Assembly: GCA_963815675.1 (NCBI GenBank)
Contig: CAWFHP010000007.1
Span: 37,302-101,301, forward strand
Direction of reading: 5' to 3'
Length of the DNA: 64,000 bases
Source: an uncultured Acidobacteriota bacterium
Lineage (GTDB): Bacteria; Acidobacteriota; Vicinamibacteria; Marinacidobacterales; SMYC01
Below the pieces are notes generated by a model that was given only the letters and a program-made list of their open reading frames with translations, did not search any database and was not told the DNA's origin. The translations under genes and the position numbers were made by a program. How positions within the stretch are numbered: position 1 is the first letter of the stretch; every line of letters begins with the position of its first letter. This document shows, in pieces, positions 1 through 64,000 of this stretch.

Positions 1-158
1 TCGTCCAGGGCCGGGCTACGTTACACTCCCCTTCCGTGCTTGACAAGCTGGAGTGAGCCTTCGCGCCGGCAGGGTTTGGATCTCATCGCCGAACCGGTGC
101 AAAATGCCGGGGAAGGCTGGCCAGGCAGCAGTGCTCGGAAACTCCAGGCACGCTGCCG

Positions 159-512
159 ATGCTGCACCGCTATAAATGTATGGGAAAGGGAGCGCTCAAG
201 GTCGAGCGAGATGGTTGGGTCATCGACATCAGGACGCTCGACGTCTGCCAGCGGCCCCACTGGGAAATCCGCTGTCTGATCCGCCGGCGAAAGCAGGAAG
301 TCGTGGACGAGCGCAGGCACCGTTTCTTCGTGAATGAAGATCTCGGAAACCGCCTGGGGCTCGACGCGCTCTCGGAAGCCCGTCGTGAAGACCGCCTCGT
401 CCGGGCCGCGAAGAACGTCATCTTGAGAGAGCTCGAAGAAATCTTCTCCGAGCCCGAGGGTGGCCTCGACTCCCTCCGGCCCCTGACCGAGAAAGACCTC
501 ATCGCCTCGTGA
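159..512 (+). CDS. Hypothetical protein (~110 aa; start possibly ATG 180)
   Basis: ORF whose stop overlaps the start of the proline dehydrogenase (GTGA at 509-512); no family recognised. Confidence 0.6.
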   Translation: MLHRYKCMGKGALKVERDGWVIDIRTLDVCQRPHWEIRCLIRRRKQEVVDERRHRFFVNEDLGNRLGLDALSEARREDRLVRAAKNVILRELEEIFSEPEGGLDSLRPLTEKDLIAS

Positions 513-1408
513 CGAGCGCCTTCGATCACCTCCTCGCCGCGGGCCTGCCTTTCGTTCCCAAGCCCATCGTGCGCCGGTTCTCGCGTCCGTATATCGCGGG
601 CGAGACGGAAGGCGAGATGCTCGACGTCGTGCGGCGGCTGGAGAACGAGGGTTTGCGGACGACGGTGGACGTTCTCGGTGAGTCGTCCACGCGTCCGGAG
701 CAGGCGGAGGCCGCCGTCGAGAAGTATCTCGCGGTCATGAACCACCTCGCGGGCCATGGGCTCGGCCGGAACGTCTCGGTCAAGCTCACGCAGCTTGGCC
801 TCAAGATCGATCGAGACTTCTGTCAGACGAACGTGACGCGGATCCTCGAGTTGGCCGTCCAGCACGATGGCTTCGTCCGGATCGACATGGAAGATTCGAG
901 CACCACGGAAGACACCCTTCGGATCTACTCGCATCTGCAGGAACGCTACGGGCACAGGGTGGGACCCGTCATCCAGGCTTATCTCCGCCGGAGCCTCGAC
1001 GACGTGAGAGCCCTGGGCAGGCGCCAGGCGAACGTGAGGCTCTGCAAGGGAATTTACGTCGAGCCGAGGGTCCTCGCCTATCGCGACCGTGAGGTCGTGA
1101 GTCGAAACTATCTCCGTCTCCTCGAGGAACTGCTGGGAGCGGGCTGCCACGTGGGGATCGCGACCCACGACGAACGACTCGTCGTCGCCGCGATGCGGAT
1201 CCTCGATCGGCTCGGCATCGATAACACCCGCCATGAGTTCCAGATGCTCCTCGGCGTGGACGAGACGCTGCGAAACATCATTCTCGCCGAGGGTCACAAG
1301 CTGAGGGTGTACGTCCCTTTCGGGCGGCTCTGGTATCAATACAGCCTTCGCCGTCTGCGCGAGAACCCGCAAATCGCCGGCTACGTCTTCAAGAATCTGT
1401 TCTCCTGA
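509..1408 (+). CDS. Monofunctional proline dehydrogenase
   Basis: Motifs YIAGE, DVLGE, SVKLTQLGL, RIDMEDS, IQAYL, RLCKG.Y.E, IATHD, EFQMLLGV, YVPFG..WY.Y..RRL.ENP. Confidence 0.95.
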   Translation: MTSAFDHLLAAGLPFVPKPIVRRFSRPYIAGETEGEMLDVVRRLENEGLRTTVDVLGESSTRPEQAEAAVEKYLAVMNHLAGHGLGRNVSVKLTQLGLKIDRDFCQTNVTRILELAVQHDGFVRIDMEDSSTTEDTLRIYSHLQERYGHRVGPVIQAYLRRSLDDVRALGRRQANVRLCKGIYVEPRVLAYRDREVVSRNYLRLLEELLGAGCHVGIATHDERLVVAAMRILDRLGIDNTRHEFQMLLGVDETLRNIILAEGHKLRVYVPFGRLWYQYSLRRLRENPQIAGYVFKNLFS

Positions 1409-1412
1409 TAGC

Positions 1413-3110
1413 TCATTTCCGCTCCAGCCCCAAAACCTCCACGCCCTGCTCGAACACCACGTCGACGGGAATGCCCCGACCCTCGAGTCTCTCGAGGTTG
1501 GCCTTCAGCGCCGGTCCCTCGATCTGATATTTCTCGTTGAAATGGCCCAGACCGTCATAGTCACCGTCCCCCTGGAACTTCAGGATGGTCGCGGTGAGCG
1601 CCCGAATTCCGTCTCTCATCTTGTCCACGTCGACCCGGTAGGTCTGACTAGCGCCATCGAACGCGAAAGCTCCCTTCTCGTCGAGAAACGCGAGCTGTAC
1701 CAGGTTCGCCCGACCGTGGGCATCGGCTGCGCCGAAGCGGACCGACCGCAAAATCGACGCGAAAAAAGTGACGTAGTTATCGCGGACCTCTTTGTCGGCG
1801 AGCTCTCCCCGCTTCGCGAGCTCTTCCACCATGAACAGACCGAGCACGTCCGCCTTCGCTTCCTCGAGGGCCGAAGCTCTTTCCTTGAGCGCGCTTCGCA
1901 CCGTTCCCTTCCCGTCGATCGTGTTCTTGATGCCGAGCCCGTGCGCCACCTCGTGAAACATCACGTTCTCGAAAAAAGCGTCGAAGTTGATCTGGTCCCG
2001 CTGGTCCTCCGCGATCAAGACACTGGTGATCGGCACCAGGATCTTGTCGAACTTGGCCCGCATCGCGTTCTTGAGCTGCAGCCGCCTCGTCCCTTTTTGC
2101 AGCTGAACCCCTTCGTCGTTGGGGAGATTCACCGCGATCGCCTTGACCCCGGAATTCGCGTCGCCCGCGTAGTAGACGACGTCGTAGGCGTTCAAGTCCG
2201 AATCGAGACCCGGAGCCTCGGCCTTGTACTCGTCGGGCACGGGCAGCACCTTCTGGAGCTCGGGGAGGAGCGTCACGTAACGGGTGAGCCGCGCGCTCCA
2301 CTCACGGTCTTTCACCAGCACCAGGGCCTCGTTCGCCGCTTTGTAGCCGAACAGCTCGTCCTCGTAGGTCTCGATGGGTCCGATCACGATGTCGAGAACG
2401 TTGTCCTTCATGTCCATCCAGGCCATGTCGCTCGGCCGGTAATCGTCGGTCTGGAGCGCTTTGGCCCGCAGCTCGAGATATCGCTTGAGTCCTGGATCTT
2501 CGGCGAGCGCGGCCGCCTGGCGGAGCTCATCGGAAGCGGCCCCGTAGGAATCCTCGAAGAACACCGAATAGGGGATCGCCTCGAGGGCCCCGTCCGCGTT
2601 TCGCCGTACCATCGTGTACTGGCTGCGCAGCGCCTGGCCTTTCTCGTCCGATGCCGAGGCGGCGGTCTCGAACTCCTCCTTCGTCATGTCCTCGGGATAG
2701 AAATTCGCGCCTTTGGGCTTGTCTTCGTAGCCCTCGACGAACGGCTCGTTCTCGTCGAGCCGGTCCCAAGGGCCGAAGTTGATCGTCGCGTAACGACGGG
2801 CATCCGGGTCGTCGAGCGACGACATGAGATCCTGCTCGTCGCCGTAGGACTGCTGCCAGAAGGCACGATCCATCGCCTGGGCGGCGCGGATGAGGTGCGG
2901 AATCATCTCGCGCTGCGACTCGGAGAGAGACGCCACGTCGGTCGTGAGCTGGACGCTGGTGTAGCGGGAGAGGCGGTCGGCCGCGCTCTTTCCCGTCTCC
3001 TCCTCGTCCTCGGATGGGGAAGGGGCGGGCGCGTGGCAGGCGCCGGCGAGACCGGCGAAGACGGTGGCGGCGACGACCGCAACGACGATGGCGAAGCTTT
3101 TTCGATTCAC
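1413..3110 (-). CDS. Dipeptidyl-peptidase III-like (M49) Zn hydrolase, lipoprotein
   Basis: Lipobox LAGAC; INFGPWDRL, GANFYP.DM.K.EF, IGPIETYED, FHEVAHGLG, LEEAKAD. Confidence 0.9.
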   Translation of the reverse strand: MNRKSFAIVVAVVAATVFAGLAGACHAPAPSPSEDEEETGKSAADRLSRYTSVQLTTDVASLSESQREMIPHLIRAAQAMDRAFWQQSYGDEQDLMSSLDDPDARRYATINFGPWDRLDENEPFVEGYEDKPKGANFYPEDMTKEEFETAASASDEKGQALRSQYTMVRRNADGALEAIPYSVFFEDSYGAASDELRQAAALAEDPGLKRYLELRAKALQTDDYRPSDMAWMDMKDNVLDIVIGPIETYEDELFGYKAANEALVLVKDREWSARLTRYVTLLPELQKVLPVPDEYKAEAPGLDSDLNAYDVVYYAGDANSGVKAIAVNLPNDEGVQLQKGTRRLQLKNAMRAKFDKILVPITSVLIAEDQRDQINFDAFFENVMFHEVAHGLGIKNTIDGKGTVRSALKERASALEEAKADVLGLFMVEELAKRGELADKEVRDNYVTFFASILRSVRFGAADAHGRANLVQLAFLDEKGAFAFDGASQTYRVDVDKMRDGIRALTATILKFQGDGDYDGLGHFNEKYQIEGPALKANLERLEGRGIPVDVVFEQGVEVLGLERK

Positions 3111-3838
3111 GATTGGATTCCTTTCAGGTAGGCCCTTCGGACGTTCTCGGGAAACTTCTCGATGGCGTAGCGCAGCATGGTGCGCGGCATCTTCCGGTGG
3201 TGGGCCCGGAGGAAGCCTTCCTCCGCCTTCCGGTCGCGGTTTCCAACTTCCCTCAGCATCCAGCCGACAGCTTTGTGGATCAAGTCCTCCTCGTCGTCCC
3301 GCAGAATGCGGGCGATGGCAAGGGTGTCCTCGAAATCACCATTCTTGATATAGCGCAAAGTCGCGAGAATCGCGATCCGGCGCTCCCAGAGATTGCGGGA
3401 GGACGCCCAGCGATAGAGCGGCTCGCGGTCCTTGTCCTCCAGATAGCCGCCCACGATGGTGGGAGCGCTCGCGTCGACCAGATCCCAGTTGTTCACACGC
3501 TCCAGATTCTTCCGGTAGAGCCGATAGATTCGACGCCGTTCGCGCTCGTCGCCGCGCTCGAAGGCCGCGAGCAGGATGAAGAGCGCCACGGCGCGCTCTT
3601 CGTGCCACGGTGATTGCAGGAGCTTCTCCAATTCCGAAGCGTGGAGGCCGCGCGCCCGTTTCGCCACGCGGCGGCAGCCGGGCACGGTGACTCCGAGAAA
3701 GCGATCTCCCGCGCCGTACTCCCCCGGGCCGGTCTTGAAGAAGCGCAGGAGGATCCGGGCTTTGTCGGGGTCGGCGAGCTTGCGGAGCTCTCCGCGCGCC
3801 CGCGATGCCGTATGGAGGATGGCCTCGCGCTCGCTCAT
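3107..3838 (-). CDS. alkD: DNA alkylation repair protein (AlkD family)
   Basis: FFKTGPGEYG.GD.FLGV, NNWDLVD, LWERR, DLIHKAVGWMLRE.G; start taken at MSERE. Confidence 0.92.
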   Translation of the reverse strand: MSEREAILHTASRARGELRKLADPDKARILLRFFKTGPGEYGAGDRFLGVTVPGCRRVAKRARGLHASELEKLLQSPWHEERAVALFILLAAFERGDERERRRIYRLYRKNLERVNNWDLVDASAPTIVGGYLEDKDREPLYRWASSRNLWERRIAILATLRYIKNGDFEDTLAIARILRDDEEDLIHKAVGWMLREVGNRDRKAEEGFLRAHHRKMPRTMLRYAIEKFPENVRRAYLKGIQS

Positions 3839-3848
3839 CCGTCGTCCG

Positions 3849-6226
3849 TCAGAACAGGCGCAGCTGCGCGTCCAGAATGTCCGCAACCGACGTTCCCCTG
3901 ACTCTCAGGAGTGCGTCCGCAGCGGGAGCGAGCTGACGATCCAGGTAGTGTTGATGGTCGATGGGAGAGGGGTTGTTGTCGAGCGGCTCGGGTCCGGCGG
4001 TGGTCACGACGTAGCGAACCCAGCGCTCCCGGCGCTCGCCGCTGTGTGACTTGAGCGCGGCCTGCACGTGAGGGGGTACGTTCTTCCGGTAATCCTCGAG
4101 TCGCCGGCGGAGACGCTTGCGGTAGACGAGGTCGCGATCACGCTTGCCGGCGAACAGGTCCGCGGCCACCGAGCGCACGTAGTCCTCGAAGGGCTCGTCG
4201 AAGAAGATCCGGCGATAGAGCTCGCGCTGGAACTCGCGTGCGAGGGGCGTCCAGTCGGAGCGGACGGCCTCGAGCCCGGTGAACTCCAGGACGAGCCCGC
4301 CCTCGCGGCGTACCAGGCCGGCGTAGCGTTTCTTGCTGCCGAGCTCGGAGCCTCGAATCGTCGGCATGAAGAAACGCAGATGGTGGGCCTCGAACTGGAG
4401 CTCGAGATATGACGTGAGCCGGTAGCGTTCGGCGAGCTCAGCGGCCCAAGCCCGGTTCAAGTGCGCGGCGAGACCCTGCCCGACCCGAAGGCATTCCTCC
4501 TCACTCGGCCCCGATCCTGAGAAGCACGAACAACGAATCGGTGTCGCCGTATATGACGCGGTGTCCCTCCTTCTCGATCCACTCGCGGCTTCGAGTGATG
4601 ATCTCCGTGGCCGCGCAGGGTGATGCTCGCGGCGAGCCGCGGCTCGAAGAATCGGCAGCCGGGCGTTCCCAGCACACCGTAGAAGGAGTTCATGATGATC
4701 TTGATTGCGCGCGAAGTTGCCTCGCTCCCCGCCGCCTTCGCGCGATCGCGCGCGCGCCAGATGTCCGCGATGAGACCGGGGAGGATGTGGCGGTCGCGGG
4801 AGAAGCGCGCCCCCTGGAAACCCGGCACCGGGTCGTCGTCTCCATCCGCGTCGGCGAGACCGAGAGGATCGACGAGGAACGTCCGAATGATGCTCGGGTA
4901 GAGGCTCTTGAAGTCGAGAACGAGAACGTTCTCGAACAAGCCCGGCTCGGAGTCGAGGACGTAACCTCCCGGGCTCGCCACGTCGGTCACGTGCTCTTCG
5001 ACGTCCCGCGCCACCCGGCCTTTCCGGTGGAGGCGCGGAAGATACAGATTGTCGAAAGCGGCCACCGAGCCGCCCACCCGGTCGAGGGCGAGGCCGGTGA
5101 GCTGGGCTCTTTCGAGCGCGAAGGCGATGAGCTCGGTGCGCTGGAAGATCTCCTCCACCAAACGGCAGTCTTCCACGTTGTAGCGCACGAGCTCCCAGGG
5201 TTGGTCGCGGTATAGGCGGCGAATCTCCTCAATCTTGTCCGAGCGATGCTCGATGAGCTTTCCCCGGCCCAGGAGCTCGAGCGCGACGGCGTCGAGCCCG
5301 AAGTCCTCGAAGCTCCAGGTGGCGGTACGCAGCGTATCGATGCCGTCGAGCACCGCCCTTCCCGGGATCCGAGCGGTTTTCTTCCCGTTAGGCGACGATG
5401 AAGCGAGCACCGTTGCCCGATCCCGGCCCCGACCGGGGGCGAACGCGAGGTTCAACCGCCGACAAGTGCGCTCGAGGAGATCGAGGTCGAACTCGACGAC
5501 GTTCCATCCGATGATGACGTCGGGGTCGGCTTCCTTGAGAAAGGCGAAGAACTCCTCGAGAAGCGTAGCCTCGTCGTGATGAACGGTGAGCTCCACTCTC
5601 TCTTTCTCCTCATCGATACGCTCGCCGTGTCGCGCGTGATCCCACTCGGGAAAGCGGAGGAGAAAGGCGCGCGCGCGCGATCCGACGGAGGCGGCAATGG
5701 AATAGAGGGTCTCGTCGTCCCCGTCGGTCTCGATGTCGAGCGACAGCACCGAGAGCTCCGGGCGGAAATCGGCGGGAGCGACTCGAGGGTTACGGTACTC
5801 GCGGAACCCCTCGTGTTGCGTGAACGGGCCCTCGACCCGGACTCCCCCGGTCACGAAGTGCTCCATGAGGAACCGGTCGGAGGGCTTGACGTCGGACTCG
5901 TAGAGCCGAATTCCCCGGGAGCGTAGGCGCTTTCGCGCGTCGACGAGTTTGCGACGGCTCTGAAAATAGAGCCCGTCGACGGCGACTCCGTCGAGGGTGC
6001 GCAGCTCCAGGCGCCGGGACCGGCAGCCGAGCTCTGACGCCTCGACACGGCCATGTTCCACGAAGGCCACCGCTTCTTGACCGTCGAGCTCGATCCGGAT
6101 CGCGCCCGACTCTCCCTTGGCCCAGAAGACGAGCGTCAGTCCTCGGGGTCCATCGCGCCATTGGCGCGTCAGCAGGAACGCGTTTTCCGCCGTCGCCGTC
6201 AAAATCAACGCCGGGGGAGCAGCCAC
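3849..6226 (-). CDS. polB: DNA polymerase II (family B), split by frameshifts near 4600-4460
   Basis: Exonuclease SLDIET, GWNVVEFD; polymerase DFKSLYPSII, KIIMNSFYGVLG, YGDTDS (shifted frame), GSKKRYAG, GLE.VRSDWTPLA. Confidence 0.93.
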
Positions 6227-7416
6227 ACGTCCGCGCGGCGGTTCTCGTCGCCCTGCCCGTCGAGAGCAGATAGGGGCTCCGCTGCCCCGCGACCCTCGAC
6301 CTGGAACGCCTTGACTCCTAGACCCGCGAGGTAGCTCTGGACGGCACGGGCCCTCTCCTCCGATAGACTCCCGTCCCGGGAGCGCCCTTCGTTCGAATCG
6401 ACGTGCCCCGTGATCCAGACCTCTCCCGTCCCCGCGAGGGCGCGCTTTGCGATCTCGTCGAGCTCTCCTCGCGACGCTCGGTGTAGGCGGGATTCCCCGA
6501 AGCGGAAGAGCACCCTTGCCACCGCAGCCCCGCCGGCGGAGCTCCGGGAGGGGAGCACTCGCTGGATGGGCCGGTCGGCGAACACCGGAACGAGTCCGCC
6601 CTCTTCTACCTTCTCTTGCCCGTCGCTCAGAACAATAAAGCTCAGAAGGCGACGGAGCTTCTCGTCGGGCTCTCCGCGAACGTAGAGCCGTATCGCGCGC
6701 GTCAGGGGGTATTCCTCTACGGCCACCGATTCGGGCGTCGGAAGGAGCGCCGCGCTCGAATCGTCGAGCTTCAATGGAATCGTCTTTACCCTCGAGCGGT
6801 CGCGGCTCATGCTCACCAGGGCGATCGCGCGCGGGTCGGATGCGACCAGATCGATCGCGGCATCCTCCGTCTCCGCGATCTCCGCCGAGCTCGCGATCTG
6901 CGCCCCTTCGAGAATCCGGTCCTTCACCAGCTCGAAGGTTCCCGAGGAAGGCGGCGGGCGCAAGAGACGAACGTCGAGGCTCGATCCTCCCACACCATGC
7001 CAGGCGACGATCGTTCCCGCGAAGAGCGTCGCGAGCTGTCCCGTGGACAGGCTATCGACCGGGTTGTCCGGATGAACGATGACGGCGACTCCGTCGAGGG
7101 CGAGCACGTACTCGCGAAGCTGGAGCGAGAGCCTCGAGGCGAGAGCCTTCTCCCGATCTTCGATGGGCCGCGTGCTCACCGCGACGTCCGCGGAGCCGTC
7201 GAACAACGAGATGAAGCCCGCTCCGGTACCGCCTCCGTACCACTCCACGGAGAGATTGGGCAGCCAGCGCGCGATCTCCCCCCGAAGTCCATCGAGCCTC
7301 TCGAAAACGAGCGAAGAGCCCCGCAACCGGACGGCCTCGGCAGCCCGAGCCGGCAAGGCGACGATTCCCACACCGAAGGCGAGCGCGGCGATGGAGGCAA
7401 CGCGTTGGCGAGCCAT
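6205..7416 (-). CDS. PstS-like phosphate-binding protein fused to an OmpA-like peptidoglycan-binding domain
   Basis: Signal peptide; GGGTGAG, LALDGVAVIVHPDNPV..L, SGT, YPLTR; C-terminal F..GES.L, ITGHVD, LSEERARAV, GRG, NRR. Confidence 0.85.
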   Translation of the reverse strand: MARQRVASIAALAFGVGIVALPARAAEAVRLRGSSLVFERLDGLRGEIARWLPNLSVEWYGGGTGAGFISLFDGSADVAVSTRPIEDREKALASRLSLQLREYVLALDGVAVIVHPDNPVDSLSTGQLATLFAGTIVAWHGVGGSSLDVRLLRPPPSSGTFELVKDRILEGAQIASSAEIAETEDAAIDLVASDPRAIALVSMSRDRSRVKTIPLKLDDSSAALLPTPESVAVEEYPLTRAIRLYVRGEPDEKLRRLLSFIVLSDGQEKVEEGGLVPVFADRPIQRVLPSRSSAGGAAVARVLFRFGESRLHRASRGELDEIAKRALAGTGEVWITGHVDSNEGRSRDGSLSEERARAVQSYLAGLGVKAFQVEGRGAAEPLSALDGQGDENRRADVWLLPRR

Positions 7417-7420
7417 GGAC

Positions 7421-8635
7421 CTATCGAAACTCGATATCCAGCGTGATCCAGGTCGGAACCACGACTTTCTCTCGCACCCCGGGGCTGAAGCGATAAGAAC
7501 GAACGGCGTCGAGAGCCGCTTTCTCGTACACCTCGTACACCTCGCGGTCCTTCCGGGGGGAATCGACGGAAGCGTCGGTCACATTCCCCTCCTCGTCGAC
7601 GAGCGCGTGAATTGTCATCCTCGGCGGGAGCGGTCGGTCGGGGAGGGGATTCGCCGGCGGCTCACCCTCGATGAGCTTGGGTCGCACGTCGATCGGGTCC
7701 GTAAAGGCTCTCACGTCCAACGGCACGGGGACGGGGCTGATCGTCTTTCGCCGAACGAAATCGACAGGCCAGATCATGATCACCGGCACCGGCTTTCCTT
7801 CCCTCAGCGCGGGGGAGAATCGATAGCTCTTCAATGCCTCCTCGGCGGCCGCCTCCAGCGCGCCGAGACCGTTCTTGTGCCTCTGTGGATCCGGGTGCAC
7901 GAATCCGTCCCGATCAACGGTGATGCGATAGATGAGAGTCGGGAGAACGGTGGGGTCCGAATCCGGTGGGGCGATCGCCGGACCCCCCGACAGCAGGATT
8001 GGAAGCGCGTCGCGCGGACCGTCGAGGTCGGAGATCCGCACCGGTGAGCGGTACTCACGCGACGTGAAGGCACCCATTCGCCGCGCGATGAAGAAAACTC
8101 CCAACACCGCAAGGAGGCCCAGCGAGATCGCCCAGAGAAGAGTGGAGCGCCACCTTGCCCGCACGAGCGGCGATTCCGGCTCGGCGAAGAGGACGCGTCC
8201 GGTCGCGCGCCGGAGCGCCTCGGCCTCCGGGCTCCGGCGCGCCTCGTACGAGCGCGGTCGCGGCGGCTCGCGCCTCGTCGGGACCCCGCTCCCGATCTGA
8301 AGCGAGATGGGCTTGGGACGTTTCAGAATCCCTTCGTCGAAACGACGCATCGCTTCGAGGAGAAGCTCCTGCGCTCCCATTTGAAGCGTCTGAGCCGAGA
8401 TCTCGACGTCGGACTCGACGCTGAACTCCACCGCTTCTTCCGTGACCAGGAGGTAGGCGGCATCCGCCGCAGGGAGCTCGCCGTAAGCGGCATGCACGAC
8501 CTTGCCTCCGCGGATGACGAGCAGACCGTCGCCCGCGGGACCGGTGAGCCGCAGCCGATACGTCCCCGGATCGCCCGCCTTCACCAGAATCAGGTCAGCT
8601 AGAGAAAGCTCTCGCGTGTTCCCGGAGAGTCCCAT
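7421..8635 (-). CDS. DUF4388 (PATAN-like) domain + TM helix + two TonB C-terminal domains
   Basis: N-terminal LSG...LSLADL...LLLEAMRRFDE; TM TLLWAISLGLLAVLGVFFIA; two AA..A..SYRFSP..REG..VP motifs. Confidence 0.8.
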   Translation of the reverse strand: MGLSGNTRELSLADLILVKAGDPGTYRLRLTGPAGDGLLVIRGGKVVHAAYGELPAADAAYLLVTEEAVEFSVESDVEISAQTLQMGAQELLLEAMRRFDEGILKRPKPISLQIGSGVPTRREPPRPRSYEARRSPEAEALRRATGRVLFAEPESPLVRARWRSTLLWAISLGLLAVLGVFFIARRMGAFTSREYRSPVRISDLDGPRDALPILLSGGPAIAPPDSDPTVLPTLIYRITVDRDGFVHPDPQRHKNGLGALEAAAEEALKSYRFSPALREGKPVPVIMIWPVDFVRRKTISPVPVPLDVRAFTDPIDVRPKLIEGEPPANPLPDRPLPPRMTIHALVDEEGNVTDASVDSPRKDREVYEVYEKAALDAVRSYRFSPGVREKVVVPTWITLDIEFR

Positions 8636-8772
8636 ATCCAGAGCCCCTGCCGTGCGTTTTGGAACGAAGGCTAAACCAAGCCTCGTTGCCGCGACATTCT
8701 ATCAGAGATCTTCCTCGACGCCTCGGTTCTCGGACAGTCGTGCTAACATGACACACTCGGTCTTTAACACAC

Positions 8773-9510
<738 letters not shown>

Positions 9511-9685
9511 TCACGGCCGCTGCGCCGCGAAGATCTGCAGCGCTGGATGCATCCGGTGCGCGCTTTCGGCTGTCCAACTCGGTCCAGACCGAGTAACGAA
9601 TCTACCCACTCCGGACGATAAACTGCCGGCCGCACGAGGTCACGAGCGCGGGTGGTGACGACGTTGGAGCGGTGAATCTGACGAC

Positions 9686-11956
9686 TTAGACCTTCCCACC
9701 GAGCCCCATCCGGTCGAGGAGCCGGGAGAATCGGTCGTCTCCACGAAGAGGCTCGAACTCGGGGGAGGCGGTCACGAGGACGAGAGAGCCGTCCCTCTCC
9801 TCGGCGGCTCGATTCAACCATTCGAACACCGCGTCGGTATCTCCCGTCCCGAGACAGGCCACGGCAATCCAGAGCGAGGAGGCCTGCCCCTGCCGGGAAC
9901 GCTCCATGACCTCGTCGAGGAGCTTTCGCGCTTGCGCCGCGTTGCCCGCGAGCCCGTGTCCGTACGCGAGGATCCCCACGTGGTTGACCGAGCGCCCCCC
10001 GAGACGGGCCGACTCCTCCCAGGCGGCGATGGCGTCCGCGTAGCTTCCCTGCTGGGCGCGCACGTCGCCGATACCGTAGTGCGCGAAGGCGAAATAAGGG
10101 TCGATCGCGAGAACGGATTGAAACTGAACGAGCGCTCGCTCGAAATCGCGCAGAAAGTAATGCACGTATCCCATCTGCGTTTTGATCCTGAGGTCGAGGG
10201 GATCGAGGGCCTCCGCCCGGCGGAGCTCGTCGAGCGCCTCATCGTAGCTTCGCTCCAGAAGCGCCAGGCGCCAGGCGTTCCAGAGTCTCGTGTCGGCAGA
10301 GCTGGGATTGAGCTCCAGGGCGCGGCCGAAGCACCGTTCGGCGGCGACGCGGTCCCAGTCGTGATTCATGGCGATCAGGCCGAGCACCCGGTGGACTTCG
10401 GGAAGGTCCGGTGCGAGCTCGAGCGCTCTTCTTCCCGCCGCGCGCGCCTTCGGAATCGTCTCTTCCGCCCGCCTGGTCCCGATTCCCGAGTAGAACCAGA
10501 CGTGACATTCGGCGAGCGCGGCATAGGCCAGCGCGTATTCGGAGTCTTTCTCGATCGCGTCTTCGAAGCAGGCGATGGCGCGCTCGACCCAGTCCTCCGT
10601 CCAATGGTTCATGGCATAGAGCCCGTGGAGGTAGGCGTCGTAGGCCTCCATGTTCGATGCACGGCGCGCGTCGCTTCTCTCCTTCGAGAAGCCGAGCTCG
10701 GATTGGAGCTCGGCGACGACCGTCTCCGCGATCTCGTCCTGAATGGCGAACACGTCGTCGAGCTCCCGGTCGAATCGCTTCGACCAGAGCTGATAGCCGT
10801 CGGTGGTGTCGCTCAAAAGGACGGTGACCCGGATTTTCGTGCCCGCTTTGCGAACGCTCCCCTCGAGCACGGTCTCGACGTTCAGGCGCTCTCCGATCTC
10901 TCGGGCGTCGAGTCCCGCCGTATCGAGCGAGAACGAGGAGGTCCGTGCGAGGACGCGCAAGCTTCGGTCGCTCGCGAGAACGTTGATGAGCTCCTCGGCG
11001 AGTCCGTGGCAGAAGTACTCCTGATCCTTGTCGGGGCTCAGATCCCGGAAGGGCAGAACGGCGATCGACGAGTGCTTGGGGCGGGGTGGAGCCGAGGAGA
11101 GAGCGGGCGAAGTCGCACCCGCTCCCACCCGGACCCAATCGGCGAGCAGCTCTCGCGTGGATTGATATCGACGCGCAGGATTCTTCTCCAGAGCCTTCTC
11201 GAGAATCCGCACCAGATCCGGGGGGAGAGCCGGGTTGAGCGAGAGGGCAGGCGCCGGCGGTTTGTTCAAGAGCGCGTCGAAGAAGGCGGCGAGCGTGTCT
11301 CCGCGGAAGGGGTTCTTTCCCGTCGCCATCTCGTACACGAGAACGCCGAGGGCGAACAGATCCGCTCGGGCGTCCACGTTCCGGCCGAGCGCCTGCTCGG
11401 GCGCCATGTAGCCGGCCGTGCCGAGCGTCATTCCCGGGCTGGTCTCCCTCGCCATCGTCACGGCATCCGCGTCCGCCCCCGGCGGAAGCAGAAGCTTGGC
11501 GAGCCCGAAGTCGAGGAGCTTCACCCGGCCGTCGTCCGTCACCATCACGTTGTCCGGCTTGAGGTCCCGATGGAGGACCCGGGCGTCGTGGGCGGCCCCG
11601 AGTCCCTCGACGACCTGACGGACGATGGCGACGAGCGGTTCGATTCCAAGCGGCCCCCGTTCGAGGAGCTCCCGGAGGCTCGAGCCCTCGACCCGCTCCA
11701 TGACGAGAAAGACGAGACCCTCCTGCTCTTCCACCGAATGGATGGTGACGATGTTGGGATGGTTCAGCGAGGCGAGAGCTTTCGCTTCGCGCTCGAAACG
11801 CTTTCTACGCTCGGGCTCGGCCGCCGTCTCCGGGGGAAGGAACTTGAGCGCGACCTTTCGTCCGAGCCGTTCGTCTTCCGCGACATAGACTTCACCCATG
11901 CCCCCGGCGCCGAGACGTTCGAGAACGAGGTAGTGACCGAGCTTCTTTCCTATCAC
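9686..11956 (-). CDS. Ser/Thr protein kinase with TolB-N-like and TPR domains
   Basis: GAGGMGEVY, VALK, HRDLKPDN, DFGLAK, YMAPEQ; SIAVLPF.DLS..DQEYF; TPRs. Start GTG 11956 overlaps the upstream stop. Confidence 0.93.
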   Translation of the reverse strand: MIGKKLGHYLVLERLGAGGMGEVYVAEDERLGRKVALKFLPPETAAEPERRKRFEREAKALASLNHPNIVTIHSVEEQEGLVFLVMERVEGSSLRELLERGPLGIEPLVAIVRQVVEGLGAAHDARVLHRDLKPDNVMVTDDGRVKLLDFGLAKLLLPPGADADAVTMARETSPGMTLGTAGYMAPEQALGRNVDARADLFALGVLVYEMATGKNPFRGDTLAAFFDALLNKPPAPALSLNPALPPDLVRILEKALEKNPARRYQSTRELLADWVRVGAGATSPALSSAPPRPKHSSIAVLPFRDLSPDKDQEYFCHGLAEELINVLASDRSLRVLARTSSFSLDTAGLDAREIGERLNVETVLEGSVRKAGTKIRVTVLLSDTTDGYQLWSKRFDRELDDVFAIQDEIAETVVAELQSELGFSKERSDARRASNMEAYDAYLHGLYAMNHWTEDWVERAIACFEDAIEKDSEYALAYAALAECHVWFYSGIGTRRAEETIPKARAAGRRALELAPDLPEVHRVLGLIAMNHDWDRVAAERCFGRALELNPSSADTRLWNAWRLALLERSYDEALDELRRAEALDPLDLRIKTQMGYVHYFLRDFERALVQFQSVLAIDPYFAFAHYGIGDVRAQQGSYADAIAAWEESARLGGRSVNHVGILAYGHGLAGNAAQARKLLDEVMERSRQGQASSLWIAVACLGTGDTDAVFEWLNRAAEERDGSLVLVTASPEFEPLRGDDRFSRLLDRMGLGGKV

Positions 11957-14239
11957 GGTGGTGGAGGAAAGAGCGACTTTCCGCACTTGCAGCGCGAGGA
12001 CTCCGGAGTCCCCTTGTACCAGACGCGGGTGTGGCATTCGGGGCAGGTCCAGCTGCATTCGAGCTCCGCGATGCGGGCGAGCGCGGCCTCGACTTCGCTC
12101 TCTCCGGACTTCCCCCGACTGGCATGGGCCTCGACGTTGAGCGTAGCCTGAACGTCCGCTTCGAGGTTCTTCAGCAAGGGCTCGATCGACGCGAGCATGG
12201 GCTTCGCGTGCTCCCTGATCGCGCGGCGAACCCCCTTGAAGAGCTCACCGAGCTCGCGCCGGTCGTTCGCCGTTCCCCGCCGAAACGGAAGGTCGGCCTG
12301 GAGCCGCTCGCGAATCTCCTGAAGCAGCTCCTCCAAGGCCCGCCTCGCCTTCGTCGCGGCGCCGTTGACGTCCGCCTGCGCGAGTCGGTCCTGCGCTTCT
12401 CCGAGGATACCGACCGAATCGTACTTCGTCGTTCTCGGTCCCCCGTCGTAGCTCCAGGAGGTAATCTCGAGGCGCTTCCACGACGGCGCGCGACGGGACA
12501 GATGCTCGAAGAACTGATGGTCGTGGGTGAGCACGATGAGCTGCCAGTCGTCGAACTTCTCGGCGAGCAACGAGGCGAGCTGTCCGCGATGCTCTACGTC
12601 GAAGCTGTTGATCACGTCGTCGAGCACGAGGAAGCGAAGCTTCTCGTTGAAGGTCTGCGCCATCGCGAGAAACAAGGCGATGGCGAGAGAGTTCAAGTGC
12701 GACTCGCTGAGCACCCCATGAGGAGGCCTCTGCCTCGAGCCGTGAAAGTCGACGGCGAGCTCGATCCCCTTGGCCGTCCAGGGCTCGACGGTGATCCCGC
12801 GCAGGTCCTCTCCCGGATGGAGTGCCTGGTAAATCTCCGCCACGCGCAGACTGATGCTCTCCAGGATTCCCTCGAGCTGCTCCTTCTGGCGCTTCTGATA
12901 GGCGTCGTAGACACGCTCCGCGAGCGCGAGAGCCCGCTTGGCGCGCTCCTGCTCCGCCGCCGCCGAGCGCCAGACCTGGATCTGACCCGCGAGCCCCGCG
13001 AGCATCGCGAGCTGGGCGCCACGCTTGTCATTCGGGCTGGATGCGTCGTTGGAAGCGCTCGCGACCGCGGCGCGTGCGCTCTCGTCCCAGCGCGCCACCG
13101 AGCCGCAAAGCTCCTCGACGACGGCGGAATCCAGGACGGCGCCCCGTTCCAATGCCGTCGAGAACGCCTCGGGAACCGAAGGAGGCTCGGGAAGCTCGAC
13201 ACCGTTCGCACGCGCCTGAGCGAAGAGGGCACGGCAATCCTGCACGGCCCCATTCAATCGATCGCGGAAGCCCCGCAGCGCCCCGGCCGCTTCCTCCGCT
13301 TCCCGCGAGCGATCCAGCAAGCCGGTGAGGGTGGAGCGAACGTTCGCCGCGAGCTCCGCGCCGTCCACGTCCTGTCCGCATAGGGGGCAATGCTCCACGG
13401 GCGCCTTCGACGCAGAAAGGAGCGCATCGCCGTCCTTCAAGAGCGTCAGCCAGTCGACGTCTCGGTGCTTCCCCGATTCCACGACGGCGTTCCACGCGCG
13501 GAGTGCCTCGGCATCGAGCTCCGGCGCTCGAAGAGATTCTACGAGCGCGTCGAAGCTCGGAGCGGTCCTCTGCGGTGCTTCCCCGGCGACGGTCGCGATC
13601 CAGAATCGGGCTCGCCACTCTCTCGAGCGAAGAGGGCACGTCTACCGAGAGACTCCGGCAGAACGCCTGCACGTTCGCGAGGACTCCCTCTTCGCTCACC
13701 GGACTTCCGTCGGGCGAGAGCGCGCTCTCGCTGGCCTTCACCTTCTCCCCCGCCGATTTCGCCTGCTTCTTGAGGTCGGTTCGGATCCGTTGCAAGTCCC
13801 CGCGGAGCTCTTCGACGGCGTCGAGCCCGAGGATCTCGGCGAGCGCCTTCCATTTCTCCGTCTTCGACTTGTTGATGAAGTCGGCGAGAGTCCGTCCACG
13901 AAGGAGGAACGTCTCTCGTGCACCGACATCGAACGCCTCCGGCAAACGCTCGTCGGGAAAGGCCACCTTTCCGCCCAGGACGCCGGAGGTCGTCAGCTCG
14001 ACCGAAGTATCTCCCTCCGAAGCCCCTCCGAGATTGCGCACGGCATGCTGGCGTCCCTCGTGCGAAAGAAGCTCAATCTCGCCGGTAAAGAACCACTCCA
14101 GAGCGTCGGCAATGGTGCTCTTTCCGGTGCCGTTGTCGCCGTAGACAGCGATGCTCTTTCCCTCGCCGAAGTCGATGGTGAGCTCACCGGGAACACCCCG
14201 GAACGACCGCATGGTCAACCGCTGGAGCCGTTCGCTCAC
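11953..14239 (-). CDS. Rad50/SMC-like ABC ATPase with zinc hook and possible HEPN-like C-terminus (RloC-like); frameshifted at ~13600-13500
   Basis: FRG motif, Walker A GDNGTGKS, coiled coils, CPLCGQ, signature LSESH, Walker B LVLDDV.NSFD, H-loop LTHD, terminal CPEC...CKCG. Confidence 0.85.
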
Positions 14240-14394
14240 GGCGCCGACTCCTCGATGAGGCGCTGGATTCGCTCGGCCCGTTCCTCGGGCGGCAGGTCGA
14301 CGAGACCCTCGAGTCGCTCGGCGAATCCCGCGGGAAGATCGTCGAGGCTATCGAGAACGGAATGAAGAAACTCACGGAGGTTGGGACGCTGCAC
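14236..14394 (-). CDS. Small hypothetical protein, 52 aa (MQRPNLREFLHSVLDSLDDLPAGFAERLEGLVDLPPEERAERIQRLIEESAP); not in the ORF track
   Basis: Manual translation; GAGGAG RBS just upstream of GTG; TGA overlaps the ATPase start (GTGA). Confidence 0.75.
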   Translation of the reverse strand: MQRPNLREFLHSVLDSLDDLPAGFAERLEGLVDLPPEERAERIQRLIEESAP

Positions 14395-14510
14395 CGCTTC
14401 TCCTCGATTTACCGGTAGGAAATTCTAACCGAGCCGGGACCGGAGTACGAGCGCGAAGCGAGGAGAGGCATTCGGATTCCGGGAGCTCGGGCGACGTCCT
14501 TCCTTTTTGC

Positions 14511-14516
14511 TAGAAT
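14511..14516 (+). promoter_or_regulatory. Extended -10 box (TGnTAGAAT) 6 nt before the GTG start; probably a leaderless transcript
   Basis: tttttgcTAGAATcacccc-GTG, no Shine-Dalgarno. Confidence 0.6.
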
Positions 14517-14522
14517 CACCCC

Positions 14523-17500
14523 GTGCTCAGCCAGGCGCGCCCTCGTCTTCGCTCCGAGGAAGCGGAGAGTCTCGTCCGGAACACTTTCGGCATCGACGCG
14601 ACCTTCGTCTCCGAGCTTCCGAGCGAAAGGGATCAGAACTTCCTGCTGCGGGAGGCGTCGGGACGTGAGCTCATCCTGAAGATCGCGAGCGCCGCCGAGG
14701 CGCGGTCCATCCTCGATTTTCAGAACCAGGCACTCGAGCGAGTCGCTCGCCGCAATCCAAGCCTTCCCGTGCCCAGGCTCCGGAACACCCCCGCGGGCGC
14801 CACCATCGCGGACGTCATCGACGGGAATGGCGGAGCCCACTTCTGCCGCCTCTTCGACTACCTTCCCGGACGGCCGCTCGCCTCCGTTCGCCCCCATCGA
14901 GACGAGCTCTTGCGGAACGTCGGAAGATTCATGGGTCGGCTCGACGTCGCTCTCGCCGACCTTTCGCACGAAGCCGAGTCGCGCCCGCTCAAATGGAGAG
15001 TCGAGAACGCGCGGGAGATTCTGAACGACGGGATCGCGCTCACGGAGGGTCCCGACGAGCCCGACAAGAAAGACCTGCTCCGTTTCTTCCTTGCGCTCTT
15101 CGAGACGGAGGTCGAGCCCCGTCTCCGCGCGCTTCCCCGTGGAGCGATTCACAACGACGCCAACGACTACAACCTGCTGGTCGACGACAAGGGCGACGTT
15201 TCGGGAATCCTCGACTTCGGAGACATGGTCGAAGGTCCGCTGGTCGCCGAGGCCGCGAACGCGGCCGCTTACTGCATGCTCGACGAGCGGGATCCGCTAC
15301 GCGCCGCGAGACTCGTCGTCTCCGGCTACCACGAGAAGAGACCTCTCGGCGAGGACGAGCTCTCGGTCCTCTTCCCTCTCATCGCGACTCGCCTCGCGAT
15401 GAGCGTCTCCATCTCCGCGCGGCAATTCCGGGACGAGCCCGACAAAGAGTATCTGCGGGTCAGCGAAGCGGGCGCGTGGCGGCTCCTCTCCTGGATTCGC
15501 CAGCAGCCCGAGCGTCTCGGCCGTTACGCGCTCCGGGACGCCTGCGGATTTCCTCCCCACCCCCGCGCGTCCGCCGTCGCGGCGTTTCTCGAAGAGCATT
15601 CTCGCTCGGCCTCACCCGTTCTCCCCTGGCCGCTCGCGAACGAGAAGCTCCATATCTTCGACCTCGGCATAGATTCGACCGAGCTCGGCGGCCTCGACGT
15701 CCTGGAGACCGCCGAACGTTTCACCCGGCACCTGTTCGAGCGCATGAGGCGCGACGGCGCCCGGGTCGGCGTGGGTCGCTACGACGAGCCCCGTCCCATC
15801 TACACTTCCGAGGCCTTCAAGCCCCGCCCCGGAGATCCGGCGGAGCCGCGAACGGTGCACCTCGGGATCGATCTGTTCGTCGAGGCGGGAACCGAGATCC
15901 GCGCTCCGCTCGAGGGAAAGGTCCACAGCTTCGCGTTCAACGATGCGCCTCTCGACTACGGACCGACGATCCTGCTCGAGCACGCGGCCGCGGGAGGAGA
16001 CCGATTCTTCACCCTCTACGGTCACCTCTCTCTCGATTCTCTCGAGGGACTCGAGCAGGGAAAGCCGGTGAAGGCCGGCGAGCTCATCGCACACGTCGGA
16101 AACTATCCGGTGAACGGAAACTGGCCCCCCCACCTCCATTTCCAGATTGTCCTCGACCTCCTTGGAAAGCAAGGCGACTATCCGGGGGTGGCGGCACCGT
16201 CCGAGCGCACGAATCTGGCTCGGTCTCTCACCCGACCCGTCGCAGCTTCTCGGGCTTCCACCCCGTGCGCGAGCGCCGCGCCCGGAGAAAGAACGCATCC
16301 GCGCCGGGCGCCGGGAGCATCTCTCGGGGGCACTGAGCGTTGCGTATGAAGAGCCCGTCCATATCGTGCGCGGCTCCGGCTCGTTCCTCTACGACGCCGA
16401 AGGGCGGGCCTATCTCGACATGGTGAACAACGTCTGCCACGTCGGACATTGCCACCCGCGGGTCGCGCGCGCGCTCTCGGAGCAGGCGGCGGTCCTCAAT
16501 ACCAACACCCGGTACCTCCACCGGAACATCGTGGCGTACGCCGAGCGGCTCGCGGCACTCCTTCCCTCCCACCTGGAAGTCGTGTTCTTCGTGAACTCGG
16601 GAAGCGAGGCCAACGATTCTCGCGCTCCGGCTCGCGCGCACCCACACGAGACGGAAAGACACGCTCGTCTTCGACGGCGCCTATCACGGGAACCTGACCT
16701 CTCTCATCGAAGTGAGTCCCTACAAGTTCGACGGACCGGGCGGCCAGGGGGCTGCACCTCACGTGCACAAGCTCGACATGCCCGACCCCTATCGAGGCGC
16801 GCATCGAGGCTCCGGCCCCGATGCAGGAAAGAGCTACCTCGAAGACGCGAAGCGGATCCTCGACGGGCTCGCCGCCGAGGGGCGGCCCGCCGGAGCCGTC
16901 ATCGCCGAGGCGATCTTGAGCTGCGGGGGACAGATCGTTCTTCCCCCCGGGTATCTCGCGTCGCTTTTCCGCGCCGTGCGCGAAGCGGGTGGAGTCGCGA
17001 TCGCAGACGAGGTGCAGGTTGGATTCGGCCGGGTCGGCTCTCACTTCTGGGGGTTCGAGAGCGAGGGCGCCTCGCCCGACATCGTCACGATGGGAAAGCC
17101 CATCGGAAACGGCCATCCTCTCGCAGCGGTAGCCACGACCCGCGAGATCGCCCGCTCGTTCCAGACGGGGATGGAGTACTTCAACACTTTCGGGGGAAAC
17201 CCCGTGTCCTGCGCCGTAGGTCTCGCCGTTCTCGATGTCATCGAGAGCGAGGGGCTCCAGGAGAACGCCCGCATCCAGGGCGATTACCTCCTCGAGGATC
17301 TCGGGAGTCTCATGAACGACCATCCGATCCTCGGCGACGTCCGCGGGCGAGGACTCTTTCTCGGGTTCGAGATGGTGACCGATCGGACGAGCCTCGCCCC
17401 CGCGGCCGACGAAGCCTCCTGTCTCGCGAACCGAATGAAGGAAGAAGGAATCCTCGTCTCGACCGACGGCCCGCTTCACAACGTCATCAAGCTCAAACCC

Positions 17501-17584
17501 CCTCTCGTCCTCTCTCGCGGGAGCGCCGACCGCTTCCTCGAGACGCTCGGGAGGGTGCTCGGCGAGGATCGTTTCCGCCGATGA
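14523..17584 (+). CDS. Fusion of APH-like (hydroxylysine kinase-type) phosphotransferase, M23-like domain and class III PLP aminotransferase; frameshifts ~16210 and ~16620
   Basis: [26 protein letters not shown]; HLGIDLF, YGHLS, HLHFQ; [37 protein letters not shown]. Confidence 0.9.
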
Positions 17585-18249
17585 CGGAGTCGCTTCTTCC
17601 CGCGGTCGAGATCGGCCCCGAAGGCGATCCCGACGCGTCGGTCATCTGGCTCCACGGTCTCGGCGCCGACGGCCACGACTTCGAGCCCATCGTTCCGGAG
17701 CTCCGCCTTCCCCGGGAGGCGCGGGTGCGATTCGTCTTCCCTCACGCACCGATGCGCCCCGTCACCATCAACGGCGGAACGGTTATGCGCGCGTGGTACG
17801 ACATCAAGACGCTCGAGCTCGAGCGCCACGTCGACGAGGAGGACCTCGAGGTCTCGCGGCGTCAGCTGGAAGCATGGGTGCGTCACGAAATGGAAGCCGG
17901 GATTCCCTCGAGCCGGATCGTGATCGCCGGATTCTCCCAGGGGGGCGCCATCGCACTTTACTCCGGCCTCCAGTTCCAGGAACGGCTCGGGGGCATCCTC
18001 GCGCTCTCCTGTTACCACCCTCTGCCCGACCTCGTTCGCGAGCGCGCCGCCGAGGCCAACCGGAGCATCCCCATCTTCATGGGACACGGCACCTTCGATC
18101 CCGTCGTTCCGATGCGCCTCGCGGAAAGCACCGTCGAAGTTCTTCGGGAGAGCGGATACGAGCCCGAGTGGCACACCTATCCGATGCCCCACAGCGTCTG
18201 CGCGGAAGAAGTCCTCGACATCGGGCGCTTCCTCGCCGCCCGGCTCTGA
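17581..18249 (+). CDS. Phospholipase/carboxylesterase (alpha/beta hydrolase)
   Basis: [43 protein letters not shown]; ATG at 17581. Confidence 0.93.
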
Positions 18250-20678
18250 TGCGTCGAGCCTGTCGCCATCTGCTTCAAGACCTCAGGTTCACACTGACCG
18301 CCCTCGCGACGCTCGCCCTTTGTATCGGTGCGAATCTCACCCTCTTCGCCATCGTCGACGGAGTGCTCCTTCGCCCCTTGCCGTTTCCCGACGCCGGCCG
18401 GTTGGTCACCATTTTCAACACCTACCCCAAGGCGCACGTGCTCCGCGACGAGAGCTCGCTCACCAACTACTACGAGCGCCGCGGGCAGATTCCCGCGTTC
18501 GCGGCGATCGCCATCTACCGCAGCGGCACCGCTGTGGTGGGCGAGACCGGCGCGACGGCGCTCGAGCAGGCGACGTGGATCTCGCCGGACTTCTTCGACA
18601 CGCTCGGCGTCGCTCCCGTCATCGGAGGCGGCTTCACGGAACGAGAGACGGCACCGGGTGCGGACGGCGTGGTCGTGCTCACCGACGGCTTCTGGCGCCG
18701 GTCGTTTCACGGCGACCCCAACGTCATCGGACATGCCGTTCGTGTGGACGGACGACGCCGGACGATCCTGGGTGTGCTGCCGCCCGGGTTTCGGTTTCTC
18801 TCCTCCGAGGCGCGCCTGTATCTCCCGCTCTCGTCCAGGCCTGACGACCGCGTGCCCGAGCGTCGCCATTGGGGAAGCGCGGCGAGGATGATCGCCCGGC
18901 TCGCACCCGGTGTGTCGGTGGAAGAGGCACAAGCCCAGCTGGACGCGCACAACGGGCGAATGACGGCGGAAGCGCCTTCTTCCGACGCGGCACAGATGGC
19001 GGACGCGGGCTTCCGCTCTCTTGTCGTGCCGCTTCACGCCGATCATGTCGCTTCCGTTCGCCCGGTACTGCTGCTGACTCAATCGGGCGTGCTCCTCTTG
19101 TTCCTCATCGGCGCCGTGAACCTCGTGAACCTCCTCCTCGTCCGCGTCAGCGCACGGAGCAAAGAGCTCGCGATCCGGCAGGCACTGGGCGCGGGCCGAC
19201 GCCACGTGATCGGAGAGGTCCTTGCCGAGACGACTCTGCTCGCCCTCGCAGGCAGTGCTCTCGGGCTCGCTCTCGGTGCGGCGGGGATTCGCCTCGTTGC
19301 CGTCCTCGCCGGGGAGCAGTTGCCGCTCGGCACACGCGTCGTCTTCGATGGGTCGGTCGCGCTCGTCGCATTCGCCGGTGCGCTCGTCGTCGGAATCGGG
19401 ATCGGTGTCCCCGCGGCCTGGTACGCTCTGCGCCACCAGCCGGCGGCAACGCTCGGCTCGAGCTCTCGCGGCGCGACGGCGAGTCGCTCGGTCGAGCGCA
19501 TCCGCCAGGGCTTCATCATCGTCGAGGTCACGCTGGCCTTTGTCCTGTTGAGCGCCGCGGGTCTGTTCGGCGTCAGTCTTCGGCGCGCGATGGCCGTGTC
19601 TCCCGGCTTTCGACCCGAGACCGTCCTGAGCGGGAGAATCATGCTGCCGTCGAGCGCCTACGGGAGTGCCGAGGCGCGCCTCGCTTTCATCGAGCGTCTC
19701 TCCCAGGCGCTCGACCGAGAGCCCGGTGTCCTGACCGCCGGTGTCGTCAGCAACCTGCCGTTCAGCGGCGACAGCACGAAGAGCGCGGCGACCGTCATGG
19801 ACGAGGTGCCGGTGGCCGGGGATCTCCCGCGGGGGATCTACTCCTACGGCGTCGCCGGCGACTACTTCGCCGCCATGGGCGTTTCGATTCGAGAAGGTCG
19901 GTTCCTCACCGCGGAGGATTCGCGCCGCGAAACGCGGGTGTGCGTCGTCGATGAGGACTTCGCCGCTTATCATTGGCCGGGGGGAAACCCGGTCGGGCAG
20001 AGGCTCTTTCAGGGCGGCCAGGTTGCCGACGAAAGCGAGGCGTTCACCGTCGTCGGAGTCGTGGCCCCGGTGAAGCAGGCAGCGTTGACGGATTCGACGG
20101 CGCAGGGCGCGGTGTACTTTCCCTATCGATACTTCGCGCAGAATCCCGTCTTCGTCGTGGCGAAAACGGCGCTGGCGCCGGAGTCGCTCGCTTCCGTTCT
20201 CCAGGACGACGCTCGCGCGATCGACCCGGATCTTCCCGTCTATGACATTCAATCCATGGAGAGCCGCGTCGACGGGAGCTTGCTCGTGCGTCGTTCTCCC
20301 GCGCTGCTCTTGAGCCTCTTCGCCAGCCTCGCGCTCGTGCTCACGGCCGTCGGCACCTATGGGGTGGTGAGCTATGCCGTGGCGGAGCGGCGTCGGGAGA
20401 TCGGTGTGCGCCTGGCGCTGGGCGCCCGTCCGGCACAGGTACGCAATCAATTTCTGGCGCTCGGACTCCGGCTGCTCGCACTGGGCACGGCTGCCGGGGT
20501 GTCCGGCGCCTGGCTCGTGGGTCACGCCCTGCAATCGATGCTCTTTCAGGTGCCTCCGCTCTACCTCCCCACGCTCGTCTCGACCGCCGGTATCCTGTTC
20601 GCCGTGACGCTCGTCGCCTGTATCGCCCCGTCGCGTCGCGCCGCCCGCACCTCGATGTTGGAAGTGTTGAGCGAATAG
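18249..20678 (+). CDS. ADOP-family (acidobacterial duplicated orphan) ABC permease
   Basis: TLALCIGAN..F..V..VLLRPLP, R..E.AIR.ALGA, GVVSY.V..R.REIGVRLALGA; duplicated MacB/FtsX architecture. Confidence 0.92.
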   Translation: MRRACRHLLQDLRFTLTALATLALCIGANLTLFAIVDGVLLRPLPFPDAGRLVTIFNTYPKAHVLRDESSLTNYYERRGQIPAFAAIAIYRSGTAVVGETGATALEQATWISPDFFDTLGVAPVIGGGFTERETAPGADGVVVLTDGFWRRSFHGDPNVIGHAVRVDGRRRTILGVLPPGFRFLSSEARLYLPLSSRPDDRVPERRHWGSAARMIARLAPGVSVEEAQAQLDAHNGRMTAEAPSSDAAQMADAGFRSLVVPLHADHVASVRPVLLLTQSGVLLLFLIGAVNLVNLLLVRVSARSKELAIRQALGAGRRHVIGEVLAETTLLALAGSALGLALGAAGIRLVAVLAGEQLPLGTRVVFDGSVALVAFAGALVVGIGIGVPAAWYALRHQPAATLGSSSRGATASRSVERIRQGFIIVEVTLAFVLLSAAGLFGVSLRRAMAVSPGFRPETVLSGRIMLPSSAYGSAEARLAFIERLSQALDREPGVLTAGVVSNLPFSGDSTKSAATVMDEVPVAGDLPRGIYSYGVAGDYFAAMGVSIREGRFLTAEDSRRETRVCVVDEDFAAYHWPGGNPVGQRLFQGGQVADESEAFTVVGVVAPVKQAALTDSTAQGAVYFPYRYFAQNPVFVVAKTALAPESLASVLQDDARAIDPDLPVYDIQSMESRVDGSLLVRRSPALLLSLFASLALVLTAVGTYGVVSYAVAERRREIGVRLALGARPAQVRNQFLALGLRLLALGTAAGVSGAWLVGHALQSMLFQVPPLYLPTLVSTAGILFAVTLVACIAPSRRAARTSMLEVLSE

Positions 20679-20742
20679 GCCGGGCTCGCCGCAGAATGAA
20701 TACGTTTGTCCGGCGCTCCGAAAGCGACTAGCATTCCCACCC

Positions 20743-21756
20743 ATGCGCAAGAAAGTCACTCTCGTCACGGGAGCCGCGGGCGAAGTCGGGACGTCGCTCG
20801 TTCAGAAGCTGACGGCCTCGTCGTCCCGGCCGGTAGTGGCGCTCGACTTGAGCGCGCTTCACTACGAGCTTCCCCCGGGACACGTCTCTACCCAGGGCGA
20901 CGTCCTAGACGACAGCCTCCTGTCGCGGCTCGTCGCCGAGTACGAGATTGAGTGCATCTTTCATCTCGCCGCTCTCCTCTCGACCCGCGCGGAGTTCACC
21001 CCGGAGCAGGCCCACCGGGTCAACGTCGAAGGCACGCTCCGTCTCCTGCGCCTCGCTTCCGAGCAGTCCCAATGGCGTGGGCAGCCGGTGCAGTTCATCT
21101 TTCCCAGCTCGATCGCGGTCTACGGGTTTCCCACTCCCGAGGTCAAGTCGCGCTATTCCCGGGTGCGCGAGTGGGAGTGGACGAATCCCACGACGATGTA
21201 CGGGTGTAACAAGCTCTACTGCGAGCTCCTCGGGAGCTACCTGAGCCAGCACTACAAGCAGCTGTCCGCCGAGGAGCCGGTGATGATCGATTTCCGCTCC
21301 GTTCGATTTCCCGGGCTCATCAGCGCCTTCACCCTTCCGAGCGGTGGGACGAGCGACTACGCCCCCGAGATGATCCACGCCGCCGCTCAAAAACAGCCGT
21401 ATCACACCTTCGTTGCACCCGAGGTTCGAATCCCTTTCCTGGCGATGCCCGACGCGATCGGCGCCCTCCTGTCTCTCGCCGCCGCTCCCAAGGGGGCGCT
21501 CACCCGACTGGTCTACAACGTCACCGCCTTCAGCCTTTCCGCCGCCGAGATCCGCGATCGGGTCGTCGCTGCCTTCCCCGACGCGAGCATCGACTTCGTG
21601 CCCGACCCGAAACGCCAGGCGATCGTCGATACCTGGCCCTCGGACCTCGACGACACCGCCGCCCGCCACGACTGGAAGTGGGACCCGGAGTACGACGTCA
21701 AGCGTGCCTTCGACGACTACCTCGTCCCCAACATCAAGAAACGGTACGCTCACTAG
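20743..21756 (+). CDS. NAD-dependent epimerase-fold L-threonine 3-dehydrogenase-like protein
   Basis: TGAAGEVG, HLAALLS, PSSIAVYG, P.TMYGCNK, RFPGLIS, GGTSDYA, IVDTWP. Confidence 0.85.
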   Translation: MRKKVTLVTGAAGEVGTSLVQKLTASSSRPVVALDLSALHYELPPGHVSTQGDVLDDSLLSRLVAEYEIECIFHLAALLSTRAEFTPEQAHRVNVEGTLRLLRLASEQSQWRGQPVQFIFPSSIAVYGFPTPEVKSRYSRVREWEWTNPTTMYGCNKLYCELLGSYLSQHYKQLSAEEPVMIDFRSVRFPGLISAFTLPSGGTSDYAPEMIHAAAQKQPYHTFVAPEVRIPFLAMPDAIGALLSLAAAPKGALTRLVYNVTAFSLSAAEIRDRVVAAFPDASIDFVPDPKRQAIVDTWPSDLDDTAARHDWKWDPEYDVKRAFDDYLVPNIKKRYAH

Positions 21757-21869
21757 CCGCACCGGGGCTTGACACAAAGTCGCCGTCGTATTGTCCATCG
21801 GAGAATGCCACCATCGCGGTGTCGGGCCCGGAGCATGAGTCCCGGACAACGAGCGGTTCGTGGCGCGTA

Positions 21870-22190
21870 TCGTGTGACGGACCTCGACCCATGGGTTGAC
21901 CGACCCCCCAGACGCAGTGCGCGTATACGCGGGGTTGGCGCTTTCGGAGCTCCGCTTCAGATCGACGGTCGAGGATCTCGCCACGCTGGAGCTTATTTTT
22001 CAGATCGGCGTCCCGCCAGTTCGTATCGATGTTTGACGTCGATCGACGGCGTCGTGCGATGAGCCTGGCCGGCGAGAGTCTCGTCGCGGTACGACGACCA
22101 GCCGGTCCATGTGATTTCGCAGCACCATTTCATTCAGAACAAGAGGGCCTCGAAGACTCCAATCTCGCAACATGGAAGCCCTCGAGCGGA
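21870..22190 (+). pseudogene. Degraded nucleotidyltransferase-like gene remnant
   Basis: Cross-frame fragments DLD.WV, FGAPL, FQIGVPPVRID, TSIDGV, AWP.R, VISQHHFIQNKRAS; no start found. Confidence 0.55.
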
Positions 22191-22345
22191 ACAAACAACC
22201 AGACGCGTAGCTCCACCTCGGGACACGCCGGTCCGCACGGCGATATGTGGAAGAGGGGCTCTGGCTGGTTTCGCTCGGTGGCGGAACGCGTCCGCTGTGG
22301 TCGCGGGACGGACGGGAGTTGTTCTAACTGACTGAGCCAGAGCGG

Positions 22346-22636
22346 TTGATGGCGGCGCCGATTCAGCCAGGGCCGACGTTTGCCGCCGGGAATCCGCAGC
22401 AGGTGGTCGAGGCGGTCTATCCGGCGCGAAGCAATTCGCGCACGTACGACGTGTCCGCGGACGGCCATCGGTTCCTGATGATCCAGAGCTCCGCCACGGC
22501 AGACGTCCCCAGCCTGGTCGTGGTCGAGCACTGGCTCGAGGAGCTTAAGGCGCGGGTTCCGACGCACCAGCATTTCCGCTGCCTTTGCAGGCCCAACTCC
22601 GGCTTCGTCAGGAGTCCAAACTTGATGCTGTCATAA
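22346..22636 (+). pseudogene. C-terminal remnant of a kinase/TolB-like beta-propeller protein
   Basis: RTYDVSADGHRFLMI...LVVVEHWLEELKARVP matches the typical C-terminus of kinase-PD40 proteins. Confidence 0.7.
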
Positions 22637-22658
22637 TGCCACTATACTATGGTGAATT

Positions 22659-23890
22659 ATGACATACCGACGTCGGGAGTTGTCGGGGTTGGCGGGCGAC
22701 GCCCTCGAGACCATGCCGGTGGTAGTGATTACCGGACTTCGTCAATCTGGAAAGACGACGTTCCTGCAGCAGGACCCGATCTTTCGAGGGCGGCGCTTCT
22801 ACTCGTTGGATGATTTCGCGGTATTGGAGGCGGCCCGTCGAGACCCGGACGGGCTCGTCGCGGGCGAGGAACCGATCACCATCGACGAAGCCCAACGCTG
22901 TCCCGAGCTTCTTCATTGCCGTAAAGCGCGCCGTCGACCGCAAGCGGCGGGCAGGACAGTTCGTTTTGAGCGGCTCGGCAAACCTGACTCTCCTGAGTGC
23001 CGTGACCGAGTCACTGGCTGGAAGAGCTCTGTACTTGAAGCTCACGCCATTTACTCGACGGGAAGCTCGAGAAGATGCTCGTCACGGAAACCCTTTACCT
23101 CGCGAAACTCCTCGAGGGACAAAACCCGGGGCGCACCGCGCGCCGCCGAGCCAATACGCGAGCGCGAGATGCCTCATGGGGGGATGCCGACCATCGTCAC
23201 CGGGGAGGCGAAACGCCCCCACCTCTGGTTCCTGGGCTACGAACAGACGTATGCTCGAGCGCGATACTTCGCGATCTCGCGCAGTGTGGCGGATCTCGTT
23301 GCCTTCCGTTCTTTGATGCGCCTCGCGGCCCTGAGGACGGGACAGATACTGAACCAGAGCAATCTGGCTCGCGACGTCAAGCTTCCCGCCAGCACCGTGA
23401 CCCGATACCTCGACCTTCTTGAAACATCGATGATTCTGGAGAAGGTGGAGCCGTATCTGAGAATCGGACGGCCCATCTCATCAAGTCGCCGAAGATCTGC
23501 ATGAGCGACTCCGGCATCGCGGCTCACCTGACCGGAGTCGAGAACCTCGGCGCCGACGCAGATGCAGCCGATGAGGGGGCCACTCTTCGAGACCTATGTT
23601 TACCAGAATCTCGCGGGGATCCTCGCATCCCGGCTCCCGCGCTACGAGCTGGGCTTTTGGAGCGTACAGGGAAGGCACGAGCTCGACTTCGTCGTTTGGC
23701 GTGGACGCGACGTCGTCGCCATCGAAGTCAAGGCCAAACGCCGGTTCCATGAAAAAGAGCTGGGCGGTTTGCGGGCATTCATGAACAAGACGCCGGGCAT
23801 CCGCGCGGCCGTGCTCGCATACAACGGAATCGAAACGGTGAAGCTGGAAACAGGCTGTACGCGGTACCGATCGCCACACTCGTTTCGTGA
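22659..23890 (+). CDS. AAA_14 ATPase with DUF4143 domain, multiply frameshifted
   Basis: TGLRQSGKTT, IDEAQR.PEL, GQFVLSGSANL, ESLAGR, GGMP, DSG, LFET.V, ELDFV, AIEVK. Confidence 0.85.
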
Positions 23891-23965
23891 AAGGCGGGTA
23901 ACACCCGGCGCCTACGTCACGATATGTTGCGGGCCATCTGATGCCACTCGTCGCCGATTCTCGAC

Positions 23966-24200
23966 GGACATCGCCCACATTTATGGGCTCGAAGACAGCA
24001 GTGATACGACCGCGCTCGTTCTCGAGCTCGTCGATGGGACGACCCTCTCCGTCGGAGCGCCCAGAGTGCGGCCCCGCTCGACGAGGCTCTCTTGATCGCA
24101 ACGCGGATCGCGGACGCTCTCGAAGCGGGGCATGAGCGAGGCGTCATCCCCGCGATCTCAAGCCACCGACATCAAGCTACGGCGCGAAGGGGTCGTGAAA
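23966..24200 (+). pseudogene. Internal remnant of a Ser/Thr kinase domain
   Basis: IAHIYGLE...ALVLELVDG.TL, then DEALLIA.RIADALEAGHERGVI.RDLKP and GVVK in shifting frames. Confidence 0.7.
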
Positions 24201-24304
24201 TGTGCCTGGACTACGGAAAATGAGGACAAGACGTCGGCAACGGGCCCGTTACAAGACCCGGCTCCGCGAATTTCGTGCGCAACCGCGTTCCCGAGTCGAA
24301 GCCC

Positions 24305-24698
24305 TCAAACGACGGGTGCCAGGCCGGATCTGCGGATTCGCTCGTCTCGGGTGCAGCACGTTGCCCCCACGACCCTGGCGGTGGCAACGATGATGCAGTC
24401 TCCCGGATCGCGGTGGAAGCTATCGGGCAACGCCGCGACCTCGGCAGCCACCGCAGGGGTGATGTGGGCACGGCGAACCAGCGGTGGAGCCGTGGCGCAC
24501 TCGAGCCAATCGCGCAAGGAAAGGTCAAGCTCGATCCTCCCGAGACTCTCAAGGGTTGCGAAACCCAAAGGGTAAGTCGGACACCCAAAGAGGTTCTTCA
24601 TTGCTCGCGGATTCGATGACCGTGCGATGCTGATCCGACAGTGGCACCGGAGCCGAAATCCAGTGGAGCAGGATGTGCGTATCGACAGGGCTCTGATT
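24305..24698 (-). CDS. vapC: VapC/PIN-domain toxin (frameshifted or degraded 5' part)
   Basis: VDTHILLHW at ~24660-24686; LPDSFHRDPGDCIIVATA, TRDERI. Confidence 0.8.
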
Positions 24699-24938
24699 CT
24701 AGCTCGACAACGCCTCCCAGGCGTCCGCTGGAAGAGGCGGCTCGACGATGTCGCCTTTAATCCGCAACTGTACCCATGATGCCTGGTCTGAGGATAGCCT
24801 TCTCTCGCGGAACCGGAGGCACGAGCTGGGCGACCGGTTTTCCCCGTTTCAAGATGTTACAGGCTCCCCCGTACGTGCGACCTCATCGAGAACAGCGAGA
24901 CACTTCGCCTTGAACTCAGTAAAGGATAACGTCTTCAT
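24699..24938 (-). CDS. Phd/YefM-family antitoxin (frameshifted); not in the ORF track
   Basis: Manual translation MKTLSFTEFKAKCLAVLDEVARTGEPV.ILKRGKPVAQLVP...IKGDIVEPPLPADAWEALSS. Confidence 0.85.
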
Positions 24939-24945
24939 ATAACCA

Positions 24946-24957
24946 AGTCTAATAGAC
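24946..24957 (-). promoter_or_regulatory. -10 box TAGACT overlapped by the palindrome GTCTA-A-TAGAC (probable TA operator)
   Basis: Perfect 5-bp inverted repeat; -10 lies 7 nt before the antitoxin ATG. Confidence 0.55.
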
Positions 24958-25483
24958 CGGGCATGTCCCATCAAGGCCGGATGCGTCCAACCACGTCGTT
25001 CGTGTGACCTGCTGAGTTTCCTTCAGAGGAATCGCCGAGAGTCACCACCCGCTATTACCGAATGCGCTACCCGGCCCCTCTCGGTCTACACACGTGGGTG
25101 AGCAGGACCTCCGCCTCGTCGGACTCACTCAAACTCTTGTGACCTGCGGCGCAACGGGCTCGCTGCAGAACGCCGCATGCCGGGAGCGCAGGCGCATTGA
25201 GTTCATTGCATTCCAAGGGGACCCGTAGGGCTCGTTCCCGGTTTTAACTCGATATGGGTTTCGGGCGAGGCCGTAGGACTCAGGTCCGACTGTCCCTAGT
25301 TTCTGGCACTCCTCGGACGTTCCACGGCTCGTTGACGAGTGGCGGGGTACGGCGTTACCCTGGAATATCAGATCCCATAAAGAATGATGGCGGTGCGGAA
25401 GCGCCGTTTCCCTCTCTCGCGTCCACCTCCGCGCGGCTCGCGGCTGGTGAACGCACGTTCGGATCAGGCACCGAGAGCTGCGG

Positions 25484-27869
25484 ATGGCGAACCTTTTCCA
25501 AGGGACATTGGACGAAGACGAGCTGACCGGCACGCTTCGAAGTCTCCAGGCGGCGGAGGCGTCGGGTGTGCTGCACGTCGCGAGAGACGGGTGCGAGAAG
25601 CGGATTCTCTTTCGGCGGGGTCGCATCATCTCGGTGTCCCTCGATGCGGAGGAAGACGAGATTGGGGGCGCGCTCGTCGACCGGGACGGCTCGAGTCCAC
25701 GGAGCTCGAGACCACTCGGGCGGAGCTCGAGCGGTCCGCTCTCTGATGCGATTCCTCTCCTGGCGTAAGGGAGAGTACCGGTTCGAGGAGGGTGAGCCGT
25801 GGTCCACTCCGACGCGGCTCGACCTTACGCCCTCGGAGGCGGTCGAACAGAGGCTCCGCCAGACTCCGCAGCCGCCGGGGGAGACAGGGAGCGATGGAGA
25901 GAGCCCGCCCCGGGTCCGATGGTCGGCGAACGCGACGCCCCTCGCGGAAGTGACGCTCTCGACGAAGGAGAGCACGCTCCTGGACTTTCTTCGCTCGCCC
26001 ACGAACCAGAATCTGACCGCGTCCGAGATTGTCGCTCGCTCCCCGTTGAGCGACGCGGAGACCATCCAGATTCTTTCGAAGCTCCTCGCGGCAGGCGTGA
26101 TTGAGGATAAGAACGCCGCGCGAGGACCCGGCCTCTCGTCGACGCTCGCGGGAGCGCGCGTGCCATCTGCGTCGAGCTGGTCCGCGGCTCCCCAATCCGC
26201 CCCGCCCCAGAAGCTGGGCCGGTTCGTCATCGAGGGAACGCTCGGACGAGGGTCGATGGGCGCGGTGCTCCTCGCCAAGGATCCGGCGATCGACCGCGTC
26301 GTCGCCATCAAGCTCATCCAGACCGCGGGGCATCTCTCCTCTTCCCAGAGCGAGAAATACCGCGAGCGTTTCTACCGGGAGGCAAGCGCCGCGGGTCAGC
26401 TTCTGCATCCGAACATCGCCACCGTCTTCGACGTCGGCCACACCGACGACGGGACCCCGTTCATCGTGATGGAGTACGTGAAAGGCCAGACCCTCCGGGA
26501 AGCCCTCGAGACGGAGACGTTCTCGGTGGCGGAGACGATGCGGATCGCGCGCGATGTTCTCGACGCGCTGCGATTCGCGCACGCCCAGGGCATCGTGCAT
26601 CGCGACGTCAAGCCGGGCAACATCATGATCACGCCGATCGGCACGCCAAGATCATGGACTTCGGGATTGCCCATGTCGTGGGCTCGGAGCTGACTTCGGC
26701 CGAGGACGTGCTCGGGAGCCCGTACTACATGGCTCCGGAGCAGCTCTCGAAAGGACCCATCGGTCCGCATACCGATCTCTTCGCCTTTGCCGTGGTTCTC
26801 TACCGCATGCTCACCGGTGTCCTGCCATTCACCGGTGAGTCCTTCGCCGCCATCGCTCACGCCATCCTTCACGAGAGCCCCGCCGCCCCCGAGCTCTTCT
26901 CCGCCCAAATCCCGAAGGCGCTTTCCCAGATCGTGCTCCGGTGCCTCGAGAAGTCTCCGGAGGATTGTTATCCGAGCGCCGAGCAGGCGCTGCGGGATCT
27001 CGCCGCCGCCGCCGCCGGAAAGGAGACGCGCCCGCCTCCACCGAAGGCAAAAAGCCGGTTGACCCCGCTCGGCGCGGGGCGGCGCATCTACACGCTCGCC
27101 GTCCTCACCTTGCTCGGGCTCCTCGCCATCGTCGCGACCCTCATTCCCGTCGAAACGAAGTCCACTCGACCGACGAGCGCTAGCGGTGCCGGTGCAGGCG
27201 CCGGCGCCGCAATCGCCCGCACCCGTGCCACCCGAGACGACAACCGCAACGTCCTCCCCCCCCCCCGGCGGTCGAAAAGCCCGCGACGAGGCCGAACGTG
27301 GAGCCGGGCCCTCCTTCACGGACGGAGCCGAGTCCGCGGCCGCGAACGACCAGGCCCGTGCCCCGCGGCCGGCGGCGCCTGCGACCGCCGAGACGGGCGA
27401 GACGCCCACGAAGGAGGCCCCGGCGCCGAGCGTCGCCGACCTGTTCTACGAGGCACGCCTCGCGCTCGAGCGTGGCGAGCTGGACGAGGCCAGGACACGG
27501 CTGGAAACGCTATCGCAGGCGCGATCCCGCTTTCGCGGGCGGCGCCGACCTCTACGTCCAGGTAACCGATCAGATTGGGAGGCCCGCCTGCCGATCGTCA
27601 TGACCGCACGCCACAATCACCGTCTCGGGAGCTGCGAAGGCGAGCTGAGCCTCGCGACGATTGGCGTTCGGTTCCACTCCGAAGACCACGACTGGGCCTT
27701 CGCGAAAGAGGACATCCGGGTTCTGGAGCATCCCGACGAGAGCACCTTGATTGTCGAGACCTACGAAAAGGACCTGCTGGGCCTGGGGAAGAACAAGCGC
27801 TACAAGTTCGACCTGGAAGCGCCGCTTTCCGAAGATGATTGGGTGCGCTACCAGCGGCTCATCAAGTAG
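25484..27869 (+). CDS. DUF4388 + Ser/Thr kinase + TM + Pro-rich/TPR-like extracellular region; frameshifted
   Basis: FQGTL...SGVL.V...W.KGEYRFEEG; GRGSMGAV, HPNIATVFD, HRDVKPGN, MDFGIA, YMAPEQ; hydrophobic segment ~27090-27150. Confidence 0.82.
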
Positions 27870-27872
27870 CCG

Positions 27873-30190
27873 TCAACAGCTTCCAGACCTTCTCGGGAGT
27901 GAGGGGAGTGTCGATGTGCCGACGCCCAGATGAGCGAGGGCATCGACGACCGCGTTCACCACCGCGGGCGTGGAACCGATCGTGGCCGCCTCGCCCATAC
28001 CCTTCACCCCCAGAGGATTGTGCGGCGTCGGGGTCTCGGTGCGATGGCTCGAACCGGGGAGTAGGTCGGCGCGAGGCACCGCGTACTCCATCAGCGATCC
28101 CGTGACGAGGTTGCCGTCTTCGTCGTAGACCGCGCCCTCGAAGAGAGCCTGGCCGATTCCCTGGGCGATCCCGCCGTGGACTGGCCGGCGACCAGCAGAG
28201 GATTGATGACCCGGCCGCAGTCGTCGACGGTGAGGTAGCGAACGATCTCGATCTCGCCTGTATCCGGATCGAGCTCCACGACCGCGAAGTGGGTTCCGAA
28301 AGGATAGGTCTCCCCCGCGGGGGCGAAGTCGCCCTCGGCGGTGAGCTTCCCTTGCAGTTCGGGCGGAAGCGCGTCCGAGTTTCCCAGGGCGGCAACTTCC
28401 TTCCAGGAGACCCTCCGGGAGGGCATACCCACGACGTGAAACGTACCGTCCTCGAGCACGACGTCGGCGCTCGCCGCCTCCAGCAGATGGGCCGCGATCC
28501 CTCGCGCCGTCTTTCACCCGAACCGAGCTAGCCTGCACCGCCGTGCCCCCAACCGCGGCGCTGCGGCTGCCGAACGTTCCGATGCCCCCGAGGAACGACC
28601 GCCGTGTCCCCGTGCAGGACCTCGATGTCCTCCATCGGGATCTGGAGCGTGTCCGCCGCGATCTGCGCCCAGCTCGTCTCGTGGCCTTGCCCGTGCGGCG
28701 ACGTTCCCGTGAGCACCGTCGTCTTTCCCGAAGGTCCCACGCGAACCGCGCCCAGCTCCCAGGGGCCGAAGCCGCAGATCTCGACGTAACTGGCGATGCC
28801 GATGCCGAGGAGCCTTTCTTTCGAGTCCTTCGCTTCGATCCGGCGACGCTGATCCCGCCTCAGGCGAGGGTAGTCGACACTTTGAGGGCGTCTTCGAGCG
28901 CGCGCAGGTATTCGCCGCTGTCGTAGGTGATTCCGGTGGCCGCCTCGTAGGGAAACTGATCGGGAGCAATGAAATTCCTGCGCCGTACTTCGGCAGGATC
29001 GAGCCCGAGCTCGCGCGCGAGAACATCCATTGCCCGCTCGATGAGATAGGCGGCCTCCGGCCGGCCCGCGCCGCGGTAGGGCTCGCTCCAGACCTTGTTG
29101 GTGAAGACGCCGGTGGCCCGTGCGCGGGCGTTCGGAATGTCGTAGACCCCGGTCATCATGATCCCGGTGAGAGAAGGGATCAGCGGCGTGACCCGGCTGT
29201 AATACGCGCCGGTATCCATCACGAGCGAGAGATCCGCTCCCAGAACCCGGCCCGGAGGCGTCGGAAGCGAGCTTCAACGTTCCCCGCTGGTCGCGCCCGT
29301 GGCTCGTCGTGAAGTAGTCTTCGCTCCGTGTCGCCACCCAGCGAACGGGCCGCTTCAGCATCCGCGCGAGAGTGAGGGCGATCACGTCCTCGCCATACGT
29401 GTTCCCCTTCGCTCCGAATCCACCACCGACTTCGGGAGCGATCACGCGCACCGATGCGGCGTCGAGCCCGAGGATCGAGGCGAGCTCGTCGCGGAGCCCG
29501 TGGGGAGCCTGGGTGCTCGCCCAGACGGTGCACGAACCGTCGCGATCGCAAACGGCGGCGACGGCGCGGGGCTCCATCGCGTTCGGGAACGAGCCTCTGG
29601 ATACGCGCGTCGAGCTCCACCACCTTCGCCGCCTGCGAAAAGGCCGCGTCGACGTCCCCGCCGTCCAGACTCCAGATGAAGCCGAGGTTCGTCCGGGCGC
29701 CTTCGTGGATCCGCGACGCTCCTTCGGCGAGGGCCGCCTCGGGAGTCGAGACGACTTCGAGCGGCTCGTACTCGACGACGACGGCGCCGGCGGCGTCAGC
29801 CGCGAGGTAAGGGTCTTCGGCGACGATGACGGCCACCGGGTCGCCCACGTGACGGACGCGGTCGGAGGCGAGGGGATAGCGCTCGGGAATGAATCGCTCC
29901 TCGAAGCTGCCGTTGTCCCCTTCCTCGATGACGGGAAGCGGTTTCTTCCATTGCGGCCGAAGGTCGTCATAGGTAAACGCGGCGAGGACGCCGGGGAGGG
30001 CGAGCGCGGGCCCGGCGTCGACCGAGAGCACCTTCGCGTGAGCGTAAGGGCTTCTCACGAAAGCCATCGTCGCCGCACCCTCGAGCGGGATATCGGCGAC
30101 GTAGCGTCCCTTTCCCGTGAGCAGAGCCGGGTCTTCCCGGCGGGTGACCTTAGCGCCGATGAACTGCGGGATCGAGATCGTTTTTCGCAT
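27873..30190 (-). CDS. Xanthine dehydrogenase-family molybdopterin subunit (CoxL form II-like); frameshifted
   Basis: R.EDP.LLTG.G.YV.D, RSP.AHA, VGGGFGAKG, PYRGAGRPEA, HGQGHET, DCG..INP, HGGIAQGIGQAL, KGMGEA. Confidence 0.9.
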
Positions 30191-31461
30191 GATGTTCCAG
30201 GAGATTCTTTCCTTCCGCGGCGGGAAGGGACAGGCCGAGGATGGCGGCGAGAGTAGGAGCGATGTCCCGCATGTCGATGCGGCCGAGATTGAGCCCTCGA
30301 GGAATCCCTTCTCCCACGAGAAAGAACGATGCGTCCATCTCCTTCATCTCGGGAAGATACCCGTGCGTGCCCCCGGCGGACGTCGTACGAAGGATGGGCC
30401 CGGAGAGATTCGACCCCGTGTGGAAACCGCGGGCGAGCCCCACGATGAAGGCGGCGTCGGGGTAGCCTCCGAGCCGTCGCGCCTCTTCTCCCTCCAGAAT
30501 CCGATAGATACCGTTGTCGGGGGACTCGGCGAGCTTCGCCAGCACGGCACCGACTGCCGCGCGCGATTCCCGATCGGCGGGGTCGCGGAGCAGGATCATC
30601 GACGAGCCTCCCTGGTCCCAGGCGACGGCCCGCCAGTCCTTCAACCCGCCGTTCCCGTCGACGTCGAGGAGCCCAGCGTCACGGAGCGCGGCGTTGAGGT
30701 CGAGCTCCTTGTCCGACGCGAGAAACCCATGGTCCGAGACCACGCAGAGTACGTCCGCCCGTGCGCGAACCTTGCCCACGAGCTCGTCGAGGCCCTCGAG
30801 CACCGCGAACGCCTTCTTGCTGTAGGGCGCGCTCTCGTGCTCTTCGGTGTCGAGCCCGCCGAAATAGGCGGTCAGGAACGCGGGCTTTTTTTCGCGAAGC
30901 ACCCAGTCGATGAACTCCGCTCTCTTGCGATCCCCCTCGAGGGTGTAGTCGTTTCCTTCGGGAAACGGCCCTACCGCGGCTTCCGCCTCCCGCAGGAGAC
31001 CGGGCGTGGAGAGCGCCCGGATGATCTTCCGGTCCTCGGCATTTCCCGCCCGCCAATACTGAACGATGTCGAAGTCGACGGGAGCCCCCACGCTCACGGG
31101 CCAATCGATGCTGGCCGTGGTCAGGCCGCCGCGGCGGGCCGCCTCCCACAGGGTCTCCGAGCGCAAATCCTCGACGTACCAGTACCAGCCGTCCAGGTTC
31201 TTACCGAACGGGTCGAAGGGGTGGTTGGAATAGATGCCGTGGCGGACTTGGAGATACGCCGGTCACCATCGTGGCGTGGCTCGGGTAGGTTACGGTGGGA
31301 TAGACGCCGGTTACCCCGGTGGCGTAGGTACCCTCCTCGACGAGCCGCCGCAGGTTGGGAACTTTCAACCCGTTGGCGTCCGCCGAAAGGATGTAGTCTG
31401 GCTTGAGCCCGTCGATGGAGAGAAGGACGACGGAGGCGGCGAGAAGAATCGTGGAGACCAT
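30150..31461 (-). CDS. Ectonucleotide pyrophosphatase/phosphodiesterase (alkaline phosphatase superfamily); frameshift ~31240
   Basis: SIDGL.PDY, PTVTYPSHAT.VTGV, WPVS, D..EH, VVSDHGF, GTHGY.P. Confidence 0.9.
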
Positions 31462-31529
31462 AACGGGCCGAGATTGTAACACCGGGTGGAACCTTTCCAA
31501 GAGAGCTTACGTTCCAGCAGCAGTAGTGA

Positions 31530-31650
31530 TACGCGAGCGGAGCGAGGCCGGGAGGAATGGGCGCCGTGAAGCCGGCAGCCCAGGGAATCCGGCCGTCCTC
31601 CCCGCGCGAAGAGCGCGGGGAGCAAGCCGAGCGAAGAAGCGAGGCGAGCC
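31530..31650. repeat. REP-like palindromic intergenic element
   Basis: gcgagcggagcgag and gagcgaagaagcgaggcgagcc flank the hairpin CCCCGCGC-gaaga-GCGCGGGG between divergent genes. Confidence 0.4.
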
Positions 31651-31668
31651 TTAAAGATAGTCTAAGCC

Positions 31669-34167
31669 ATGGAGAACTGGTTAAAAGACCTCAAGTTCGG
31701 GGTGAAGCTCCTCGTTCGGGAAAAGGGCTTTACGCTCACCGTGCTGCTGACGCTCGCCGTCGCCATCGCGGCGAACGCCGCCGTCTTCAGCATCGTGCGG
31801 TCCGTACTCTTGAAGCCTCTCCCCTACCCCGATTCCGACCAGCCTCACGACCTGGCACAACAGCTATCCCAACGCGGGCGTCGAGAACGTCGGATGCGCC
31901 GTTCCCGACTATTTCGACCGGCGCGAGCAGATCCATGCGCTCGACGAGCTGGCGATCTACCGCTTCGAGGGACGAAACGGTGGGCGAGCCGGGCTCGACG
32001 CGCCGGCTTCGTGCCGTACGCGGGACGCCTTCTCTTCTCCCGATGCTGGGGGCCCGTGCCGAGCGCGGCCGCCTCTTCACCGAGGAAGAAGGCGAGATCG
32101 GCAACGAAAAAAAGGCGATCCTGACCTACGGCCTGTGGCAGGAGCTCTACGGAGGCGACGAGGGCGTCGTCGGGCGTGACCTGAGGGTCAACGGAGTCCC
32201 TTACACCATCGTGGGAGTTCTTCCCGAGAGCTTCCTCTTTCTCACGCCGGAAGTCCGGCTCTTCGTCCCCGCCGCGTTCACCGTGGAAGACAAGTCCGAC
32301 GAATCACGCCACAGCAACAACTGGGAGATGATTGGCCGGCTCGCTCCGACCGCGACGGTCGCGGAGGCGCAGGCCGAGCTGGACGGCCTGAACGCCAGAA
32401 ACTTCGAGCGCTTTCCGGAGATGGCACCTCTCCTGAAGAATGCCGGTTTTCATTCGACCGTCCTTCTCTGGCGCGACGACCTCACCCAGAACCTCCGCGG
32501 AACGCTTCATTTGCTCTGGGGCGGCGTCGCCTTCGTTCTCCTCATCGCCTGTGTCAACATCGCCAACCTCCTTCTCGTGCGCTCGCAGGTCCGGCTCAAG
32601 GAAATGGCGATCCGGAGCTCGATGGGCGCCGGGAGGGCTCGGGTCGCCCGGCAGCTCCTGACCGAGACGCTGCTCCTGACGCTTCTCGGAGGAGCGGCGG
32701 GAGTCGCCCTGGGCTATGCGGCGCTTTCCCTCCTTCGTGGGTTCGGGATTGAGGAGCTTCCGCGGGGAAGCGAGAATCCAGATGGATGTCGTCTCCGTGG
32801 CGCTCACACTTCTCGGAGCGCTCGTCATCGGCGCCATCCTCTCGCTCATTCCCGTCGCGCGCATGTTGAACATGAACCTCGCGGACGTCGTCCATCAGGA
32901 GGGGCGCAGGTCGACCGGGAGGTCGCGGGACCCGGGTCCTCAGGAAAGGTCTCGTCGTCGTTCAGGTCGGATTCGCCCTCGTTCTCCTCATCGGCGCCGG
33001 CCTCCTCCTCGAGAGCTTTCGCCGGGTCGCGGAAATCGACCCCGGGTTTCGTCCGGCAGGCGTCTTCACCGGGTCGGTCAGCCTCCCCGGTTAGCCGGTA
33101 CGCGAGAGGGCGGGTACAAGGGACGGAAGACTTCCCCGAGCGGGTGTCGTTCGCGAAACGCGCTCTCGACGCCGTGCGCGCGCTACCCGGAGTCCAGAAG
33201 GCGGGGCTCATCTCCGACATTCCGTTCGGGGGAAGCTACAGCGACAGCGTCGTCATCGCCGAGGGTTACCAGATGCAGCCGGGAGAGTCCGTGATCTCGC
33301 CGAGCCGCGTGTCGGTCAGCCCCGGCTACTTCGAGGCGATGGGCATCCCGCTATTGAAAGGCCGGCTCTTCGACGAGCGCGACGACGAAAAAGCGCCGAA
33401 CGTGGTGATCGTCGACGACCGTTTGGCGAGGAAGTTCTGGCCCGAGAGCGACCCACTGGGAAAGCGCATGTACACTCCCAACAGCAAGGAAGATCTCCTG
33501 CGCCCGGGAGCCGACGTGACGTGGTACACGGTGGTCGGCGTCGTCGGGTCGGTCCGGGAGCGAGGCCTCGTCGAGTCCGACGACCGGCTCGGGATGTACT
33601 ACTTCCCCTACGCGCAGGAACCGACGCGTTTCTTCACTTTCGTCGTGCGAACCCCATCGAGACCCGACAGCGTCGCCGCGGGCGTTCGAGCCGCGATCGC
33701 CGCCATCGATCCCGAGCTTCCGCTCTTCGACGTGCACAGTATGGAGGAACGGGTCAACGAATCTCTCCTCACCCGGCGCACGTCTCTTCTTCTCTCGGCG
33801 AGCTTCGGGCTCATCGCCCTGTTTCTCGCGGCGCTCGGGAGTCTACGGCGTCCTTGCCTATCTCGTGAGCCAGCGGACCCGGGAGATTGGAATCCGGATG
33901 GCGCTCGGAAGCACCTCCCGTTCCACGTTCGAGCTCGTTCTCCGCGAGGGAGCGACGATCGTGGCTCTGGGTCTCACGCTGGGACTCGTCGGCGTGCTCG
34001 GGCTCGGCCAGGTGCTGCAGAAACAGCTCTACGGCGTCGGGGCCGCGGATCCAGCCGTTCTCCTGGTCGTCGGAGGGACCCTCGCGGCCGTCGCCCTGAT
34101 CGCTTCCGTGATTCCCGCGCGGCGGGCGTCGCGCATCGACCCGGTGACGGCCCTTCGGGGCGAGTAG
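31669..34167 (+). CDS. ADOP-family ABC permease (second copy); frameshifted
   Basis: DLKFG...GFT...LTLA..I.AN.AVFS.V..VLLKPLPY; LLIACVNIANLLL; SQRTREIGIRMALG; RRASRIDP..ALR.E. Confidence 0.92.
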
Positions 34168-34278
34168 GAACGCCACGAGTCGAGCTGGTCGGCGGAACCT
34201 TGTGATTGACCGCCCTCCGCTCGTTCTTCACAATGGATAGAGACCCTTGGATCCGGCCCCCGCGCCGTGGCCCTGCGA

Positions 34279-35025
34279 ATGAACCAGTCCACCCAGGCAA
34301 AAAAACCGATGAAGAGCGTCGCGGAGCACATCCGCCACCTCTATCAGCGTCTCAGCGAGCTCGAAGCTCGCCTCGAGCGGGTGGAAAGCCGTCCTGACGG
34401 GTTCCAGGAGCCGGGCGATCCCGCGCGATCCGGGACGCCCCCCATCGACGCCGAGATCCTCGAGCAGGTGGTCGAGCTCGAGCACCGACTCAAACAGCTC
34501 GAGCACGAGAACCGAACCCTCTCCGACCTCTGCAACCAGCTCCAGGAGCAGAACGCGGCGATCTCGAACCTCTACGTCGCCAAGCATCGCCTCCATGCCT
34601 CGCTGGACGCGGCGGAAGTCATGCGCATCGTGAAAGAGATCATGGTCGAGCTCATCGGCGCGAAGGAGTTCGGAATCTACCTTCTCGATCCCCGTCAGAA
34701 GCTTCTGCGCCGGATCGCCGTCGGCGGGGGAAAGAAACATCCCGAGACCGTAGCGCTCGGCGAGGGCCACATCGGAGAGGGCGCGAGCACGGGAAAACCG
34801 TTTTATTTCGCAGGTGCCACCCGGGCTCCGGAAATTCCCCTCGCCGTCGTTCCACTGCGCAGCGAGTCGGACACCATCGGGGTCATCGCCATCTGGGAGC
34901 TATTGCCCCACAAGGGTGACTTCACCCCCGTCGACCATCAGCTTCTCGATTCCGTCGCCGAGCACGCGCCCGCCGCTCTCAAGTCGGCGCACCTTCACCA
35001 GAAGAGCCGCAGCCAGTCTCGCTGA
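34279..35025 (+). CDS. Coiled-coil + GAF domain protein
   Basis: Heptad region to EQNAAISNLYVA..RLH.SLD, then GAF-like GEG.IG, AVVPL, IGVIAI; no output domain. Confidence 0.75.
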   Translation: MNQSTQAKKPMKSVAEHIRHLYQRLSELEARLERVESRPDGFQEPGDPARSGTPPIDAEILEQVVELEHRLKQLEHENRTLSDLCNQLQEQNAAISNLYVAKHRLHASLDAAEVMRIVKEIMVELIGAKEFGIYLLDPRQKLLRRIAVGGGKKHPETVALGEGHIGEGASTGKPFYFAGATRAPEIPLAVVPLRSESDTIGVIAIWELLPHKGDFTPVDHQLLDSVAEHAPAALKSAHLHQKSRSQSR

Positions 35026-35040
35026 TATACTCGAAGGCCA

Positions 35041-36160
35041 GTGCGCATCGCTCTGGTCGTCTACGGAAGCCTCGACATCGTGTCCGGAGGAAACCTCTAC
35101 GATCGAAAGCTCGTGGAGCGTCTCCGCGCCTCGGGCCACGAAGTCGAAGTGGTCTCGATCGCGAACAGGGGTTACGTCCTCGACCTCGCTTCGAATCTCT
35201 CTCCTCTTCTCAAAAAGCGACTCTCCGACCCGAGCTACGATTTGCTCCTCGAGGACGAGCTCGTTCATCCCTCTTTCGCGTTTCTCAATCGTTCCCTCCA
35301 CGACCATCGACCCTCGCGGCCCCTCGTCGCCATCGTGCACCATCTGCGCTCCAGCGAAGAGAGACCCGACTGGCAGAACCGGCTCTACCGGCGGGTGGAG
35401 AAGCGGTATCTGGCGAGCGTCGACGCCTTCGTCTTCAACAGTCACACCACCCGCGAGAGCGTCGAGGAGCTCCTCTCGAAGAAGACGAGAAACGTCGTCG
35501 CCACACCCGGCGGAGATCGACTCGAGCGGAAGATGACGCGAATGGAAATCGACTCCCGTGCCCGGGAACAGGGTCCGCTCCGAATCCTGTTCGTGGGAAA
35601 CCTCATTCCTCGAAAGGGACTCGAACGGCTCGTCGAGGCCGCGCGGTCGCTGCAAGCCTATTCGTTCTCTCTCGACGTCGTGGGGAGCCTGGACATGGAC
35701 CGGCGGTACGCCGCGCGGAGTACGACGTCAGGTCGAGGCCTGCGGGCTCGCCGACCGCGTTCATTTTCACGGCAGCCTCGGAGGCGAGCTCCTCGAAGAG
35801 CGCTTTCGCCAGGCGCAGCTATTCGTCGTCCCGTCCAGCTACGAGGGCTTCGGAATCGTTTACCTCGAGGCGATGGGATTCGGTCTCCCGGTGATTGGGA
35901 CCGCCTCCGGCGCCACCGACGAAATCGTCCTCCACGAATCGACGGGGTACCTCGTTCCGCCGGGAGATGCCACGATCCTCGCGCGACGCATCGAGTCTTT
36001 CCTCGAGGACCGCGATCTCCTCGCCCGCATGAGCCTCCAGGCCTTCGAGGCGTTCGCCGATCACCCCGGCTGGGACGAGTCGACGGGGCAGATCGAGGAG
36101 CTCCTCGTCGCTCTCACTTCGAAGACGAGATTGCCTTCAGCCCCCACGAGAGCCCGGTAG
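35041..36160 (+). CDS. Glycosyltransferase family 4; frameshift ~35720
   Basis: SGGNLYDR.L, VGNLIPRKG, PS.YEGFGIVYLEAM.FGLPVI. Confidence 0.9.
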
Positions 36161-37058
36161 CGGCGAGGAGCACGTCACGGGCTCGCACGACGAGCGCGAG
36201 ACTCATGCCGAGCTCGGGCGGAAATCCGAGCGCCGCGATCGCGGCGATCTGCCCCGCCTCGAAGACTCCCAGCGCGGCAGGAAAAAAAAGCAGGTACGCG
36301 ACTCGAGCCGCGGTGAGGCCGAAGACGACGCCGCGAAACGACAGCTCCATTCCGAGAAAGCGCGCCATCAGCCAGTATTCCGCGAGCATCAACCCGAACG
36401 ATAGGACGGAAGCGAGAAGGGCGAGAGCGAGAAACCCCGGTCTCTCCCGGCAGAAAAGGCCGGCTCGAGCCTCACTGGCCCGGACCAAAGCCTGTAGTCC
36501 CGCGGCGCGACCATCTGCGAACGCGAGAGCGAGCGCGTGGGCGAGAGGCTTCCGCCCGTATCGCAGCGCGACGAGGTACAGGAGAGGCACGAGCGCGAAC
36601 GCCGCCGCGAGGCCGACCGGCCCCGGACGCACGAGAAAGACGAACGCGCCTCCCAGATAGGAGAAGTTCACCACCGCCTCGACGAGGCGGTCGAGCGCGA
36701 CCGAAGCGATGGCGTCCTCGCGCGGCACCGCGTGCCGTCTCTCGAGGAGCAGGACTTGAAGCGGCTCGCCGCCGACCTGGGGGCCGGGAGTGAAGTAGCT
36801 GACGCCGAAGGCGGCGAGTCGATACGAGGCCGCCTCCAGCAGCGGCAACGGACGGCCGAGTCCTTTCAGGATCCACCACCAGCGCGTCGAAAATAGCACG
36901 ACGGCCGCCAGGTTCAGCGCGACCAGGATCGCGATCGCGGTGCCATCGAGCCTACCCACCGCTCGGAAAGCGTCGGCCAGCGAGACCCTCCGGAGGGAAA
37001 CGTAGAGAAGCAGGGCGCCCGCGAACCAGAGCGCGACGCGCGTGCCGCGCCTCTTCAT
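36114..37058 (-). CDS. Lysylphosphatidylglycerol synthase TM-like (flippase-like) membrane protein
   Basis: RW..IL, FTPG.QVGGE, SV.LDR, PAALGVFE; multiple TM helices. Confidence 0.85.
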   Translation of the reverse strand: MKRRGTRVALWFAGALLLYVSLRRVSLADAFRAVGRLDGTAIAILVALNLAAVVLFSTRWWWILKGLGRPLPLLEAASYRLAAFGVSYFTPGPQVGGEPLQVLLLERRHAVPREDAIASVALDRLVEAVVNFSYLGGAFVFLVRPGPVGLAAAFALVPLLYLVALRYGRKPLAHALALAFADGRAAGLQALVRASEARAGLFCRERPGFLALALLASVLSFGLMLAEYWLMARFLGMELSFRGVVFGLTAARVAYLLFFPAALGVFEAGQIAAIAALGFPPELGMSLALVVRARDVLLAATGLSWGLKAISSSK

Positions 37059-37126
37059 TCGGTCCCTTCGGGCGTGACCGAGCTCCCGCTTGACCCGCGA
37101 GCCTCCGTTGCGTTATTGGAGTCCTC

Positions 37127-38219
37127 ATGGGGCACTGGCGAAGGGCTCTCGTTCTTAGTGGGACGGTGTCGCTCGCCGCATGCGGAAGCAGTGACGGACC
37201 CACGGCACCCACTCCGCCCGCCCGAGAAGGGACCCCACCGTTCGGACTCGCCGCCGGCCCTGCCGCGCTCGCTGATACGGCCCTCAGGGGCCGGGTGCTC
37301 GACTCCGTAACCGGCCTTCCCGTCGCGAGAGCGCATATCGACGCCGGCGAGGTTTCCGGGGTCGACGCGGACGGGAACGGCTTCTTCTCGATTTCCTCGA
37401 CTCAGGCGGGCGTCGTGTCCCTCGTGGCGCAAGCCGATGGCTATTTCCCTCATCAGACCCATGCCCGAACGGGAACGTCCACCCCGATTCGAGATCGAGC
37501 TCATTCCGCAAGGAGCGCATTTCGACCTCGACTTCTACGACCATGTGTTTCGCAATCTGGGTGAGAACGGCACGTACACCTGGGCAACGGAGCCCGGATT
37601 CGAGATTCTCTCGCAGGTCTTCGACTGCGTGGAGCACGAGACCACGGACGCCTGCGATGTCTTCGAAGCCACCGACGAGGCGGCGCCGGGCCAATTCGTG
37701 AGCCTGGCGCGCGAGGTGGTCACCGCCGACGTTTCCCGGTACACGGGAGGAGCCCTTCTCGGCACCAACGTTCGTCTCGTGGACATTGCACCCGGAACCC
37801 GGATCACGAGAAGCGAGGCGTGGGTGCGGGACAAGGTTCGATTCCTGATCGCGCGGATGCCCGACGGCTCCTCCTGGACCACACGGTGGATTTACCGGGG
37901 AACGTCGAACTACTACTCCGGATTCATCATTATCAACAAGTCCACCCACAAGGCCGAGCGCGGGGTCTACAGCCACGAGCTCGCGCACTCGCTCGGCTAC
38001 AGCCACCCTCTCGGCGGGGACCGTGTGCCGATTCCGTCCATCATGCGCTACGGACATGGTCCCGATCCCTATCCCGCCGACATCCTGCACGGCGCCATCC
38101 TCTATCGCCGGCCCGCAGGGAGTCGCACGCCGGATCAAGACCCCGACGATTTTGTCGTGAACGAGTTGCGGCAGCTCGCTACCGGACCGGGAGATCTCAT
38201 CGAAGAGACGGTGCGGTAG
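37127..38219 (+). CDS. Lipoprotein with carboxypeptidase-regulatory-like domain and metzincin protease domain; frameshift ~37480
   Basis: Lipobox LAAC; G.V.DS.TG.PV..A; HELAHSLGYSH plus SIM Met-turn. Confidence 0.75.
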
Positions 38220-38958
38220 CGCCCGCAGAGCTCGACCGGCAGGAAACGTAGAGCCAGTCGCGAGCGAACATGGCGAGGGTCGCCCCGCCGAAGAGATGAC
38301 ACGCGAGACCCGCGAGGCTGCCGGAGACCGCAGGCCAGAGCGCGACCGCGAGGAAGCCCATCTGGCACCCCGCGAGAATGCGTCGGATTGAGGGGCGATC
38401 GAGCTCGCGCACCGGCTTTCCGCGATAGCTCCGCCACCAGAGACCGAAGACGAAGAGATAACGCGCCAGACCGACGCTCAGGTACCACAGCGGAATCTTG
38501 CCGAGTCCGACCGCGGCGAGGGTCGCGACGAGGATCCCCAACGCGTCCACTTCCATGTCGAGCCGCGAGCCGAGACGCGTCTCTCGCTTCCTCCAGCGTG
38601 CGAGGCGCCCGTCGGCGTGATCCAGGATCGCGGCGAGACTGTATGCGGGCGCCACGACGCTCGGCGCGGCGAGAAAGCCCGCGGCGAGTGCGACGAGAAG
38701 GCCCCGGAGCATGGTGACGAAAGTCGGGGCGCCGAGAGTCGGCAAGAGCGCTTTCTCTCCCTCCCGAACGTTCTCGGACAGACCCCGAAATAGAAGCCAG
38801 GAGCAATAGCCCCACACCGGGAGGGAGCCGGCGAGAGAACGGGGAGCGGCGAGTCCGACCGCCGAGAGGACGAACAACCCCGAAACGGTCCAACTGACCC
38901 ACTCCCGGCGCAACCCGGAGCGCGCGGACGGCGTGGGGAAGAGTACCGAGGAGCTCAA
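38197..38958 (-). CDS. CDP-alcohol phosphatidyltransferase family protein
   Basis: Signature DHADGRLAR......LGSRLDMEVD; VT.LR. Confidence 0.9.
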   Translation of the reverse strand: MSSSVLFPTPSARSGLRREWVSWTVSGLFVLSAVGLAAPRSLAGSLPVWGYCSWLLFRGLSENVREGEKALLPTLGAPTFVTMLRGLLVALAAGFLAAPSVVAPAYSLAAILDHADGRLARWRKRETRLGSRLDMEVDALGILVATLAAVGLGKIPLWYLSVGLARYLFVFGLWWRSYRGKPVRELDRPSIRRILAGCQMGFLAVALWPAVSGSLAGLACHLFGGATLAMFARDWLYVSCRSSSAGATAPSLR

Positions 38959-40548
38959 TCCGTCTCGCTCCCATCGTAGATGCGTAGAAACCCTTCGAGA
39001 AAATCGGCCATGCGCAAGGCGCTGGGCTTCAGGGGCACGAGCCCTTCCTCGAAGCCGAGAGCGTCGAACGCGCGCACCAGGTCCGCGCGCTTGCTCAAGA
39101 CGTGCATGGGAACCGCCCAGCTGTCGTTGTCATGGGTCGCGAGTTTCGGCGGCTGGTGATCGCCGACGATGATGACGAGCGAGTTGTCGGGAACGTACTT
39201 GATGAGAAAGCCTTCGAGAACCTCGAGCTCGTATCCCACGGCCGCGAGGTACCAGGTGGAGAGCTCCATCAGGTCGCGATAGGCATCGTGGGCCACCGAC
39301 TTCAGCCCGGCCTGGTAGGCGGTGCCGTCGTCGAAGCGCGTCCAGTCGGGAACGTAGTCCGGAACGGGAAAGTAAGGGATGTGGGTCATGATGAGCGAGA
39401 ACTTGGCGAAAACCGGTCGCTGGGCGCCGCGGATCTCGTTTTTGTAGATCCGGTACAAAGTGAACTGGTCGGGGATCTTCCACCAGCCCATCGGAGGTCC
39501 CTGGTAATCGAGCGCGTCGAAGTCGTAAATCTTGTCGAAGCCGTAAAAGAGACCGTCGGGCCAGTACCACTTGATTCCCGGCTCGGCAGCGACGGTGCGG
39601 TATCCCTTCTCTTTCATCACATGGACGAGAGTCTTCCGTTTCGAAGCGAGAAGCGCGTCGTAGAGATGCTCCGAGTCCACCTGAAAGCCCGAGAGAAGCG
39701 TGGCGTGAGCGCGCCAGGAGCCGCCTCCGAAGGTAGGAGAGAGAATCTGGCTCGAGGAGAAGGTATAGCCCGCCCGGGAGAGCTGCTCTTCGAGCTCCCG
39801 ATATCGGGCCTCCATGACGTCGAAGTGCTTCTTGTCCTCGATGAGGGTAACCCCGTAGGACTCGACGAAGATGATGAAGACGTTCGCTCCCCGGAGCTTC
39901 TCGAGGCTCGATTCCAGGTGTTGCGGCGGAAAATCGATGGCGGCGGCCGCCATCTCCGTTTTCTTGCCGACGCGGAGGCTTCCGATTCTGACGGGCCACG
40001 ATTGCCGTCACCGTGTTGGAGAACGCGACGCCGGGAGCGACGAAGAACAAGACCATGCCGGCGGCAGCGCCCGCGAGGGCGATGAAGCGAGTCCGCTCCG
40101 AGTCGAGGCCGCGGTCGAGAGCGCCGAGCGCAACCCAGTTGGCAGCGAGCGAGGCGAGGACCACGAGCAGGAGCGCTCCCACAACGACGAGCACGAGGCT
40201 CGGGGCCATCTCTTTCAGACCTTCGAGGAACATCGCCGCGACCCGAGTCAGGTGAGGCGCGTCGCCGTACAGGTCGAAGGGCCGCCCGAGGACGCCGATG
40301 GCCGTCGTATCGACATAGCGAACGAGGGCGACGAAGAAGATGCCGAAAGCGAGGAGGCATCTCGCGAGCCTCGATTCACGAAGCCGGAGGCCGAGGAACC
40401 GTGCAAGGACCAGGAGCCCGACGATAGCCAGGACCTCCACCGAGAGCTTGGGTACGAATCGCATCGACGGCGTCGAGGGGACGTTCTCGAACGTGAAGAG
40501 AGCGTCCAAATAGAGGAACGCGAATGCCGCGGGAACGAGGCGTCTCAT
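38955..40548 (-). CDS. Membrane-anchored sulfatase/alkaline-phosphatase-like transferase; frameshift ~39985
   Basis: N-terminal TMs; FVESYG, SPTFGGGSW.AH.TL.SG, IPDQF, TH.PY, VGDHQP. Confidence 0.85.
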
Positions 40549-40609
40549 GGGAAAAACGGCCCTATGATAGCGCGCTTCGGCGCCAAACCCGGAAGCGGCA
40601 GGAGAGTCG

Positions 40610-40894
40610 GTGGACGATCTGCGGGAGGAATTGGAGAGGCTTGCGGAGCGGGCCAATGAAATTCGAGTCCCGCGTGCCGTCACGAGCATGCTCTACACCC
40701 TGCGCAACCACATAGCGATGGTACGCGAACGGATCGAGAGGCGGCCCGTCGCCGCGACCCCGGAATGGAATCACCGGTCCGATCCGACGTCCGCTTCAAG
40801 ACCGATACGACCTCTGGCCGTCGCTGCCGTACGACGCGTTATGCAACGACGCGCGAACGCCAAACTCACGTGGAATCGACTAGAGTTGGCGTAA
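40610..40894 (+). pseudogene. Probable C-terminal remnant of a TAXI-type TRAP solute-binding protein
   Basis: EELERL..RANEIRVP....MLYTLRNHI.MVR.R resembles the TAXI C-terminal tail; the rest of the gene is absent. Confidence 0.45.
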
Positions 40895-40969
40895 CAGCCA
40901 TTTGGTGCGCAAAAGGATCGGGCCTCGCGATGGTTCTCGGCGCGAGAATGCGCTGTTACGGGCCAGAGA

Positions 40970-41565
40970 CTAGCGATGCCCTCTTCCGTGACGAAACCGG
41001 TGCCGCGCCGCGAATGGCGACTGCGTTCGATCCCGGCGCGTCGTCTTCTCGCTCGTCCGCTCTTCTCGCCCTCACTCTTCCTCGGCGATACTCGTGAGCC
41101 TCTGGATTACGACTCGCGCCGACCGGGTTGGCCGGAAACGCATGCTGAGTCTCGGAGCTGCGCTCATGATTCTAGCGGGGGTGGTCTTCGTCGGGAGCCG
41201 CGACTTCACCATCCTGCATCGTCGCCGCGATCGTGGGTGTCCTCAGCCCGAGTGAAACCGAGGTCGGACCGTTCTCTCGATCGAGCAAGCCTCGCTCGCG
41301 CACCTGGTGGGCGAGAGTCATCGTACGCGCGTCTTCGCCCGGTATCAGCTCACCGCGGCTTTGGCCTCCCCGTCGGCGCTCTCACTGGGGGTGGGCTTGC
41401 CCAGTTGCTTCAACGACTCGGCGCGACCCCTCTCCAGAGCTACGGGGAGTCGTACTCCTCTACGCCTTCGCAGGGTCGAGCCTTCTCTGGGGCTTCTCCC
41501 GGCTGACTCCGCGGTCAGCCGGAGACTGGGAACGTCTTCGGCACCGGGAAGGCGTAGACCCCTGA
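40970..41565 (+). pseudogene. Degraded MFS transporter fragment
   Basis: Cross-frame LTL..GD, LWITTRADRVGRKRML, IVGVLSPS..EVGPF, IEQASL, RTRVFARY, GALTGGGLAQ; truncated. Confidence 0.65.
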
Positions 41566-41868
41566 TCGTCGGTCACTGGCACACTAAGGTTTCTTTCCAG
41601 GGACGGTCGGCCCTCCGGCGATCTTCCAAGCTTCGATTCCACCCGAAAGTTGAAACACGTTCCGTCCCATATCGCGAAGCTTCTTGGTGACAGCCTGACT
41701 GACCCAATGTCCCCGGACGCAGTAGACCGGAGCCGAGAAGGCCGACGCACAAGAGGAAGAGCGTTGCGGGCAAGGCTTTCCCGCCCGCAGCGGAAACGTC
41801 GAGTGGCGTTTTCCGCTCCGTTGGATGGGCGTCTCCAGATCGGTTGGGATGAAGACAACGACGGGTGG

Positions 41869-42597
41869 TCATTTCCAGGTCACTTCCATCGCGAAGAAGT
41901 GGTCGAACACTTTCCGCCCCGGGTTGTTCCGGTCGTCGTTCTCCGGGCTGCGGATGTAGAAGTCGCACTGCATCGCCGCAGGGTTCACTTCGCCCGCGGC
42001 CGACTTCTTGTTCAACCGCGGGTAGTCGACCTTCAACGTCTTTCGGTCGCGCATGCCTTGAGTGACCATGAAGTGGATTTGGTAGTTATCGTAGAGGGGT
42101 TTTCCATTGAGCGTCGCCTTTCCGAAGCCCCATCCGGCGACCCAGATGAACGTCTTGGGCCAGTTGGTGTCGCCGCAGCCCGAGTCTCCGTGCTCATAGA
42201 GGTAGGCCGCGATCCCTCCGTCCTGGCAGGGGCTGAACTCGTGGAACCGCTCGCTCTCGATGACGAGATCGCCCTCGGGAACCTTGAGACGGGCCACGAA
42301 CGTTCCGGTGTTCGCTTTCTCGTCGACGTCGATCTCCGCCGTACCCTGGACCGGGTGCGCGTTCGAGGCGTCGTTTCCCATGTGATTCCAGCCGGGCGCG
42401 TCGGTCAGGGCGCCGACCTGGTAGATGCGGGACGCCTGCAGAACGAAATGCCCGTCATAGAGTTCGTTCTGGTCGGGAGCGTAGAGCGTGATCTCCGCCC
42501 CGGGCTGTTGCCGGGCGGTGGCCTGCGCGCCGGAACCGACGCGGTAAGCGGCCGCGGAAACGAGAACGACGGCGATGAGAGAGAGAGACCTCTTCAA
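41869..42597 (-). CDS. Secreted hypothetical protein
   Basis: Signal peptide; GGAGG RBS; TTGA overlap with upstream gene; His/Met/Cys-rich motifs. Confidence 0.8.
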   Translation of the reverse strand: MKRSLSLIAVVLVSAAAYRVGSGAQATARQQPGAEITLYAPDQNELYDGHFVLQASRIYQVGALTDAPGWNHMGNDASNAHPVQGTAEIDVDEKANTGTFVARLKVPEGDLVIESERFHEFSPCQDGGIAAYLYEHGDSGCGDTNWPKTFIWVAGWGFGKATLNGKPLYDNYQIHFMVTQGMRDRKTLKVDYPRLNKKSAAGEVNPAAMQCDFYIRSPENDDRNNPGRKVFDHFFAMEVTWK

Positions 42598-43343
42598 GAC
42601 TGCACCTCCTTCGGTGTCGGAAACTCGACGGAAAGGGACGACGTCCGGCCTTCCTGAACCTCGACTTCGACCTCACGAGTCCCCAGTTTTTCATGCCACA
42701 CTTCGATCCGGTAGCGCCCGGCCGGAATATCCTCGATACGAAACGAGCCCGCGGCATCGGTCACGGCGTGAAACGGGTGACGGTCGACGCGGATGAAAGC
42801 CTGCATCCAGCCGTGAATGTCGCATTTCACGACGTAGAGCCCGGGACGGGAGAGCTCTCGTGTCGCCCGGGCCCCTTTCACCGGAAGAGAGATGTTCAGG
42901 TCCGCGGGTCCGTACAGATGAGTCGTGTGCAGGATGGAGTCGGCGTTGACGGCCTCGACGGTGCTACCCACCGTCGCGACGGCCGCATGGGGCGCGAACC
43001 GGCAGCCGGAGTTCTCGATCACCACCCGGTCCGGCGGGACGGCTGGAATCGATCCTTCGGGAACATCGACGAGCGCCACGATGGCGTATCGGATCCCCCG
43101 GTTCTCGGCGGAAACGACGAGGTCGTCCAGCGTCTGTCGCCGCCCGCAGACCGCGGGATCGGTGGTGTTCTCGATGCGCGTTGGGGCCGGGATCTCGATT
43201 CCGCCGAGCCGCACCACGCCCTCGATGCTGCCGGTCGCCGACGCCGGGGGCTCCGCGGGCTCGGGCGTCCGGCAGGAGACCGCCGCTCCCATCGCGGTCG
43301 CGAGGCAACAGCTCAGCAGAAGGGACCTCATAGGCGACCTCAT
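42594..43343 (-). CDS. Lipoprotein with cupredoxin-like / carboxypeptidase-regulatory-like domains
   Basis: Lipobox AVSC; GCRF.PH, N.D.ILHTTH, KCDIHGWM, HPF.AVT...G.F.I..IP.G.Y...WHE.LG. Confidence 0.8.
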   Translation of the reverse strand: MRSPMRSLLLSCCLATAMGAAVSCRTPEPAEPPASATGSIEGVVRLGGIEIPAPTRIENTTDPAVCGRRQTLDDLVVSAENRGIRYAIVALVDVPEGSIPAVPPDRVVIENSGCRFAPHAAVATVGSTVEAVNADSILHTTHLYGPADLNISLPVKGARATRELSRPGLYVVKCDIHGWMQAFIRVDRHPFHAVTDAAGSFRIEDIPAGRYRIEVWHEKLGTREVEVEVQEGRTSSLSVEFPTPKEVQS

Positions 43344-45474
43344 AGGCGAAAGGTGTATTGAAACTTGACCGAACCTCGGTCGAAGGCAGGAACGAATTTG
43401 TCCTCCAGATCCTGCCAGCCGCGATTGTAGACCAGGAAGAGATCGTTTCCCGGCCTCAGAATCCAACGAAAGCGGCTCTGGAATCCCAGGATGCCCGACT
43501 CGTTGTCGTACTGCACGAGATTGGCCCACGAGATGTCGGGCGAGAAGCCGAAGTCGGCGCGGAGCTCGAAGAGCCGGGTCGTGAAATCGCCCTCGGTCAA
43601 GTGGACGTCATTGCGCTCCGTACGCGCTTCGAGGCGCAAGTGGGGGCCAGGCTTCCAAGTAAAACCGAAGGCCAGCGTTCGGATGTTGCCGGTGTAGAAG
43701 GTTCCCCACCACCAGGCGAAGTCCACCACCCACGGCCTCTTGGTCGCGGTATTGAGCTCGAAGCGGTATCGCGTCCACGGTAGTCCCCCGGAGGGATTAC
43801 GACGCCGGGATCAGATCTCGAACGGTGCGTCGAGCCGCTGGAACTCGGGAATGTAGTTCCACTCGATGTGCTCCTGCGACTCCGTTCGAACGTTGAAGGG
43901 AGCGGTGAAGAACCGCCAGTCCGTCACCCGCCCTTCCAGGTCGGTCACGATGGTGGGAAAGAGCTCGAAGTTGAAACGGCGAATGGCGAGCTGCGGCGCT
44001 CGCGGTCGAAAGACGAAAAAGGGCTTGTACTTGCGGATTCCCGTTCGGGGCACGAACCCGAGCTCGGCCCGGAAGTCGTCGCCTATCTGTATGGCGCTGA
44101 CACCGGCATCCCAGCGCTCGTTGGGATAGTCGAGCGTGAATCCATAGGCGTAGTCGGTCACGCCCAGCGTCTCGTCCTTCGTGCCGAGCGCGAAGAGATC
44201 CAGGCTCAGGTTCTTGTCGCCGCGAAAGGCCGACGTCGCGAAGCGAGCGTCGCCGCCGAAGAGCGTGTTCGAGCCGGTACCATAAGGGTTTCCGTGGGTG
44301 AAGATGCCGCCGATCCAGGACTGGCGAAAGAGGTTCTTGCTGACCCGGGCCGCAAGAAAATTCTGGCCGGAGACGGAGCCCAGGGTGTCGATGTCGCTCT
44401 GGCGCGTCTGGACGTCGAGAAGGCCGACGTTGAATCCATGCTCGCGTCCCGCAAGCTTGGTGCCCACGAGAATCGGAACCTCTTGGCCTTCGAGAAGACC
44501 GATGCCGCGGCTGTAGAAGGGAATCAGATCGCTGTCCTCGCTCGGGCGCAGCCCCGCCACCTCGAAGATGCCGCTCCCTTCGAGGAAGAACGTCCTCTTT
44601 TCCGGATAATAGAGCGGAAAGCGAGTGAGGTTCACCTGGCGCTGGTCCACTTCGGTCTCGGCGAAGTCGGTGTTCACCGAGACCGAACCGTTGAGGCTCG
44701 GCGTGAAGTTCTTGAACAGGTCGACACCCACGTCCACCTGTCCGTCGCCGTCATCCCGGCCCCCCGAGGCATAGGGTCGAATGTCCAGTCCCCTTCCCTG
44801 CTCGATCCCTTCGAGCGCCGTCAGGCGGCCGGCCATCGACAAATTCGTGAGCCAGACCTCGCGCCGCGGCGACGCCCAGCGGTCGATCTCGTTCTTGCGT
44901 TTGATGGTCCGCTCGACGTTCAAGCCCCACGTCGAGCGCCCCGGCCGGAACCGGAGCGTCTTGAACGGAATCGAGATCTCGGCCACCCAGCCGTCGTCGG
45001 TGACGCGCGCCGCCGCCTGCCAATCCCGTCCCATTCCAGAGTGCGGTGGTCGGCATTGTTCGCCACTTGACCGTCGGCCCGCGCTCCGAGAGGATTCACC
45101 TCGAAGAAAAAACCGTTCCGGAAGTCCAGGAACGGATCGAGGATGACGACGACCCGGTCGTCCACGTCGAGCTCCGCGTCGCGGGCGAGCTGAGTAGCCA
45201 CGATGGCGCCGGGATCCCGGTCGTGGCAGACGATCCCGAAGTACAGGTTGTCGCGATCGTAGAGGACCCTGACTTCCGTCTCTTCCGTCGGCTCCGACTC
45301 GGGGTTCGGCTCCTGCTGGAGAAGGCGTCCGATCGAGGGAGCCTCGGACCAAACGGACTCGTCGAGGACGGCGTCGACCCGAATGGCCACCGGGGTCCGG
45401 TAAGCGGGGGCGTCCGGAACGGTGTCGACCGCGGAGACGAGCCCAAGTACGCTCAGAGCGAGAATCGGACTCAT
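43340..45474 (-). CDS. DUF5916 / CBM9-like domain outer-membrane protein; frameshifted
   Basis: D..LDE..W, TEVRVLYD..NLYFG, GW.AE..IPFKTLRF, NTDFAETEVD...NLTRFPL.YPEKR.FFLEG; aromatic C-terminus KFQYTFRL. Confidence 0.85.
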
Positions 45475-45488
45475 GTGACTCGTCCAGT

Positions 45489-46574
45489 CTATTCCGGCGC
45501 CACTGCCTGGAGTCCCAGCAGGAGCTCGGCGGTCACGTAGAGCCAGGCGTCCTTGGGAATGCGCCACTGCCGGCCCGCGTTCGACACGAGAAACGGGTAG
45601 AACGCCTCGAGAGCGTCCTCGCGGCCGAGCGCCACCGAGATGCGCACGAGAGCGGCCCAGGCTTCGATTCCGGGACGTTTGTCGCGCGCGACCTCTCCCG
45701 TGCGGCCGTAGTACGTCCCCCGGAGGTTCGGCATCCTCCGGAAGCAGAAATCGAGCAGGCGCCGAGCGATGTCCGGCCGTCCCTTGACCGACCAGGAGGC
45801 GACGGTGGCGGCATTCGAGATCTGAACCGCGTCGTTGGGCGAAAAGACGACCATCCGGTCGTCGTCGAGAAGGGTTGCCACTTCCGGCTGGATGACGTCG
45901 TAGAGAAGCCCGGTGGGCGCCTGGGCTCTCTCGACGAGAGCGTAGGATTTCTCCGCGACCTCACGGAGGGTCTCGTCGTTCGTTGCCTCCGCCACCTCGG
46001 CGACGAAGTCAGGAGCGTAGTCGACGAGAAAGGAGTTGGTGGCGAAGCTCCGGGTGCCGAGGTTGAAGTAGTTCCGTATGAGCCAGACCCCTTGCTCTTC
46101 GGCGGCGTGGCGGGCGTAGCCATGGAGAATCACGATCGCGAGCTCCTTGTCGTCGGCGCGGCCGAAGGTCTTCGCCCCACGCCAGAGCCCTTCGGCGAGG
46201 CGCAGTGCTTCCGTCGTACCCGAGGCATCGGGGGTCTCTCCTTCTTTGTAGCGCCAGAGGACGAACCCTTTCATGTACGAATCTCCCGGCGAATCGATGA
46301 CGAGGTGAGACCGGGCGAGCTCGCGCAGCTTCTCGTAGAGCTCACGGTCGCCTTCGTTCGCGGCGAAGATCATGAGGAGGGCGATGTCCACGGTATACAC
46401 CCAGCCGTCCGTTCTCTCGAGCATTCCCGAGAGCACGCGCTTTTTCGCGAGCTCGTGGAGCTCGGCCTTCGTTCGCCGTGCCTCCTCGGGCTCTCTCGGC
46501 GAGCCCACGTTCGCGCAGCCGGCGCCGAGCGCGAGAGAGACGAACGCGGCGAAAGCGACGGCCTCTTTCCCCAT
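45489..46574 (-). CDS. Lipoprotein, six-hairpin glycosidase (GH8-like) fold
   Basis: Lipobox LGAGC; helical protein with WRY, EALRLAEGL, NY.N, GL.YD motifs; family tentative. Confidence 0.55.
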   Translation of the reverse strand: MGKEAVAFAAFVSLALGAGCANVGSPREPEEARRTKAELHELAKKRVLSGMLERTDGWVYTVDIALLMIFAANEGDRELYEKLRELARSHLVIDSPGDSYMKGFVLWRYKEGETPDASGTTEALRLAEGLWRGAKTFGRADDKELAIVILHGYARHAAEEQGVWLIRNYFNLGTRSFATNSFLVDYAPDFVAEVAEATNDETLREVAEKSYALVERAQAPTGLLYDVIQPEVATLLDDDRMVVFSPNDAVQISNAATVASWSVKGRPDIARRLLDFCFRRMPNLRGTYYGRTGEVARDKRPGIEAWAALVRISVALGREDALEAFYPFLVSNAGRQWRIPKDAWLYVTAELLLGLQAVAPE

Positions 46575-46626
46575 CCTCTGGCGACTATAGCAGAACCGGT
46601 CCCGGTCGCATCATAATCGGCTCGTC

Positions 46627-49600
46627 ATGAAACGACTCGCGTTCGGCTTGCTCGCTCTTCTCCTTCCTTCCTCGGGTCGGGCACAGGGCTCCCTCGGCCT
46701 CGAGGGCATCTTTCGTCCCGGCCCGCTGTTTCAAGACCGCAACGGCGACGGCTTCGTCGACTTCGTGAACGCCACGATCCGTGTCGACGGCTCGTCCTCC
46801 CCGGCTCTCGTGGCCGCGGCGTCCGACATCGCCGCCCGTCTCGGCTTCGAGACGATGTCGATGAATCTCCCCCTGGACCAGACCGAGGGGGGCGTCGAGA
46901 TCCTCGTCGGGCAGCCCCTTTCCGCCACGGCGGGTCTCGCTCCCGGCGAGGGTGTCCTGACGCTCTCACACGGGCAACGCGAGCGTATCCTCGTATCGGG
47001 CGCCGACGACGAGGGAGCTCGCGCCGCCGCCTCATACCTCGCGGGGAGAGCCCCCCATCTGTGGACTCCCGACGGCCCCACGTTCGACGACCTGCTCGAT
47101 GACGTTTCGAACCTTCTGGGATTTCTCCCTCGCTCGACACGCGTCGAGGAAGTCCGCGCGACACGCGACGAGGTAACGCGTCTCACGCTCGCGCTCGAGC
47201 TCGGCTCTGAGGGAGAGCTCTCCCGAGCTCGCGCCGCGCTCACGGGCGGACTCTCTTATGCGGGCGTCGACTCCATCGTGGCTCACCTCTCGATCGCGGG
47301 GAGGTCGACCGAAGTCCGGGTCCCTTCGAGATCGCCAGCAGCCAAACCGCGCCCCATCCCTCCCCGACCGGGCTCGCAGGCGAAACCGGATCTGGACCTC
47401 TCGAATCTCTTCACTCCGGACGGGCTTCTCGGAGACTCCGACCAGAATCTGATCGCCGATCGCATCGACGCCGTTCTGAGCCCGGCGGCGGGGTTCGAGA
47501 GAACGGTCGACCTCGCCGCCCGGCTCGGCCTGGAAGCGGCCGGGATCTCGATCCCCGTGGCAAAGCTCGCCGGCGAGATCGCTGACCCCGCTGAGGAACC
47601 GACGCTGGTTCTCATCGGCGCTCATCCGCTCGCGCCGAAGGCGCCCGGGCTCGCGCCCGGCGAAGGCGAAATCCGCATCCTTCCCGAAGCCTTCGGATCC
47701 AAGAGTGCCGTCGCCATCTCGGGAGGCGACGCAGCCGGAGTGGAGCGCGCTCTCGAGCAGGTCGCGGTGCGCTTTCCCCATGTCTGGGAGCGGGGCAAGG
47801 ATCGCACGACGCTCGACGGCGTGGAGAAGGATCTCGTGGAAGTTCTTCTCCGGTCGCACGCCCGCCGGCCAGGCCGCCACCGCTCTGTACAAGCTCGACC
47901 GCCTCGTCGCCGGGCTCGAGGGCAAAGGGGTGAGGAAAGCCACCGTCACCATCTCGACCGAGAAGCCCGAGCCCGGTCTCGAGGAGATCGTGCGCGAACG
48001 GGTGCGGGCTCTCGGAGCGGAATCGGTGGAGGTGATCCTCGACGACCGCGACGTCCAGAACGCGGGAACGATATTCGAGGACAGCTTCGACGTGCCTTCC
48101 GAGGTGGACGAGTTCTGGCGCCTGTTCCGGGAACGCGTCGTCCGTCGCGCGGGAAAACGGCATCCGGTAACCGTGGAGGCTCGTCTCTCCGAGCCGCGCG
48201 AGGTGCGGCGAGCCATAGAGCAGCAGGCGCGGGAAGAGCTCGAGAAAAAAGGAGCTCGCGATCCGGTGGTGAGGGTCCTCTCCGCGTACAAGCCCGGCTA
48301 CAGCTGGCTCGACGAAGTGATCCGGCCCGCTCTCCAGGGAAAGCCGGTCGATTCCATCGTCCTTCGGTTCGCGCGCTACACGCCTCCGGCGGAATGGCCT
48401 CAACAGGCGATGGGAACACCGGTACGCTGGCTGCACGAGGTTTTTCCCATCGACGAGGTCCTGGCGCGCGATCTCGCGGTTCCTCTCGCTCGCATCCGGT
48501 TCGAGATGGCTCCTCCCGACGCACCGCCCTATGAAGTGATCGCCACCGCCCCCGACGGCTCCGAGCTCCTGCACGAGACCTTTTCGCCCCAGCTCGTGCT
48601 TCGACCGTACCTCGACCGCTTTCGGGACTACGAGATGGTGAACGTGAGCACGGGATGGATTCGGGCGGTCTCGGGCGACGAAGTCCTCGTGAGTCAACGC
48701 ATCGCGACCGACGCCGAAAACTTCTGGGATTACTACCAGCAGGACACGCTGGAAAAAATCTACGACTACGTCATGAGGCTTCACGAGGGAAATCCGCGAG
48801 GAGGAGGCAAAGACGCTCCTTATTTCGGTGAGCTCGAGGTCGATTCTCGAGCTCTCGGAGCCGAACGAGACCGTGGGTCTCGAGCGGGAGATTCTCTCCC
48901 CGATGGACGCGCTTCACGAGGACCTGTACTTCACGACCCTCATGTTCTTCCGCATCCTCGGCCGGAACGCCGCGTGGAGACGAGCTCACCTATCCCGGTC
49001 GAGTCCTACCCGTCATGATTCCAAAGAGCGACGGCCAGCCGGGCAAAGCCTCGATCCGCTTCACGGGGTTCAAAACGAGCCGTCCCGCGGTCGTCATCGA
49101 CTACGAGACCGGCGACGGACGCACGGGAACGGCGCGACTCGACGTGCCCCGCGTGGAGATGGACCGGCCGAAAGCGATGGCGGCGAGGGTCCGCGCGGGA
49201 GAACGAGGACTCGAGGCGCTCGAGGTGCACGTGAAAGTCGACACCGACCGAGACGAACGTGAAGTGCTCGTTCGTCGCGAGCGAGCCGAGGACGTCGACG
49301 ACGAGATCCTATCGGCGGAGCAGGCTCTCGCCACCATCGAGAACCTGAACCTACTCCGGGAGCGTGGCCTCTATCGCGACGCGATCGCGTATCCGATCTC
49401 CACGACATCCGGGTTACCGCTTCATGGGACTACCATCCGACTCCAGAGACCGAGCTCTCGAAGACGCTTCGGGACAACGGCCTTCCGCCCCCCTTTCCCG
49501 ACATCGGCCGCTACCTCGCGGAAAGCCCCGAACCGTCGGGAAACGAGCTCGTCCAGTGGGAGACACCGATTCCTCCTCCCGAGGCCTACGCCATCCTCGC

Positions 49601-50678
49601 GCGCATGTCGAAATTCGACGGGGCGTCGGTCTACAAAGTCGGAGAAAGCTACCTCGGAAAGGACGTGTGGGCGATGGATCTCACCGCGCCCATCGGGGCC
49701 TCTCACGTCTCGCGATACAAAGAGACGACGCTCAAGCCGACGATCCTCTATTCCGCGCGCCAGCACGCGAACGAGGTCTCCTCGACCTCACACGTTCTGA
49801 AGCTCGCGGAGCGCCTCCTCACCGATCCCGAGGAGCGGAAGAAGCTCGACCGGGTGAACGTCGTCATCCACCCCATCACCAATCCCGACGGAGCGCAGCT
49901 CGCCTACGACCTCTACCGTCGAACCCCGGACTTTCTTCTCCACGCGGGCTACTACGCGTCTCTCGGCATGGACGTTACCGCGGACTCCGACAAACCCTTA
50001 CCCATCTATCCCGAGGCCGCGATCCGGCCGGAGCTCTGGAACAGCTGGCTACCCGACATCTTCCTGAATCCCCACGGATACCCATCGCACCAGCTGGTGC
50101 AGCTCTTCTCCGAGTACACCGGACTCGTGCGGCGGGGCCGCGTCACCGAGCGGAACTGGAGCATGAACAAGGGCTGGTTCATGCCCGGGTTCGACTACCT
50201 GGACGACCCGCGCTTTCCCCGCCACAAAGAAGCGGCGTTCCGGATCCGCGAGTACATCACGAAGGCGATCAACTCGAGCCCCGAGGTGTACGCAATGAAC
50301 CAGAGGAACTACGAGCGCTACGATCGTTACGGCGGACAATTCGACGAAGACGCCTTCAAGCTCCCCATGGTCGACGACGTCATGATCCATACCGCCATCA
50401 AGGGCGCGCGAGCACCTTCGCCGGGCTCGAATCGAGGATTCAACCCGAGGGTCACCGTGTGGAGCGGCACGACGGAAGCCCCCGACGAGACCGCCTACGG
50501 CGACTGGCTGAAGCTCGTCGCGACCGCGGGACTGAGCTGGGATCGCGCCATTCTCCAGTATCTGCTCGACGGCGACCACCAAGTCGAGCGAAAAGGCGCG
50601 AGCTTTTTCGGCGGAGTCAGCTGGACCCTGGACCGCCCGAGACCGCCGAAAGGGAAAGAGGAAAAGCCAGAAAATTAG
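46627..50678 (+). CDS. Very large secreted M14 zinc carboxypeptidase-family protein (~1350 aa); several frameshifts
   Basis: Signal peptide; C-terminal GESYLG, RQHANE, P..NPDG, LHAG.Y, PDI.LNPHGYP. Confidence 0.85.
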
Positions 50679-50694
50679 GGACAGTCCCTAATTT
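50672..50694. repeat. Palindrome AAATTAGGGAC-A-GTCCCTAATTT overlapping the M14 stop codon (REP/MITE end or terminator)
   Basis: 11-bp perfect inverted repeat read directly; a half copy lies at ~25288-25304. Confidence 0.6.
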
Positions 50695-50892
50695 CTCAGC
50701 GCGGGACTATTTCCAAGAACGTCCGTCGATTCATGCATCCGCCAAGGCGTTCAATGTAACGCCAGACGGGCTCGGTTGGCACCAGGGGACTGCATGGGTT
50801 CGGGCGAAATCATTGTCCTCGCATGACCGGAGGCGCTTCACGACGCCGTGTCGCCGTGTGACGTTCGTCGAGACGGCGTGGGGGGGCCTAGC

Positions 50893-51600
50893 TCAGGGCA
50901 CTCGCGGGCCGGGCACGCGGGCGTCGGCCGAGGCGGGATCGGCGATTGTCAGATGGTCGACCACCAAACGAACGCCTTCGACTCCGGCCACGACACCCGC
51001 CGCCAGCTCTTTCTGGCGCACATCCGGCGCGAGCCCGGTGAGGGTGACGGTTCCATCCTCGACGAGCACTCGAATGCTGCGGACATCCACGTTCTCTGCA
51101 CCCTGGAGAGTCTCGTAGATCGTCGCCTTCAATTCGGCGTCGGCGAGGCGGTCCACGAGATCGCTCCTCGCTGAACTGGACTCGACGCCGGGGGCCACAT
51201 CGATGCGGTCGACGACCTCCACGACTCCGGAGGTGTCGGCTGCGATCCGGAGCGCGTTGTCTTTGGCTTCCTGCGAAGGAAGCTTACCCGTCAAAGTGAC
51301 TCGTCCGTCGTTGGAATCGACGTTGAGATCGAAGCTCGATACGCTCTTGGAGAGTCCGAGCGCGGCTTTGACTTTGGACGTCGTGAGGGCGTCTCGTGAC
51401 GTCTCCCGCATTCTTTCCACCGCTTGACCCACGTCGTCGGCTACGGCCTTCCCGTTACTCTCCAAATCGCCGGTGGAAAGCTCGTTGGATCGACGAGGAT
51501 TGGCGAAATAGAAGAGCCCGAGGATGATGACGAGCAGCACGAGGAGCGACGCGACCAGGACTCCGGCCGCCGCGCCTCGCGTTTGTTTCCAGTTGTTCAT
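50893..51600 (-). CDS. BON-domain (OsmY-like) protein, two BON domains
   Basis: N-terminal TM; D..TTSKVKAAL, G.VTLTG, GV.EV.D.I; second copy D..LK..I...GTVTLTG...GV..V.D.L. Confidence 0.9.
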   Translation of the reverse strand: MNNWKQTRGAAAGVLVASLLVLLVIILGLFYFANPRRSNELSTGDLESNGKAVADDVGQAVERMRETSRDALTTSKVKAALGLSKSVSSFDLNVDSNDGRVTLTGKLPSQEAKDNALRIAADTSGVVEVVDRIDVAPGVESSSARSDLVDRLADAELKATIYETLQGAENVDVRSIRVLVEDGTVTLTGLAPDVRQKELAAGVVAGVEGVRLVVDHLTIADPASADARVPGPRVP

Positions 51601-51693
51601 GATTCCCTCCACGAATTGGAAGCCTGGCGGAAACGCCGACCCATCGGAAACCCGGCCGACCGAAACACCGCCTTACAGCTCCAGATGTCGTAG

Positions 51694-51709
51694 TGCAACA
51701 GCCGTGCCA
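51694..51709 (-). promoter_or_regulatory. Sigma-54 -24/-12 promoter upstream of the BON gene
   Basis: Minus strand TGGCACGGCTGTTGCA is an exact match to TGGCAC-N5-TTGCA. Confidence 0.75.
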
Positions 51710-52050
51710 GCTTCCGCCAACTCGCTTTCCAGCCGAAACGCGGGTGTTCTCTCATGATGGCGGCGTCGGGTCTCTCGATTGGCATCGGCGTTTTGCTCGT
51801 TTGGAGCGAAGGACGTGAGCGACCGGTCCTCGCGGGAGAGCACCCGTGCCGGCCGCTAGAAACGACAACCGGCAATTTGTAGAAATGCGAGCTCATTGAC
51901 GACTGGAACTCCACCGTCGTCGTCGTTCTCCGGGATCGGTGTCGCGCCGAGCTTTCTCCATGGGAGCGTAGACGGATCATCGAGAGCATCGATCTCTGAC
52001 GCGCCTGTTGGGCCAAGTGGAGTAGAATCTCGCTCGGTCTGAGGTCTCTC

Positions 52051-53265
52051 ATGGAGCCGGCTCTTCAGAACCCCGATTTTCTCTGGCGCAATCCCCGCCC
52101 GAAGCCCGCCTATGACGTCGTGATCGTCGGAGGCGGCCTCCACGGCCTCGCGACCGCCTTCTACCTCGCGAAGAACCACGGCATTCAGAACGTGGCCGTT
52201 CTCGAGCGCGGCTGGCTCGGCAACGGCAACGCCGTCCGGAACACGACCATCATCCGTTCCAACTACCTTCGGGACGAGAGCATGCCGCTCTACGAGCTTT
52301 CGTTGAAACTCTGGGAGTCGCTCTCGGCGGAGCTGGACTACGACGTCCTCTTCGACCAGCGCGGACTCCTGCAGCTCGCGCACACGACGACCGAGGCCTC
52401 CGAGGGGAGGCGAACGGTCTACGCGAATCGGCTCGCGGGGATCGACGCCGAGTGGCTCGAGCCCCGAGAGGTCGAGAGGTTCTGCCCCATCGTGAATATC
52501 TCGCCGCGCGTGCGCTACCCGGTGGTGGGAGCCTCGCTGCAGCGTCGGGGCGGCATCGCGCGCCACGACCTCGTGATGTTCGCTCTCGCCCGGGCGGCGA
52601 GCGCGAGAGGGATCGACCTCCTCCAGGGCTGCGAGGTCACGGGCTTCCATATCGAGAACAACCGCGTCGAGGGAGTCGAGACGTCTCAGGGAACGATCGC
52701 CGCCGGGAAGGTTGCCCTCGCCGGCGCCGGGAGGACGCCGCTTCTGGCTCGAATGGCGGGTTTCGACCTTCCCATCCAGAGCACCCCGCTCCAGGCCCTG
52801 GTGTCCGACGGTCTCGAGCCAATCCTCGATTGCGTCGTCATGTCCGGACTCCTCCACGTCTACGTGAGCCAGGCGAGAAACGGCGGTCTCGTCGTGGGAG
52901 CGGCCCGCGACAACTACGTTTCGTACGCCCAGCGTGGCTCGTTCCAGATCCTGGAATGGCAGATCCAGGCGGCGCTCGAGCTCTACCCCATCCTCGGCCG
53001 TGCCCACATGCTGCGCACCTGGGCCGGAATCGTCGACGTCAGCCCCGATGCGTCACCCATCATCGGTCGGACTCCCGTCGAGAATCTCTTCGTCAACTGC
53101 GGCTGGGGCACGGGCGGCTTCAAGGCGACACCGGTCTCCGGCTGGGTCTACGCGCATACCATCGCCCATGGCGAGCCTCACGAGCTCAACGCCGCGTTCT
53201 CGCTGGAACGCTTCGAAACGGGAGCGCTCGTCGACGAGCACGGTGCGGCGGCGGTGGCGCATTAG
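52051..53265 (+). CDS. soxB: Sarcosine oxidase subunit beta
   Basis: [54 protein letters not shown]. Confidence 0.95.
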
Positions 53266-53266
53266 G

Positions 53267-53539
53267 ATGCTCTTCATCGCCTGTCCGTACTGCGGGCCTC
53301 GGGAGGAGACGGAGTTTCGCTACGGCGGCGAGGACGTCGCGATTCCGATCGCCGAAGAGGCAGACGATCGCACCTGGGCGCGTTTTCTCTACTATCGAGA
53401 CTCCCCCGCCGGTGTATTCACGGAGCGCTGGGTGCACACGCACGGGTGCCGGCAGTGGTTCTACGTCGTGCGCGACACCCTTACCCACGAGATCTCGGCC
53501 ACGGCGAAGCTCGATGAACCGCCCGGGGTAGCGCAATGA
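53267..53539 (+). CDS. soxD: Sarcosine oxidase subunit delta
   Basis: CPYCGPREE.EF.YGG, ERW.H.HGC.QWF...RDT.T.EI. Confidence 0.95.
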   Translation: MLFIACPYCGPREETEFRYGGEDVAIPIAEEADDRTWARFLYYRDSPAGVFTERWVHTHGCRQWFYVVRDTLTHEISATAKLDEPPGVAQ

Positions 53540-56357
53540 GACGACTCTCCGAGGGCGGACGCATCCGACGCGACCGCCCCCTCCGCTTCACCTGGGACGG
53601 CTTGGAGCTCTCGGGTTTCGAGGGGGACACGCTGGCCTCGGCGCTCCTCGGATGCGGGGATCGACGTCGTCGGAAGGAGCGCTTCGTTCGGCCGCCCGCG
53701 CGGCATCACCAGCGCCGGTTTCGAGGAAGCGAGCGGTTTCGCGCAAGATTCTTTCCGGTGCGACGCGAGCGAGCCTCTCGTCCGCATGACGGCCATCACC
53801 CTGCACGACGGTCTTGCCGCGGAGAGTCGCATCACGAAAGGCGTGCTCGCCGAACGGCGGCGACGGGGGACGGTTCGACAAGCGGTACGCGCACTGCGAC
53901 GTTCTCGTCGTCGGGGCCGGGCCCGCGGGAATCGCGGCCGCACTCGTCGCATCCGCGGCGGGGGCGCGCGTGATCGTCGATCGAGTCCGACGACGAGGTC
54001 GGCGGCGCGCTTCTGCGCGATGGGCAGTTGGCGGAGTGGAGGGACCAGTCCCTCGCGACGTTCGCCGCCGCTCCCGAGGCGCGCGTCCTCACGGCGACTA
54101 CTGCCGCGATTCTGCTGGACCACAACGGTGTGATCGCCGTCGAGCGCATCGGCTGCCGGCTCTCTCCGAGCTCACGGGGCGGACTCGCCGAGCAGCGACT
54201 CTGGCACATCCGCGCGAAGACGACCGTCCTCGCGACGGGCGCCCTCGAGCGGCCGATCGTCTTTCAGGACAACGACCGTCCCGGCATCATGCTCGCCTCG
54301 GCGGCGCGGGCGTACCTGCGTCGCTACGCGCGTCGCGCCGAGCCGCGGCCTCGTCTTCACGAGCACCGATGACGGCTACCGGACGGCGCTCGATTGGCAC
54401 GCCGCCGGGGTGGAAGTGGCGGCGGTCATCGATCCCCGGCCCCAGGGGCGAGGAGAGCTTCCGCGAAAGACGGCGTCGGCAGGCATTCGCGTTTTCCGTG
54501 AGTCCGTCGTCGAGACCACGTTCGCCGACGAGGCGGGGCGCTTCCGTGCGGTGCGCGTGCGAACGCCGTCAGGCACCAATCGAATCGAAGCGGACCTTCT
54601 CGCCGTTTCGGGAGGGTTCGAATCCCTATCCTCGACCTCCACCTCCAGCGCCGAGGGCCCACGAAATACGACCCGGAGCTCGGCGCAGCCGTGCCGTCTT
54701 CGACGCTTCCCGGTCAATGGATCGCGGGCGCCGCCAACGGCGCGAGGACTCTTCGCGGCTGTCTCACGGACGGCGCCCGCGCCGCGCGGGACGCGCTGAC
54801 CGGCCCTCGGCCTCGAAGCGCCCGCGTTCTCGCCTCCGAGAACGGAGCTCATCGAAGAGGACCGGCCGTTCTCGCTCTCGCGCGTTCCCGCACCGGACGG
54901 CGACGAATCCCGGTCGTTCGTCGACCTCTTCCGCGACGGCACCGTCCTCGGCGTCGAGCGAGCCGTCGGAGCCGGCATCCGGCATATCGAGCACGTCAAG
55001 CGGTACACCGTCATGGGCACCGGCGTCGAGCAAGGGCGAAGCGCGAAGACGAACGCGGCGGCTTTGACTGCCGTGCTGACCGAGCGACCCCTCGCGGACG
55101 TAGCGACGTCGGGGAGCAGGCCCCCGGTCGAGCCTCTTTCGTTTCGTCTTCTCGCCGGTCGCGCGGCGGGAGACCGTTTCGAGCCCGTGAGAATCGACCG
55201 CGATGCACGACTCCCACGTCACCCTCGGCGCCATCTTCGAGCCCGCCGGCCAATGGCTCCGCCCGAACCACTACCCGAGGCGCGGCGAATCGATGGAGGA
55301 CGCCGTCCGCCGCGAGTGCCGGGCGGCGAGAGCCGCGGTCGCCGTCATCGACGTCTCGACCCTCGGGAAGATCGACGTGCGCGGTCCCGACGCGGTCTGG
55401 TTTCTCGAGAACCTCTATGTGAATGCCATCGGCTCGCTCGCCATCGGCAAGGCGCGGTACAGCGTGATGTGCCGGCTCGACGGCTCGATCTTCGACGATG
55501 GCGTCGTCATGCGCACCGGGGAGAATCGCTTCTTTGTCACGGCCTCCACCGCCCACGCCACCGCGGTCGTCGATTGGATGGAAGAGTGGCTACAGACGGA
55601 ATGGCCCGACCGCCGCGTCTTCGTCACGTCCTTGACGGAGCAGCTGTCGACGGTCGCCATCGTCGGCCCGCGCTCGCGCGAGGTGATGGAGAAGCTCGCG
55701 CCGACCCTCGACGTGTCGAAGGGTGCTTTCCCGTTTCTCGCCGTGAGGCGGGGAACGGTTGCCGGCGTTCCCGACGCGCAGGTCGCGCGCGTGAGCTTCT
55801 CTGGAGAGCTCGCCTTCGAAGTGAGCGTTCCCTGGGACGTCGGACCGAGTTTGTGGAGCGCCGTCCTGTCGGCTGGCGAGCCCTTCGCGATTCAGCCCTA
55901 CGGGCTCGAGGCGCTCCAGGTGCTACGGAGCGAGAAGGGCTACGTCATCGTGGGTCAGGACACGGAAGCGACGACGACGCCCGAAGACGCCGGGCTCGGC
56001 TGGCTCGTATCGAAAGAAAAGGACTTCATCGGCAAGCGCTCCTTCGCGAGGCCCGCGCTGAAGGCAGCGGATCGATTGCAGCTCGTCGGATTCCTTCCCG
56101 ACGAGCCGACGGTGGTGCTCCCGGAAGGGGCGGGACTCGTGTCGCAGGTCTCCTCTCCGCCGATGGAAATCCAGGGGCACGTGACGACGAGCCACTGGAG
56201 CGAGGCGCTCGGCCGCTCGTTCGGACTCGCGATGGTGAAGGGCGGCCGAGAACGGCACGGGGAAACGCTCTACGCACCGCTCGAGGATGGCGTCGTCCCG
56301 GTGACGCTCGTCGACCCGGTGCACTACGACAAGAAGGGAGCACGCCGCGATGGATGA
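53536..56357 (+). CDS. soxA: Sarcosine oxidase subunit alpha; several frameshifts
   Basis: GDTLASALL, VGAGPAG, LATGA.ERP.VF..NDRPG, EHVKRYT, DVSTLGKID..GPDA, RVSFSGELAFE, LR.EKG...VGQDT. Confidence 0.93.
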
Positions 56358-56889
56358 CGCTGCGAAGCTGATCCCTCTGGAATCGCGAGCTCAGATCGCC
56401 GTTCGCGCCCGAGATCGGGCGGCGGGTCGCGTGGCGAGCTACCTCTCACTCGAAGCTCTTCCCGGGCCGAACCGCTTCGTCGCGACAGGTGCCGGCGACA
56501 TCGAGTGCTTCTGGCTCGGACCCGAAGAGTGGCTCGTCGTCGGTCCTCGGTCCGCTCGAGAGACGATGCTCGAAGCGCTCGAGCGAGCGGTGGGGCCCGA
56601 TGACGGGGCGGCCGTCGACCTTTCGGCGAGCCGCCTCCTCGTCGACCTCGCGGGTCCGAGGGCTCGAGAAGTCCTCGCGAGCTGCTGCGCCCTCGACCTC
56701 CATCCCCGCGTCTTCAGCCCCGGCCAATGCGCGCAGACGCTCCTGGCGAAGAGCCCGGTCCTCCTGAGCCAGATGGACGACCGCCCCACCTATCGGCTCC
56801 TGGTGAGACCGTCTCTTTTCATGTACGTCCGTTCGTGGCTCGCCGACGGCATCGATGGCGTCCGGGCCGAGTCGACTCGGTCGAGTTGA
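56350..56889 (+). CDS. soxG: Sarcosine oxidase subunit gamma
   Basis: WLGPEEWLV, VDLS, L.GP.AREVL...CALDLHP..F..G.CAQT. Confidence 0.93.
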   Translation: MDDAAKLIPLESRAQIAVRARDRAAGRVASYLSLEALPGPNRFVATGAGDIECFWLGPEEWLVVGPRSARETMLEALERAVGPDDGAAVDLSASRLLVDLAGPRAREVLASCCALDLHPRVFSPGQCAQTLLAKSPVLLSQMDDRPTYRLLVRPSLFMYVRSWLADGIDGVRAESTRSS

Positions 56890-57111
56890 CGGACCCGGTC
56901 AATCTCGAGGACGCAGCAACGTGGCTTCCCGTCGTTCAGGAGGTCCTCCAGGGAGTGCGAGAAGAGCGTGCGTTCGAGCTCGCCGGTATCACCACGTCGA
57001 GTCGGCTTCGAGGAAATCGTCGGGATGGGATGAGATTGCCTCGTTCAGGCCCCGCGTCGATTGAAGGACATCTGGTGCCACCTGTGTCTTCTCCTCGCGA
57101 GAAGGACAGGG

Positions 57112-59421
57112 TCACCCTGTCGGTATTAGTGGGTGCAGCTGGCAACTACTGTCCCTGTCTCCCACCCTCGCGAGCGACGACACCTCGAGACGATTCTCCA
57201 GCACGTCCACTCGGGCATGGCTCCCTTCGGACAGCTCTCCCAGAACGAGCATCCGCCCCAGGGAAGCGCCCACTCCGTCCGCGAGGATGCGGTGAAGACG
57301 ATGCGCTCCCTCCTCGCGAGGAAAGCCGCGCCCGGAAAGCCAATCCACCGCGGCGGGACTCCACTCGAGCTCGATCCTCCGCTCCGCCAACCTCTCCGAG
57401 AGCTCGCGACACCGCCAATCGGTGATGAGCCGGGCGATGTCCCCGTTGAGACGCCCGAAATCCACCACCCCGTCCACGTCGGGAGTGAGCCGGCTCACCT
57501 TCGGCTCCCGAGTCGACATCACGAGCAGAGTCTGCCGAAAATCCACGCGCCGCCCTTGCCCATCGCTGGCCGCACCCTTTTCCAGAACGCGTGACAGAAG
57601 TCTGTAGACATCGGTCGGGACGCGGCCGATATCGCGCACGAGCAGGACGACTCGCGGCTTGCTCGCGACGACTTCGAGGATTCGAGAGGACTCGTCGCTC
57701 GAAACGGACACGAAGGCGCTCTCGTCGTGAAGGAAATGGCGCGCGAGGCTTCGGGCCATCTCCGTCTTCCCGACCCCCGGAGGCCCTACGAAGAGGAAAC
57801 TTCCTCCCGGGCCCCTCGAAGCCTCGAGCCGCGCGGACGCCTTCATCAGCGCGGAAGCAATCAGACGGGCGGCGGCCCGTTGTCCCAGGACGTCGCTGGC
57901 GAGATTGCGTTCGAGCCTCACGAGCTCCGAGCGGGATTCGAGGACGAGCCCTCGAAGACGAGCGTCCGTCCGCTTCTCGACGACGAGAGTGACGTCGTCC
58001 CGCGTCACCTCGCGGTCGATGAGGCCGACGGATCGATCGGGGAGCGCCTTCTCCGCCTCGCGAAGTCGGCTCGGAAGCGACTCGTCGCCGGCGCGTTCCG
58101 CGAGCTGTCTCTTCAGGGAGAGCACGCGGTCGTGTGCCTCCTGCTCCTGCTCCCACCGGGCACGCAACCAGCCGGCGGCGGTACGAAGCTCGGCGAGGTC
58201 CTCTTCCGTCCTCGCGGAGCGGCCTCGCTGCGACTGGAGCGCGAAGACCCGCGCCTCCGTCCTCTCGAGCTCTCCGGGAGGCCGTGCCGCCCGTTGTTGT
58301 TTCCTCGCCGCTGACTCGTCGAGGACGCGGATCGCGGCCCGCGGAAGCTTCGTCCCGGGAATGTGCCGTTGAGCGAACTCGACGGCCGCGTCTATGGCGT
58401 CATCGGCAATGACCACCTCGTGACGGTTCTCGAGCTGCGCTCTCAGCGCTCGCAGTACCAACACCGTCGTCGCTGCGGAGAGGGGCTCGACGAGAACAGT
58501 CTCGAAGGATCCTTCCAGGTAATGCTGTCGCGAGAGAGACCCATAGTATTCCTCGGGGGTCGCCTGACCGATTAGCGAGACGTAGTCGCGCGCGGAACAG
58601 GTACGGAGCCACATCGCGGCGTTGGCCAGCACAAGGGGATCCTCGATGTGAAAGAGGATCCTGGAACCGCGCCCCGCCCAATGGCGCAGGTACTCGTCGA
58701 CCGATGAGCTCGGAAGAGTGCACCCGACGGCGAGGAGCCTCGCACCCCGGAGCTCGCGAGGAGCGTCGGGGGCGGCGAGCGTCCTGGCAAGCGCTTCCAC
58801 GACCGCTCCTTTGCCGACGCCCTCCTCTCCGAGAAGGACGGGGTCGTGGCGCCGCTCGACGAGGATGTCGACGAGCCGAGCGGTAACGTCGTCCCGTCCG
58901 AGAATGGGGTGGAGGCTTGCCTCCCGTGCTTCCCGGGTGAGGTCTGGTATCGGGTCTGACGGCGATTTCGAGCCCGACGCCAGTGCGACGTCATTTGCGA
59001 CGCTCGAAACTCCGAAGATCCCCTCGGCGGTCAGACCCCGCGCGCGCAGCAGCTCTCCGGAAGAGCCTCCGTACTCGAGAAGCGCCGCGAGGAAGTGCCG
59101 CGGGGTGATGGCTCCGCTCCCTCTTCTATCCGCCTCGCGCTCGGCGGATTCGAGGACCGCCTCGAGCTCGAACGCAAGCCTCGTCGTTCTAGAGTATTCG
59201 GGGCTCGTTCGCTCGAGCAGGCTCTCGAGAACGGAGGAAAGACTCTCCGTCGCCTCACCCAGACGGACGAACAGAGGAGACGCGACCCCACCCCTCTGTC
59301 GCAACAGAGCCAGAAGAAGGTGCTCGGGGCGTACCTCGGGATGACCCCTCCGCACCGCTAGCGATTGCGCGATAGCGAGGGCTTCGAGGGACGAGGAGTC
59401 GAGCCTTTTGTAGTCCATCAC
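57112..59421 (-). CDS. ClpB-like AAA+ protein with degenerate catalytic motifs
   Basis: Clp-N repeats (PEHLLLALL), PVLLGEEGVGK, coiled-coil M domain, GSFLFVGPPGVGKTE, DGQGRRVDF; GGAGGT RBS. Confidence 0.85.
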   Translation of the reverse strand: MMDYKRLDSSSLEALAIAQSLAVRRGHPEVRPEHLLLALLRQRGGVASPLFVRLGEATESLSSVLESLLERTSPEYSRTTRLAFELEAVLESAEREADRRGSGAITPRHFLAALLEYGGSSGELLRARGLTAEGIFGVSSVANDVALASGSKSPSDPIPDLTREAREASLHPILGRDDVTARLVDILVERRHDPVLLGEEGVGKGAVVEALARTLAAPDAPRELRGARLLAVGCTLPSSSVDEYLRHWAGRGSRILFHIEDPLVLANAAMWLRTCSARDYVSLIGQATPEEYYGSLSRQHYLEGSFETVLVEPLSAATTVLVLRALRAQLENRHEVVIADDAIDAAVEFAQRHIPGTKLPRAAIRVLDESAARKQQRAARPPGELERTEARVFALQSQRGRSARTEEDLAELRTAAGWLRARWEQEQEAHDRVLSLKRQLAERAGDESLPSRLREAEKALPDRSVGLIDREVTRDDVTLVVEKRTDARLRGLVLESRSELVRLERNLASDVLGQRAAARLIASALMKASARLEASRGPGGSFLFVGPPGVGKTEMARSLARHFLHDESAFVSVSSDESSRILEVVASKPRVVLLVRDIGRVPTDVYRLLSRVLEKGAASDGQGRRVDFRQTLLVMSTREPKVSRLTPDVDGVVDFGRLNGDIARLITDWRCRELSERLAERRIELEWSPAAVDWLSGRGFPREEGAHRLHRILADGVGASLGRMLVLGELSEGSHARVDVLENRLEVSSLARVGDRDSSCQLHPLIPTG

Positions 59422-59592
59422 ACCTCCCGGCGCCGCGCCGACGATTGGATTTCGCTTCCCATTGAGTAATGCGGAAACGGCGGTCGAAACGGCTCAGGGG
59501 GGTGAAAAAAGGACGGCTCGGGCTATGGGGCTACGCGTCGACGGTCCCGGGACTCCATCGCGCGAGCATGCCACGAGGTGCGCGCAGGAAAT

Positions 59593-59652
59593 CTCCATCG
59601 CGGCGGCTCAGCGGCGGCGCGCGGGGCCGTCCGCCGCAACGGACTCTTCGGC
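59593..59652 (-). mobile_element. Degenerate attC-like site at the end of the hydrolase cassette
   Basis: Minus strand GCCGAAG-agtccgttgcggcggacggc...cgccgctgagccgccgc-GATGGAG; attC-like inner arms, mutated R boxes. Confidence 0.45.
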
Positions 59653-60730
59653 GGCCGCTGAAGGCGGCCTGTCCCCTTCATTGGCCGGACGTTCCTTCCG
59701 GAACCTGCTCACTGCGAGCTCGGCTCGGATCATCTCTCTGTGAAAGAGATCCGGTTCCTCGTAGAACGGGAAGTGTGCCGAGTGCTCGAACCACACGAGC
59801 CCCTTGAGGGGAGCGTCGAGCCGTTCCAAGTACTCTGCGGCCAGCTCGGACGGCGTGTTGAAATCGTAGCGTCCAAGGAAGAAGAAGACCGGTACGTCGA
59901 GCTTGGGAATCTCGCCTTCCAACGGCTTCGGGACGACATCGTAGCTCATCTCCCGACCCACGAGATTCCGCTCCTTTCTTCACGTTCAGGACATCTCGAA
60001 GCGTGTACTCCGGAGCCATCAGCCCGGTCATCAGAAGCGGCCAAAAGGTTCGGGAGGCGTGTAACTCCCCTCCGGAGCGGAACAGGTCGTCCTCATTGAC
60101 CTCGACAGTCGCATTGCGGGTCCGCAGCTTCGAATCACCACCTTCCCCGGCCGTCCCGGCCAGGAATGCGTGCCGCAGCGCGCTGACCTGCTCGCGGCTC
60201 CCGGCGAGTTGCCCCATACCGACATACGCGCGGTAGTACTCGGGGTGTCCATGGATGGCGAGAAGGCCGAGGTAGCTCCCCCACGAGTGGCCTACGAGAT
60301 AGACCTGCGTCTGGGCGAAGCGCGCCCGGAGGATGCGCGTCAGCTCGTAGGTATCCTCGAGCGTCTGACTGACGCTCAGGGGAGTCCCTTGACGCCATGC
60401 TTCGAATGACTTCCCCGCTCCCTTCCGGTCCCAATGCACGATCACGAAGTCGCGCTCTAGCTCGCGCTGGAACGCATGTGCGAGATACATCGCAGGCATT
60501 CCAGGCCCACCATGCAGGAACAGGAGGATCGGTTTCGTACGATCGCGGCCGCGAATGAGTACCCATTGCTCGACACCGCCGAGCCGTATCTGCTCCAGCG
60601 AAGCGACACTGCCGGGAGAGTCAATCGGGGGAGTGTTGCCTCGGCCGAGAACGAATACGAAGACAACGATCCCGACGACCAAAAGTGCCAAAGCGACGGC
60701 GCTGAGTATTACGTATCTAAAGCGACGCAT
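59608..60730 (-). CDS. Alpha/beta hydrolase (proline iminopeptidase-like), gene cassette; frameshift ~59965
   Basis: LGGVEQW..IRG, FLHGGPG, WD.KGAGKS, GHSWGS, GRYD..TP, FE.SAH.P. Confidence 0.88.
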
Positions 60731-60769
60731 TTTCTGGCTCCTGCGTTGGATCAGAACCATCGCTCGGCC

Positions 60770-60868
60770 GCCCAACACCGGGCTTCAGCGGCGCGGCCAG
60801 CCTCTGGCGGCAGCACTTCGCTGAAGCCGACGCGGCGTCACGCCCGGAACCATACTAACCGAAAACCA
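60770..60868 (-). mobile_element. Partial attC site (R' half, GTTGGGC on minus strand)
   Basis: GCCCAACaccgggcttcagcggcgcggccag... aligns over ~100 nt with the attC at 61944; the opposite arm is missing. Confidence 0.7.
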
Positions 60869-60943
60869 ACTGACCTCTGCGGAGCTCCGGACGAGAGGAT
60901 CTCGCAAACACGGACCCCGGGTTGGTGCGGTGCTGGATCGCGC

Positions 60944-61055
60944 CTACTCGTACCCCAATGCCACGATCGGATCCACTCTCGCGGCGCGGCGGGCTGAGAG
61001 GAAGCAGGAGACGGGCGCGGCGAGCGCGAGGACCAGCACCGCGACGACGAACAGT
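60944..61055 (-). pseudogene. 3' fragment of an ADOP permease gene
   Basis: Manual translation FVVAVLVLALAAPVSCFLSARRAARVDPIVALGYE*. Confidence 0.75.
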
Positions 61056-61555
61056 GCGTTCAACTGTGAGCGTCTACTAATTGCACCGCGCTCGACAGCT
61101 GCAACGCAATGATGCTTCTACAGGCCCCCTCCCGCGTACCCCCAGGATCGAGGGCACGCTAGGGAGTGGAAAACCTACGCTCGAAAGGAGAGAGCCTGAT
61201 GAGATTCGACAACGTAACCCACACCGATCCCGTTTCTAACGAACCCGAGCTGGCTTGCGCTTCCGCTCGAGGTCGTACCCTTTTTGATCGGGACGGTACG
61301 AGGGAACCCATGTGTTTCTAGTGCCGCAGGAACACGACACGCGACGTTCCTGCACCGACGGGCGGGAGGCCTCATCGCTTCACGCCGCGACGGCTGAGCC
61401 GCTATAGGTGTTTGGTACAGAGCTTCCCCTCTTCGTACCTGCTCCAGAGAAACGAAGTCAGAGCAATCTCATCGAGCCTTCGGCAACTTCACAGGTGCGC
61501 TCGCGCCTTCGGGAAAGATCTAGTGTAGCTGTTGACAGACGGGGGCGTGATAGGT

Positions 61556-61562
61556 GTTAGGC
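61556..61562 (-). mobile_element. Isolated attC R'' box (GCCTAAC) 6 nt after the cassette stop codon
   Basis: Complementary to the GTTAGGC preceding the same gene; no matching arm found. Confidence 0.6.
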
Positions 61563-61568
61563 TGCAGG

Positions 61569-61919
61569 TTAACGCGAACCCCCGAACTCGTTAATGTCAA
61601 GCGTGAACGACTTACCGTCGGTGACTACAAGCTGCCCGTCTACCATATGGTATTGGAGCGATTCGATGGCGATTTCGGTAGGGATCTTGGTGACGATCAA
61701 GCCACTCTGGGCGACCGAGAGTAATCGCGACCTGAGCTCTGGGCGTCTCTTGTACTCGTTGTGCCCCAGCTCGAACACGAATGCGTAGCCTCGCAATTGT
61801 TGTACTTCGCCGGAAATCCCTGTCACCTCGCCTGCAAAGTGGCGCCGCACGTCGTTCTCGAATTGCCGCCTGGTGATGATGTGCAGCTTGTCACCGACTT
61901 CGATCGCTGGATTGGACAA
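61569..61919 (-). CDS. Hypothetical cassette protein (~116 aa)
   Basis: GGAGGTG RBS then TTG, directly after GTTAGGC; lower GC than the backbone. Confidence 0.85.
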   Translation of the reverse strand: MSNPAIEVGDKLHIITRRQFENDVRRHFAGEVTGISGEVQQLRGYAFVFELGHNEYKRRPELRSRLLSVAQSGLIVTKIPTEIAIESLQYHMVDGQLVVTDGKSFTLDINEFGGSR

Positions 61920-61943
61920 CTCGTCACCTCCGTTGTTTCTGCT

Positions 61944-62076
61944 GCCTAACACCGGCGCTCAGCGGCGTGGCCAGTCCGTTGGCAGCAGCACTGAGCCGCG
62001 CGAAGACGACGCGGGCGACGCCTACGACTATGCTACTAGAAAACGACGGCCACGTCCGCTGCAGCGCCAAGTAGAC
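61944..62076 (-). mobile_element. attC site (~133 bp)
   Basis: GCCTAAC..ggcgctcagcggcgtggcc / ggccacgtccgctgcagcgcc..GT(T)AGAC; imperfect palindrome with extrahelical bases. Confidence 0.85.
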
Positions 62077-62176
62077 CGCACGCGAGTGACCTGCGCGAAT
62101 AGAGGGGGCCCTCAAGGACCAGACGGCTGTGGGTCAAAGCGAGCGTGGTGGCCCATTCGTGGCCAGGCACGGCCCG

Positions 62177-62896
62177 TCATCCGGCGATGGTCGCAACCAG
62201 CCACCGGGCGGTGCTCATCCACCAAGAGGTCGTCATGTACGCGTTGGGCAACAGTTCCCACAACAAGATGGCCGGGCCGCCGTACAAGGTCACCGGGTGC
62301 ATCCGCCCCAAGGCCCGGTAGTCCCACCAGACGAGTGCCACCACCACTAGACCCGGCCCAACAACGTGGTCGAGCTGGTAGGGTAACGTGAAGAGACGAC
62401 CAAAGGGTGCAGTCAGCATGGCCACCATTCCCAGCAACATCAGCCGTTTGTGCACATCCGGTCGCCGTCGCCAATGGAGTGCAGCTCCGAACAGCAACGT
62501 GTACGCGGTGATGTTGCCGACACTGACTGCGAGAAAGGCGAGTTCGTCTGGTGGGGACCCATAGCGCGCCGCGGAGTTGATCGCGACAAACGGCCCCAGC
62601 AGCACGAGCGCGACGTACCACGCGACTCCGAGCATGCCGAGCTTGCGATGCTGCGGCGTGCGGCCTGACGCCACGAGCCATGCTTGCACGACGAACAGAA
62701 GGCACCACCCGAAGGCCACTGCCGCATGGAGGTGCACTAGCGGCGTGAACGGAAGCGTGTCTGCCGGCAAGCCGAGTTGCGGCACCAGCAGGTACGTTCG
62801 CGAAAAACCCAGCACGGTCAGCCCCAGCATCGCTAGCGCCAGCCCCGTGAAAAAGCGATGTTCCTCGGCGCGGCCGACGGGTGCGGCTTCAGCCAT
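62177..62896 (-). CDS. Hypothetical integral membrane cassette protein
   Basis: About 7 TMs; GF..TY, H.H, Q..LV..GR...HR.LG, RRRPD.HKRLMLL. Confidence 0.85.
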   Translation of the reverse strand: MAEAAPVGRAEEHRFFTGLALAMLGLTVLGFSRTYLLVPQLGLPADTLPFTPLVHLHAAVAFGWCLLFVVQAWLVASGRTPQHRKLGMLGVAWYVALVLLGPFVAINSAARYGSPPDELAFLAVSVGNITAYTLLFGAALHWRRRPDVHKRLMLLGMVAMLTAPFGRLFTLPYQLDHVVGPGLVVVALVWWDYRALGRMHPVTLYGGPAILLWELLPNAYMTTSWWMSTARWLVATIAG

Positions 62897-63031
62897 CAGA
62901 TGGCCGCCCGAGGTGTCCGGTCGAAGATCGCTCCGGCAAGGCACGTGACGCCACACGTGAAAGAGACGTGTGCTTGGGGCGAGCTAAGTACCTGCATGGT
63001 CGTCGGTCCAAGTAGTCGGTCACCACTGACG

Positions 63032-63167
63032 GTCTAACGACCAGTTTGAACGGCGAAGCCAGCCCTCGCATAAAGGCACAACGTCGACCGAAGGCAGAGT
63101 TCTTTAATACCGCCTCCGTCGCCTCGAGACTGAGTAAGGCTTCTTCCGTTCGAAACGCTGGTTATCC
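63032..63167 (-). mobile_element. attC site (136 bp)
   Basis: GTCTAAC-gaccagtttgaacggcgaagcc ... ggcttcttccgttcgaaacgctg-GTTATCC. Confidence 0.88.
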
Positions 63168-63180
63168 GGCCCTTTCTAAT

Positions 63181-63393
63181 TTAGAGATCTTCCGGTTCGA
63201 GCCCCGTATGTTTCGCGATGCGGGCCAACATCCTGGGGCCAATTTCTTCTCTCTCATGAAAAGCGAACACGAAGTCCGGCCACCCTTCCTTTGAGAGAAC
63301 ACGGTGAGAACCGGATTGCCGCTTTAACTCCCACCCACGTTTGAGGAGTGCTCCAAGAACTTGCCGAGCTCGGGCGCTCTTCCAGCGGCTCAT
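63181..63393 (-). CDS. hicA: HicA-family toxin
   Basis: AL.KRGW...RQSGSH, FH...EIGP.ML.RI.K. Confidence 0.92.
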   Translation of the reverse strand: MSRWKSARARQVLGALLKRGWELKRQSGSHRVLSKEGWPDFVFAFHEREEIGPRMLARIAKHTGLEPEDL

Positions 63394-63599
63394 GCCGCGT
63401 TGAAGGTGATACTGCTGAACTCAGCCCCGGCCTCCCCATGCTCGAGCCGATCCGCCACGACACGCAAGGCCAGAGCTTGAACCTTTGCCTTGGCTTCAGC
63501 TTCGGAGACGCCATACGCAAGAGTCCCTGGGAGTTCCGGGACTTCCGCAATCCACCGACCGTCTTGTTCTTTCTCTACATCGATCGTGAACTGCACCAA
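63390..63599 (-). CDS. hicB: HicB-family antitoxin
   Basis: E.E.DGRWIAEVPELPG..AYG....EA; ATGA overlap with hicA. Confidence 0.92.
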   Translation of the reverse strand: MVQFTIDVEKEQDGRWIAEVPELPGTLAYGVSEAEAKAKVQALALRVVADRLEHGEAGAEFSSITFNAA

Positions 63600-63666
63600 A
63601 TTGCCTCCAGCTGAGCTGATTCTATTCTAGCCCCTGGCAACACCCGCCGGAATCGGCACCCGGAAC

Positions 63667-63801
63667 GGATAACTCTGAAATTGAGCAGCGAGGCCAGACC
63701 CCGCGTGCCGGCACGACGTGAACCGAAGGCGCCTGCTCTCCATTCAGGGCAATCCTCGCTAGACTGAGAAAGGCCTCGTCTGCTCGAATTTCTTGTTCTG
63801 C
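63667..63801 (-). mobile_element. attC site (135 bp)
   Basis: GGATAAC-tctgaaattgagcagcgaggcc ... ggcctcgtctgctcgaatttctt-GTTCTGC. Confidence 0.88.
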
Positions 63802-63808
63802 GGCTCCC

Positions 63809-64000
63809 TCATTCGACCACGACGTCAATTCCCGGCGACTCAGCTTCGCCCCTCCAAATAGGCCAGCCGCCGGTGGTGCAGGAAGCCTCGTCCTCGTAGT
63901 GCTTGGCGTGGTACACCCACGTCACACGATATCGCCCTGGCTTCGGGAAAGGCAGCTCGGGTCTAAAATCGCCTTCATTCAGCACGATTCGAAACATAAA
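63809..64000 (-). CDS. 3' end of a hypothetical cassette gene (runs off the window)
   Basis: Open frame ending in TGA 7 nt before the attC R'' box; PG.YRV...Y motif. Confidence 0.7.
   Translation of the reverse strand, partial: FMFRIVLNEGDFRPELPFPKPGRYRVTWVYHAKHYEDEASCTTGGWPIWRGEAESPGIDVVVE

Follow-up and report, generated by a model that had tools for sequence, protein, structure and literature searches.

RloC couples a DNA-sensing ATPase to a HEPN anticodon nuclease, and some anti-phage systems use kinases; Stk2 and PD-T4-6, both experimentally tested, carry a Hanks-type kinase inside the operon, as do BREX PglW and MADS MAD6. RloC is a wobble-nucleotide-excising anticodon nuclease (GkaRloC of Geobacillus kaustophilus; AAA_13/PF13166). 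In the available part of one source, it is defined by ABC motifs, a CXXC hook and the pattern Arg-X3-Glu-X36-52-His, often with Ser before His (PMC2610378), and in a second its DNA-dependent ATPase and zinc hook are described as the on/off switch of the nuclease (PMC3458546, partial text). In the PbeABCD or CxC-type zinc-hook ABC ATPase systems, which are sisters of DndD, a coiled-coil zinc-hook ATPase is preceded by PbeB, a small, fast-evolving protein for which a role as negative regulator or as interactor of the trigger was predicted (PMC10853773, partial text). Lamassu senses viral DNA ends (PMC12663957, partial text). RAZR is small, stands alone and has no ATPase; its zinc ribbon detects phage proteins and brings about assembly (PMC13017515, partial text).

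Here we compare these systems with a locus of three minus-strand ORFs, encoding in order a microprotein, an RloC-like ATPase-HEPN protein and a Ser/Thr kinase-TPR protein (Table 1). The window, that is, the whole stretch analysed, comprises 64,000 nt of contig CAWFHP010000007.1 (assembly GCA_963815675.1, forward strand 37,302-101,301), and its source is an uncultured Acidobacteriota bacterium (Vicinamibacteria; Marinacidobacterales; SMYC01). The first-pass annotation had linked the three genes through GTGA start/stop overlaps, and both junctions can be read in the sequence: GTGA at 14239-14236 combines the microprotein stop with the ATPase start, and GTGA at 11956-11953 combines the ATPase stop with the GTG start of the kinase. 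Although an ATG at 12058 would give a longer kinase ORF, alignments with homologues begin at residue 1-3 of the GTG-11956 version, immediately behind the ATPase stop. The microprotein start is preceded, at a distance of 6-7 nt, by the ribosome-binding site GAGGAG. No sigma-70-like consensus was found in 9300-14700, and the promoter was not located. Since the three-gene arrangement recurs in dozens of independent loci, it is far beyond chance. Within the 64-kb window, the locus is flanked by ordinary genes, including those for a DNA polymerase B and a DNA alkylation repair enzyme.

Table 1. Features of the three-gene locus (positions in the window).
Feature	Position	Strand	Remarks
Divergent neighbour, APH/M23 ORF	start 14523	+	
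Upstream intergenic region	14395..14522	-	common to the divergent + strand gene; holds the microprotein ribosome-binding site
Microprotein gene	14236..14394	-	52 aa, GTG start
RloC-like ATPase-HEPN gene	11953..14239	-	~761 aa read through; one extra base
Walker A / P-loop GDNGTGKST	14114..14140	-	G39 and K40 nearly invariant in alignment A3; Pfam AAA_23, AAA_29 and ABC_tran match
Frameshift site	13604..13605	-	one extra T in a TT pair (A on + strand)
CPLC zinc-hook motif	13378..13389	-	insert between the two head halves
C-terminal half of ABC head	12490..12900 (boundaries approximate)	-	four motifs
HEPN-fold domain	12052..12426	-	putative catalytic R 12345-12343, E 12333-12331, H 12126-12124
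Cys4 zinc ribbon CPEC...CKC	11983..12045	-	C-terminal
Ser/Thr kinase-TPR gene	9686..11956	-	756 aa from GTG at 11956
Kinase gene regions	~11929-11147; ~10627-9707	-	first range kinase domain, second range TPR region; a conserved middle region in between

Motifs and matches identify the product of gene 2 as a Rad50/SMC-type ABC ATPase whose split head holds a CPLC-bearing insert, as the first-pass annotation had described. The gene is single copy in the source genome; its homologues fall into 691 cluster representatives at E <= 1e-30, and intact ones measure 731-777 aa. In a family alignment of 93 members (A3), the hook residues C284 and P285 are invariant and C287 is kept in at least 90%. The C-terminal half of the head shows, in translation, the signature LSESHLN, the Walker B motif FLVLDDV, the D-loop NSFD and the H-loop LTHD, with L539, D540, D541, D547, R551, Q566 and H572 invariant across A3. 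Sequence searches of the PDB returned Rad50/SMC head chains, among them the Rad50 head 3qf7 against residues 503-583 of the homologue P0003. Of the two Pfam assignments considered at the outset, AAA_23 held for the N-terminal piece of the ATPase (50.2 bits), whereas AAA_13 did not (24.7 and 23.9 bits against a cut-off of 36); SMC_N and AAA_13 both match the C-terminal head half in the C-terminal piece below cut-off.

The last 178 residues match no named Pfam family. Their AF2 model (11956-12489) has a pLDDT of 93.2, and its top Foldseek matches are HEPN proteins, led by 2q00 (E 8.7e-3, probability 1.0) and followed by 2hsb, 4nqf, Csm6 and 1o3u. VIA-align gave a Z of 12.1 for 2hsb (rmsd 2.3 over 116 residues), with 12 of the 16 best entries HEPN by title, although for helical bundles a Z below about 13 can come from fold commonness alone. 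The putative catalytic residues, R632, E636 and H705 in P0003 numbering, belong to a near-invariant motif R-x3-E...N-x2-[S/A]-H (R in 91, E in 92, N in 82, S/A in 81 and H in 93 of 93 sequences), with 68 residues from E to H. The zinc-ribbon cysteines are kept in 93, 93, 93 and 91 of the 93, and the ribbon is modelled as short strands after the helical bundle. From the model we predict with high confidence that the ATPase ends in a HEPN fold followed by a Cys4 zinc ribbon on the same polypeptide. The HEPN domain was not among the observations of the first-pass annotation.

Among the nearest described systems is RloC, which likewise is a polypeptide of ~750-800 aa with a Rad50-like head split by a CxxC hook insert near residue 285-290, a C-terminal HEPN RNase-type domain and a patchy distribution. 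Seven true AAA_13 proteins of the phylum carry CPFC, R-R-x-L-E and H-x-x-S-H, the last two paralleling R-[RK]-x-L-E and N-x-x-[S/A]-H in the family studied here. A profile comparison of the family with these seven gave a probability of 99.4% (E 8e-22, 190 columns), with the R/E helix in register. The earlier description of the protein as RloC-like is thus borne out by the ABC head, the CxxC hook, the predicted HEPN fold with its motif and the profile match. The two nevertheless differ. The E-to-H spacing of 68 compares with 36-52 in the available text on RloC (PMC2610378), AAA_13 does not recognise the nuclease domain of the family, and when the HEPN domain is compared by itself with the RloC-type C-terminal domain, no significant match results (16 columns, E 0.015, probability 3%). 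The Cys4 ribbon is an extra of the family; so is the near-obligate upstream microprotein, which neither of two HMMs found upstream of any of the seven RloC-type genes, and one clade has the linked kinase-TPR gene. Because the family falls under the Pfam AAA_13 threshold, we use the term RloC-like rather than RloC.

Other systems share parts of this architecture. As with PbeB in the available text, a small protein precedes the zinc-hook ATPase, and in a distant clade of the family a restriction-type SF2 helicase follows the ATPase, recalling PbeA. PbeC HMMs match the P-loop region weakly (first ~60 residues only), and Sp-DndD (PF20306) matches 3 of 30 microproteins weakly (best E 0.017); in contrast, the PbeABCD hook is CxC rather than CxxC, the family neighbourhoods scanned showed no DndE-like double-RHH partner, and the HEPN effector is fused to the ATPase in the family. 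When PADLOC was run, as had been proposed, the best match of the whole protein was the LmuB model PDLC03859 of Lamassu (E 5e-28; P0003 117-588 against 158-597 of 611 model positions). Lamassu and the family have in common the logic of a Rad50-like sensor controlling a toxic effector. However, LmuA and LmuC genes are absent from the locus, the effector is fused in cis, the partner is a 52-aa protein, and LmuB models leave residues 589-761 uncovered. The PD-T4-6, mad6 and PglW models match no more of the locus kinase than its generic kinase domain; those systems have neither the TolB-like/TPR C-terminal part nor the ATPase-HEPN partner. RAZR, which has a Cys4 zinc ribbon beside a divergent HEPN RNase (DUF4145/HEPN), offers an analogy only: its domain order is reversed, and Pfam gave no DUF4145 match in the locus proteins.

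That the small gene is a partner of the ATPase gene, as proposed earlier, is upheld by conservation. The microprotein is acidic (12 D/E against 6 K/R, pI 4.5), and the protein of the window has no match in Pfam, PADLOC or NCBIfam. With its HMM, 42 of the 44 eligible loci in the closer clades yield an ORF that ends where the ATPase gene begins; in 17 of 18 distant loci this position is taken by a different acidic mini-ORF; and dN/dS is 0.13-0.36 over 10 ungapped pairs. Judged by these comparisons, the microprotein is a real gene under selection and a conserved partner of the ATPase, and by the overlap described above it is translationally coupled to the ATPase gene.

Of 41 related genomes, 8 carry an orthologue of the ATPase; the majority in which none was found includes genomes 98-99% complete. 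Among 400 further genomes sampled from the phylum, one has it. Relatives appear in Micromonosporaceae and Polyangiales records, and flanking genes vary from locus to locus. The ATPase module thus appears accessory and mobile in character. Among 50,697 phage records, no relative was found beyond a P-loop match. The survey of neighbourhoods gave a divided answer to the proposal of a defence system: kinase-less relatives often adjoin GmrSD, ZacA (E 3e-127), MTase plus HerA, REase_III-like helicases or an NTase/HEPN pair, but kinase-clade loci lie outside defence islands, the 76 ORFs flanking 10 of them being metabolic or housekeeping, with no restriction or known defence genes except one CHAT-TPR protein. 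This last result favours a stress-response or addiction unit with no dedicated anti-phage role, in which the microprotein would be a labile antitoxin, the ATPase-HEPN protein a toxin freed on DNA damage, and the kinase a link to signalling. A small upstream gene overlapping the start of a larger HEPN gene is the classic type II toxin-antitoxin layout, the locus has DNA polymerase B and the alkylation repair enzyme among its neighbours, and a response to genotoxic stress is proposed for RloC in the available part of its source (PMC3458546). Against this stand the defence and restriction genes beside kinase-less relatives, and the very patchy distribution suits defence genes equally. We regard such a unit as unlikely, though to be taken seriously; the defence and stress or addiction readings are not mutually exclusive.

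It is quite improbable that the ATPase is a Rad50/SbcC-like paralogue for DNA repair or chromosome handling, whose C-terminal domain only binds nucleic acid or nucleotides and is no toxin. Rad50/SMC heads are indeed its best sequence matches, LmuB, mad3 and archaeal SMC-related models match it, DNA repair genes lie near the locus, and some HEPN domains are non-catalytic according to a partly available source (PMC3710099). However, the neighbourhoods scanned contained no Mre11/SbcD-type nuclease partner, the HEPN R, E and H are kept in 91-93 of 93 sequences, and the gene was not found in most relatives or in 399 of the 400 phylum genomes sampled.

In the window the ATPase ORF lies in two frames, an N-terminal piece at 14239-13598 (214 aa) and a C-terminal piece at 13596-11956 (547 aa), and in two relatives the copy is broken at several places (G016) or reduced to a fragment (G014). 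A true pseudogene in a decaying unit would look like this, but we consider it very improbable. Intact homologues of 761 aa continue across the break (SPLWIATVAGE in P0003, 86% identical), apart from the break, each half reads openly at 86-88% identity to an intact homologue, and removing one base at 13604/13605, the repair suggested earlier, restores the reading frame of the homologues. The extra base at 13604 is absent from the contigs of all three covering public runs (X1, X2 and X3; at least 99% alike, all of low depth, and one possibly the source sample itself), a fourth run (X4) not reaching the site. At least three other genes within 24 kb are split likewise, which points to assembly indel errors. 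The extra base is probably an assembly error, and the three-gene system is hence probably intact in the organism.

By its motifs, the Hanks-type kinase encoded by gene 3 is catalytically intact, and its TPR region is conserved: Pfam Pkinase (171.5 bits) and several TPR families match, and all 23 full-length orthologues keep GxGxxG, VALK, HRDLKPxN, DFG and APE unchanged, their TPR part being no less conserved than the kinase part. Of 80 metagenome loci, 27 have the kinase directly 3' of the ATPase in the same orientation, one has it convergent and one has a remnant; it was also found in all seven genomes of one family (f1) carrying the ATPase. The caveat that this gene may be incidental, a chance neighbour from a lineage where such kinases abound, is scarcely credible: paralogues give hundreds of matches at E <= 1e-60 across 41 genomes (9 in G000), every kinase-less clade shows the core working without it, and in one locus (L045) the kinase is reduced to a remnant while microprotein and ATPase are intact, but in the genomes searched orthologues (59-69% identity, full length) occur only beside the ATPase, next-best paralogues reaching at most 46%; all 34 kinase-linked ATPases, plus L045, form one clade of the ATPase tree requiring one change; the junction is a stop/start overlap or short gap in the 27 loci; the flanks outside the three genes are not conserved; and the same triad recurs in another family of the class (G218). 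On this comparative evidence, the kinase-TPR gene was recruited once by one ATPase clade and then kept, which lifts the caveat for this lineage.

We therefore return to the reading that we prefer and hold to be rather probable, that the locus is a three-gene operon forming a conflict module, for defence or abortive growth, around an RloC-like protein. Counted against it are the long E-to-H spacing, the HEPN domain without a significant match of its own to RloC-type domains and the sub-threshold AAA_13 score, the ordinary flanks of the kinase clade and of the source locus, the HEPN Z under ~13, and phage records with only the P-loop match. By analogy with RloC and Rad50-like Lamassu, the ATPase-hook part may monitor DNA for ends, damage or foreign replication intermediates and would then license cleavage of tRNA or other RNA by the HEPN RNase, so that translation stops. 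The microprotein most likely binds the ATPase-HEPN protein, as an antitoxin-like brake or as an element displaced by the trigger. The kinase-TPR protein may provide a second sensory or regulatory input or act as a co-effector; because intact microprotein-ATPase pairs exist without it, silencing of the toxin would not depend on it. From the described systems we infer that the module senses DNA breaks, cuts RNA and acts against phages. In summary, as judged from sequence and model, the unit is an uncatalogued, microprotein-partnered variant of the RloC-like type with a predicted function, probably used against phages or DNA damage.

The locus consists of three minus-strand ORFs placed head to tail, coding for a 52-aa microprotein, an ATPase that is split over two frames, and a kinase-TPR protein. 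The first-pass annotation had described these genes as coupled by GTGA overlaps, and both junctions read exactly in this way. The microprotein end (...CCG TGA) and the ATPase start (GTG AGC) have a common GTGA at 14239-14236, and the ATPase end (...CCG TGA) and the kinase start (GTG ATA GGA) have another at 11956-11953. A GAGGAG ribosome-binding site lies ahead of the microprotein GTG. The G+C content is flat, at 0.65-0.66 over 10-14 kb, the same as in the flanks, and the three-gene region is therefore no compositional island. A promoter scan found no sigma-70-like promoter around the operon, and a terminator scan gave 2 terminator-like sites, fewer than in shuffled sequence (mean 3.5) and none of them convincing.

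Coordinates of the three-gene unit, its boundaries and nearby genes in the window
Feature	Coordinates	Strand	Remarks
DNA alkylation repair enzyme	3110-3886	minus	near operon
Split DNA polymerase B	3852-6226 (neighbour list: 4460-6226)	minus	two ORFs, Pfam positions 20-188 / 277-410
Exo_endo_phos family gene	8773-9510 (neighbour list: 8773-9507)	plus, convergent	boundary on kinase side
Kinase-TPR ORF	3' end at 9686	minus
ATPase ORF pieces	14239-13028 and 13482-11953	minus	each open in a different frame
Microprotein ORF, 52 aa	14394-14236	minus
APH + M23 domain gene	start 14523	plus, divergent	upstream boundary of unit
Split class-III aminotransferase	16270-17581	plus	adjacent ORFs, Pfam positions 10-99 / 151-403
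Split DUF4143 ATPase	22659-24092	plus	adjacent ORFs, Pfam positions 10-67 / 104-159

The three frames over 13350-13751 were read and then compared with two intact 761-aa homologues, P0003 (86% identical) and P0004 (76%). The frame breaks between ...ERVASPI and WIATVAGE..., as a result of one extra base in the TT pair 13605/13604. Contigs from the public sequencing runs X1, X2 and X3, compared over 13300-13900, each omit one letter at 13604 (3/3 covering runs), and the contig from X4 stops short. These contigs are shallow (depth 2.6-4.3) and one run is possibly the source sample, so that the evidence is good but not final. Three further genes within 24 kb, for a DNA polymerase B, a class-III aminotransferase and a DUF4143 ATPase, are split likewise, which suggests indel errors in the assembly. 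Since none of the covering runs has the extra base, and since three genes nearby are split in the same manner, the ATPase frameshift is probably an assembly indel error, and it should not be taken as gene decay. The source genome holds one copy of the ATPase gene.

All ABC motifs (Walker A, signature, Walker B/D-loop, switch His) were read in the window translation, with a CPLC hook at 13389-13378 between the two head halves. In Pfam, the N piece matched AAA_23 with 50.2 bits, while SMC_N, AAA_15 and AAA_29 were sub-threshold; in the C piece SMC_N (31.7 bits) and AAA_13 (24.7 bits, cut-off 36) both remained below cut-off. A PDB sequence search matched only Rad50, SMC and ABC-F heads and gave no match for residues 590-761 (P0003 numbering, as for the residues of this family below). 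We then considered a family alignment of 93 sequences, which share between 22% and 78% identity with P0003. In it, variation is absent or nearly so at the P-loop, at the CPLC hook (C284, P285, C287), at Walker B (D540 and D541), at the D-loop and at the switch His. Two of the hook positions, C284 and P285, never vary, and C287 is kept in at least 90% of the sequences. The Rad50/SMC matches, the AAA_23 score and the conserved hook bear out the earlier reading of a Rad50-type split ABC head with a CPLC hook. As for the two Pfam families named at that stage, AAA_23 passes and AAA_13 does not.

The C-terminal part of the protein is conserved as well. W587, G600, R632, E636, H705 and cysteines 732, 735, 750 and 752 stand out in the 93-sequence alignment, where the counts are 91/93 for R, 92/93 for E, 82/93 for N701, 81/93 for S or A at 704 and 93/93 for H, and 93, 93, 93 and 91 of 93 for the four cysteines. 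Pfam gave no match to this part in any of 13 diverse family members. An AlphaFold2 model of the last 178 residues of the window protein, built from a 94-row alignment (mean pLDDT 93.2), shows a small hairpin that leads into a bundle of long helices, with short strands round the cysteines at the end. The best Foldseek rows with this model were HEPN entries: 2q00 (E 8.7e-3, probability 1.0), 2hsb, 4nqf, Csm6 5fsh and 1o3u. VIA-align, run over 48,161 chains, placed 2hsb on top (rmsd 2.3 over 116 residues) with Z 12.1; for helical bundles, a Z below about 13 does not decide the matter. Next came SsR10, the Roquin HEPN region, TT1696, 4nqf, sacsin HEPN, Csm6 and the HEPN toxins of HEPN-MNT pairs. 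The ESM Atlas returned unnamed clusters for the HEPN part, with one row carrying AAA_13 on 29% of its members at a score of 0.81, below the trusted level. Because the top fold matches are a run of HEPN entries and the R, E and H are conserved, we accept the C-terminal part, as modelled, as a HEPN fold.

RloC was defined by ABC motifs like those of PrrC, by an insert with a coiled coil and a CXXC zinc hook, and by a C-terminal Arg-X3-Glu-X36-52-His, with Ser often preceding the His; in GkaRloC these residues are R692, E696 and H737, with C291 (PMC2610378). A survey of HEPN proteins makes the PrrC/RloC nuclease a member of the HEPN superfamily fused to ABC ATPases (PMC3710099), and the RloC nuclease is switched internally by its zinc hook together with ATP hydrolysis that depends on DNA (PMC3458546). 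For comparison, 401 genomes of the phylum were searched with PF13166 (AAA_13), which scored above cut-off in 11/401; six proteins span the whole model. In the RloC-type proteins of the phylum, CPFC lies around residue 265-283, and RRILE is followed after about 37 residues by H-x-x-S-H. Profile comparison of the 93-sequence family alignment with seven RloC-type proteins aligned the two over 190 columns (probability 99.4%, E 8e-22), from the head C-lobe into the first HEPN helix, with R632/E636 opposite R650/E654. With the C-terminal domains alone, only the first HEPN helix was aligned (16 columns, E 0.015, probability 3%).

The window family resembles RloC in its ABC motifs, in the CXXC hook insert between the head halves and in a nuclease-type domain of predicted HEPN fold. 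The near-invariant R-X3-E and [S/A]-H of that domain recall the RloC triad, with an E-to-H spacing of 68 that falls outside the published 36-52. The family differs in a Cys4 ribbon and an upstream acidic microprotein, which the RloC-type proteins and genes (0/7 for the latter) do not have. AAA_13 matched at positions 487-581 only and scored 23.9 bits in the genome search; among 13 members scanned, P0151 alone passed it (54.4 bits), and there, too, the nuclease part was unmatched. The first reading of the ATPase as RloC-like is supported by the ABC head, the CxxC hook, the modelled HEPN fold and the profile match. The family has the architecture of RloC, a similar motif logic and an ATPase homologous to that of RloC, yet it is a separate family, because of the spacing, the Cys4 ribbon, the sub-threshold AAA_13 score and the lack of any PADLOC model over residues 589-761. 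Beside one RloC-type AAA_13 gene, a 451-aa upstream ORF (locus L127, 59-1414) looked Argonaute/PIWI-like by eye.

Gene callers usually skip genes of 52 aa. By tblastn, the microprotein was found directly upstream of the ATPase in every fetched genome locus that holds the ATPase start; the match was weak in one record of Micromonosporaceae (E 0.03) and in one of Polyangiales (E 1.3). Of 80 metagenome loci, 62 contain the start of the ATPase gene with 170 nt or more ahead of it and were eligible. With an HMM built from eight seed sequences, the microprotein ORF, ending at the ATPase start, was detected in 42/44 closer-clade loci; in the two misses, L086 and L096, this position is occupied by a divergent ORF. 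In the distant clade, where the ATPase is 26-36% identical, a different ORF of 57-73 aa occupies this position in 17/18 eligible loci. Both small-protein families are acidic, with median net charges of -6 and -4 and a pI of about 4.6. We dropped the idea that they are homologous, as hhalign detected no profile similarity between their alignments (probability 0.2%); position, size and acidity are all that they have in common. The ratio dN/dS was 0.13-0.36 over ten ungapped microprotein pairs, a tally that excludes two further pairs, misaligned or too distant. This gene, which the first-pass annotation had counted as part of the unit, is therefore a conserved and selected companion of the ATPase.

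The window microprotein itself had no Pfam, NCBIfam or PADLOC match and no usable ESM Atlas match. Weak RHH_1 matches occurred in 7/30 members (best E 0.0016) and weak Sp-DndD matches in 3/30. A ribbon-helix-helix DNA binder was rejected, given the weakness of RHH_1, a NikR row at E 0.33, the acidity of the protein, and a strand region that looks helical by eye. By gene order, the small upstream gene overlapping the larger downstream one corresponds to a type II toxin-antitoxin layout, in which the antitoxin would neutralise the toxin by binding it. RloC-type nucleases are generally regarded as single genes with a built-in switch, and neither HMM found such an ORF upstream of the seven RloC-type genes (0/7, E <= 10). 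In one genome locus (L035, from G025), a second, near-identical but truncated microprotein copy (337-615) runs into unrelated sequence beside a 425-aa ORF (755-2029) that reads as transposase-like by eye; it is probably a disrupted second copy of the system.

Pfam recognised a complete Pkinase domain (171.5 bits) in the kinase-TPR protein, along with several TPR families. Its Hanks-type motifs, GxGxxG, VAxK, HRDxKxxN, DFG and APE, are invariant in 23/23 full-length orthologues, and the TPR part is conserved as much as the kinase part (mean majority fractions 0.76 and 0.75). A kinase orthologue (53-69% identical, full or contig-truncated) lies directly downstream on the same strand in 27/80 metagenome loci, at spacings from a 4-nt overlap to a gap of about 170 nt; in a further locus (L052) it is convergent. 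None of 41 other metagenome loci with at least 600 nt downstream has one. The closest metagenome relative, L045 (3444-5952), retains an intact microprotein and a 760-aa ATPase, together with a kinase remnant (residues 1-40 and 662-753) beyond a convergent 709-aa peptidase-like ORF.

Among 41 related genomes, 8 have ATPase orthologues (G000, G001, G003, G010, G011, G025, G016 and G014), of which the ATPase of G016 is broken and that of G014 only a fragment. Kinase orthologues (59-69% identity) occur in exactly the seven ATPase genomes of family f1, always adjoining the ATPase, and the next-best kinase matches anywhere in the 41 genomes are at <=46% identity. The eighth genome, G025 of family f2, has GmrSD downstream of the ATPase instead of the kinase. 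These tallies include the unpublished G027 (no ATPase match, paralogue-level kinase matches); without it n is 40 and the conclusions are the same. Of 400 other genomes, sampled evenly from the phylum, G218 alone has the ATPase, with microprotein, ATPase and kinase in a row. In G016 (L036, C24) ATPase and kinase are both broken into several frames, and in G014 (C176) an N-terminal ATPase fragment adjoins the kinase; these broken copies are either decay or assembly errors.

A quick maximum-likelihood IQ-TREE analysis was made of the C-terminal 240 ATPase residues in 78 rows, omitting L073, L098 and L100 (internal stops) and loci whose match ends before residue 750. All 34 kinase-linked rows fall with L045 in one clade (SH-aLRT 94), and a single change is needed. 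For this lineage, the earlier caveat that the third gene may be incidental can be dropped, as the kinase-linked rows form one clade and the orthologues occur only beside the ATPase: the kinase joined the cassette in a single recruitment and has stayed there. Carriage of the ATPase-HEPN gene does not depend on it, because kinase-less clades and L045 keep intact microprotein-ATPase pairs. Outside the three genes, none is shared between loci.

Neighbourhoods were examined in 80 metagenome loci and about 10 genome loci; for the kinase-less context, 29 selected downstream ORFs were scanned by Pfam, and PADLOC was run on 12 proteins, of which two were the ATPases. Several kinase-less loci hold defence genes. 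L073 has a GmrSD that also matches type IV restriction models, L075 a type II methyltransferase and HerA, and L077 a ZacA (Azaca, DUF6361) at 10374-11624, 43 nt downstream of the ATPase-HEPN gene (PADLOC E 3e-127); L078, L082 and L088 are identical to L077 in the aligned ATPase segment. L122 and L124 have an NTase, the latter also a HEPN, and L087 an AAA_5 protein. Other kinase-less loci have ordinary enzymes (DLH, UbiA, hydantoinase, beta-CASP, RNase_T) or no match. In seven distant-clade loci (L104, L108, L109, L111, L112, L114 and L123), a ResIII/REase_III-like helicase of about 840 aa lies directly downstream (one blastp cluster, three scanned), preceded in L104 by a YhcG PDDEXK nuclease. 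The distant clade combines an acidic mini-ORF of about 60 aa, the ATPase and this helicase, which looks like a separate three-gene variant.

In the kinase clade, on the other hand, the 76 ORFs that flank 10 loci belong to metabolism, transport or regulation, with one CHAT-TPR as the sole conflict-type gene. The flanks of the operon in the window are ordinary, and the DNA alkylation repair enzyme, DNA polymerase B and Exo_endo_phos genes near the operon occur there in the source genome only, not in the other loci. The first-pass annotation had proposed a survey of homologue neighbourhoods. Since the kinase-clade flanks are mostly ordinary genes and several kinase-less loci carry defence genes, the defence-island support comes from the wider ATPase-HEPN family and not from the kinase clade. 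In a phage collection of 50,697 records, only the P-loop was matched, in 8 Cellulophaga phage records.

The best PADLOC model was LmuB (PDLC03859, E 5e-28 over residues 117-588); mad3, PDC-S06 and PbeC matched the head only, and no model covers residues 589-761. PADLOC, which the first-pass annotation had proposed to run, recognises the generic ATPase part, and neither residues 589-761 nor the microprotein. In Lamassu, a Rad50/SMC-like ATPase senses DNA ends and releases an effector (PMC12663957). The window ATPase is Lamassu-like in matching LmuB models, but neither neighbour matches the effector LmuA or the LmuC of type II, and in PADLOC the kinase matches kinase models only. PbeABCD, systems with a 'CxC' zinc-hook ABC ATPase, include a fast-evolving small protein (PbeB) for which negative regulation or interaction with the trigger was predicted (PMC10853773), besides a cognate DndE with two RHH and the HKD-helicase PbeA. 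A small upstream protein is the only parallel to these systems; the hook of the window family is CxxC, not CxC. Pfam scans of the neighbours gave no DndE-like or HKD gene. Full-text literature searches turned up no account of the family, the microprotein or the kinase link; the supplementary tables of the HEPN and Dnd surveys may list related architectures.

By analogy with RloC and Lamassu, the ATPase-hook module would sense DNA and license the HEPN RNase. The acidic microprotein could act as a bound brake or a trigger receptor, and the TPR-kinase could provide a second input or output. By analogy with the ribbon of RAZR (PMC13017515), the zinc ribbon may have a part in assembly or in recognising the trigger. 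Our results demonstrate the architecture, conservation, coupling and co-inheritance of the three genes. The locus is an RloC-like variant that has gained a zinc ribbon, a microprotein as partner and, in one clade, a kinase, and its function we infer by analogy. A bolder reading, to which we give appreciably less than even weight, is that of a distinct, uncatalogued immune family. In it, an obligatory acidic microprotein, either a DNA-mimic-like brake or a trigger receptor, would gate a Rad50-like ATPase that carries a zinc hook and, fused in cis, a HEPN RNase and a zinc ribbon. The third component would vary by clade between the TPR-kinase, a restriction-type helicase and GmrSD, and in the acidobacterial clade the abortive-infection RNase would receive a second, protein-sensing input through phosphorylation by the TPR-kinase.

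The ATPase-HEPN family has 691 cluster representatives at E <= 1e-30. This large RloC-related family nearly always comes with a translationally coupled microprotein, and one clade has a dedicated kinase in addition, which together imply extra layers of control. These layers are missed by current catalogues, with PADLOC seeing the generic ATPase part only. A gene of 52 aa can be a conserved and selected component of such a system, and if the microprotein proves to be a brake or a trigger receptor, it would offer a simple handle on the coupling of DNA sensing to RNA cleavage in Rad50-like sensors.
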